Shown here: positions 1-64,000 of the stretch, piece by piece | Position numbering within the stretch: position 1 is the first letter of the stretch | How the letters are laid out: each line of letters opens with the position of its first letter | From: Dimorphilus gyrociliatus | Taxonomy: Eukaryota; Animalia; Annelida | Assembly (NCBI GenBank): GCA_904063045.1 | Contig: CAJFCJ010000008.1 | Span: 1,364,001-1,428,000 of the forward strand | Direction of reading: 5' to 3' | Length of the DNA: 64,000 nt | Program-made: the position numbers and the translations under genes | Notes under the pieces: generated by a model | The model's database searches: none | Told to the model about the DNA's origin: nothing | Seen by the model: the letters and a program-made list of their open reading frames with translations, nothing else

Positions 1-3000
1 CTTTAGACCTTTTCCTGTTTTTATATCGTCGTACTTTACTTGCTGAATACAATTAGCTTCGTCAACTTTTCTTAATGATGTCTCTTGAAGGCAAATATTT
101 TAAAGAAAGTACACGTACATTGTAGTCAATGTAATAACATATGCAGTTTGATGGATAAATAAATGTTATTATCGACGAATAAAGCTAAAGCGTAAAAAGG
201 CGAAGGTCTAATGGGAATCATGATTAATGACCGACTTTCACATTAACCGCTTTAGATGTATTGTCCTTGAGAAAATATAGTTTTCGCTATATAAAATGAA
301 ATTATAATAAATAGTAAAAAAGAAAAAGAATAACAGAAAATTCTTCATAGCTTTCATATTTTCGATCTATTATTGTTAAAAATTTAATAAAAAATGGCAT
401 GTTTTCCGCAAAGATGTTTTTCGCCTTCTTCCTAAATGAAGTAAAATTTCTCAAAATAGATTCTTAAAACTATTTTAAAAGTAATAAACTTACTAAAAGA
501 GTATACTCTTTTTTATTATTTATGCACTGGTTTGTTTTAAAGATTTAGTAAGGGCAATGGACTGCAATCTGTCCAGTAAAATAGCTAAAAAAACATCTAT
601 GCCTTATAGTTTTTGAATGTTTACTATATCATGTCATAGAATTATTATTTTATTTTACACTTTTCATTTCTTCCCTTGATGGAATTTTGATAACCGGAAA
701 TCATAATAATGTCTACAATGATGATAAATAGTAAAAGGAAATTTATATAGTATAAATTTATATATATATACAATATATACAGTATATATATACTATAGAT
801 GCTATTAAAATAAACTATTTTAAACTTATTCATATAATATTCTACGTGAACTATACCTTCTTTTTCTTTTAGCATGTTGAGAACTATGTTTTGTTGGCAA
901 AATCATAATTATACTCTGAATTTGGGAATTTAGACTATTTTTTCCCCCTTTGAAAATTGTGTTTCGCTAATCCCAGAAGTCTTTTAATATTCCGCTCCAT
1001 AAAATATCGTACCTTCTTAGTAAAAAGAGGAAGGCGTTAGTGTTTTTTATATCTTTCTGCTTGATTCATGTTCTCAACTATTTTGAGTAAGTTTAGAGGC
1101 TCCGTTTAAATACATCTATAAAAGTGTTATTAATTGTCAAACATATACAGTATATATATAATATTGTATGTAAAAATAATGATATTCGGAAGGAAAAGTA
1201 AGATGTATAAGATGTCAAACTAAACGTAATGATAGCCTCTGTGAATATTTCTTATCCCATAAATCCTTTATACAAATACAAAATGAATATAAGGCAAGCA
1301 AAAATGATTTTCAATAGTTGTGGGTAATAATTTCATACAAAAATGGTATGTATTCATAAAATTTTTATTTTTATATATGAGTATATATCGTATGTATATA
1401 TATATGTTAGTATATGCAGTATATATATATATATATAAATATAATTTATGAACTAGCTCACAGAGTATAAAGATATATAAAGCTAATATATAATTATATT
1501 AATATTTTATTTAATTTCTATGTTTATATCAATCTAAGAGCACATTTGTTTAAGACTTTAATTAATAAACGCCAACATCTTTTCTTTGATTAATTAGAGA
1601 TATATAAAAGTCTCTTCTTTGTTTCTGTTTTTATAGGAATCCCTTTTTCCTGTAATTGTATGCTTCCATTGTAGAATTTGACGTTCCGGGAAAACTATTT
1701 TTTATGAGAATATGGAAACAAATCGAAAAAAAAATTAACATGGGATTACAGATATATATAGCATATATATATATATAGTATATACATTTATATTAATAAT
1801 GTATTATGACTTTCAGATTTTATATTATCTTATATATATATATATATATATATATATTCTGTATATTTGCATTAGTATACTCCTGAGAAAAAACAATCTG
1901 AGGAATGTTTTGCTTGATTGCTGTCTATTCAACAAAAATTTATTGACAAAATTCGATAAATTATTTTACTTCAAAAGATTCTGCTATGACAACGAAAAAT
2001 GCTTTCTGTCTTTTTTTAATAGGAATAAATTTGAGTAAATGCTAGGGAAAACTTGACCGCTAGCTGTTAATCAACAAAAACTAAAATCAGTAAAGTCTAG
2101 AGATTACAACGACTATTTTTTTTCGCAGGTTATTGATTAATCGGAATAGGAATTTTTTGCTGGCTGTTTTGCTCAATATAATATAAAGTTATCTTCTTCC
2201 TTTTATACACAACTATTTGCATATTCATTTGTAGGTTTTATTAGAAATCGGTACATTTTTTTGGCAAAGGGTTTAACCTTTTTAGCTATCTCTTCTATTT
2301 ACTCAACGATTGTATAATATTTTTCCTAAGAGCAATTTCTAATTCAAAACTGCAGTTTAAGTGAAGACAGATCAAGAGCACATGCAAACTTTATTCTTGT
2401 ATTCTCTGTTGCTCATTTAGAGGATGGTTTAAATTTTATCTTTATCGATAGATGGCATATATCATAGAATGAAGCGCCATCTAAACGAAGTTTAATTTCT
2501 CCTGCCTATGTCCTGGCAAATAGATAGGGCAAGTTTTTTCGACTTGTTAGTTTAAATCTTTCATTGTGTCCTCTATTCAAGAAGAGGAAACTATTTTCCA
2601 GCCGCTTTAAGTATTTCTTTCATAATGAGAGCAACTTGAAATGATTGAAAATCTCAGAGAAGATAAATGTAACAAATTTCAACATATTTTTACAATTGGA
2701 TTTTCAGCGTATGTTTTAATTAGCAAAAATTTCGACAGGTAAAACTTAATTATTTAAGATAAAAACGTGCTTTGACTAATCAATAAACGAAAGTAATTTA
2801 TTTATTAATCAATATTCAAATATTTCTTAACTTTATGCTTCTAATTCTATAATAAAAATTTGCTTATATTGTTTTCTAAACGAACATCATAAATAGTTGA
2901 TTTGCATTTGAAAATTAGTGTTTTATTTTAAGCTTATTATAAGTTGTCTTGGAGAAGATCTAAAGAGAAAAGTAATAAAACAATCATTTAATCAATAAAA

Positions 3001-3686
3001 GTAACAAATAATATATTTAAAGTTAAAACAAAACAGGAAAAAAACATGAAATATAAATTAACGAAATGAAGAAAGCCTCAACGTATACAACCAAGTTTTA
3101 AGAGAAATACTCAGACACTATAATATAAGAAGGAGAGGGAGTAAGTGAGTGTTACAAAAAGAGGGCTACATCGCTGAATAGACATACAGATAGAAATAAA
3201 TAAAGAGTATATAAATATAAATAGCCTATTTCTTAAGATCTAAGGTAGTAAAAAAATTTCTTCTTTAATTTGTGAATTTTTTCAATTATACGCTCTACTT
3301 ATAAATTTTTTCTTTTTGGAAATACTTTTGTCTCTTATTCTTGAAAGAAAATTAAGGAAAATTAATAGGTACTTTTCTTTTGCCGGTTAAAACCTAAAAA
3401 GAATTTTCTCTATGCAAGTTTCAACATATACAGTATATACCTTGTATAAAGATAGTATCATATACGGTTGATGTGTAATTCTATAACATTCTCACGAACA
3501 AAAATTCTCTCATTATTGTTTATTTTCGTGTAATTTTCCTAAAGCATTTCTTAATAAGAAATTGATTTGTACATAAGAGAAATAAAACTTTTTACCCTCG
3601 TTTTCAGTTTTTCTTTTAATTCTTTATATCCTATTTAGCAAAAATATTTTTAAACAGATTGCTTCCACATTTTTGGAGGATTTAAT

Positions 3687-4055
3687 ATGCCAAAGTATAG
3701 ATGTAAACCTAAAAAAGTTGAAATAACTGATAGATACGAAAAAACAGAAACATATCATACTAATAAAGTACAATCCTTAACGTCTACAAGTACTACGTAC
3801 GATTGCGAGGATTACGGAAATATTTCCGGTATTTTAGATACTACTTCTTGTTCGTCTGGAAATGAAGAAACTTCTGCTTATAGCGATTTTATCAACATTA
3901 AAACTGAATCCATAGAGGAGGCTGTTAAATATGAAATATCTAAGCAACTGGAAAGTTACAGAAATTTACAGTCCCCAATGGCAGATATAAGTTTACCAGA
4001 TTTCTTAACTGGATTTAATAAGTCATCTAAGAGAGGAAAAACTTCAAAACTTTAA
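3687..4055 (+). CDS. Putative small orphan protein (122 aa, Ser/Thr/acidic-rich), probably with an intron in the 5' UTR
   Basis: 122-codon ATG ORF in very AT-rich DNA with protein-like composition. Acceptor ttttaaacAG ends at 3657, a strong GTAAGT donor lies at 3141, and AATAAA (4069-4074) follows the stop. No recognisable homology. Confidence 0.4.
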   Translation: MPKYRCKPKKVEITDRYEKTETYHTNKVQSLTSTSTTYDCEDYGNISGILDTTSCSSGNEETSAYSDFINIKTESIEEAVKYEISKQLESYRNLQSPMADISLPDFLTGFNKSSKRGKTSKL

Positions 4056-6748
4056 AAATATAATTGTAAATAAATGTTATTTGACGCTGTCAAATATTTA
4101 TTGGCAAAAATTGTATATTATTCGAATTAAACACTATCTTAAAAGATAGATTCCGTCATATATCTCACACTTTGGTGTTATCACTAGCAATAATTTGAAA
4201 AGATAAATATGAGATGACATAATATATAATATTATTATATAAGTTTCAACTTCCGATTTACATTTAAAATGAGATAATCGCAAATATTGAAGTATATTTC
4301 AACTGAAATAAAACAATGATAGATCACACAAAAAAAATCAATTTCAAAAGTAAAAATATATCATATTTCGGAAAAAATGATAGCCTGCTGGGATTTTAAT
4401 GAATTATGAGATCGCAAAGGAAATATTAATTGGGTATTTATACTTAAAAGCGATAAATAATCATAAAAAGAGGGAAATGAAAAAGAAATCATATTGATTT
4501 ACCGAAGCGTTGAATAGCTAAATAAAGAATAGAGAGCTAATTACGATTATCCATAGAGTACTAAAAATGAAAGAAAAAACAAGGTAATTTCATTTCGTTG
4601 AAGACTATACCCTTTGCTGAAACTATATATCATTTAATGGAGAACCATTCGAATATTCATGATAATCTATCTTATATTAATAAATGGAAGCTTTTGCATT
4701 TTCGAATAAGGAATAAGACAAAAACAGCTGCAGTATACTGTATACGGATGACAATTGATTAATGTAAGAAAAAAGATGATAAGTTAACAAAGTAATAAGC
4801 GAAAATGGACTATCTTGAAATAAAGATAAATTATCCTAAACTTTTGTTTTAAACCTAAGAAAAAATTTAACGAATGTTAAGGTTACTCTCATCTAGATAA
4901 AGCTGTTTGGATAGAGAAAAGAAAAATCAATACATTCAATAAACTTTCAGACATTAGAGATTTGTTAAGAAGTGCTAAAAATGGCAAAGAAATAAACAAT
5001 TCAATAAAGTCTGATAAACTAATCGACTAAAATAGAAGAAGAGATAAAAGAAAGAACAATATAAAAAATCCAATATTACTCGCTTTTATCAAATAGGTCG
5101 AAAGCGTGAGAATATGCCTCGAGTGAAACGTGACTGCAAAAAACGACGAGAAAGAATATTGAAGGGCTGAAAAATTTCTTTCTTTTATCAATTTTCCATT
5201 TCTTTAGCGTTTATTATATGTTTAAAATTTTACGTTTAGTTAGATATTATAACTTTTATCCTGTATATTTTTATCAAGCATATTTGAAACGATGCAAAAA
5301 CAATTCCGTTGAGAGAAGAACTGTCATAAGCTATTTTAGAAAATATTGTTGTATAGTAGAAACATGTCAAATGAATACAATATCCAATTGATGAATTTTA
5401 AATAATTCCTTTAGTTGTTGGAGAAATCTCAGGACGAACAGTCCATTCCCTATTTTTTCCTTGACCTCGGAAAAAATAATTCCATTCCTTAGAAGTAGTT
5501 TTAGTAGTATCAGTAAAATTCATTTGGCAGAGGATATTTTGCTTTTTCAGGTTAACTGAAATAACAGAATGATACTTTTCATCTTCATTCATACTTCGTT
5601 TTGAGTCTCGTTGGGACCTTTTTAACATAATTTAAGCGGCTTTTCATTATTATAAAGTTTTCAACAAACTAACCCAAAATATTGAATAGAATGTTGAGGA
5701 GTCGATGAACTCTGCTTACTTTGCATAATAGTTCATGTAGTTGATATTACAATAAAACCTTTTATGAATGTAAATTTTCCTCTCTAGCTCTAGTTATGTA
5801 ACCGTAAATAGCAAAATTCATTAAAACGATTGCAATCACATGGAGAAGACCTATAACTTTGTTTATTTACGCACTAGTTGGCGTTAGGCAAATGAGCTAC
5901 GTCAATGAAATTCTATATGTGTTCTTTATTTATTGGTTGATTAAAAATGGCTAAGATGAAAGAGGACGTTTTTTTCGAAGAAAATTTATAAAAAAAAACA
6001 TTAGATGGTTTAAAGCGATAACAAATAATAAATTAGGTAATTTAATGAGTTTTAACCTATAACCCTTATGAGAAATTTTTACTTTGACAATATATAAAAA
6101 AGCAACAAATTTTCATTTTCAGTTTTTGCTATATTTCCAGAATATTTTGTAGTTATTTGAGGAATCGATCAATCAAATGAAAAGAATTTTTTACTACCTT
6201 TATAATAATTGTTATTACAGCACATAGAATACAATTTAATATTTTTCAATTTAGCAAGCTTAGCATAATCTTTCCATATAGATAAACCTTTTTGACCTTA
6301 ATGACTAAATGTGATACTCACACCTTAAGGTGATAACCTTTTAATCCGGTGAAAGATAATTCCCTAAAAAATTGAAATTTACCAAAATGATTTACTATAT
6401 ACATTGGTGTTATTTTTTTAAACTTCGCATGTTAGTCTCTTGATAACAGTGAATTTTATATTTGGAATGATAACAATAATTGATGAACTAAAAAATTGTA
6501 GATGGCGCTTAACAGAAAGCCCTCAAATAGTATTATTTAAATGAGGAGAACAGAATTAAAGCGTTATTAAAATTAACGTTATTTTCTTAGAATATAAATA
6601 GATGATAAAGTTGTGACACACTTGGTCACCGTCAGTTATCACTTTCTTGGTAGTGATTAGTATAAGGCCTTTATTTCCAAGTATTTCCCATAGGTGATTA
6701 GGCTTAAATTATATCAGGTTTATTAAGACAAACATGTAAACTGAAAAG

Positions 6749-7744
6749 TTAAGGTTTTGCCTTTACATAAGTATAATTAATGTTTCCGTCATCATCTACA
6801 AATTTTAGAGTGACTTCATTTTCGCACACATGAACAGCCAAAAAGCCAAAAGCATCTTCAAATTTTTCTAATGTGATGCCTTCTTGTTGAAGAATTCCTA
6901 CGTGATCCTCATCTAGAAAATAAGGGAATGCTCCACCTGCTCCGTTTACGATAAATTCAGTATTCGTGTTGTTCATAAATTTCAAATGTTGTAAGTTATG
7001 ATCATGACCAGTGATAAAGAGATCGACATTATAGCCATCGTCAGCAATAGGTTGTAATATATCTCTTTTAATAGTATTTTGAATTGGCCCATGTCTACCT
7101 GCACTATAAACTGGATGATGAGCAATTACAAATGTCCAATGCTCTTTATTTTCCAGCGCACTTTTTAGGAATTCTGTTTGACTTTCAGGATTATTTTCTT
7201 GAGCTCTAAATGCTTGAGAGTCTAAAACAATGAACTTTATCTTCTTATTGTTATATAGTTCCTTTTCAAAAGTATACCATAAGTCAGGAAAGTACCATCT
7301 TGATTCATTTCTGCCAAACTCTATCTGAAACCATTCATTTCCATTTTTCAAGCCATAATCATGATTTCCTACGGAAATATACCACGTTAGTTCTTTCAAC
7401 GAAGGTTGATTGTAGACATCTCTCCATTTTGAATCAAACTGCTCATCAGTTGCTGATTCTACTCCATCGGGATAAAAATTATCACCACTAGTTAATACGA
7501 AATCAACTGGATTTTCATCGGCGTATTTGGCCATAGCTTCAGCAATAGGAAGCTGTCCGATGCCTGTAATCGCACCCCAATCTCCGATATTAATAAAATC
7601 AACACATCCATTTTCTTGCCCCTTGCCTGTGAAGTCAAATAAGTAACTTTAAAACAATCTAGATATTTCTTCTTATAAAGAAATTTTACTTAGAACTGTA
7701 ACGGAAAAACTAAGAATCGCTATAAAACATTTAAAGAGTCGCAT
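6749..7744 (-). CDS. ACP5: Secreted purple (tartrate-resistant) acid phosphatase, 310 aa; exons 7744-7690 and 7626-6749
   Basis: All metal-ligand motifs of the PAP/ACP5 family occur in order: GDWG, GDNFY, GNHD, AHHP, GHDH. Exon 1 encodes the signal peptide MRLFKCFIAILSFSVTVLS. A 63-nt phase-1 GT-AG intron (7689-7627) joins the exons in frame. Confidence 0.92.
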
Positions 7745-8804
7745 TTTCTATTGTTGCTGGTCGAGAACCTGGCATATGCGGATACTATCTCCCAGAGAAG
7801 TTGAACTTATAAATGATATTTATCAGATAAACTGATAAAAATGAATAATATCTAATAAATAATTTTTAACTTGCTCTAATTATGTATAAAAATAACACTA
7901 AAAATAGAACATTTTTAAGCTAGGGTTTTAAATAAATATCAATATTTATATTCTTACATTTCATAATAATAAGTTAAAATAAATAATGAAAATGTTTCTC
8001 AAGATAATTTCAAATAGCAATTGGGAAAAGTCTAATAGAAAACAGCTAATGAAAATGAATATGATGAATAATTTCCTGTTAATTAAAATGGAAAAATATT
8101 TTTACAAGTAGTATAGAGAGGTAGAAAGTTCCGTTAGATAAATAGTATTCATTTCTTTCAACTAAGTGCTATAAATAACAATATAGATCTATTTTTTCAC
8201 GAATAGGTCACTTATGACGTCTTTTTTACTGTCACTTCACAATATTCATATCCTAATATTACAAAATATAATCGAGATGGAAACAGCAGAGAAAGAAAAT
8301 GATGGCAATGTAAAATATGAGTAAGATTTCTACATAAAAAAATTCAAATTCTATAAATTCTTCAGGTTTTTTGTCCAATGAGATTAACAGATTACTCTCA
8401 TAATTAATTGTCTTAAAAACTACTTTCTTAAAATGAAACGATTGAGAAAAGGGTTTTTGGATAAGAAAATTACGAGAAGAGAAATGTGTCTATAAGATAT
8501 TTTATTAAACTATGTTTTGATATTTTTCAACACCCTTTCGTTATTTAAAATCTTTGGTTTCATTTTAACTCATAAATTACTCTTCTAAAAAGTCAAAAAG
8601 CCATAAAGCACTCCAGTTGAAAGAGCATAAACTTTTCTGCCAATAAATCACACAAAACCCTCTTATATAATATAAACAAGCATTCCAACCATACTCTATT
8701 TTGAAGAGAGTCTTCTTTATACGATAAAAATAATGAAATGAATGGAAATACTTATCAAAAAAGAAAACATCAGTGTTTTTTAATAATTCTAATAAATTTT
8801 TTAA

Positions 8805-9025
8805 CACGCTCGTCCACCATTCTTAGTTCTTCTTATCGCCCGTAGGAAACTGGGAAAAAATCTCAGCATGATTGAAAACACCGGCCCGAAGCGTTGCATT
8901 AAGGCGAAAAACAACAGGTGATGATTCAAACAGGCCTAGAGGATATCTATGAAAGATTTCTCGGCTTAGTCGGCTGTTAGGGTTCGGACTGGTTGGCTTG
9001 GCTAATGGATAAGCTTTCTTTTAGT
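8805..9025 (-). ncRNA. Candidate structured ncRNA with a telomerase-RNA-like core (template AACCCUAAC, long stem, pseudoknot); speculative
   Basis: GC-elevated island with no credible ORF. On the minus strand the 9-mer AACCCTAAC (8984-8976) is followed by a long imperfect hairpin (8944-8911 with 8897-8860). Its loop TCGCCTTA (8907-8900) can pair with downstream TA(C)GGGCGA (8844-8836). No convincing CR4/5 or H/ACA domain was found. Confidence 0.2.
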
Positions 9026-11000
9026 TTGGACCAGTAAATTTTTAAAGTTAGTATAGTATATAAGCTACAAAAATAGAAATAATTATAGACTTCAAATGCC
9101 TATATTCTTATCAACAATTAATAAATTAGGATTAAAATAATAAATATGTTTTACTGCTTAAAGCGATTAATAAGTGAAAGGAAATGATTCATATAAATTA
9201 TATAAAAGTATAGTTTTCTTTATTTATTTATGATGTATCCAATACATATATACTTTATATATATATTATATACAGTAGATAATAAATGTACACCGTACAT
9301 GCATATTATATCACTATGCATTTTTGAGATTTTCATGGTATTCAGCATAGTCTGACACTAGGATTTGATATAACCTATATCGGGATATTAACAACTTTAA
9401 GTTATATAGTAGCAATAGTGTTATAATTTTATTGTGTGGATTCATGAGTCAAGTGTTGCTGTATTAATTAATTCGAAGTATATTTCAAACAACTCTGTCT
9501 ATTTTTAATGTATTTCACTCTTCTGGAGTAGTATATGAGTATTAGTCATCAGTGAGCTTGAGCCTTTTAACAAATGCAAGAACCTCTAAAACAAAGAGTA
9601 TAAAAGCTTAAGCTTAGTTTCAAAACTGTTTTCTTTTTCCTTTCAGCTCATTAAGTGAACAGTGTATTGTTGCTATTTATTATAATATAGAAAATTTTCT
9701 AATATATTTATCATTTTTTAAAGAAAACACAAGAAATTGGTTTATTTATTTAATTATTTACCAAATTCTTTTTCATTTCATGTTATAAATGTGACAAAAG
9801 GCATTTTAGCGTGATTCTCAACAACAAAAAAAGAGAAGTCTGTTGAAAGACTCTTCATAAAGTTCACACAAAAACTAACATATTATTGTATGACAAACAA
9901 ATAGTTTGTTAAAGATAATGAAAAGGAAAAACGTATGAAAAAAATGTTAAAATTTGCAGTTTTTAATGAAAGAAATATATGAATTATTCCTATCTGAGAA
10001 GAAAGAATATTTGATATTGCTTCATAGTTTTTTAGTAATAACTTAAATAGTTTGTATCTTTTTTTATGAAGCACTTTAATATAATAGCAGCAATTACAAA
10101 CAAGCTTTACAAAGGGTTGAAAGATCAGTATGTTTTGTTTCAATCAATTATAAAACTGCTGTAAACATCTGTAGCCATCCGTTACACGTCAATGATTAAA
10201 GAATTTGAAATACAACTATGGAAATTCCTTTTCCCAGGAAAAGTTTCTGTCCAGAGTTCGAAAAAGATTAGTAACAACTGATGCCTAACAGCAGTAAAAC
10301 TGCTAAAAAATGTTTCCGCTCTAATGATTGATAAGTAATGGTTTGTATCTTAGGAAAAAACATAGATTTTGATTAGGCCTATTGTGTTTGCATAATAAAC
10401 ATTAACTGTTCTGGATAGTAGTTTGGGTTTTTTTAATTTGTTTGTTACAAAAACAGATAAACATGGAAGCGGGGAGGAAGAGTATTTCGTGAAACGGATA
10501 TAAAGACATTTTTCGTATAGGTAATATTGACTTCTCTTTCAACATTTACTTTCAATTTCATTGTAAATCATAATGATTTCCTGGAAGAGAACTGAAATTT
10601 CTTTCTAGAAATAGACAATGCAGAACATTTGTGTGTACTATAAATGCCCTTTTAAAATACGAAGAAGCTCGAAATCTTTCTCCATTTATCACAAATTTCT
10701 CTTGTATATTTCAACTCCTTTGATTATTGTCGAATAGGTTTTCTTATTTTTCCTCTTGTACATTCGTTATATTTTAAGCTCTTGAAGTCCTCTTTGCCTA
10801 AATATTAAACAAGGATTACCTTTTAAAGTTACTTTTCATACTTTGTAGCTCTATTCCAATGGAATAACTAGTTCCACCTGTTGTTGGTGCGCTTTTTTAG
10901 ATTCAGAGTACGTTATTTTAGTACAAGATATATCTCTATATACTTTATATGAACCTATAACAGAAGAAGAAAGTAATAGAGATAATTGAAAAAAGATTAC

Positions 11001-11013
11001 CCACAAGATGGCG
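11001..11013 (+). promoter_or_regulatory. CTCF-like (or YY1-like) site CCACAAGATGGCG
   Basis: Close to the CTCF core CCASYAGRKGGCR and contains the YY1-type CAAGATGGCG. Lies about 550 bp upstream of the 11565 ATG. One of 8 exact AGATGGCG copies in the window. Confidence 0.5.
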
Positions 11014-11454
11014 TATAGAAAAAAAATAAGGTTGCCCTCATTTTTTATTCAACGTTAACTCTTCGCCTGTGTAAATAGTTAAAGATATGAGTTTGTTTTG
11101 GTGAAAAAAAACCTGAAAAAAAGAACAGGTATGATAAATTATAATGTATTCTATTTATTAGAAATAGCATTTCGAAATAATTTATCCTAAGTTAACCCAA
11201 AGTTCATCTTCTAACCTAGATAACATAGCTTGCGAGAAAAAACGCTGAAGCTGTTAAAATAATAAATTGTTTACAGACTACAAAAAATTAAAATTCTTTA
11301 AAAAAATAAAAATTTAGAAAAAAAAACAAACTTTCTTTTCTAAAAGAGGAATATAATCGATAAGATATTCTAAAAATAATAGACTATGAATAAGACGCTT
11401 TCCCTCGAATTTTCGTTGTAGTTAATGTCTACTATTTCTAAGATAAAAACTTCC

Positions 11455-11468
11455 GTTACCATAGCAAC
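11455..11468 (+). promoter_or_regulatory. RFX X-box GTTACCATAGCAAC with adjacent ETS core (ACTTCCG)
   Basis: Matches the X-box consensus GTHNYYATRRNAAC in full, about 100 bp upstream of the ATG at 11565. Confidence 0.7.
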
Positions 11469-11564
11469 TTTCGCGTTGTGTCGGACTACTTAGAGTACAC
11501 TCAGCCTTTTTCTGCTAGAGGAATAAACTTTTTTCATTTATTTCCGCTTTCAGTTTTTAAAAAA

Positions 11565-14500
11565 ATGGCGGAAGAAGCCGTTAATTTTTTTCTTCACTCT
11601 TCCGAGGATGTTTTGAATGATTTCGAACGCGATTTTGAACACTACTCAACACAGTATCAAGAAATTCCTTACGTCGACGATTACGTAATAAAGGAAAAAT
11701 TAAAGGGCATGGAACATCTTGCATCGGTTGTTAAACTCGTCGAACAAGTTTCAAAGTTGGCTTGGAAAAAGAGCGAACTAGAAAAAAAATGCGACTGCCT
11801 GAGAGGTTGTAGAATAAGGAATAATGTACCGTCCTCTCCTTATTCACCGGAAGAAGATCACGATCAGAACTCAATTTGGAATAAGGGTTTACAAAAGATG
11901 CGAGCCAAAAGCACAAAAGTAAAAGCTTCCTTCAATAAAGGTAAAGAAGAAAAAGTCCAAAAACTCCATCAAAGAAGTCAAAGTACAGGGAGCATAGATA
12001 TAGATGATATACTGCAGGTATGTATTTTCACCATTGTTTACCATTCTTACAAACTGTTACTGTATAAATAAAAAGATACCAATCTTAAAACATTTAACCT
12101 CACTAATAGACTTGATGATTAATTGCAAATTTAAAAAATATATTTTAAAATTAAACAGAGGTCGGATAGTGATAGCCGACGAAAGAGACGTGAGGCTAAA
12201 TTCTCAAAAAGAAGACTCTCAAAGTGGGCAAGAAAAGTGCGAGCTGGATTAGCTCCCGAAAGAGCTCTATCACATGTTGTATCCGCAAAAGAGATTGTTA
12301 TTTCGAAATCGTGCTCGAAATCGTTAAAAGCAGAAATCACAAAATCCCGTTCACATTCGGATTTTAACAACTTAGAAAATTCAATGTCATCAGCCGAACC
12401 CTCGCCTACAATTACTGTTTATGGAGAAGAGGGAAGGCTACTCCGGCGAAGATCATCCCCTTCATTGTATGTCGAGGAGAATAGTTCTCCTCTGAGAAGG
12501 AGCGGCAGTTTAAAATCAGCTGTTAGTGCCTTAAAAAGAGTAAAAGGAGCACTTAGAAGAACAGGAAGTTTTAAGGGTGATGAATATATCCGAGATAATG
12601 ATAACAAGAAGAGAACAATAGATCATATAGTTCTCCTCAGCCCTCCAGCCAGACGTTCCACATACAATTCAAATGAACCTGTCAGAAAACAAGCTACAGC
12701 TCGAACTAGGCCAACCCGGACATCTCTGGCAGCATTTCCATCCGATGAAAGAGGCGGAATTCAAAGTATTTCTATAAGTTATGTTTTCATTAATAAAGTC
12801 AGTTTCAATTTATGTATTGTAGATTTTTTAACGGCCGATCTAGCAAAAAGGATCGGGGAATGGGATAACAGAAGAAATTCTGCTCAACACGGTGAAAGTT
12901 AAAATATTTTTGTTAACATCACAATGTTTATTTGTTGAAAAAATATTGTTTTTAAATTTCTAATAGCCGTATTAAAGCACGAAGATTCATTTTCTCAAGA
13001 ATTTATAAAAAAGATGCACGAATGGGAAAAGAAAAAAGCATTAGGTAATCAAATGAAACAACCAAATTTAAAAAATAAATTTTTAGATAATTAATGTATA
13101 TTTACTATCTCTTTTTTTAGTTGAGAAGGAAAAATCTCCAAAAACTTTAGCTCCACCTGTAGATACGATCTCTAATCATAGTAATACTAGCGAAGAAAGA
13201 CAGCCATTAAATCTTGGAGAAGATTTTAGTAAAAAAGTTGCCGAATGGGAAAGAATTAAGGAACAAACTTATTTAAACCCAGCTGCTGAGGTTGTGAAAA
13301 CTTTAGCATTTACAATATTGAAATATTTGTACTATTTCGTATCTTTAGAACGGAAGGTCAAGGTCGAAAGAGAGACAAAAATATCAGAAAATGGTTTCAA
13401 AAGATATGCAAAAAATTGAAAGAGCTCAGTTAAAGATCGAAAAAGAGAAAGCAAAGCTAGAAAGATTAAAGGAAACGATAAGCGTTAATGAAGAGGCTTT
13501 ATGTCACGGTCTAAGCCAAGAATTCGCTAAGAAATATCACAATTGGCAGGTATATACAGAAACTGTTTATATATCAGTTTTATTATAGCATATGTATATT
13601 TTGAATTATTTTATTAAGCAACACTAAAATAATCGTTAAACCAAAGTCGTTTAGCATTACTTGCTTTAAACAATTGGATACTTAAAAGATTGTAGGCCTA
13701 CGTAATCTGCATCTAACATTTTGTTTTTTTTCTGTAAGATAACTAAATAATGTGGGTAAAATGATAAAGGATGCCCAACTGTTAAATGATATAATATCTA
13801 AGTAATATCTCTTACAGAAACAGCTTGTTGAAACTGACAGTAGATCTATATCGCCTATACCAAATAGACGAACAAAATTAGAGCATGCTCAGGAAAGCGT
13901 CGAAGTTGAAGAGATCGCCATGTCAATTGCATCTCCTGACAAAACTTTAATAAGAACTGTAAATTCTCTACCAAAACAAATGACCGTTGCGGATAGTTCA
14001 AAACCGGAGCAATATTTTGCTGGTTCACTATTCGATAATGAAGCTAATAATTTAGCGAATGTTTTGAAAACCGATATTGAAAAGGTTGGAAAGAGGTTGA
14101 TTAGTTTTGATAAGAAGGAAAGTAAAGAAGATTTATATGATTTAGAAAATTCCCTTGAAGAATTAAGTCGTTTATTAGAACGTTTTGATTCAGGTTAATA
14201 AAACAATATTCATTCATTTACACTCTTTATTGTTTATAGATATATTAAACATTTTAAAACAACACATCTGCAACATTTCTTTCAGCACCTAAAGTTAGTC
14301 ATGCAACTACTGCAGATATTTTGAAGATGGCCACAAAAATTGTAAGGTTTTTCTACGCAAGAGGGACCTACTGGGCTAATTTGTATTTATTACTTTTTCT
14401 TTCTTTTTAACAGAATCTGCTGAATATTAAATTAACCAAAAGACACATTATTGCCCTTAAGAATGCTCACTGTCAACTTCGATTATTAAATAAATGTTTG

Positions 14501-15877
14501 TACACACATAATTTAAGTATTATCTAAACCTATTTAATTATTTGCTAACTAAATTTAAGGCGTTGCATTTGGCAATTATATGCGAAGAAGAGAAGGCGCT
14601 TATTTATGGAAAAGGAACAAATCAGATTGTAATTTAAACAAATATGCTGTAAGTTATTAAAATAAAAGCAAATGCATTACTCTCATAATACATTGTATAT
14701 ATATATATTGTGTTTAAAATATAATCTACTTTTTATTTAACATTACATTGCTCTTTACAGTTTATTATCATGTAATTTATTCACACGGTATTCAATTTAG
14801 CTTGGACTTTCAACCCTAGGATTCTGTTAACTAAACATAACATTAATAAGTTTATTTTTTTTTCTATCAGTCTCAAGAAAGAGAAATGTCAATAGTATCA
14901 TCGCTTACACTTCTTACAAGCGAACGTTATGATAATAACTTTTTAGATAAATGTTCAAAACTCATTGAAAAGTCAATTTTATTTACAAATCAACTGTCCA
15001 GAACGATCAACGGTAATTTATAGCTCTTAAATAGTATTTAGACATTTGGTGAATTTCCATGCAAATATTTATTTACACTACAGCCTCCCTGGAAACGAGT
15101 AGAGCCTCAAAACAAACACAAACATCGTCAGAAAACGGCAAGAAAAACATCCTCTCCGCCAGCTTAATAGAAGAAATCGTTCCTCAATTTTCCACAGAAA
15201 GACGAGCTTCTAGGCCAAAGCTCGAAAGGATTCCTGCAATTGAATATCACTCTCCACAATTTGTTCGAAAATCAGCAATATCTTCTAATTTACAAGTTTG
15301 CGAACCAATTAAAGCAGTTGTCAAAGAATGTTTAGAAAAAGCTGAGAGTATCAAGCTACCGTCAACTGTATCAATAGACTCCCAAAGTGTGGAAGGTGCC
15401 GAACGACTTGATATAATGGAAGCTTTAGTTGCAGAGAGAAGTAAACAACTAAGAGATATGATAAAGAAGTTTGATTATAAATCGTTATCTTCTCAAGGAA
15501 CTTCCGAAGAAATACCAAATACTCCTGAAATTGAGAGAAAACCAGCTACCAGATTTAGAGCATTTACCTATGAAGCTGACAAAGAATCATTCCTGAGTTA
15601 TCATAACGAACCCATTTGTAAATCTTTACCTTCTTCTCCTAATAAAACCGATACAAGATCATCTACAAAAATTTTTAAATTTCCAGCATTGAAGACAGTA
15701 AAATGGAAATTATTTAAAAAAAATATACCTGAAGAAAAGATGTATGTAAGCGCCCTCTGTCGAAATGCAATTACTGTAAATGTATCAGAAACGTGTAGCC
15801 CAAAAGAGAGCCCTATACTCAATAAAAAAAAGATGAATAAGAACTGGTTTCAAAATCGTTTCTTTCAGAAGAACTGA
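11565..15877 (+). CDS. Uncharacterised ~1038-aa protein (coiled coils, Ser/Arg-rich disordered regions, 4 Trp-motif repeats). Exons 11565-12017, 12159-12765, 12823-12891, 12967-13044, 13121-13290, 13349-13549, 13818-14193, 14286-14341, 14414-14495, 14560-14648, 14871-15012, 15084-15877
   Basis: Twelve exons join with GT-AG introns and matching phases into one 3117-nt open frame that links the supplied ORFs at 11478, 12237, 13391, 13920 and 15059. Boundaries around 13291 and 14496 are less certain. No family recognised. Confidence 0.8.
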
Positions 15878-18307
15878 CTGAAATCATATCTTAACTTCTT
15901 TTTGTACAAAAATAAGTTCAAGATATATATATATATAATAGCAATGTAATGAATACATCTGAGCAAATATATTTATATATAAATACTATTTTCTAGATAT
16001 ACAGTATATAATATATTTATATGTATGTTGTGATGTATAAACATTTATATAATTAATGTATTTTTTGAAAGGACAAAAGTTGCAATGTTTGTCAATTTAA
16101 CTTGTGCACAACTTGAAAATATTGTAAATTTAGATAAATGTGTAAAATGGAAGTTTTAAGAAAATGAATATTTCCTTTAAAGAAAGAAACTGACACTGAA
16201 AAAAAGTTTCGTGACTGGTGCCAAAATTACATGTATATTATGAATTTTTATTGACAGGAATAAAAACAGACGCAACTTGGCTAAATGGAACGAATAAAGA
16301 CTTTTCCTGTAGAAGCATTAGTCTACTTAATGATTTTTTAAGAGGTGGCTAAGTAACTAGCTTGCGGTCTTTTTTATAGGTTTACTCTGTTTTCGACAAG
16401 ATTTTATATTATGTTTTTTAAAACAAATAGCACATAAATTGATAAAAATCTTTAAAAAAATTTTGCCTTTCTTCTTATTAATTTTCATCTTTAAATTCTC
16501 TTATTATCTTTCATTTTTATTTCTTTGTTTCTTTCTTTTCTTCTTACCGGCCTTGATCGAGGAACATTTCTCTCTCAACTCATTAAATTAACCTTAATCT
16601 GTCAATTTTTCTTTTCTGTTTCGCATGAATATCAAATATTTCAAGTTGTATATTAGTAGCATTAATCACATACAAGAATTAATAATTAACTATAATTCAT
16701 ATCGAATATCGATTACGTAAGTAGTATATTACAAAAGAATGATTTTTTAAAATAAAAAGTACATTTTCCTTTAACAAAATATTATTAAAAGTAAACTCTC
16801 GGGTTGTGTCATTTATTCCTGTTTAATGAATTTTATATAAACTAATTCATATGATATAATGACAAATTAGGAATTCGTTATAGGCAAAACCCAAGAAGTC
16901 ATATTTTTACAAGTTAAAAGTAATATTACACTTCTTTACTAGATTTTAGAACTAAATTATAGCCATGTTGTCTAATATTAGTGAACTTTACGAAACTAGG
17001 ACAAGTAAATGGGCTTGTCAGGTAATTATACGCAGTAGAAGGATAACATGAGCAACAGTTTCAAACTAATGAACAAGTGTACCAGATTTCTTAGCCTTTG
17101 GGTTAAAGAAAATTTGGAGTTTTTAAAGATTTAGATCCGACTGTCAAATCTAATTCTTTTAATGCTCATGTTAAATTTTTATTATAAATACAATTGCTAT
17201 AAACTTTGTTAGTTGTTAATTTATATTTTAATAATATTTTTTCGAACAAATAATTTTTCACTTAAAGAGAATAAAACTGATTTTGCTGACTAAAAGGTGA
17301 CAAGAAAGTTTTTCTTTAACCTTTCTACCAGTTTTCATCGCAACACTTAAAGAAAAAATGTAAGAGAATATCGTTTTTTTTATGTTGCTGAACAATATAA
17401 GCAAATGAGTATATTATATACAGTCTTCGTAAAACGATAAGTTACTATGATTAATCTTATTTGTATACCTAAACAATTAGATGCTATTTTCGTATTTTTT
17501 GAAACTGAAAATAGACATATAGTAAACATTGATTTTTTCTATGGAAAGAAAACATTTCAACCAGAGACTATTTTTCTAGCCTTCTTTCTCTTTATATACA
17601 CATAAGGATTCGTTATTCTTAGGCCATGTTTATCTAAAACGAGCTACCGTTTTATACTGTAACCTTTTCATGTCTACTTACACTTATTGATCAATTTATA
17701 ATGATACATATTATATGTTAATTCTTAAATATTAAAATCCCTTGAAATAAAATCTCTTTTTATTTACTTTATCCCGTGTTAATAATTAACTCTTTCTATA
17801 CTCTTTATATAGGTTTATCTGTAAAGACAATTTATTGATAATAAACATTGTGAAAACTCAAGTGGCAAAGGAAGCAGAAAGAATATTACATATTTTGTAA
17901 CTGCTCTTTGGAAAGTGAAAAAGTTGACAAAGCTACTTGTAACTTGGTAAATATGGAGAACAAAAGAGCGCACTTTTTCCACTTCCTTATAATATTAATA
18001 AACTTCGCCACAGGGTAGTATAAATGTTGATCGAGAAATTTTTCCTCTTTTTCTCTTTATCAAATTGTTGCTCTTTGTATTGAATATTGATTGATTGCTC
18101 GGATTGTCCATTGTGAAAGACGTTTAAACTCACTTGCAAAGTGTTAAGAGAAAGAAAAATATACGCTCAGCAACTTTACGAAGCGCCAGTAATGATAACC
18201 TATAGCGCCAGATAGTATGCTGCATACGTTGGCAGTGCAGTAGGCAGCATTCTGCTAAGGCGAAAAAAATATTTTTTACGGTTCGCTATTTCGATATGTA
18301 AAAACGA

Positions 18308-21300
18308 ATGGAGAGCGCATTGCTGCCATTACTCTTTCTTTCCTCTTTGACAATCGGTAGTACTCAGAATGAAGGTAAGAACTATTGCTAATCGTATTAT
18401 ATCAATATATAATTACTGTATTATCTAAAAATGTGGACTGTAAAAATTTAGTCTAATTATAAAAATATATTCGTATGTGATCGTCATAGAACATTTTATA
18501 AGCTTCAAAATCTATGCTAAGGCATATATTATCAACTTTCAAACACAATTATAGGTACTAATTAATAATATTGGAAAGATACGGACAAAACTGAAAACAT
18601 ATAATGCATTTATATATAAACTGAAATAGATTTAAGTATGGCATATATACAGTTTATTATTAAGATATATATATATATATATATCTGAATATTCTACTAT
18701 GTTAATTATAGACAATTCTTTCATTTTATTAGACAATGAGATAAAATGAATAAAACAGATAGAATTCTAGTTATAGTATAATTAATAAAAGTTTTTATAA
18801 AATGTCGGTGAACTAGGTACTCTCTAGGTAACATCTGTTGGAAAATTGTAATTTATTCTCAACTGCTTTCTGCTGTTTATTATGGCGTATTTCTAATTTT
18901 ATTATTTTTATTTTTAGATATTTGAAATAAGAGTAATTAGGACACAAAAATTCTCTTCTATTTAAAAGAATTCACTGTTAAAAAAACCAACCTCCCTTAT
19001 TTGCCTCCCACCCTCTTTACTCATCCGATTTTAACTCAAGCATTTAAGATTAATTCTTTTGATTCTTTCCCAGTTTCCAGTAAATTTTTTATCATTTCCT
19101 TTTATTCTTCAAAACCTTTTATAGTGAAAATATTCATAGGATACTTAGAATTAATTGTTGATATCGATAACAGATAGTTGATAACAGTTAAGATTATTTA
19201 TTAGTTGTCTCTCTAAGAATTATTAAGATAGGTGATTTGATTTGCTTTCTTTATCCCTTTGCTTCTATCGATGTTATAAAAATATTACAAGAATATCAAA
19301 TCAGGCCTAGATACTGGCCAGATTATTATTTTTTCAAACTGGATATATACGAAAAATCACAAATAGACCATCAAAAATTTTTCCTATATTGTTTGAACAG
19401 AGTGGCATAGTTGATGCTGATTTCCTGCGTTGCTGCTAAAATATACACACCTTTAGGCACACAATCCAAGATTTAGGTCTTATCTTACGGAAATGAGATG
19501 CTATTTGAAGACGATTGAGACGTTCGGTATTATAGTAACATTCCCCTTTAGGAATTAGTAGTGAGAATCTATTAACTTTTTCATTTCCTTCTCTCTCTAA
19601 ATAAATCTACTTAGTTTTAACCAGAAATCTACACCAACAGACGGCTGGCGCCAATTATTCTTAGCATAAACATTAAACAATCGATGTAAGCCTAACTCTT
19701 TTAACCTTATCTAGGGTTAAAGCAATAAAGCGTTAATAAATTAGCTGATTCGTTATTAACCTAGTAATAATATTATACACAAACTTATGAAGTCTGAAAA
19801 AAGGGCGAGAAGCTTCTTTTTAAATATTCTCTTTTTAATGGCCTCTCCATTATATTATTGAGGGAAAACGTATCATTTTAGTGAACATGATAGATTATAG
19901 GAAAAATTAATGTTCCGTCCAAAAGTATGATATCAAAGAGTATTTAATATCTTAACATACTGGAAAAATTTCATATACTGAGTCGTAAATTTCCCTAATA
20001 TCGTATAAAATTTAAAGTTGACCTTACGAAATCCTTAATGTTTATTTATCTGTAAAGAAAAAGTGAAAATTAATGAATTTAGTAAAATGCTGAAAATTTG
20101 TTGAAAAAATCAGAATAAAAAGTATAAGACTCACAACTTTTCGATTCTATTTGATTGAACCAAATCTGAGAGTATAAAATACATATATGTTTGATTTCTT
20201 TATTCTTTTCTTATTTTACAGTTCATTCATTATAAATGTTAACTGAATGCTATAAAAAATATGCACAATACTATAAATTTTATCTTATATGTCCTCTTTT
20301 TGCACATATACTGCATATTTTTTCTTTAATTTTAGTGTCCTTGTATGGAGATAGTTCTATTAATCTACCACTGCAAAGTAGTAGTGAAAATAGCAAATTA
20401 CACATGTCGTTCAGAACAAGAAGAAGAAACTGTGTTTTATTCATAGCGGCAGGTAAAAAGGATTACTTGATCCTATCACTAAAAAATGGTCGACTTAATA
20501 TACAAATTGAGATGGGAGGAGGAGAGACAACATTCACTAGCAATCCGCAAGTCAAATTAAATGATCTTCAATGGCAAGATATAACTCTCAGTAGATCCAA
20601 AACGGATGTTCATTTGACTATTTCCAAAGTACAAACGGCAAATTTTGTTACCAAAGGCGAATTCTTTAAACTGGATATAGACAAGGGTGTATTTCTGGGT
20701 AATACAATTCATCATATGCCATCCATTACTAGTGGAGCTTATCGAGGATGTTTTAGGAATATAGTATTTAACGATGTTGAAATTTTAAAGGAATCTAACA
20801 GATCATCCCATTCACTTATTGGCGTAAGTTGGGAATGCTCTCCAGAATTACTGGCGAATAGTCGGACACCTATTAGCTTCATGCAAAATGCATCATTCTT
20901 AGCTTTGCCCTATAATGCAAACAGAAAGACTCTAAAATTGAACTTTGTTCTAAAAACAAGATCGGGGGAAGCTATTTTATTTTATATGGCTGAGAAATCT
21001 CAATACAAACTTGGAGATTTAGCAGTTTTAGAATTGAAGTGAGTGATTTAGAAATAATATTTATTAAATTCAATCAATGTGCTAAAAGTAGACAGGAAAA
21101 GAAAAAGTATCGTTAAAACTCTCGTACTAGTCTTTTTAAAATTACATAAGCAATATTATAAGTTATATATAGCTAATAAAAGAAGACTATTCTCTACTGG
21201 TTTTTTTAATGAAAAGGTTACTCGGTATTAATTACGTCTTCTCTCGACTCTTCTTTTATCAATAAAATTTATTTACGTTACTCTAAATAAGGAATAGTAG

Positions 21301-24300
21301 AAAAGATTATCAGAGGACTTGTTTGCTGTCTTTCTCAAGCTTCGTCCGATTGAAAGAAAAAGCTAAGCTAGCTTTCTTCATATACCAAATTTATCAATAT
21401 CTCATTTTCACTTTATAAAAGGGAGACATGGTTGATAAAATACAAATAATTATTCACAATTTTTCACATTGCTATGTATGCCTTCCTTATTCAGTTGACA
21501 AGTCACGTTGATTTTAGCAGACAGCTGTGTAACTAGCATATTTAAAAGATACTTTGATTAGTTTGCCATGACAAACTTCACGATAAAAAAGTGATGATTT
21601 ATTAGGGTAAACAAAGCTAAGAGTTTGCGAGAAACCGTTTTAGTCCAACATTGTACTTCTACATTTTTCTAATTCACTCATTAGCAATGGAAAATTAAAC
21701 CTAACTGTAAATAAGGGGCATGGAACAATATATGTATTATCCGAGGAGAAAATAAATGATGGAAGGGCTCATAATATCATGATTGCTGTAATGGCTGACT
21801 CAGTCGAATTGAATGTAGATGGGAAAGAGATGAAACGTCGTGCTAAGTTTATGTACAATAAATTCCTAGATATAGATGAAAAGGTTCTATACATCGGAGG
21901 GTTATCGTTATCAGCCCGATCAGATGCTATCAGAATAAATCTGTTATCAATAAGGGAACCCAATTCTCAATATGGCTCGATGACAGGATGCATCAGCAAC
22001 CTATACATAAATGGCTTGAGAATGGGTTTTGCGGAGGCGGTAACATCTAGATTTCTAAGGCCAGAGTGTATTTGGACTTACGCATGCGCTGATAAACCCT
22101 GCAGTTTGGGAAAAGTTTGTAAGGAAATATCATACTACGATTACATGTGCGTTTGTGAGAATGATAGGCCTTGTGACTCTGAAAATAACAAACCTACATT
22201 TCTTCCTAAGCAATTGATACAAACGCAAACAGTTAATGTAAGAGAGGGAGAGAGAACTGTACTTACTCCAAACCACATTTCACTTTCTTTTGACCCAAAA
22301 ATGCTTGGTTTAAATTTGGAAAATATTATTTATAGAATTATCACGGCAGCCAGATACGGTAGAATAAACGTTGATATCCAACCTGGAATTTTATCTCTTA
22401 AGAATGACTATGCTTTCACTGCTGAGGAGTTGAAAGATTCAAAAGTCACTTACATACATAATGGGTCAGAAAATAGAGCGGACAGTATAGATTTTTCGGC
22501 AGAATTTAAAACTCATTCACCCATGAACCTTCCTCTCCGCTTGAAAAAGCCGTATTACTTCACTCTTAACGTTCATATTACCCCGGGAAATGATCCACCA
22601 AAAATTATCATTACTTCATCTATTAAAATGATAAGATTCACAAAGATTATTTTGACAAAAGATTTAATGAGGGCAGCTGATAATGATAACCCACCGTCGT
22701 CACTTATTTGGAGGGTTAAGAATAAGACGCCATACAGTGGTTTCTTTGAATTAAACGAAAGGAGTACAGATACATTTACTCAGGCCGATATTAATGCCGG
22801 TAGAGTAACTTATTCACACCGAGGTGAGAAAAAAGTATATATCAGTGTTCAAGTGTCAGATGGTCAGCAATCTACTACATCAACTTTGAAGATAGAAGCT
22901 CTGCCACTAAAATTAACATCCGAAAATAATACCGGCTTATATTGCTACTCTGGTGATATTTTGGCAATAACATCTCAAAATCTCTCGTTTACGACAAATG
23001 TGGTCGGTCAGCATTTTGATATTGAATACGTAATTTTCGACGCACCACTTTATGGACACGTCGAGAAGAGAGAAGACGATACTTGGAGAGCTACTTCCCA
23101 CTTTAAGCAAAGCGATATAGATAATGGATTAATACGGTATAAGCACGATATAAAATATCCTGCTCCTAAGAAGGACTCTTTTAAATACTACACGAAGCTG
23201 TTGAAAGTGGAAAGCACTGAGTATAACTTCTTTATTCATATTGAGTCTATTGTTTTAAAGCTTAAAACGAAATCTCTCGATCTACGTGCTGTTGGTTCAA
23301 TAGTATTAACAAACAAACATATAAAAGCTGTCAGTAGCGTTTTACAACATAAGCCTAGTGATTTAAAATTTTCGTTAATCAAGCCACCGAAAAGAGGCTT
23401 TTTAACGCTAGACAACGCTAAATTAGATCAGAATTCCTCATGGACACAGCAGGACCTTAACGATGGAGCCGTTGAATATCGTCTAAACAACGCTTTATTT
23501 AAGGAGCAAAAAGATGAATTCGAGATAAAAGCCTTCGTAGATAGAAATTCCAGCTCTGTACACAAGCTGAAAATTGCCTATAGGCCTATTGAGAAAGGTG
23601 TTAAGTATGTAAACACTGGATTAAGAAATGTAAATGAAGGTGGAAGAGGGAATATAACAATAAAAGAATTAAGTTTAATGACTATCGATACAAAAAAATT
23701 TGTCTATTCCCTTGTCGAACCTCCAATGCATGGAAGGCTATACCTAGTTGGAAGCGAGGATTACTACTCTAAATCTTTTACGACGGATGATCTAATAAAG
23801 AAGAAGCTTTATTATGAACACGACGATAGTGAAAATGAGATCGACGAATTTAAATTTAGAGCCACTCCTCTTCAATCTGAGAAAGAACCTAGACGAACCA
23901 AAATTAGTAACTTCACTGATACATTTATCATTAGAATGAAAATGAAAAACGACGAGAAGCCTCTCAGAACAAAATCAAAAATTCTTCATGTAGTTCAAAA
24001 TTCTAGTAGAATATTAACACCTGAAATACTCACTTATGAAGATGCAGATCTGCACACAGATAATACTCAACTGCAATACTCTATCAATAAGAATGATTCA
24101 GCAATTGGTTATCTGATCAGATCATTCGACAAAACTAAAGTATACGCCTTTACGCAAGATGATGTTAATAAAGGACGAATAGCATTTGTACACACTGGAA
24201 GTTTTTCGACTGGTAGATTGGTTTACACAGTGACAGATGGCCAATCTTATACGAAGGGCGCTATTGACATAGAAGCCTCAAAAGCTTTAATCAAAATAGA

Positions 24301-27300
24301 TAATAATACTGGTTTAGCTGTTTTCAAGGGTCAAAAAATAATAATTACAAATTATAATTTGAGTGTTACTGGTAATTTTGATCTCAACTATTCAGCTGTC
24401 TATTTTAGAATAGAGAGACGACCTGATCATGGTAGAATTCTTAAATTAAATGAGCATACAGGGAAGTTTACTTTTGCAGATATTCAAAATCGTTTAGTAT
24501 CTTACAAGCATTATGGAAAAAATCTAAAAGAAGATTCTTTTGATTTTGCAATTTACTCAGGAAAACTAATGGCTAAAGGAACATGCGAAATTCGTGTTTT
24601 TTTAAATGTTGAGCAAATGCCACCAAGAATTATTGCCTTAAAATCCCTAAGGGTTTACGAACAGGGGAGTAAAATAATAACAAGAGATATCCTAGAGATT
24701 CAACATTCTCAAACATTACCTAATGAAATACGCTATAGAGTTGAAGTTCATCCTAGACACGGCAGGTTATTACTCAAACGCGGTCGGAGAGGTGCTAGAC
24801 ATAATCCAAAAACTTTCACTCAGCAGGACATAAATGATGAACTAGTACTTTACGAACACAGACGGAAAGGCAGCAATAAGGATTCTTTACGATTTAGGGT
24901 CAGTAATGGAATACGAGCAATTAATACTGAACTTATAATCAACATCGAACAAATGTTAATACCTTTTGAGCCTTCTAGAGTCTTACAAGTCCAGGAAGGA
25001 AGTTATACTGAATTAACAAGCGATCTATTTAAGACAGATTCTCTAATTGATTTGGATTTTGTAGTAGTTCGACAACCAATTCACGGTAAAATATATTATC
25101 TTGGTAAGCGAGACATCAAAATATATCAATTCAACTGGAATGATATTCAAAGAAACGATATATCATATTTACATGATCACTCCGATACTATAAAAGATAA
25201 TTTTACCTTGTTGGTTAAAAGAAGCAGGAAGAATGTTCAAACGTCCGATCCCACAATCTTTCATGTCGAAATAAAGAGCTTGAATGACAAAAGGCCTCAA
25301 CTGAATGTAAAAACTATTAAATTTTGGCATTTTAGAAAAACAGTAATTGGAAAACGTCATATCCACGTTAGAGATAAAGATACTAAGCCAAAATTTCTAA
25401 CAATATTTATTCTGGATGGATCAGACGACTGTTGGTTTGCGTACAAATTTCAACCAAATGTAAGATTAAGTAATTTTACTCAACATCAGATTAACAAGGG
25501 TCAAATTATTTATGTTCATGAAAGTACAAGTTCCTCGGCTAGCTTTACCCTAATAGCAGCTGACGGAAAGCATAGAACTCAGAGAAAAACACTAAAGGTC
25601 AAGGTTAAAAAATTAGAATTAACATTACAAGTTAATGAAGTGATATTGGCCTTCCCCCTTGTTAAAACGATCTTAAGCAGTAAAGATCATCTAAAGACCA
25701 TTACAAACGATATCGATAATGCAAGAAATATAACGTACAACATTCAATCAAAGTTCAAACACGGACGACTTGTAAATCTACAGGATCAGGAGGTAACATC
25801 TTTCCAACAATATGACATAGACATGGGGAATATAGCTTATAAGCATACAGACGCCGTAAGAACAATGGACAGAGATGAGGCCAAAATGGATATAAGTACC
25901 CCATTTGCTCAAGATTTGGCTCATACGCCAATATCTGTTCGAATATCCTACAACTTTTTGACAAATCAGAATCAAGCCGAATTAATAAAAATTAAACCAA
26001 TAATAATTAGTGAAGGTGAATCATTTGTCTTAAAAGATCACTTCGATGATACCATGCTGGTTAAAAAGATTTCCGATCCAACTTCTATAATGTATGGAAT
26101 AAAAAGTAAACCATTTCATGGAGTTTTAACAAAGAATAATAGAAATATCTCAACTAAAAGTTCATTTTCCAGAGACGATTTATTATCTGGGCGGGTAAAA
26201 TATATTCACGACGATTCTGATACTACAAAAGATAACTTCACTTTAGTCTTGACAGCAGATTATAAAAAAATTAGTTACAACACAAAAGGATTAGGAATAG
26301 TTATTCATATAGACATCAAACCTATCAATGATGAACCATGGATTCTCTTAAATACTAATCCTGAAATACACGTAATTCTTGGTTTTACTTCAGTTGTTAA
26401 TCAATCAACTTTTAACATAAAAGACCCTGATACTGAAAGTGATCAAATCATATATACAGTAACTGAGAGACCTGATAATGGCTATCTCGCCTTCGAGAAT
26501 TCTCTAGATAAAGAGGAACTTACTTGGACACAGAGAGATATTAATAGTCAAAGATTAATATTTGTTCAAAATGGTCGCCCTAAAACAGCAGCTTTGCAAG
26601 TTCGGGTATCGGATGGTGGAGTACATAGACACGCTGACCATATTGCGTGCATAATTACTGTTCATCCATTAACGTTATCGATAAATCCTCGAAATTTAAA
26701 CAACGTAAAAATTTTGCAAGGCAGATCAGCCATTGTTATCACCAAAGATAATATTTTACCAAAGACGAATGGAATTGCCAATATAGTTCAGTATAACGTA
26801 ACAAAACCCCCGAAATACGGAAAATTATATTTAAGAAATACACCTGTATCATCGTTCTCTCAATGGGATGTAAACAGAAATCTTTTAATGTACGTTCAAA
26901 CAAACTTGTCATCAGGGAACGATTCATTCATATTCGACGCTTATGATGAATATAACGAAATAGCCGGTAATGTTTTGAAAATATCGATTATATCTCAAAT
27001 CACCGTAAAGGACTTCCAAGCCGTTTCTAATCAGCAAATGCCTATAACTCTTGCTCATTTAAACGCTGCTAACCTGGCAAGTTTAACTAACGATGATCCT
27101 CTCTTTCGTATTATCAGTCGACCCCGAATAGGCTCATTAAGAATGAGGGGAAGCCCAGAATCCGTATCAAAATTTAAACAACAAGATCTTGTAGAGGAGA
27201 AAATATTTTTCGAATCTTACACGGTTTACGATCTAGAGAAAGATAGTTTCATTTACGAAGTTTCTGCAAGATACGCTCAACCGGTTAGAGGTATTTTTAA

Positions 27301-27706
27301 CATTACCATCTTACCAACTGCTCCAACAACTGCAAAAGCCCATTTAAGCACTCTGTCTACAGAGAGAGACCAAAAAACTGACAGTAAAATTAGACCCACG
27401 CCCAGGGAAAAAACAGATAGTGAAGAAGAGTCTGACTCTGTTAGTCAGGGACATTTATTAATTGTTATAATTGTTTGTGCGGTAGCCTTGGTTACTATAT
27501 TAACATTTGTAATAATTAAATGTGTAAAGATGCGAAAGAAGCAAAAACAAAATCAAGTTCCAACTAGAAAAGAAAGTGCAAGTATGCTAAAGAAAGAGGA
27601 GTGTAGCCAAAAAACGGAAAGCGACTGGCAAAAGGTTGATGCTGAGTTGTTGCAGCATTGCAGAACTACTAACCCTGTTTTGCATACGAACAAGTATTGG
27701 GTCTAG
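18308..27706 (+). CDS. CSPG4: Chondroitin sulfate proteoglycan 4 / NG2 / kon-tiki (perdido) orthologue, ~2263 aa; exons 18308-18374, 20336-21038, 21685-27706
   Basis: Signal-peptide exon (MESALLPLLFLSSLTIGSTQNE), two laminin-G domains (starting VSLYGDS), a Cys-rich EGF-like linker, many CSPG/cadherin-like repeats (PxHGxL...FTQxDIxxGxxxYxHD), one TM helix (LLIVIIVCAVALVTILTFVII) and the C-terminus NPVLHTNKYWV, resembling human NPALKNGQYWV. Splice phases 1 and 2 are consistent. Confidence 0.95.
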
Positions 27707-28187
27707 CTTTATTGTATGGTGCTATATAGTTTTCATTAAAAAAAACTATACATTTATAGAGTATACTTGTGTATATACGGTACGTCTAGGATTTCATCGA
27801 TTGGTATGTTATAAATCATAACTTTATTCTATTGGCCATATTATTATTTTTACATGATAATGATTGTATGTATTAAATTTTTTTAATGTTTTATTCATAG
27901 TAATAATGGTACCAATAAATTTTCAAAAATACACAATTGATAGTATTGAATAGCAAACGTGCTGTAAAATATGATAATGGAATGTTAATAAATTAACATT
28001 TAACAGATATAAATTTTGTATGCAGATTGATTATTGTATTGTATTAAAGCATAACAAGTTAGTTGTAAAAATATTTGGTCCCATTGTAAAATCAACAATT
28101 AGTAACAACATTTCAACATATATCAACCAATTCCATCTGATATTTAGAGAAATTTTAAAAAAATATTATAAAAAGATGCTCCTAGGA

Positions 28188-28200
28188 CGCCATCTCCTGG
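28188..28200 (-). promoter_or_regulatory. CTCF-like site CCAGGAGATGGCG
   Basis: Fits the CTCF core; about 480 bp downstream of the CSPG4 stop. Confidence 0.45.
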
Positions 28201-29480
28201 AATATTAAGGTACAGGATCACCCTTGGCATAACGTTGGTAGCTTACTTTCTGTAATGATCAGTAGTATACAAAGCTTAAACAAGGTCAATTAACCTTCGT
28301 CTGCTCAGCAAATGATATGTTTACGATAGCTGTTATTTATTGTCTGAAAAAGCTTAAATCATTAACAGAAAGACTCATTTGACATTCCGAGAAACACTTT
28401 AATTTCGAGCGTAATTATAACATAAGTAATAAGTATTTTTTCCATCCATTTAAGCTAGCAGACAGAAGATTTATCATTGTTATCTTAAAAATTTGTGTTT
28501 CTTTTATTTTTGTAAAATGTTGATCCTTTTGTAGTGTTTTTTAAAAAATTGTTGTTTTTTCTATAAAAGCATTAGCATATATATTTATAAAGAAAACTTT
28601 AAAAAATCTTTATTGGGATATTTTGTATATTCATAAAATATACTTATATTCCTTAATAACACTATACATCGACTTCTTTCGAAAAGTCTTTCTGCTAAAA
28701 ATAGATTATTTCCTGTGAATTCGATTCTTTTCAACCATTTTATTAAGTTCACATTTTATTATCTTCCTTTCAAGCCTTTCTAAGGCGAAGGGGTAAAATA
28801 GAATTTCTTTCAATTGTCTTTTTTCATACTTAAAAATAGAAATCGGTCAAAAAAATTTACTAAAACTTTTAATCTATATATGGCTTTATAATATTTTTAT
28901 TTTCAGTTTATATTATGCACTTTCAAACGATTCCTTTCCATCTTTGATTCATTTACCTGTTTAATTTAATACAGATGAAAGAAAAAATAGAAATTAACTT
29001 TATCATTGATACAGAACACGGATACGTTAGAATATTTGCAACAGATAATAGTAACTTTATTTTTCAGTAAGAAGTTACAGAGAAACTTCTTGAAACCTTA
29101 AACAGAACTTCTAGTTCATCATTCCACACCATCAAACCTTTAATGGTTAAACAAAAAGAGATAAAGAGAGCTCAAAATTTTAAGCTAAAGCGTTTCTGGC
29201 ATAACATCTTTATCCTAGATATATCTAAACCAAGGCCGGTACGTGACAGTGTTTAATTTTTTAATGCAACATACAAAGATCCATTGAATTTATTGAAATA
29301 GATTTAGAAATTATTTAAGGATATGGGAATGTTTTCTTCTTGAGTAAAATAATATTAATTACTCTTCTTCTGCTACATTTCACAAAAACAATTCGTTTTT
29401 TTCCTTTGACTTTCATTCTTTGACAATTTTATCTATGCTAACCCTTTCAATTATTTATAGCTTGTTTCTAAAGCAAAATG

Positions 29481-29690
29481 AGAACAGAAAAGGTGAAAAA
29501 GCGAGGAGAGAGAGGAGCAGAAAGAAGGAGATAGAGAGAAGGAGGGAGCAAGGAAGGCAGAAGAGAACGTGCTTGCGTGTGTGTCTGTGAGTAAGTGACT
29601 GAGTGACTGAGTGAAGAAGAATTGTGAGAAATAGCTAGAAAGGGGGTGGAGGATAAGAAGGAAAAGGAGTGAGAATGAAGAGAGATTTCA
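29481..29690. repeat. Purine-rich (GA) low-complexity tract with (GT)n and tandem AGTGACTG units
   Basis: Directly visible strand-asymmetric composition; AGTGACTG x2.6 at 29594-29614. Confidence 0.7.
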
Positions 29691-32600
29691 TTTGGAAATG
29701 TAATTCTTGTTAATTATTTTAATGTATATTTTGGTAAAGGAAATGGGGGACGAATAACAAAAAGATCTTTTTTAATTACTTTAATAGATAAAAGATTTAA
29801 TGTAATTAGAAGAAGGTTATTTAATCACTAAACGTTAGATTTATAGTTGCGACTAAAACTTGTTCTCTTAATTCTACTTTGGCCAACTCAATAATTGAAA
29901 TGAATAATAAACAAATTTCTATATTGAATAGTATATTTTTATTGATGTAAGTAATATAATCTTATGTGACAGAAATCATTTTTTCATATTACTAGTGTAA
30001 AAATTAATTATTTCAAAGATATATCGTATAGATTTTTAGTCGTTTACATACTCTTTAATAGTTTTGAGCGTTTTCTCCTAGTGTAACTAATAGGAATCTT
30101 TAATATTTGCTGAATAGAATTTTTGCTGTGTGACCTAATTTTTCTTTCATAGAGCCCACATTTCTTTAAAATATTTTACGATTCTAGAAGAAAATACTTT
30201 TTGTAAAAGTATTATATGAAATAAATTAGCTGATAGTTAAATGATACAAACATTAATGATTTACAATTACTTCTCACATCTTTCATTTTAAATGATAAAT
30301 ACTGTTGTAACCTGTCACTTTGTGATTTGGATAGTAGAAGAGACCGATATCTCATATATACCAGCTCTACATATATGGTTATTGAAAAAATTTTTCAGAA
30401 GTAACTCGTTAAAATTCTCTTTGGTGAAAATATCAGAATATTACAGTAGTTAATTAAGTCATATATAACTATTAATTATTAAATTAAACATCTATCAAAG
30501 AGCTTCAGACTTTACAGACAGTCTCTTTACAGAATACGTTTTTTCCAACTCTTTTGTCTATACATATACGGCTTTTTCCATTTCCCAAAATATTGAAGTA
30601 CGAAATGCGAAATGTTATAAAATTTTCATGCTAAAAAAATATTCTATAATAGAGTCTAAAAAAGTCAAGGGACATAAGTATGATTACTGCGTAGTACTTA
30701 AAAAGGGTGTAAAGGCTTTCCCATACAATATTTGATATAAGTTTTATTTTCTTTTATAAATTCTTAAATGTTTAAAGGTTAATCTCAAATGAAATCGTCG
30801 GAAAGGTTAAGTCAACCAATGAAATGTTGGATAATTCTCAGGAGGTAAAGCTTTAAAAAATTAAGTAAAAATGTAGGTAAATATTTCAAATATGAAGTAT
30901 TGAATTACTCTTTTACTCTATTTATAACTGCAACTTGCTATATTTATGACAACTTTAATCCACTGTGATACTTTGCATAATATTTTAAAATTTAAATAGA
31001 AGGAGTCTTCTTCCCCCTTTATACAGGCAAATAATAAATATTAGATTTTTAGATTTCATAATATTACCTGAAAATCATATATTTTTTTCACTTCACTTCA
31101 CCAGAATTACGAGATATTTTATATAAGAACAATTTCAACTCTAATGTATCTCTATTTAATTAAAAGTACAGACAACGTAGTATCTTACATCTCAGAGAAT
31201 AGTATTTAAAGTTTTCGCAAATCAATAATTTCTTTTTAAGCCTACACATAGAGGAAAAAATATGTGAATGATGAGTAATTTTTTGGTTTTTATTCATTTT
31301 CAGCTTGTATTCAGCATCACATAGACAAGGAATACTGTATATATTCTCTTAGAAAACTTACTTTGGGAATAGAAGATTTTTAAAACAATATCATTATTAT
31401 TGAGAAAGAAAATAGATGTTAAGTAAATTTTAAGCTCTTGGAATAGATATCTTTTAAGACGACGCTTTTGCTAAAACCTTTCAATTTTTCGGATTTTTTT
31501 ATCTATTACTTTGAAGAATCCAAACTAATACAGCGGGTGAAAATATCTTATTGAAATTTTTTCTGCTTTTAGCGCCAAGAAAAGGTTTCTCCCAAAGTGA
31601 AAAAGTTTTTATTCCATTCCCTCTATAACTGCTCAGTCTATTTGATTAAGAAGATATTTTTAAATAAAATGAAAGAAACTATCAAAAATAGTAATAAGTA
31701 CTAATGAAACTTTATTTTTAAACATTAATTACGTTTTACAAATATTTTCACAGCAAAAAACAAAATTTTTTTGATTAACAATAATTCAGCAGAAACTCAC
31801 TAAAATATATCTATAGGTTCCTTTATTTATACTATTCTAGGTAGGTCTAAAATTCCATATTAGAGACATAGCAAAGTACTTAGGATTATTAATTTCAGAG
31901 TAAAATACTCTGAATCTATGCAGTTTCAACATGTATTAGAAGGGTTTATATATGAAATAAAAGAAAAATATGTGCTTCGGATTACTACGTTGGAAGAGCA
32001 GTAAATGCAAAAGTCTGCGACGGATACCTCTAAGAAGATGGAAAAAAAACAATTTAAAAATTTAGTTGCTTCAAGCCTTTTTAAGAAAGCTCAAAATCTA
32101 TCTAATTAAGCACTTTTACCCCAGACGGCGCTGTTCAAGGAATGTACCAATGGGGATTCTATGATGGCTTCTCTACTAGATTAAAAGAAAAATCAGGAAG
32201 AAAAGATTTTGGTTTCCTATCAAAGTCTGTGGTTTTCTCTCCACTTCAATGATAAAAATTTTAATACTTGACTCTAGATACTTTTAAACAGGATATACAT
32301 TTTCAAAATAAGTGTAAAGTACTACACTTTTATCTAACTAAAAGTGAAATTGAGGTCGATAATCATTTTCCTTTTTGTGCTAATACAAGGTTAAGCATTT
32401 TATCATTACAGATTGACAAAATCTCCTTTTTCTCTCCGCTATATAATTTGTATATCTCTTGTTTCAAATTCCCATTTGTTACCTTTTTATGGTTATTTTA
32501 TATGTTACCTCACTTCCCTTCCTTTCTTCTTTAATAACTTCAAAGTCTATTGTAGTCTTTCCCATTTCAAAACCTCTAGCCATCTATTTTTTTATTTACT

Positions 32601-33037
32601 AATTGTTAAGTAAGTTGATACCACGCATGGAAAGGTTAACTAGATTGTATATTATTCTGTTGATTAGACGTAATTTTTATTTTCTAATATAACAATTACA
32701 TGCCTTATTTATTAAATAATAAAAAAGGGGTTTGTGACAAATTCTTAAAAAATTACGATTTGGCTATAGAAATTATATTATGTGAGGAATTCTTTTGTTA
32801 ACTGTAAAAATATTTAATTTTATCTCAAGAAAAGAATAATCTCAAAAGTTAATAACTTTCTTTTAATTTTTTAATAAAAAGTTACTAAAATTTTTGTGCA
32901 AAAAATAAGATAGCCCACTAAAGAGATTAAAGAGGTTGAAGTTTTTTTTATTCAAGGATAAATAATTATTTAAATGTGTGAATATAAAGTAGCATTTTAC
33001 GGATTGCGACTGGTAAATTTTCCACTTCCTAGTCTTC

Positions 33038-33050
33038 CCAACAGATGGCG
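33038..33050 (+). promoter_or_regulatory. CTCF-like site CCAACAGATGGCG
   Basis: Fits the CTCF core; lies in the gene-free interval about 550 bp upstream of the tandem TCAGT elements at 33600. Confidence 0.45.
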
Positions 33051-33689
33051 AAATCAGCATAATGTATATAATGAAGATACCAATGATGATATGATAAATG
33101 AGCTTTATTTTTAAAATCAATATATTTTTATTTAATAATAGTACGAAAATAGTAAAAGAAATGTAAAAAAGCTAAAAAATTTTAAAACAGACGAAATAAA
33201 TGCAATATTAGTACTATGTATATTTTATAATAATGAATGTAAGGACATTCATTTCTTGGCTCATTCATTAATATCTTTTTTTTGAGAATCAGCGATTTGG
33301 ATTAAGGACACTCTCCTCTCTGTTGTATTCTTTTATTAAGAAAAAATAAAGACAGGAAGTTGTTAATAAAGATGTAGGAAGCAAATGCATTTTGCAGCTA
33401 GAGTATATGATCAATAAGAAAGATGTTCATTATAGGACAAAATATCTTTGTTGTGAAAAAACTGATAACTAATCAGTATAGCTTTAGGTGACAAATTAAT
33501 AGGGGGCTAGTAAACAAAGTAAGCTAGTTGGAAGCAGAAAGGAATGAGAGGGTAGATGATTAAGTGCTAGCACTGCGAGAGAGCCACCACTTAGAAAATT
33601 CAGTCAGTCTCACACTTTCTGAGATGATGCGCTCATCTGCCAGTCTCCTGGCAGTATTATGTTTATTCTTAACAGGTTAGTGAGATAAT

Positions 33690-33800
33690 TTCTATTTCTG
33701 TTTTCTTTTTTATATTCTGTCTCCACTCTTCACTCTCACTCACTAACTCCTCTCTCTCTCCCTCATTCTCACTCACATTTTCTCACTTCTTCTCTTCTGT
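33690..33800. repeat. Pyrimidine-rich (CT/CACT) low-complexity tract
   Basis: About 110 nt of almost pure C/T with interspersed CAC units. Confidence 0.7.
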
Positions 33801-36800
33801 TAACCGTAATGGATGGATACTCGCGCTTGTGGACAAGGCGGGAATTATTTTTTCGACATTTGTATCATTTTAAAGCACCTTACCGAGTTTTACATAGGCA
33901 AAGTACTGCACAATTAATAGTAGACAGAGAGTTGAATCTAAAAAGGTTGAATACAGTATATCTATTGACGTACAAATCTATATATAAGCCTATTGACCAA
34001 TGAGTAGGAGTACATAATATATACATATATATATTCATTATGTATATACATTTGTTAGTAAAAAGTATGTAACTTATTTTACTAAGATTATAGAGCATAT
34101 TTTTTAACAAACCTTTCACAATTTTTTATTTACACAAATTCTGGTAGGTTTAAGAAATAAATAGGGTTCACGATATACATTATGGATCAAAAGGTAACAT
34201 TACTCTTTAGAGAGTATTTATATAAGAATGAAGGACAATATCGTGATTAAAAGAGGCGGACACCAAAAGGGATAAAAATATATTGAATATTATGTGAAAA
34301 TGCCAAATAAACGAAAAAGTCTCCAGAGAACAAAGCCATAACTTTGTACTTCAAATGCTCTCACTTAATTCCTCTTCATCTTACCTTTATTCGGAATCAC
34401 TAAAAAACGTGTCAGTTTGCAGTCGACGTTTTGCAGTCGTACAATCCCTAATTTTGCTGGAGGCAGATAGAATAGATATACTTTGAAAAAACTTAAAGAA
34501 ATATCATTTCCAAGATTGTATAAAACAAATGTCAAAGTCAACTGCTGTTAAAGTCATCGGATAATTCTCTAAAACGGCCAGACACTTTTATTGATGTCAA
34601 TAGTAAAAAATGGTTTAAATAGAGCTTTAAAACTGACAAAAAAGCCGAACTGAAGTTAACTATTTTTTATCGTCAAGCGCTAACATTGACAACTGGAAGA
34701 TATTAAGTACCCAATGGTAAACAAAATAAAAGCTATATTTTGTGACACTGTGGACAACTCAAACATTTAAACGAATACTAACGAGGAAGAGAGGAATGAA
34801 AAATCAACCAATTAAGTTAGATTACATCAACATCATTAGAAACGAATATTTTTTAAGATGAAAGAGTTTATTGAGATGACTGTGGAAAAATTATCATAGT
34901 TAAATACTTTAACTTTGAAATATATGTAGACTTATTTATGATAAAGAATATTTTCACTAGAATTTGTTCCTGCATATTTAATTTTCTATAAACTTATTTT
35001 AAGACTTAAGGAATTGTTTTTTTATAACACTTTTTCTGAATTAGAAAAGATTACAAATAGAGATGGATATTTTTCAAAAATCGCGCTAAAAAATAATTAG
35101 CAAGTGTCCTTATCGAATTTAAAGGTTTGTAAAGAGACGCAAGAAAGCGCTATGGGGCAAAGCGTAGAATCCTATCAAGTGTTCACAGCAGGTTTCGCTC
35201 ATTACAATTTCTCATAGGCAAGAAAAATTTTATATGTTTTGGTGTTTTGCAAATGTTGTTTAAAAAAAAACAAAGGCAATTAAAAAAGCGTGCAATTATT
35301 AACTTTCCTTCTGTCGTTCACAACATTGTCACTTTCGATTCCACTTCCAAATATGTTGAAGTATATATTTTCCTCTTTTTTCTTAAAGAGCAAGCACCCA
35401 AACAATACTATTGTAATTAGTACTTTCCTTGAAACTCTAAGACGAGAAGAAAAGAATTTTAAGGGACATGTGATAAAAAAAATGAACCAAAACAATAGAA
35501 TTTGATAGTGACTCAGAGAAAAAAGTGACAGAGAGATATAAGAGAAAAGTATGGGATAAAGAGAGGGAGAGAAAATAACAAGATACCTCTGAACTCTTTG
35601 ATCATTTTTAAGGACAAATTAAAATGATAACGTTCAAATCTTGTAATTGAAAAAACGGGGGAAACAAGTAATCAATTTATAATTCTACCTTAGACCATAA
35701 AGATACTAATATACAAGTATTTATTAGTGGTTGACTGGCTTTATCTATGATTATTTTAGAGATCGAATATTAATAAATATTTTAGCTATTCCTTTTCTTA
35801 AAAAGGTTTATATATTTTTCGACCATTCGTATATACAGTAAATCTCTTTTTATGTATATAATCATAGAGAAAGAGAATAAATTGTTTAAACAAAATTGTT
35901 CTTTTCAGTTATATCAACTCGTAGTCGATACTTAGAGGACGGCTACTTCAAAGATACGTATGTATATATACTATTTTACATATAAAAAACAAAGAGTGAT
36001 TATTCAAGCATTTTCTAAATAAAATATCCTACACCAGTGTAATTATCTCCACCCTCATTAGGGAACGTGGCGTGGGAGTACTTTTAGAGCGATCTTTGTA
36101 AGATTAACGCGAGGGTTATGAACTGTGCTTCTCAATTTGCACTTAGCATTGTTCTTTCACAAAAAAGATATATTAATTATCTAATAAAAATTTTGCCCTA
36201 TATTAATTAAAATAAGAGAATCATAAAATGCAATGTTTACATAGAATTTTACATTAAATAATAAAAAATATTGTTAAAATTTTCTTATTAATCAGTGTAA
36301 AATAGGTTAGTAAAGAATCCTTAAAAACTAAACCAAGTCAATTTACTAAAACCTTTGCAAAGTATGTTGAATTTTTAAAGGTGTAGAAAAAACAAACATG
36401 TCTTTATCTTGAGTTTTGTCGACATGTACAACATAAGGTTGTTTTCCGGTTAAGAGAGCAGTTCGACAAAAAAATTAGAAAAACTGATAAAAGACACATT
36501 TGTTTGTCATTAATTATTGTACTTATCAAGGTAAATGGTTGACCAAGTACTTGGCAATTATCTGAGCATAAAGTTTTTCAGAAGTCACGATAATAATTTG
36601 AAAGAGTTCCTACAAATTACAAGTTGATTTTCTCGGCCTATTATATAGACGTTTGTTTAAAACATCTATACATTTCTGTAAGAGTCATATCGATAGTCTT
36701 TGTTGGAGAGACTTTGTTAAAGAATTTGTATGTCCGAGTGTAAACAACTACAGTACTTCGCTTATTTAAAACAACATTTGGAGATCGTCAGAATGTAAAA

Positions 36801-38859
36801 ACATTAGCAATTACCATGAAATAAGATTGTCAGCAATACAATTAATGTAAATGCTGGCTGTTGTATAGTATATTAATTAAACAAAATCTCAGCATCTCTT
36901 TCATAGTCTACAGCTACGCATGTATGAACTGCTTTCTAAAAGACATTTTTTACATATTTCCTAAATTCTATCTCAGATATTCTCATAATTTTTCTTCGTT
37001 TACCTCTAGATTAATTTACTCTTTCCATTAGTCAATTTATTGAAAAATAATGATGTTCAAACTCATTAAAAATAATTAAATTCGTATTGCACTAACTGCA
37101 AATATCCGTATGCTGAGTGGTGCTGTACAATGTCTTTACGGTAACCGGAAGTTGTATAAAAAAGTTCCGGTTATTGTTTTATTGTCAACCTTAAATAATA
37201 TTTAAGTTATATATTTACATACTACAGTTGTCCAATATATTAGAAGTTCAGTTTAGGCTGTCTAAAGTGTTGGTTTCAAAAGAGCCATATAAAAGACAGT
37301 CCTTGCTGACATTAAAATATAATTTGATAAAGTTATTATAAGTGATAGTTTAATCTTTTTTTTGTCTTCTTCTTTAATTCATAGTATAAATCTATATATA
37401 TTGCGAAATGACTGTTAGAAGACTAATACTTAATGTACAAAAGAATAGATCGAATAAATAAAAGACCTCATATATATTGTGATGAATTATCATTGATTAT
37501 TGAGTAAACTAAAAAATCATTAACATAGAGTAAAAAATAAATTCTAAAAATGTAATTATCCAATGAGACGTAATTTTCAGTATAAAATAATAATAAGAAC
37601 ACTTTAAATAATTTACTGTATTATTCATTTCTCTCAAAAGTATATAACTATTTTAAATCGTAACAATCAGAAATTCAATAACAATTTATATGCCTCTTTT
37701 TAGCCAATACACAAGATAAACTGTTAGATTTTGATATTGAGACAAATGTAAACACTTTCTTGCCATAGAAGAGTGTTTCTAGGTTTCAATTTTTAGAATT
37801 TAGCAATATTTGATACCTAATTCTAAAATATTATTCTCTTTTATCGAAAGCAACATACTGTTGTATGGAAATATTCTCTTTACATTTCTTTTGTCAATGT
37901 ATTAAACAGAACATTAAAAAAAAAGACTTCCTCTTTTGATACTTATATCTATTCACTTCATTTAATAGTTGCAAGAATTATTGAAACAATTTTCTCGATC
38001 TTCTTTCCTCTCAGGTTATCCTAATTTTAAAGACGAGGATTTAGAGATGTGTTTTCGAATTAATCTGCGCTAATTATAGGATTATTTCAAGTTAATGAGC
38101 TAGGGATTGTTTGTTCTAAAAATCTTTCTGCATCCTTCGTAAAGTTGATGTTTTGACATCTGTACTAGATAACTGTGTTTATAAAAAACATTGGACATTA
38201 GCATCCAAAAATGGTGTACAAAACATATGGAAAAATTTCGCCTTCTATTTCGTCACAGCGTTTATGATTTTTTCAGCACCTGTTTGTGACTTGAATCCAG
38301 ATTCATGGCTTTTTCTGAAGCTTTACTGTATGACATATCACTAATTTGTAGGCCTACTATGACGCATCTACAACCAATTCTTGAGACAAGCACAAGCGGA
38401 ACATATTTTAAGTCGTGCGAATATTTATATTCAAATCTCATCAGTAAGATGTGAAATTATTGCATCTATGAAATTATAACCATAATATATATAAATGTTG
38501 TTTAAATTAGTATCAACATCACAATATCTATGTGCGATATTCACTGTATGGAAACTAAATATATACTGTGTATATGTGCGTGTGTGTATATGCATAATAA
38601 AATATTTATAAACATAAAGGGAAGTATATAAATATACACACATAAGCATATATATATATATATATATATATATCAGTGTACACTAAAAGTTTGTATATAT
38701 ATTTTTTTCTATTATTAGATAGAAAAGTTGACAACATAACAGCAATTTATTATGAACAGCAAATATACTTAGAGATAGAAATTTCTACGATGCTTATTTT
38801 TATATATAATTCTTTTTTAAACTTAAAAATATGAAAAAATTATATATGACTAAAAATAT

Positions 38860-39535
38860 TTCATTAAACACTTTACTGCTTTTCCTTGATTAGCAATATA
38901 ATCAAGTCTCGTTAGTATTGATTTGATCATCACTAAACCTATTATTGCAAGTTCAGTCTAAGCTTTCAGGGGTATCAATCATAGCTTTACTTAAATTATC
39001 CATTTACTATACGAGTCTAGTACAGACTCCTCAGATAATTTCTAAAAAGTTTTTTCTGAAGAGTTTGCTGATCACCATAAAAAAATTGAGCATTTGTTTT
39101 TGTGCAAATCCTTCTATAGTTAAGGCTCTGGGAATTGATTCTTCCTGCTTCGATGGATGGCATAATCTGGAGTTACTCTTCCATTAAGAGGAATTCTACT
39201 CCAAATTATTAAACCACCTCTTTTTGAAAGCCTCAGTAAAAATATCTATTTTTCTAATCCTAGTTATGCCTAGCTAACAAGTCCCTCCCATCTAAGTTGA
39301 ATCTCTTTCTATCAATGAATAAATTCTTTGCAATAGTTATGTTACAGGAGAACCACAGAAGCTTTTCCCTACTTAATTGGTTCTCTTCATAGTCATAAAG
39401 ATGATTTAGAAAAAGTAAATCAATGGCATTGTCTGAATTAATCTTTAATGTTATCTTTTTAGCAGAATAGCCTGGTGAGTAGGAGTTTTCACCATCTTCT
39501 CCCATGTCAAATTTGTTCCATAAACTAATCTGCAC
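38860..39535 (-). mobile_element. Probable degenerate non-LTR retrotransposon (LINE) APE-endonuclease remnant
   Basis: Across several frames interrupted by stops, motifs resembling the APE domain occur in the expected order: ISLWN (xSWN), IDLLFLN (DIIxLxE), FIDRK...KRGGLIIWS (DR...RGGGVAI), FYGD (GDFN), TRLDYI (SRIDY). Each match is weak on its own. Confidence 0.35.
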
Positions 39536-42310
39536 TAATTAACTCACCTAAGATAGAGAATAAGATGATGTCTATAATCCGTTTTTCATCTTTTCATATT
39601 GTAAAATAAGTTTTTAAGTGGATCAAAAAATACGAGTACTCAAATAGTTTCTTCTTCCCTATTGTAAATTATAAGTGTATATCTAAAAATCATTTATCTT
39701 ACAACAGGAAAATGTTATTCACAAAATGTCATGAAATTTTCGTCTAAATTACGATATGCCAAATTATAATAAAATATTTTCTCATGACCAGATTAACTAG
39801 TAATTTTTTCTCAATTTTTACAAACGAAAAAGAAATACTTTAAAATAATTCACCGCTGCATTCAATTAGTAGTTTGTCATCCAATAAAATTACAAGTAAA
39901 ACTAGTATTTGATTGAAAAAAGCCCAAGGTATTTAACTTTGTACCATGTTTTAATTGCTGTTTTTCGTAAAATTTCCCAACCGCATGAAATGTGATTTTG
40001 CCTTCTCTTTCTTAATTTATAAGGATTTAATAATGAGATTAAATGCATCTAACTCATTTGACTGAGTATTACTTTCTTTCGAGGAACTTCCTTATTTTTT
40101 GGTGTATGAACCCAAATTGCAAGTTTTTTACTGGAAGACTTCGTACATTATGGATTTATTCTTTAACAATTTTTCTAAAAAATGATTATTTTAATTGTAT
40201 GTGTGCAAAATCTAAGTTTATTTGTTCGAGTAATCAATAAGAACTCCAGTAACTGTATCTAAGTACCTTGAAAGATGTAAGAAAAATATTACCGTCTTGA
40301 TGAATATATATACATATCGATTTCTATTGGTTTGAAAAAATATTTCTTATTATCTCTTCGTTTTTCGTTAAAAGCAACCAATTAAAAAACCTTTTATGTG
40401 AATTGTCTGCGTAACAGATTTTCATTATTTCATCTCTTTTCAGGTCAATTTTTGACTATGATAGAAACGCCGACAAAAGCGAGATCATAATTAATCCTAA
40501 AAAATCTACTTGTGGTTACATAACATGTAAAAGATCTGGTGAAAGACTGACGAACTGCGAGTACGTTAGATGTCGTCTAAGTCGCCAAAAACGCTGGAAG
40601 TATACAAACCGTATGTTACTGTGTATAAATGAACATTGTTCTGGAAACGATAGAGAGTACTTTGCTTGCGTTTATCGCAATTGCATAACATCTCAATAAA
40701 AAGAAACACAAAGAAAAAAAGAGAATCCTCTATTGAAAAAAAAAAACGAAAAAAGAGATAGAAAAAAACTTATGAATTTTTTCTGTTTTTCTGTTCTATT
40801 TTTAATGTTGTAGTATAAAAAAAAAAAGAAAGAAAAATTTGATCGTCGGTTTTGACTTTTACTTTTTTTCTTGTAAATATGCACGAAAAAAAACGTTATG
40901 CTGATGAATACCTGGAGAATGACATAATAAATGGCACGGCAACTATGTAATTGCTATGAGAAAATAATAATATATAACACTTTTTTATCACAAAAAGATA
41001 CAAATATTAAAAATTTACAATAATAAAAATAATAAGACAACTATTGCACATTCTTTTCGGAAAATTGACTAGTTTAATAATAATTACTTAACTAATTGCT
41101 ATTTCAGACGAATGTTATATAATATATGTAGTAAATATAGTGGACGATGAAATGGGAAAGTCATATATATATATATATTTATATACTGTATATATATATA
41201 CCACTTATATATAGCATATATACAGTATATAAATTTATATATATAAAATATATATAAATTTGTATTTATATATATAAATGTATATATATACATATACAGG
41301 ATATAAATTCCATATACCTTACTACAAGAAGAACTCTTTAATATTTATTATCCTCCAAGTAGCATTTGGGTTTAAAGTATAGGTAAAAAATAAAATAATA
41401 ATTGTCAATAAAAGCAAATCATTAATAACTAACAACATGAACTTTATCTAATTTCAAAGTATCATAATACTATGTAAAACTGTTCTTTTTAATAATCAGG
41501 TCCAATAGCTATGCTTTTTAAGTGTACTTTATGTTCAGATGAGTATACATAATTGAAGGAGAATCCAAATAGATATCTATATAAATATATGTATTAGTAT
41601 ATTCATATACAGTATATACAGTGTGGTGAGCAACATATAAAACATTTCTTGTATACAAATAAAAACATACTGTAAAATAAATACTCCTTAATAATCCTTT
41701 TGTTAAGCGTAGAGCTTGGGCTTGGATTTTTTATATCCTTTTCTCTTATTAATATTAATAAAACCTCTCAAATGGACTATTTATAAACATCTAAAGTCTA
41801 TTTTTAGTTTATTGAATTCATACTCCTTCATAATTAAATAATTTGGTGAATACATATGTATATACAACATTCTGCTTAAGCAATATTAATGTGGTTAATA
41901 GGGAAAAGTTGCTTTATAAGTCATAGTTTTGAAGTAAGATTGTGTCTTCTGACTTTTCGAGATTCTGTTATTCTAATTAAATTGTTTAATCAAATTGAAA
42001 ATGTAAATTTTATTCAGATTAAATTGAAGAGCTAATTAAGAAAAGTATGCGTTTTGAACGAAAAAATTTCTCAATATAAAGATATTTCAAGATTTCCTTT
42101 TACTAAAAGTTGTCAGAATGAGTCAATTCCATACTTGAAAATAGGAAAAAAAGAATACAATGATAAAGATTTTACCTAAATAGTTCAATGATCTGGACCG
42201 CCATTAAGTTGAAAAGTTCACTATTTATCCATCCGTTGTTAATCCGCTTTGAAATAAATTCTAAAATAGTCACAAAATTTTCATAGTGGTATCTAATTAT
42301 TAAGTTTATA

Positions 42311-43348
42311 TCAGTAAGACATCTCCCTAGAAAGGGATCGTGATCTGATTAGGGTACCTGATCTACTCCTCTCATAACCCAATTGAGGTAATCGACCTTC
42401 TAAATCATTTGGGTAAGAATGTAAAGACTGCATTTGAGTACCGGTTGAATATTTACGGGCTTGATTCTGAGATCTTCTATCTAATAGAACTGGCTGAATA
42501 TCGGAAAATACTCTGTTAAAATTGTTTTCTCTATTTGACAATTCCATTTTATATCTAGCAACTTCATTTCTTAATTTATCTATCTCATCATCCTCATTAC
42601 CGTTAAAATAAGAATTTCTTCGATCATTCGTTTGTTGACTTTGTTTCTTTAGAAGCAGTTGCTTTTTTACTCTTTTAAGATCGTTTTCCAGTTGTTTGAC
42701 TTTGGCTAACAATTGCTGTTTAGATTTTTCGTTATCGACTAAGCAATTTCTATATTTTTCGTTTTCTCTTCTTAATTGATCGATCAGTCTTTGTAAATCT
42801 AATCGATCTCTCTCAGAACTTTGTTGTGAATCTCTTAATTCCTTTTCCAAAATTGAAATTCGACCTTTTAGCTTTTCATTCTTTGCCGTAATTTCTTCGC
42901 ATTTCCCCTGATTCTTTCTTAAGTCTTCTGTTTTCAATTCTTTCAACTTTTCAACATGACTTTCAGCTTTATTTAGTAATACTTTTATCTCATTACACTC
43001 GTTTCTTCTTTCAGAAGCTAATACTTCTAAATCATTAATCTTTTCTTCTAACTCTTTATTTCTAATATTTAAAAATTTAACAGCTTCTTCGTTTACTTCT
43101 TGTTTCTTCCTGTCTTGTTTTAATTCTTTTGCAAATTGTAACTCCTGATATTTGGTCTTGTAAACGCTTATTCTTTCATCAGATTCTCTGAGAACCCTAT
43201 TAATTTCTTCTTCGTAAGCTTCTTTTGTCGCCTCTAGTTCAACTTCCCTCTCATGGTTTCTCGTGAATAGCATATGAATCACTTGAGTTAGCTCTGCTAC
43301 TTTTTTACACATCCGGAATTCGAATGGTCTTTTATGTAGAGCAGCCAT
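42311..43348 (-). CDS. FAM184: FAM184-like coiled-coil protein, 345 aa, single coding exon
   Basis: N-terminus FEFRMCKKVAELTQVIHMLFTRNHEREVELEATKEAYEEEI resembles the FAM184A/B N-terminal motif (KMSKKIAQLTKVIY...AHEEEI), followed by a long heptad coiled coil. A splice acceptor (43353-43352) sits 3 nt before the ATG, with GTAAGT donors at 43394 and 43420. Confidence 0.75.
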   Translation of the reverse strand: MAALHKRPFEFRMCKKVAELTQVIHMLFTRNHEREVELEATKEAYEEEINRVLRESDERISVYKTKYQELQFAKELKQDRKKQEVNEEAVKFLNIRNKELEEKINDLEVLASERRNECNEIKVLLNKAESHVEKLKELKTEDLRKNQGKCEEITAKNEKLKGRISILEKELRDSQQSSERDRLDLQRLIDQLRRENEKYRNCLVDNEKSKQQLLAKVKQLENDLKRVKKQLLLKKQSQQTNDRRNSYFNGNEDDEIDKLRNEVARYKMELSNRENNFNRVFSDIQPVLLDRRSQNQARKYSTGTQMQSLHSYPNDLEGRLPQLGYERSRSGTLIRSRSLSREMSY

Positions 43349-46300
43349 ACTCTGTACATGAAAATTTTAAATAAAATATAATTTTGTCACTTACTTTTAA
43401 AAATTTCTTGGCTAACTTACATTAAACACAATATCGTGATATTGATTTAATCTCCTAGACATGGTTGAAAACATGTAAAATATTAATAAATTTTCGTCCG
43501 TAAAGATAAGTTGATAAGCTTTATACTGTTATATTATATTGATTCAATCAACTTTACTATACCGACCTGTTATTATTACAAAGGCCAAGATCCTCCTAGC
43601 AGTGAAAATTTTAGAAATTAAACCATAGATAAAGAGTACACAAGTTGACATGAAGTGTCTTTAGTTTAAATATAGAGTGAGACGAATGTAAGAAAATTGA
43701 GTCTACAATAAAGGATTAGCAGATTCATAGCAATCCTATATAACTGTGCTGTAAACCAAAAAGTTATTGATTCACTTTGAATTGGGCCTTTTCAAGGATA
43801 TAATCATTCTGTTCTGCTAGCTAATTTAATCGCTATGCTGATACTCTGCAAGTAGCAATTAGTTACTGTTAGTATTTAGAATACTACTTTATATAGTATG
43901 TTTTATAAGGATTAAAGCATAAATACTGTGTATCTCTTCATTTATTTAGTCATAATTTAATACGAAAAAGTAATTTTTTTAATACAAAGCGAGACTTTGT
44001 ATTTAAAACTGCAAAACGATGCGATAATGTTTAAATTGATATTAATAGGAGCTTAATGAACTTTAAAAATATCACTATAGACGTATATTCAAGAAAATTA
44101 TACTCAATATCATCATTGTTATCTTTCTGTTCCCCGAAAGAGTCACTTTTGCACACATATGTCCACTATAGGTTAGAAAAAAAGTAGTAGATAAAATAGC
44201 TGATTTATGCTATCAAACAGTTGATGTATTTAAACAAATCATTAATTTTAAAAGTATAATATAAATTGGAATACATTTTTTAGTTACTTATGAAATATTG
44301 AGTTTATTCATGTAAAAATATTTGCTAAAATTAAAAGCATTCAAGCAGAATAACTATTTCTTTGAATAATAATACAAATATTGAAAACAATTAGTCTTAA
44401 ATATAGTATATTTAACATGTAAACATATTATATGTGAAATTGTATACATTCAATTTAAATAACACTATATCAGCCCTTCGAATAAGAGATCTACATTTTT
44501 TGACCTATTTATACATAAGAGTTAAGCAATAGACTTCCAATTTACAATCAGTTATGATACAAAAACTGACTAAATATATCATTATCATTTTTGTATTCTC
44601 GAGTAATGAAATATAATGACTGGGATGTCTCTTTGCTACAATAATTAAAATAAATACATATGACCTACATATTCTATTATTTAAATCATATTCCAAATTA
44701 CACCCCAAATGTTTTTTACAATGCCTATAAATATTATGAGGTAATTTCAATTTTCACCTAACTGCTTTATAAAATGTTAAGAAAAAGTAATAAATAATAT
44801 TCAGATGGATTTTATTGATAGATAATAATATCATTACAAGATCATTAAACCAGCAAACAAGAAAATTTTGTAAATGATTTACACAAATAATAAAGTAGAA
44901 AGAAACAGAAATGAAATTTTTGCTGCAAGTATTTAAATTTACAAACTAAAATCATTGATTTGACGACGATGTCTATTACATTTTTAAATGCCGAAAAAAG
45001 ATATAATTCAAACCCTAAACAAATAACAGAAAGTTTTATTTCATATATACTCAACATATCTCGTTTATACATATACACGGTATATGCATTTGTTTACTTT
45101 TGTGAACTTTACTACTATGTTGGTCAAAAGCAACTAGCTTTGTCTCATAACATATAGCAACTAGGAAAAAACTGGTTGAAATTTATAAATCTGTTTTAAT
45201 AAATGTAAAAAAATTTATTTTACAGACTATTTACTATAAAAGAAAAAAAATCAATCACAAAGAATTCTAAGCTGAAAAACAAAGCTAATGGACTATATTT
45301 TAAAGAAAAAGTGAAGCATAATTAATAATCCAAATATTATAAATAGACTTGTATTTCATATAAAAATAATGTCTATTTAGTTGGTTTCTATATAAAGCAT
45401 TAAATATACCATATATAGTTTATAATATTTTGTATGTACAGTATGTATGTACCATACATACATGTGTAGTTCTGTAAAAAAAGAGGAATGGTTAACAAAA
45501 AAAGGACATAAAAAGTTTTTCAAGTAAATTATTTCATTGAACTTTTATTTAGATACTTTTTTATCCCATAAAAATAACACCATAAATAATATAAGTGAAT
45601 ATTTTACAAAAATTGATGAATTGTAATTAACTAAAATGGTAAAAATAACTCTTTCAATGTTAATTAACCTGTTTCGAAAATGTATGGACTTGATTCAACA
45701 TTAACTCTAACCTGAGGACACTCAAGCTTAATCTAAATAACTTGTAAAATGTTTAAAATTAACAGAAATAGGACGCAGAAACAAAAGAATAATAAGATTT
45801 TAGTCTTATAAATTAGTAGCTAAAGTGTAGATAAAAGAGTTCCAGGATAAGAGAATAATTAATTCCCAACTTTGAATTTTTCTTCCTATCTCTCTCTTTC
45901 TCGCTAAAAATAAGTAATTACGAATAATTGAATAATATAAAACAAAATATCTTTTTAGAAGCAATGTTTAATTCCAAACTCTAAATTTATCCATTTTACT
46001 TATTTTAATATAGGCATAGAAAAATCAATAAAAATACACATAGAAGTTTGGTAATGAATGTTCTTGTTTCTTTTTTTTGTTTTTACTGTGTTTTAAATAA
46101 AAATAAAATTCTCTAGTTTTAAGACTACTCTGAAGAATTTAGATATATTACTCATTTCATTGAAAAGTCAAGCAAATAAATAGTTAAATTTTCTAAATAC
46201 TTCATAAATTTGATTGTATTTCAAGGAGATAGTTTCTAGTGTCATTCTACACGAATGAGTGAATTTCACACCTGCTATAGCTTGCCTCACATAAAAATGT

Positions 46301-46478
46301 CCACCAGAAAACGCTAAGGAATTTTCCATATTCTCTTGGTAACCTAATTTTCTAAAAATAAATATGAATTACTTTAGAATATTTCTCTCTTACTTCTATA
46401 GTATGAATGAATAAAATATATTCAGGAGATTTGTCAATACTATTCACTTGCAAATAATTGATATCATTGATATCTTAA

Positions 46479-46491
46479 CGCCATCTCTGGG
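46479..46491 (-). promoter_or_regulatory. CTCF-like site CCCAGAGATGGCG
   Basis: AGATGGCG core in the divergent intergenic region between the FAM184-like and SLC9B genes. Confidence 0.4.
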
Positions 46492-48135
46492 CAATATCTG
46501 CAAATAATTTATATTAACATAGCTACCTAACAATTTAATCAACTTATATAAATATAATCACAAGCTTTATTTTCAAGAAAATAATATAATTAAAATTTTG
46601 AGCTGGAGACTTTATTTTTAAATGTCGAACTCTGTATAGGTGCTCCATCTGTCGCGTTTTGAAGGCGCAAAATGTCTGTATTCAAAAAACAATAGAATTA
46701 TAAAGAAGAGACAACAAGAAAGACGATGATCCAGAAAATTGTGAATATTTGTGATAATATTTCACAACAAAAAAATCATGAATATTTGATGTATGCGTGA
46801 AATTACTTAATCAGAAGACTGGGGAAAATCCCAAATTTTACCTTTGAAGTTAATACTCTGATTAATATAACTATCATCGGGTAATCGATTACATTAACGA
46901 ACTTATTCGTCTTTGTATGCAACATAAAGAGAAAACGTATTATAATTAAGAAGATTTACAATGTTGTGAAGACTCCTACCCACTGCTGAATTGTTTATTT
47001 CAGCAACAATAACTTTAATTGAAAATTTCCCTTATTAAACGTTGGTTTAGATTTTTTAAGGGAATATAATATGTTATAAGTAAAAAAGACTCAGATCTCT
47101 AAGTAATATTTTGTGTTGAAACTGATATGATGGTTTTTTTCTACATGAAATAAAATGGCTCAGGCATAGAAATAATAAATTATTAGCTATTTTGTTACAT
47201 TTTTTATAATCAATTATTCATTAGAAGATTCTGGAAGGTGATATTTTCGATTATCTTTTTTTATCTCCTTGTCTTTTTCTTCCTCTATTTATCAGTCTAT
47301 CTAATCTTAGCTATTTGCTTCATCATACTCTTTCCTTTAAGAAAAAATTGAAATATATAGGCCTCAAATAATTCGTAATGAAAACAACTTCATTTAACCT
47401 ATGATTACGAATATAATCGAATAATCCTATTAATAAGGATTTCACTATGACTTCTTGTTACAGGTTTTCTTACCTATAAGAATGCAGCTAGGTAATTTTC
47501 ACATATATCTAGAAGCAATAACGAAAAATAGCTTTAATAATTGTTAAGAATCATTGTATTAAATATTTCACTCATTTATCGTGATTAATTGGTAACATTT
47601 TCATGTTATAGTAATAATGAAAAAATATTAATAGAGACCAATCCCGTTTAACATATGAGTTATTAATACTATTTTTATAAGCTATGCTAATTAAGTAAAT
47701 GTTATTTTTTGGCATTTAAGAAAAATTTCAAAAGGAACAGTCAGAGAAAGGAACAATGATCGAAGAAGAATAGCTAGGAAAAAGAACGAAAAACGCAAGA
47801 ATGCTAAACGGCAAAGACTTAGAAATATTTTTTGAAATTGAAATTGAAATTTATTTTTACCAAATATAGAAATAACTAATTCTTATTTATTAAATATTTA
47901 AGTTCTGATAGTAAATTAGTATTAATAGTAGGTGGAATTGAATAATAATAATCTCTGTATAGACTTAATTTTAGAATTACTGTAAAACGAGAAAGATTAT
48001 TGCTATACAAAAACGCTCTAAAACGCTAGTAATAATTTTTGCCGCACGAAACGCTAGAGCAGCAAAAATCTGCAGTCTGCGCTCGACTCTTGTTCAGATT
48101 GCAAAATGCATTGCACTCTTTAACCAACTAGAAAT

Positions 48136-51100
48136 ATGGAATCCTCTCTAATCCTCAATCACGACGATTCATCCTCTGAACTTCCGGAAGAATCCTTAGA
48201 TTTGGAATACGATGACTTTCCTTTGGATTTAGTAGGCCTACCGACCTTCGATTACAATTCAGATTCTTTCCATATAGACGAAGAAGACGACGTCTGGCAA
48301 CCAAACAAAGTTCAAACTCCACTTAGAAGCTCCACTTCAGGATATCAATCGAATAGGAATTCATACTTAAGTTCAGTTTCAAAAAATTCACAAAGGAATT
48401 CTGTAGTGTCGACAAGTATCCGAGAAGCTTATGCTTTAGACAACGATATTGTTTTTTACAACAATGACATTCTTCGAACAGTACAAGACTCTATAGGCCT
48501 GGATACTGATTCACGAACATTATTAGCTCCAAAAGTGGACAATAAGGATGATTACGAAATAACAGTGATAACAGAAAACCGAAATAGAAAAGGACATTTT
48601 CGATGTTTTACGAGAATCGCTAAATTTTTTTTAAAAAAATACCATCCGCTGCAAAAAGACTGTAGCAGATTTGAAAAAGTTAAATACCAGCTCAGATTGC
48701 CGCCAACTGGAAAATTATCTCATTTTCTCTACATAATTCTTTCTCTTACAATTCAGTGGGCTTTGACTTATATTATATCACCTAGAGAGGCGGCGCCCGG
48801 AGGAAATATCTTTGCAATTTTAGTTCTAATTACTTCCTCATGGGTTTTCTCAAAAGTGTTCAGGCTGTTGACTTTACCAGGATTTCTCGGTATGTTTAAA
48901 AAAAGTTTTTTATTGATAGTATTTTAAATCTAAGACATAAAAAATACGTACTCAATTTAAAAGATAAGCTAGATCATTGAAGGTAACAATATAATTAATT
49001 TTATTGTACTATCAAATTCAGCAATTAGTAGAATTCATTTGTTTTGTATTCAATCTCATTCACTGAGCACTAAATCTAATGAAACTAGGCTGAAGAATTT
49101 GATATCAAATATATACAGTATACAGATGTGTTGTGCTAACAAATATTTTCACTGTTTAAAATGTATATATACCGTCAAAAACATATTCTCTTTTAATAGA
49201 GACAGTTCATTTATGATTGCATACATAGTATTGTTATCTTCATATAATTATAAGTATTATTAATTATTGATTTTTAACCCTAACATATTAAAGTATTCTA
49301 TCAATGATTTATTTGTTTAAATATAATTCGTACTTAATTCTCCGTTTTTGCAACATTAAATTAAAATATTAACTGTAAATTTTTTAAAATGCAAATATTA
49401 AATGGTGAATAAAACAAATGAAAAATAAAGGTAATAAGAAATCAAGAAGAATATTTCATAAAAAGCAATAAATAATTTTAATAATTGAGATAGAAATCGT
49501 TTTAGGAAATTTTATTTGCTGCAAAAAGGTACATATGGTTGTTTATAATAAAACATTAGATATTCTTAAATATATACAGTGTATAAATATTTCAAAGAAA
49601 AGTAAAATTTTTAAATACAATTCTTATCTACTATTTCTTGTAAATTGTATGATATATTGATAAACTAAGTCTATTTTTCTACATGATACATATTTGATCT
49701 GAATCAAACAAAACGGCGCTCGAACATATCTATCTGTATATTGTTTTCTTCGAGCGTTAATCGATAAAGTAGAGCTTTCAGTAAATTCAATAAAGCAAAT
49801 TAATAGGAGGACACATAAATAATTAACCCGGTCTACATATATCACCCACAGCAATCTAATACTTGCTGTAAAAATTTACATATAAATTATAGGCTAATAA
49901 AAGCTGTTACAATCTTTTCCCTTTTTGGCAAAATTTTCCAATATATATATTAAAATAGTTTCCTTAAAAAAAATAAAATTAAAAAAACAATTTTTAGTCA
50001 ATAATTTTTTTAAACTTATTCACATTTCTCTTTTCACTTGCACGATAGTTACTTTATAATTCGAGAATTTCAATATACACGAAAAAAGACATAAATTGCC
50101 CTACATGAATGACTTAAAAGAGCACGAAGACAATTGCTAAATAGCTTGAAATAAATAATAAAATAAACAAACCATATTTGAAAAACCAACTATTTATAAT
50201 AACATACGCTGATGGATTAATGTTTAATATGATCATATCTGATATATATATATATATACTGTATATATATCGTATATATGTAAATACTATATAAATTATA
50301 GTCTCAGTACAGCTTTCAATTATATGCTTATTTCTTTCTCTCTCCAGGTATGCTAACGGCTGGTATATTAATTGGTAATATTCCATTATTAAAAAATACG
50401 GTTTATGATGGCTTAAACAGAACCGTTATTTCTATAATAAGGTTAGTGACGACAGCTAAACATTTTACAGCGAATATTCTAAAAATGAATGTGATATCTG
50501 CCTGACAATATGTAATTTTTATCATTATGGTATTTGTCAAATAGTAAACCTATCTTGCTTCGGCTAAAAATGAACTCCACCCGTTAAAAAAAAGGAAAAA
50601 AAGAGACGTATTGACTGAAAGACTTGCTATGAATAATAAAGAGATTGTTAATTTCCCATATTGTGAAACTCGAGAATATACAAACAATATTATGTGGTTA
50701 CTTTATTAATTAATTTGCTTAATGGTAGAAAAGTGGAGAAAGAAGAAAGAAAGAAAAGAGTAAAAAAATAAACAAGTAAATAAATTAATTATAGATGAAG
50801 TAACGCCCTTTCTTACTATTACCAATATAAAAGTGGCGCAAAAGAATTCCTCTCCAATCCTTTAATCACCCAAACAGTTGCCTTTTGAAATGAGCTTTTA
50901 TATCTTAACAAGTCGACCCTACAATGTAAAAAAGAAGAGCCAAAATTGCAAAAGTATAAAATACGAAGGATTTTTGTAAAAGTAAGAATATCATAAAGTT
51001 AAATTAAGAAATCGATCAATTTAGATACCACTGGGTGTTTACTGTGTAAGATTAGAAATACTGGAAAACTGCAATGGAGCCTGTCAATCATTAACTTATA

Positions 51101-53330
51101 AAATAGTCGTTTATACTTTAATTAGAAGTCTTGTCCGGAATGAAACTAGAATCTTTCAATTCTAAACAATGAAGCAAAAATACAAAAGAGCCAAGAGATA
51201 GGATATTGCACTAATTCTTGAATTTCAACAGTTTTATGCTAAAGCTCTCTTCTTATTGATAACTATGATTATAATTTCGTTATTCCTTTCATTAAGAGAT
51301 TGTAAAACAATAGGAAAAGAAAGAAATTTATAAGAACTTGGTCATATATCGATTATAAGAAATCCACAGAAGAAATAATATTATTCATATTATACGATTT
51401 CCTTTTTATTCTTAGCGGGATGTCTCTATTGTTATAGGGGAAAAAGAGATAGAGAAGACTTTTGTAATCAAATATAAAAAAAAAATATTGTTTCAAGAGG
51501 AAGAAAAAATGGTCTGTAAATAAAACGAAGACGAATCAATGACGTTTACAAGTGAGAGAGTATCTTTAATTTCCTTGTTCTGATTGTAGTTCGTTTTATC
51601 TTCCTTTAACGTCTCGCATTTCGTTCGATTAGCGACGAGAAAAGGGATGCTTTATTGATCTCTTTCGTTATTTTCTTGTTAGACCGATTCCGCAGCCTAA
51701 AAGCGTCACGTTTTATTTGCAACAAGGAATTCTTTGACCAAATAAAAATTTAATCGATAGTAATCTTTCACTTAGAGAGAGAAAACAACACTTAATTAGC
51801 AAATTTGAATGATAACTGGGTTTTAAAGAAATAGAAAACTAGATAAATCGTAGTTTTGCTCCTCTGCTCCAGTTTAGGAAAAGAAACATAGTTATACTGT
51901 ATATACAGTATATTCAGTATATATATAAAAATGATATAAAATGGGCAATATTATATCTTCATATCATAGATTGGTTTACATTTAGAAAATTGCCTTCAGG
52001 AGAAAACTAACTCAATTTTGATAATGAGCTCAAATGACCGGATATTATTCGACTAGCTGGACCACTGATTGAATGTCAGCAAAGATTTCAAGATCTTAAA
52101 CTTAATGCTGCAGTAGAGACTATTTTTCAAAATCAGTAAATTCTCTCTTATGAATTAACAAAAAAGGAATATTACATGAAACAGAAGAAGAAAATTTCTC
52201 TTTTTTATATTTAAAATCTCATCCCTACTATTCCACATCCAATTTAAATGTGTTCGGAAATTTCCCAAAAACTTCCAACTTAGTTAAACAATTAACCGTA
52301 TGTAGTTGGGCGTCAGTCGATCACTTAACCGTTTCTATTCTGTTGACGTCAACTACACATAATAAACCAAAATGAGATTTATACGGATAATCCTTTATAC
52401 GAATATTGACCGTCTCCATAAATAAAAACAGAAAAAAAAATAGGGGAGAACGATAAGTGTTTCGTGAAACCCGGAAGGAAGGGAGAGAGGACTGTGAGAA
52501 TGGAGATGGAAGTTTTTTGAAAAGGACAATGAACAAGAGCTACTAGACGCTTTTAGGTGACGGGAAATACGGGTGGAAAATAGTCGATTATAGCCGAAGC
52601 TGATAATTTTTCAATGCTAATATCGAAAATCAATTGTAGGATTGTTTAACAGATTTTCCTCCAATTTTTTCTTTATTTCAGTCTTTAATTTTATTTTCAT
52701 CTCAAAGGCAAATGGCTTTGGCTTGTCTGCTGCTCAAAATGGGACAAACGTTTGATGTAGGAACGTTGAGAAAACTAACATATGCCGTTCTTCGTCTAGC
52801 AATTTTTCCGGCTTTTAGTGAAATTACGTTCGTTACTGTTACATCCAAATTTTTACTAAACTTTGGATGGTTAAGAGCCGTTTTATTAGGGTAAGAACAA
52901 GTATTATAAACTTGATTAAAGCCACCAAAGTAATAAATTAGCCAAAGAAAACAATTTATTGTTTTAATTAAGAATGTACGTTATCTAAAAAACATTAAAC
53001 AATAAAAAGATAAAAAAATTTTCCTTGAATGGAAGAGATTTTCCCGCTTTATTTTCACCTTTTCTAGATACGATTAAGTATTGAAAAAATATAGAATTCG
53101 TAAGAAATACCAGATTTTCCATTTCTCTGCGTCGACAGATCTTAAAGCAGGCTTTATGTCTATAGTGAAGTTGCACTCTTTTTATTTTTATTTGTCAGGA
53201 AAAAAAAGAATGCTTCGCTCCATCGAACGTATTAATATATATTTTCGTAAGAACGAGCACGTATTACACTGACGCCATTGTTGTCTCAGACAATATATAA
53301 TATATACAGTATATGTATATACAGTATATA

Positions 53331-53364
<34 letters not shown>

Positions 53365-56300
53365 CTTAATAAGTGCAGTAAAAATAAATTATCCTCTTTT
53401 CCTTTAAATTGGAAATTCCCCTTTAAAAACATTAAATTTACCTGTATGAAATGTTAAAATTATAAAATTCTTCTATATTTCATTAGAAAATTAATTATTT
53501 TGGTGGTTATAGTCGCTTAATATTTCCAATTTATCAATATTTTGCAAAATAAACATTTTCCAGTACAATTCTATCACTATCAAGTCCGTCAATTATCTTA
53601 CCGACTTTATTTAGAGTTTATAAGAAATGCTTAAATAAACGTCAACAAATATCAAGTATTTTAATAGGATCCTCAAACCTCGATCATTTGATTATCTGTG
53701 TAATTTTATCAATTTTACTTGGAATAACATTTTCAGAGCGTTAGTTTATAATTTATTTAAAAGTGATAATTCTTTTTACACTAAAGTTTAATATCATTGG
53801 ATAACAGAAAAAAAGCATGCATTAATAATACTAGAAGGACCCTGTGAACTCTTAATTGGTTCGTTGTGCGGAATGATTGCTAGTGGTGTACTGGCCTATT
53901 TACCTCATAAAACGTCCGTAAGTATAACAATTTTCATTTAGTTGTTTCATTTTTATACTGCAGCCTCTAAAAGAATATGTATAAATCAAATAAAAAATAT
54001 ATACAATATTAGCGATATCATTTTATGAAATAAAAATTTATAAATTTAAATTAATAATAACAGAGCCTACTTGGCAGCTAAATGAACAATAAACATCATA
54101 CGTCTTTTATTATAAGGCTCAGTAAATGGCCCTACATTTATTAGTTTATCTACGGATACAATTGTAAAGCGTCTTTTCCTTAAAAAGCAACATATTTAAA
54201 AATTTTATACAAGTCTATATACGTTTGGGTCTGAGATCGGAGGACACAAATAATTAATGCTTTGAAATGACTATAAATAAATTTTCTAAAGTTTAATTGA
54301 TCCAATTTTTCTGCTTAAGGGATTACATTAAATGACAAAAGGAACGAGTTAAACGCATAAAGAAACGAATCCAAATGCTTAGGTCGCTTTTTCCTGCTTA
54401 TTGCTCTATTTTTTTCTTCATTTCTTATAAAATAAGCTTTTTTTAAAATACCTTTGTAATCGAAAGTTTAATTAGACAATTAGGGCTACTTAGATAATCA
54501 GAAGACGAGACATGTTTGTATTAAAATATACAATGAGACTATTTTTATAAAATGCTCCCCGAGCCTTATGCTGATAATGAGGCCCTATACTATATTAGAC
54601 ATATTGTAGGGGAAAACTCTCCCACCCAAATTGACGCTTGATTTTTGAATTTTTTCCTCTTTCTTTTTTTCAGAAAAATTTGATAATTAAACGATTTATA
54701 ATTCTTTTTTGTGGTTGCTTATTGAGCACAATTGGATGTCAACAATTCTCTTTTTTTGGAGCTAGCCTTTCTTCCTGCTTTTTCCTGAGCTTTCTATGCT
54801 CATTCATTTGGAAAAATGATAATTGTAAAGATCATAAGGTATTACAACTTTAAAAGTTCCTCTTGTTTGCATTGAAATTGATATATTAAAGAACTTTAAA
54901 TCTTTGCCTTTTAAAGATAACATTTATGAGGCTTCATGAGAAATTTTCATCCTTCATACTTTTGATACAATTATCTTTAATTGGCGCTGAAATTCGGTTG
55001 GATGGTCTCAAAAAACAAATCGGTTCGCTAATAAAACTAGCACTTTCATTATCGCTTAATCAATTCCTTACTCTTTCTTCTTCAATTACGTTCAGGTTTA
55101 TCGACATTAGTAGTTGTAGCAGGACTGATTGGCCGTTTCCTAACTTCTCTCTTATCTCTTGTAAATTGTGGAATAAATTGGAAAGAAAGAATTTTTATAT
55201 CATTAGCCTGGCTACCTAAAGCCGTTCGTCATGTAAGGAAAAAGAGTTAAAAAATAAGTAGAAATTATAGACACAAAGTTTATCTTCATATTTTATTTCT
55301 TTTTTAAGTCAATCCTTGCTATAATGCTCATCGATATATCCGATACGAAACGATTTCCTTCTATTGAATCTGACATACGAAAGGTTTGTATTTCGTTTCT
55401 TAATAGTTGAATTATGGAAAGGGTAAAGCAGTGGAAAATATACAATTTTTATATAACCGCCAAAGATAAATAAATATACATTATTGCGAGCAATCGTAAG
55501 CCTAAAATGCCACGAAATCCGGTTAAAACGCCATCTATGTCTGATATTTCCTCGAGGGAATTTGAAAGTGCTCCTGTTTGTAGCATGATAATGTAAAGAT
55601 ATGACCCATATAATCAACTACAAAAATGAAAAATTATCATTCAACTGAATTGTATCACTATAGTAACGCAATAATTGGCAAAAGTAAAAGACATTTCGAT
55701 CTATCTTTGGATAAAAATCTAGCTGTCCTTATAAAAAAATTACGATATGAATTACTAGAGTCATATCACGCAAAAGCAAATCCATTAATTGGTTAGAAAC
55801 CAAAAGGTATATGATTCTCCTGTCCTACATTTCTTTATTTTTGATTGATTTTATCTTCTATGTCATTTTATGGATCAAATATGCGCAAAAAAAACTGTGT
55901 CACTCTACATATAAACATAAACTACGTTTAAAACTATTACCTGTTCACCTTCATACTTATTATTTTGCTAGAATTCATTAAGTACAGTGTAGTTACAATA
56001 TAGCTACTCAAAATTTGTTAGAGGACTTAATTTGCTATTTATCCTGATTTAAATTATAGTCTTTTAATCCGCTCTCACCTTAAATTAATCTTTTATGTCA
56101 CTTTACCCTAAAGAGACCTTTCACTAGGTGTATATCATGAAAATAAAAGGGGTAAGCCACAGTAAGAAACAGTAAATATGGTTTAAAATGTTATTGGCTT
56201 TATAGATAAAGAAGTTGAACGGGAAATTTAATATATATTTATGCTTATGTATGTTTTATATATAAAAAATTACATATCATATGAATAGAATCCAGTAGAA

Positions 56301-56861
56301 GAATAGGTTTTTTACTTTCTGCTTATGGATAAAGAAAGGCATAGAGGGTATATTGTGTATCGCCCTATTCTATATCAATTCGAAGTCCATATGGATATGT
56401 TACATTCCACTACGTCACTTTGAATACAGCATAATTGAATATAATGACTTAAAATTATGTAGTAAAAAATACTCTAGATCTCTATTATAGACCACAAATT
56501 GCTAATCCTTAAAGTTTGCTAGGACACCAAAGGGTTCACTTCTCTATGAAATTAGGTATTAATGGGCGATATTGCAGTCTTTTCACAAAACGTCACCGAA
56601 ATTTACTGAACGTGACTTGAAAGTATTGAAAATGAATTGTAATTCTCATCATAGTATTAATATTTGCAGATAACTAATACGTGCTTCCTCGGCGTCCTCT
56701 ATACTTCATTACTTGGACCAATTTTAAGTATAACTGCCCCGTTTATGTTGAGGAAAGCGCCTACTGGTAACAGAGCGGAAACTAAACAAAGCGTTGAAGA
56801 AGTTATAATAAACAGACATACTGAAAATGAACTTTTAACGGAGAAAGAAACAGTTACGTAA
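48136..56861 (+). CDS. SLC9B: SLC9B/NHA-family (CPA2) cation/H+ antiporter, divergent, ~663 aa. Exons 48136-48889, 50348-50441, 52708-52890, 53564-53739, 53808-53917, 54674-54838, 54917-55022, 55096-55232, 55309-55383, 56670-56861
   Basis: Ten phase-consistent exons give a 1992-nt frame. Segments align with NHA2: PGGNIFAIL, LPGFLGMLTAG, RQMALACLLLKMG, LRLAIFPAFSE, SSPSIILP, LIGAEI, GRFLTS, KERIFISLAWLPKA, LLGPILSITAP. Confidence 0.9.
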
Positions 56862-57089
56862 CTTTTTAACCAATTTTAATCATAATATATACAAAGAAAA
56901 GATTTTTTCATTAACTAGTTAGAATGATCTATAGGGAATGAATGAAAATGCAGAGAAAGAGAAATTGTGTTTATATTATATGTCAACACTAAAAGATAGA
57001 TATAGAAATGAACATTGCCAGATGCTTTGATTTGAATCGAAAGCTTTTTCTTCACAAAAAGCAAATATTATTATCGCAATAAACAATAT

Positions 57090-59418
57090 TTATCGTTCCA
57101 ATTCCATGGTTACCACTTCAGATCTTTTTGTATAAGGAGAGACATGAACAGTGATAAGCTGTCCAGAAGGGGTTTTAGATAGAGAGTGAGCATGTAATCT
57201 GAAGGCTGCCCCACTTTTATCTACGGGTATAATTTGTGAAATAGTTTGTGTTGAAGATTGCAGACTGTAGAAACTCCCAGTGGAGGCTATTAAGGCATTT
57301 CCGAATTTATCCATAAAAAGTCCTTTGGCTGAGGCAGGTAATCTTGTAGTTTTCAGCATATCGCCGTCATAGGAGTAGATCCTTAATTGTCTATCACCAT
57401 TTCTGGGTTCAAAAGTCAATCCGATATTACTACCTGCAAACATATACTTGTTATTTGAAATTTTTGAAATTTTCAATCAATAGCTGGAATAAATAGTAAA
57501 TGAAGATTTTGTCTTAATAATACTAAATTGAAAAGAGGGAATTAAGGAGATCAGCTATGAACCATGAAATTTTGTTAAACAAAAACTGATTTATAACAGA
57601 CAATCAATATATCTAATATAAAATTACCTTTCCAGTGGACACATCTACATCCATAGTGCTTGCTTAGCATGCACAAATAATAAATATATAAGAGTAGGAA
57701 ATATTATAGTATTAAACACTTACTCCTAAGGCATTGGATACACAGTATTATTATTAATAAAGAGGAGATCAGCCTTAGCAGAGCGTACAATATTATATAC
57801 TTAGAACATTCAAGTCACGAAGTATTTTATTATGCTTTAAACTAATGGCCTATTCTTTTAGCTAAAAATAACAAATCTATAGCTTACCTCCAACAGCTAA
57901 ATTAAAAAACTCTGGTAAACTTCCTAAAGGAAAATTTCGTAATTTGCTTCCAGATTCATCGTACACACATAGCGCATGACCTTCAGTTACCACATAACAT
58001 CCATTGATGTCTATCGATAATCCACGTATGCCCGATCCAATAGGAAAATGACTCAAACAATTCCATGATTGAGGAGAATATATTTTCAAAGAATTTTCAA
58101 TAGCTACAGCTATATTACCTGATTCATTAACTAAAATACCAACTGGGTAGTTGATTTCGGTTGACAGAACTCTTTGCTGAAATTTTCCAGACCTGTCACA
58201 AATCCACAAGCCGGAATTCTCAGCATCTGCAATAACTATCTTTCCATTGGATAAAAATGCTAAACCACAAGGTTCTTTAATATAACTGGTAGTTTTAAAT
58301 TTTGATACTATTCTCGCAGTCTGGGGAGGAACCCTTTGGGCTATTTCCGGCTTAGGAAAGCTTTGTAGGGATATTGTTGATATGCTTCTTGCTGGGGGTA
58401 GAGATATTTCCCTTCGAGAGGATATTTCTCTCGGGAGTGGTATACCTGAATCAATATCTTCAGATTTTTTTAATCCCTCGTATACCTTTTTTCTTTTTCT
58501 CGGAGTGGTTTTAGGCGCGGCCTTAACAATAGGAACTTTCGAGGATCTCTTTATAGAATCTAATTTATTCGGCTTAGCATCTTGATTAATAGTCGGCAGT
58601 AAGTTCATTTTAGGATTATTTTCTACTTTACCTAAAGTTTGATTGTTCAAAAATATAATAGACGGGCCACTGAACTCTTTTCTATCCAAAGCTTTGGGAC
58701 TTTGAAAGATTTCAGCCTGCTGGGAGACACGTAAGGCTGTAGCTATAAACTTCTCTTGGGATAACTTATCGTTTCCTTTACGACTTGCGAAATCTTGGAC
58801 TTTTTTCAACTCCTGCCATTTTGTTTTAACAACTTTTTTCCTATCACTGACTTTTTCTAGCTTAGAATCTAAGAAAGAATCTAAGTCTTGTTCAAGTTTC
58901 TCGTGTTGAGATCTAATTGTTTGCTGTAGTTGAATAACGTGAGCATTCAAAGCTATCTTCTTCTCTTCCCTTATCTCTTCTATATTTATTTCTATCTTCT
59001 GTAACCATTCTAATTCTTCGGATAGCGTGGCTGATATTCTTGAAATTTTTGCCATAACTTTACGAAGGGCAGCTTCACATTCAGCAATTTTTTCATTTAA
59101 ATCGACAATATCATGGTTCTTGTGCTCAATCATTGTACAATTGACGCAAATCAATTGAGAACACTTCTCACAAAAGTATCGAACTTCAGCGAAATCGTGT
59201 TTGGAACAATTTTGTTCTACTTTCTTTTCTGATTTCGGTACAACATAGTGATCAGCTGTTACTTTGGTCGTTCGATGTTGATCGCTGCATATTTTGCAGA
59301 GAGGCATTGAACAGTCTGAACAATACATTGGAGCAGACTTTCTTTTGTTCTTTAGCCGACAAATCTGGCATAGTCCATCGAAGTCAACTATATCCGAGGA
59401 GTTTAGCGATTTACTCAT
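57090..59418 (-). CDS. TRIM-family protein (B-box1, B-box2, coiled coil, NHL/beta-propeller), no RING detected, ~640 aa; exons 59418-57888, 57662-57628, 57446-57090
   Basis: B-box1 (CQIC...CSDC...LCKICSDQH...H), B-box2 (CSKH...FCEKCSQLICVNC...EHKNH), a coiled coil, and NHL-like blades (PCGLAFLSNGKIVIAD, YPVGILVNESGNIAV, GIRGLSIDINGCYVVTE). The small middle exon and the last acceptor are inferred. An in-frame acceptor at 59431 allows a further upstream exon. Confidence 0.8.
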
Positions 59419-61743
59419 AGCTACTAGCTCCTAAAGACTATCAAAATATTACTTCTTCGACTAATCTCCCCTATTATGGGTGGTAGTATTAATCCTGATT
59501 TAATCTCTGATCATACACTCCTTCATAACCTAAGTGGACAAGGTTAATTTCCTTAAAGCATACACTACTACAAGTATCGAGAATGCCAAAATCGATATTG
59601 AAAATCTCTGATATTGATCTGCTGTTTATCAATACATAACAACCGATAACGATAAGTAAACATTGAAATTTTGACGAAACTAAGTTTTCCCTAAAATAGA
59701 TATACTATATTTGTTTAATAGTTTAAGCAACAGGGCACGAATTCTTTAGCGGAAAACATTCTATCCCTGGTAACATATGGTCCATTTTATCATAGTCTCT
59801 TTTTATATACAAAGTATATTTACTTGAAGATCAATCCAGATCGTAAATTAACCTTTAAATTTCGTTATTTTACAATCAGAAAGCTTTTAAAAAGTCAACA
59901 TTGTAATATTTGAACTTAGGTATCAAGTCAACTTGATTTTGACCAGTATAAGAATTCTATGTAAACGTATAAATTGTATTATACTAAGAAAATATCACTT
60001 TATCATGACTTGATACGTTTAGGGTGCAATTTTTTCTTTTTTACTAATTCAGATAAAAATTTTCAATTTTCATCGAATATTTTACCACAAATATTTTGAT
60101 TTCTCAGATTTTATAAAAACTATAGCTAAAAGTAAGAGTATTATCAGGCCAAGTGGTATATACATTTGAAAGATTTTTCTTCTTTCAGTGGCCGATAGAT
60201 GGCCTACAGACTTTTCTTACATTTTATAAATAGTAGTTCCTTTCTTCTAAGAACATTGGTTTTACTCCAAAATTGTGTTCTCTACAATTATTGTACAAAG
60301 AATTCGTTTCAATATCTATAACATAATCCTGTAAACTTTCTTCTCCTTTGTAACACTAAACCTCAATTTTAAGAATTCGTAAGAAGCATTATACTTACGA
60401 AAATGAATATTTAAAATATATTTGTATATATGTCATTATTGTAAATAATTATTATCGAGTACTCATAGAAGAATTTCTTTTTTAGATTATTTTATTACAT
60501 TCATATACGTTTACATTGCTAGTTGTACTGAATGTTTAAAATAAACAACAAAAGAATTCATTAGCAACGTAAAAAGATATTATTAGTATTAATATAAATA
60601 TACCAGAATGATTGAATATTTATATTACACATCTTTCTTGGTTTTTCAATCTAGTCATCTATTTCTCAGAATAAAATTTCCGACCATTTTATTTATTTGT
60701 CACTTTTTACAAGTGTAACAATTGTTTTTGAGGGCATTCTTTAATTCTGATTTTATTTTTTATAAAAGTAGTGTGTTTAGATATCAATTAAAACTTGAAA
60801 AAATAGAATGCGCAAAAAACTGAAGAAAAGTCAGAGTGATTTGAAAAAATTTGTGAAAATATTCTGTACTCTATCTTCTCTATAATAACGAACAAAAATT
60901 TGACATTTGGCTCGTTCTAATTGATCTAGTAGAATATTAATTAATGTTAAGAATTAAATTGTATGTCAAAACAAAAAATCATCTTCGTGTTAACGATTAC
61001 TCTCTCTGTCTTATGTTCTCAATAGATGGCAGTGATTGTTGATCAACATAGTTTCTAGATAGAGTAATTTTTCCCACTCCCAATTAGTTTAACAAGGACA
61101 AAATACGTGATATGCTTCATTGAAGCAGAAAATATCAACGCAATATTCCGTAAATACTAAACTTATTTATTCTACTTTACTGAAGAACATAATATTTCAA
61201 TTAGTTTTGAAGCAATTGTTCAACGTCGACTCGCTTCCTTCGTCTAGTATAAAATCCCCATATCTTGCAAAAAAAATATAGGGGAAGTAAGAATTTCTCT
61301 CCAAGAGCCAATTCCCTCATACTCTCTTTTCCCAAGGAATTTTACTCTCATAAAATTAGGTAAATAAGAAACTTGTGCATCTTTACTGTTTATAACCCTG
61401 AAGGAATTATAACATGTGGACATTTATAACATTAATTCTGACACACTTCTTAACTAATATCAAATAATTAGCTTTCCAATATTTTATTAAAAATATTTGG
61501 ATAAATGCTATTTTTTATTGAATTACTGCTCCTAAAATTTTTGCGATAGTGTTTAAAAGAGAGTAGACGTGATAAAACAATAAACTCCTCTGCATCAGCT
61601 TATTCAGAAGATAAGAATAGTTTGTCTGTGGTGGCCAATTGATGCTACCTTAGCGATATATAGATAAGTTATGAAATACAGGAAGCTAATTAAAACTTTA
61701 AAATATTAGCCGTTTAGCAGTTCAAAATAAAATGTGACCGAAA

Positions 61744-61756
61744 CGCCATCTAGGTC
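61744..61756 (-). promoter_or_regulatory. CTCF-like site GACCTAGATGGCG upstream of the GPCR
   Basis: AGATGGCG core about 115 bp before a putative 5'-UTR donor (GTATGA, 61872). The intron has a TACTGAC branch-like site at 62001 and an acceptor at 62027. Confidence 0.4.
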
Positions 61757-62075
61757 GAATAGAATTCCACTGCCAACGCACTAACTACTTTAGAGGACTT
61801 GAGCCGTCTCCTTTGCAAACTGTTTTCGCATTTCTTTCACCGCAGTGTTATCAACTCGTCTGATTAAGAAGGTATGAATTATTCAAAAAGAACTGTTTCA
61901 GGAACCTGTATAAACTAGCTTCGTTCTCCTTTTTCGAAAGCCGAATGCTTAAAAGTCTAATTTGTACCAAAATCAGGCCCTAAGGCTTTATAAAATGTTG
62001 TACTGACCTAAACTATTTTCTTTTTAGACCTCTTAATTCTCAGTTCAGAAAATGAGAATCGGATGCTATTGAAAC

Positions 62076-63272
62076 ATGGAAGCTTTTACAAGAGCCACAC
62101 CTCTGAACGCCACGAATGGGACATACGAAATCGAATTTTCTAGCATCATTTACGCATTTATCTATTCTTTAATTTGCGTTCTCGGTACTATTGGCAATGG
62201 ATTAGTGATCATTGTCATTATCAGATACGCTAAAATGAAAACAGTAACCAACACTTACCTGTTGAATCTGGCTATTTCAGATTTGTGCTTCCTTGTTGGT
62301 TTACCTTTTTTAACGGTAACTATTCTTGTTAGGCATTGGATATTTGGTAGTAGTATGTGTAAAATATTTATGATGTGTACGTCTACTAATTCGTTCACTT
62401 CTGCGTTCACTTTAACCGTTATGTCCTTCGATCGTTGGCTGGCTGTTTGTCACCCTGTTAGGTCTATATCTTATAGAACACCTTTGGTTGCAAAGTTTGT
62501 CTCAGTCGGAGTATGGGGCTTATCTATGTTAGTAATGATACCCGTTTTTCTCTATTCGACGACAGTAACAAATAATCCTGGAAATCAAAAAGAATCATGC
62601 AAATTAATCTGGCCCAAAAATCAGGCAATTATTCACCCTGATAAAGCGTTCATTTGGTACGGATTACTGCTGGGTTTCGCCATTCCCACCGCCCTAATTT
62701 CTGTCTTCTATATGTTAGTTGTCATACGATTAAAGTCTGTTGGGCCCAAGAATAGGAAGAATTCAGATAATAGGAAGAGAACGCACACAAGAGTTACAAA
62801 ATTAGTTCTAACAGTTATCGCAGTTTATGTTATCTGCTGGTTACCCCATTGGATTTATCAGATTTATTTTACTTTTGCTAAAGACAAACCTCCAGATTGG
62901 GTTATCAATTTGTATCAAGCAATAACGATTCTATCTTATACCAATTCAACATTGAATCCAGTTCTGTATGCTTTAATGTCGGATAACTTCCGAAAAAGTT
63001 TCTCTAAAGCTTTCCGATGCATTTCCAAAACGGAAGTTGAAGGAACACTGAACGTTGAGCCTTCAATATTTCCAAGGAGGAAGAAAAGCAGACCTCAAAA
63101 TAGACTAACCTTAGAATTAGCCAAACAAAAGTCAACATCTAATTTAGAATTACACGAAGAGGCAGTTGTAGAGGCTTTCCTGAATGAAAAAATGAACGAT
63201 CAAGAAGAAAATAACAAAAATGTCTGTTCAGTACAAGAGTCTCCTGAAGGTCGTCTAGCCTGCCAAGTATAA
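62076..63272 (+). CDS. AstC-R: Allatostatin-C receptor / somatostatin-receptor-like class A GPCR, 398 aa, intronless CDS
   Basis: Seven hydrophobic segments with GN (TM1), YAKMKTVTNTYLLNLAISD (hallmark of the SSTR/AstC-R group), DRWLAVCHP, CWLPHW and NPVLY. Confidence 0.9.
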   Translation: MEAFTRATPLNATNGTYEIEFSSIIYAFIYSLICVLGTIGNGLVIIVIIRYAKMKTVTNTYLLNLAISDLCFLVGLPFLTVTILVRHWIFGSSMCKIFMMCTSTNSFTSAFTLTVMSFDRWLAVCHPVRSISYRTPLVAKFVSVGVWGLSMLVMIPVFLYSTTVTNNPGNQKESCKLIWPKNQAIIHPDKAFIWYGLLLGFAIPTALISVFYMLVVIRLKSVGPKNRKNSDNRKRTHTRVTKLVLTVIAVYVICWLPHWIYQIYFTFAKDKPPDWVINLYQAITILSYTNSTLNPVLYALMSDNFRKSFSKAFRCISKTEVEGTLNVEPSIFPRRKKSRPQNRLTLELAKQKSTSNLELHEEAVVEAFLNEKMNDQEENNKNVCSVQESPEGRLACQV

Positions 63273-64000
63273 TGGGTTAACTGGGTAAACACTTCTAACC
63301 AAATTTCTCTATATTTTAAAAGTTACATATTTCTATTTATGAATGCATAATAATATACAATGTTTTCCACATTTAAACTCATGTGAAGTATCCAAATAAC
63401 ATATAACATTTCAAAAATGCATATTATGTTTATATAAATATGTATATTAGCAGTATTGCAACCTAAGTTTGTCTGTGTTTGCTTTTAAACGCAAAAAGAG
63501 GAGCTAAATAGTGCATGATTACTTAAGGTTCGAAATGTGTATATATTTAAAACAGGTATCCATGTTGTATTATAAGAAATTTTTATTAAATACTTTCATA
63601 CAAGAAAAAATACTGTTGACTTTTAGTTATTACAAGGTTACAGCAAATTTAGCTTAGTAGAATAATCCACCGTTCCTTCAATTAAATTAAGAATGAACAA
63701 TAATAGCTAATCGAAAATAAAAGTGTACAAATATATAGAGAAGATATAACGAACCATTCATCGATATCCGGTTTTTTATTTATATTTAAAAACGGAAACG
63801 AACATTCTCCAGTAATTGTTAGTGAATGTGTACTCTATATGGATCGTATTGATGAATTGTGTGGTATGAAACAGCCTAAAAAATTACCTACTAAAATTAT
63901 AAACGTGCTCTAATTAAAAATGTGCCGATATTAGAAAAGGGGTTAATTTGAAAATTCACTCCTTTTCTTGCTTCGTTTTTTCAATTGGAGGTGTCATTTC

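Follow-up and report, generated by a model that had tools for sequence, protein, structure and literature searches.

What becomes of an NHA-type Na+/H+ antiporter when the second of the two aspartates in its ion-binding site is replaced by a histidine? The question is raised by an SLC9B/NHA gene of the annelid Dimorphilus gyrociliatus, located at positions 48136–56861 on the + strand of the window, the 64,000-nucleotide stretch of AT-rich eukaryotic DNA (29% GC) analysed here, to which all coordinates refer. In mammalian NHA2, strict conservation extends to both aspartates of TM6 (D277 and D278, bison numbering), and exchanging the pair for cysteines (D277C-D278C) yields a non-functional protein (PMC8850199). 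A sequence-only reading of the locus had placed an Asp-His pair at this site, and the codons GAT CAT are indeed present at 53682–53687, where they encode D384-H385 of exon 4. The interval that it had delimited, 53564–55232, coincides exactly with the span of exons 4 through 8, and the motifs that it had quoted (LSSPSII, IGSSNLDHLIIC, GASLS, and WLPKAVRH) are all found in the spliced model.

The gene model was assembled from stop-free segments of the + strand, taken in the order in which they occur in an NHA2-type protein and spliced at canonical sites. Ten exons, all on that strand, join into a frame of 1992 nt (663 codons plus TAA), and the hydropathy profile of the product contains about 13–14 hydrophobic segments. 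Exon 1 (48136–48889) is open from its ATG onward to a GTATGT donor, and encodes an acidic, serine-rich cytoplasmic N-terminus of ~185 amino acids, followed by TM -1 and TM1. Exon 2 (50348–50441), which encodes TM2 and reads ...MLTAGILIGNIP..., is bounded by canonical splice sites and aligns to NHA2. Exon 3 (52708–52890) spans TM3-TM4 and contributes R283 and E321, the equivalents of bison R176 and E214 (E215 in human). The Asp-His exon, exon 4 (53564–53739), comprises the Ser-Pro break between TM5a and TM5b and, in TM6, D384-H385. TM7 is encoded by exon 5 (53808–53917), with canonical sites and the frame kept, and TM8-TM9 by exon 6 (54674–54838), in which GASLS stands in place of the GSGGL of NHA2. 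Exon 7 (54917–55022), aligned by hand to bison NHA2, supplies TM10 and a LIGAE motif in which E519 is kept. Exon 8 (55096–55232) extends from TM11 to the TM12a-b break and carries R543, W568, and K571, followed by V573-R574-H575. TM12b and the loop after it lie in exon 9 (55309–55383), again with canonical sites and the frame kept, and exon 10 (56670–56861) encodes TM13 and the C-terminal tail, terminating in the TAA at 56859–56861.

All nine introns are of the GT..AG type, and a search of the 663 codons and nine introns for marks of a pseudogene (stops, frameshifts, and broken splice sites) found none; the frame is intact over ten exons, as the sequence-only reading had stated. Five of the nine introns, within 48890–56669, span 673–2266 bp, compared with a species median of 66 bp. 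These long introns contain neither a repeat common to the rest of the window nor an obvious nested gene, and could hold candidate regulatory DNA; in this genome, introns with ATAC-seq open-chromatin peaks are reported to exceed the remaining introns substantially in size (PMC7854359).

Part of this model has an independent counterpart in the public annotation. The public protein DgyrCDS7095 (344 amino acids; window 48136–52893) consists of exons 1–3 with the same junctions: its first 251 residues are 100% identical to the translation of exon 1, and it agrees with the first two splice junctions, including those of exon 2. Residues 166–344 of this protein align with residues 56–238 of human NHA2 (7b4l; E=4e-18), which places E321 on E215, and the match to bison NHA2 is of similar strength (E=9e-17). 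The aligned part of exon 1 (residues 166–251) begins at residue 56 of the human protein, and includes TM -1, the extra helix specific to NHA2, at model residues 187–215 of the sequence alignment. At the other end of the membrane domain, exon 8 matches human NHA2 427–462 (phmmer, E=6e-6), with R543 on R432, W568 on W457, and K571 on K460. The residue offsets of the two anchors, exons 1–3 and exon 8, are consistent and collinear with NHA2, and the FSE, GRF, and PKA motifs that had been listed as retained thus take their expected places through E321, R543, and K571.

The remaining exons are harder to recognize. Searched singly against the PDB, exons 4, 5, 6, 7, and 10 gave no NHA2 match, and the Pfam family PF00999 (Na_H_Exchanger) did not attain its gathering score in scans of the individual exons and of DgyrCDS7095. 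The gene product is very diverged. In an Atlas language-model search, the nearest clusters to the N-terminal half bear PF00999 (0.93), and the Asp-His exon alone is PF00999-like (0.94), with 26 of 30 matches in a family set led by PF00999. Among solved structures, NHA2 is the best and only significant match to pieces of the gene. Judged on its sequence, with similarity over the membrane domain in order, TM -1, and the scaffold residues all present, this is a complete gene of the SLC9B/NHA family by descent.

Set beside mammalian NHA2/SLC9B2 (human 7b4l, bison 7p1i; PMC8850199), the whole membrane domain is collinear, TM -1 included, and the residues that are kept (bison numbering) comprise D277, E214, R431, R176, E406, W456, and K459, together with the Ser-Pro helix break. 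R176 and E406 form a salt-bridge pair, and W456 and K459 are located at the second helix break. The E214-R431 salt bridge is structural in NHA2, and a K459R mutant is non-functional (PMC8850199). Unlike NHA2, the Dimorphilus protein has a histidine at D278, so that one of the two strictly conserved TM6 aspartates is missing, and reads Val-Arg-His at T461-V462-Q463 and GASLS for GSGGL; it has lost W171 as well as the lysines that bind lipid, and its cytoplasmic N-terminus is the ~185-residue segment of exon 1. V573 thereby occupies the position of the TM12-break threonine, T461, described as ‘conserved in all NHA2 members’ (PMC8850199). In exon 4, the AAGSF of NHA2 is replaced by IGSSNL, and the loss of WDIFQP noted in the sequence-only reading takes the form, by hand alignment, of a replaced segment in exon 7 that is ~5 residues longer than in NHA2. 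The description of the gene as an intact and non-canonical SLC9B/NHA therefore stands: it is intact, collinear with NHA2, and has kept the salt-bridge residues, with a histidine at the second aspartate.

The assignment of that histidine depends on the alignment of exons 4–7, made by hand against bison NHA2 as its sequence appears in PMC8850199. Extended gap-free from the HMMER anchor G344 (=G237), exon 4 is identical to the bison protein at 11 of 58 positions. Upstream of the pair, S351-P352 corresponds to S244-P245 and P357 to P250; D384 then falls on D277 and H385 on D278; beyond it, L396-G397 corresponds to L289-G290 and F400-S401 to F293-S294. The identities thus flank D384-H385 on both sides, inside TM6, and shifting the pair by a single residue would require insertions or deletions within the helix. 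Further downstream, the protein gains a residue ahead of TM7 and some five more at WDIFQP, in keeping with the net change in offset between the two anchors. A low-identity hand alignment, the collinearity of the anchors, and the language-model features of exon 4 together support H385 as the counterpart of the second TM6 aspartate (bison D278; position 7 of the cation/proton antiporter, CPA, motif), at a strength below that of the anchors to NHA2 themselves. Since CAT and GAT differ by one base, an error of sequencing or assembly at the histidine codon could in principle have disguised an ordinary protein of the Asp-Asp type; we regard this as extremely improbable, as the whole motif is altered (AAGSF to IGSSNL, and TVQ to VRH), and an aspartate at 385 would still leave a non-canonical gene.

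The substitutions are not evenly distributed. Identity to bison NHA2, counted by hand, is ~32% in the N-terminal membrane half, ~19–24% in exons 4–7, and ~40% in exon 8, so that the TM5-TM6 core is the most changed region of the protein, and the scaffold positions survive. In this protein class, the TM5-TM6 core is normally the best-conserved part. The retention of scaffold residues together with the loss of a site residue is, as far as the alignment can tell, the pattern expected for changed function and not for decay. Our preferred reading, to which we assign a probability of about 0.48, is that the gene encodes a folded NHA-type membrane protein that is no longer a canonical Na+(Li+)/H+ exchanger.

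One can ask instead whether a single aspartate might suffice. CPA1 exchangers operate with one Asp, and D384 (bison D277) could be the sole carrier of a working monovalent cation/proton exchanger, in which H385 would tune pKa or selectivity. D384, E321, R543, W568, and K571 are all kept, in agreement with such a protein; Na+ binding in NHA2 simulations was scored as the distance to D277, and the T461A mutant of NHA2 is tolerated (PMC8850199). The aspartate at position 7 of the CPA motif, called a ‘fingerprint’, occurs in 94% of CPAs, which leaves about 6% that lack it, but it is also repeatedly reported as essential for transport (PMC6181914). Moreover, the new arginine and histidine beside the TM12 break would make the site more positive, and the usually well-conserved TM5-TM6 core is here the least conserved. 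On balance, we hold a working cation exchanger to be unlikely.

A different objection to a protein of changed function concerns whether the full-length product is made at all. The public annotation omits seven of the ten exons: DgyrCDS7095 reads through the exon-3 donor at 52891 into intron 3 (52891–53563, + strand), and its C-terminus, ...AVLLG, is formed where GGG is followed by TAA, the first in-frame stop. This intron, at 673 bp, is ten times the species' median. Because the public annotation ends after exon 3, the gene might yield nothing but the 344-residue product of exons 1–3, through retention of intron 3 or polyadenylation within it, with exons 4–10 as a recently released remnant that has acquired no stops so far. 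In building the D. gyrociliatus gene models, transcript assemblies were given a tenfold weight (PMC7854359), which lends some support to the truncated model, and hexamers resembling polyadenylation signals occur 25–110 nt inside intron 3 (at 52915, 52932, 52994, and 53001). AATAAA-like hexamers are, however, frequent by chance in intron sequence of 25% GC. Likewise, the median intron of the species is 66 bp and larger introns are more often retained in its transcript assemblies (PMC7854359), so the truncation of DgyrCDS7095 may be an intron-retention artefact of annotation. The supplements of the genome paper (PMC7854359) contain no NHA or SLC9B entries.

The coding signal of the downstream exons bears directly on this point. 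In the gene's own introns, stop codons make up 0.074 of trinucleotides (7.4%), and the longest open stretch is 96 codons; exons 4–10 contain 320 open codons, for which the chance probability at that stop rate is 2e-11, with 14 splice signals intact. The divergence from NHA2 must therefore have accumulated while the frame was kept, and deep divergence combined with intact frame and splice signals implies that the frame was selected through most of the gene's history. Exons 7 and 8 also still carry scaffold residues, which speaks against a remnant. By codon usage, the true frame scores best in all ten exons, with means of 0.10 bits per codon for exons 4–10, 0.22 for exons 1–3, and -0.24 for intron windows in their best frame; six of the seven downstream exons outscore every 150-nt intron window tested, and exon 6 has the lowest score among all exons. 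The low codon scores and the high divergence of exons 4–7 are also what a remnant would display: relaxed constraint could account for both, and the gene may have been released from selection recently. Taken as a whole, a truncated product with a young relic behind it seems to us rather unlikely, and the observations agree better with a folded protein of altered function encoded by all ten exons.

The absence of recorded relatives enters the same argument, as none of the predicted proteins in a library of 1.84 billion representatives contains the Asp-His exon, which is compatible with exons 4–10 being a remnant. Searched against that library, at any protein length, this exon returned a spurious repeat protein and no relative. 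Word searches with exon 1 (proteins ≤439 amino acids) and with residues 185–344 of DgyrCDS7095 (proteins ≤602 amino acids) each recovered DgyrCDS7095 itself and nothing else, and no contigs encoding DgyrCDS7095 are on record. Within the 64-kb window, local tblastn found no second NHA gene, no canonical NHA copy of which this gene would be a paralogue, as the sequence-only reading had called it, and no alternative exon 4 of the Asp-Asp type; the gene region contains no repeats.

The neighbouring genes are of other families. A B-box/NHL (TRIM-like) gene at 57090–59418 (- strand) lies tail-to-tail with the NHA gene, their 3′ ends ~230 bp apart, and is present in a related species in Logan runs SRR23372228, SRR23372216, SRR23372231, and SRR31984834 (77% protein and ~75% DNA identity); the contigs bearing it there end ~185 bp before the position of exon 10. 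Beyond it, at 62076–63272 (+), is an intronless open reading frame for a 398-residue rhodopsin-family GPCR (7tm_1, E=6e-66). On the other side, an open exon of 1975 amino acids at 20236–27706 (+) encodes 15 Cadherin_3 repeats (E=6e-186) and is preceded by a Laminin-G open reading frame, the two probably belonging to one large CSPG4/FRAS-like extracellular matrix gene. Two further open reading frames lie on the - strand: one at 42311–43348, with a weak FAM184-like coiled-coil match (E=7e-5), and one at 6749–7534, for a calcineurin-like metallophosphoesterase (E=4e-13).

How, then, would an NHA-type protein with an Asp-His pair work? The second TM6 aspartate is regarded as the principal carrier of ions and protons in CPAs. 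If the Dimorphilus protein adopts the fold of NHA2, with a predicted 14-helix layout, its ion site would be short of one carboxylate and would gain as many as three groups that are titratable or positive. Counted by residues, the site of NHA2 carries a charge of about -1 (two aspartates, one glutamate, one arginine, and one lysine). The Dimorphilus site, with one aspartate, one glutamate, the corresponding arginine and lysine, R574, and two titratable histidines, would carry +1 to +3. A change from about -1 to +1 to +3 would make cation binding of the NHA2 type unlikely. The protein might then move protons together with a different ion, for which an anion is the most plausible candidate, or be a non-transporting member of the family. 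The sequence-only reading had likewise put forward, as possibilities, another substrate, pH sensing, and a transport-dead role. The more specific proposal that an electropositive site, formed by Asp-His of TM6 and Val-Arg-His of the TM12 break, couples protons to the transport of an anion or a transition metal is speculative, and we consider it distinctly improbable as stated.

Partial parallels exist in other members of the fold. In the animal NHAs, the precedent for an anion-coupled mode is Drosophila Nha1, proposed to be an H+/Cl- cotransporter in one oocyte study (Chintapalli 2015, as cited in PMC9174904), a likeness in the proposed mode of transport. Divergent CPA taxa with Gly-Glu at motif positions 6–7, which differ significantly from other CPAs (Masrati 2018, PMC6181914), provide another case of a natural NhaA-fold protein devoid of the position-7 aspartate. 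Unlike these taxa, the Dimorphilus protein reads Asp-His, keeps the aspartate at position 6, and clearly belongs with the NHA2-type proteins of animals. With the bacterial NapA and NhaA (CPA2, Asp-Asp motif), it shares the fold class, and their two-aspartate site is the source of that in NHA2; unlike the Dimorphilus protein, NapA and NhaA are described as lacking TM -1, as having a lysine at position 8 and an acidic helix-break residue, and as electrogenic.

Comparative surveys that start from the public Dimorphilus proteome would meet only the 344-residue fragment, which ends before the ion site. The complete gene is a natural experiment, a predicted NhaA fold without its canonical carboxylate, in which the scaffold residues are kept and an arginine and histidines are added at the site. 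It is relevant to a point under dispute, namely whether certain NHAs of animals do something other than Na+/H+ exchange. If anion or metal carriage were true, the Na+/H+ antiporter fold would have changed its class of substrate in nature.
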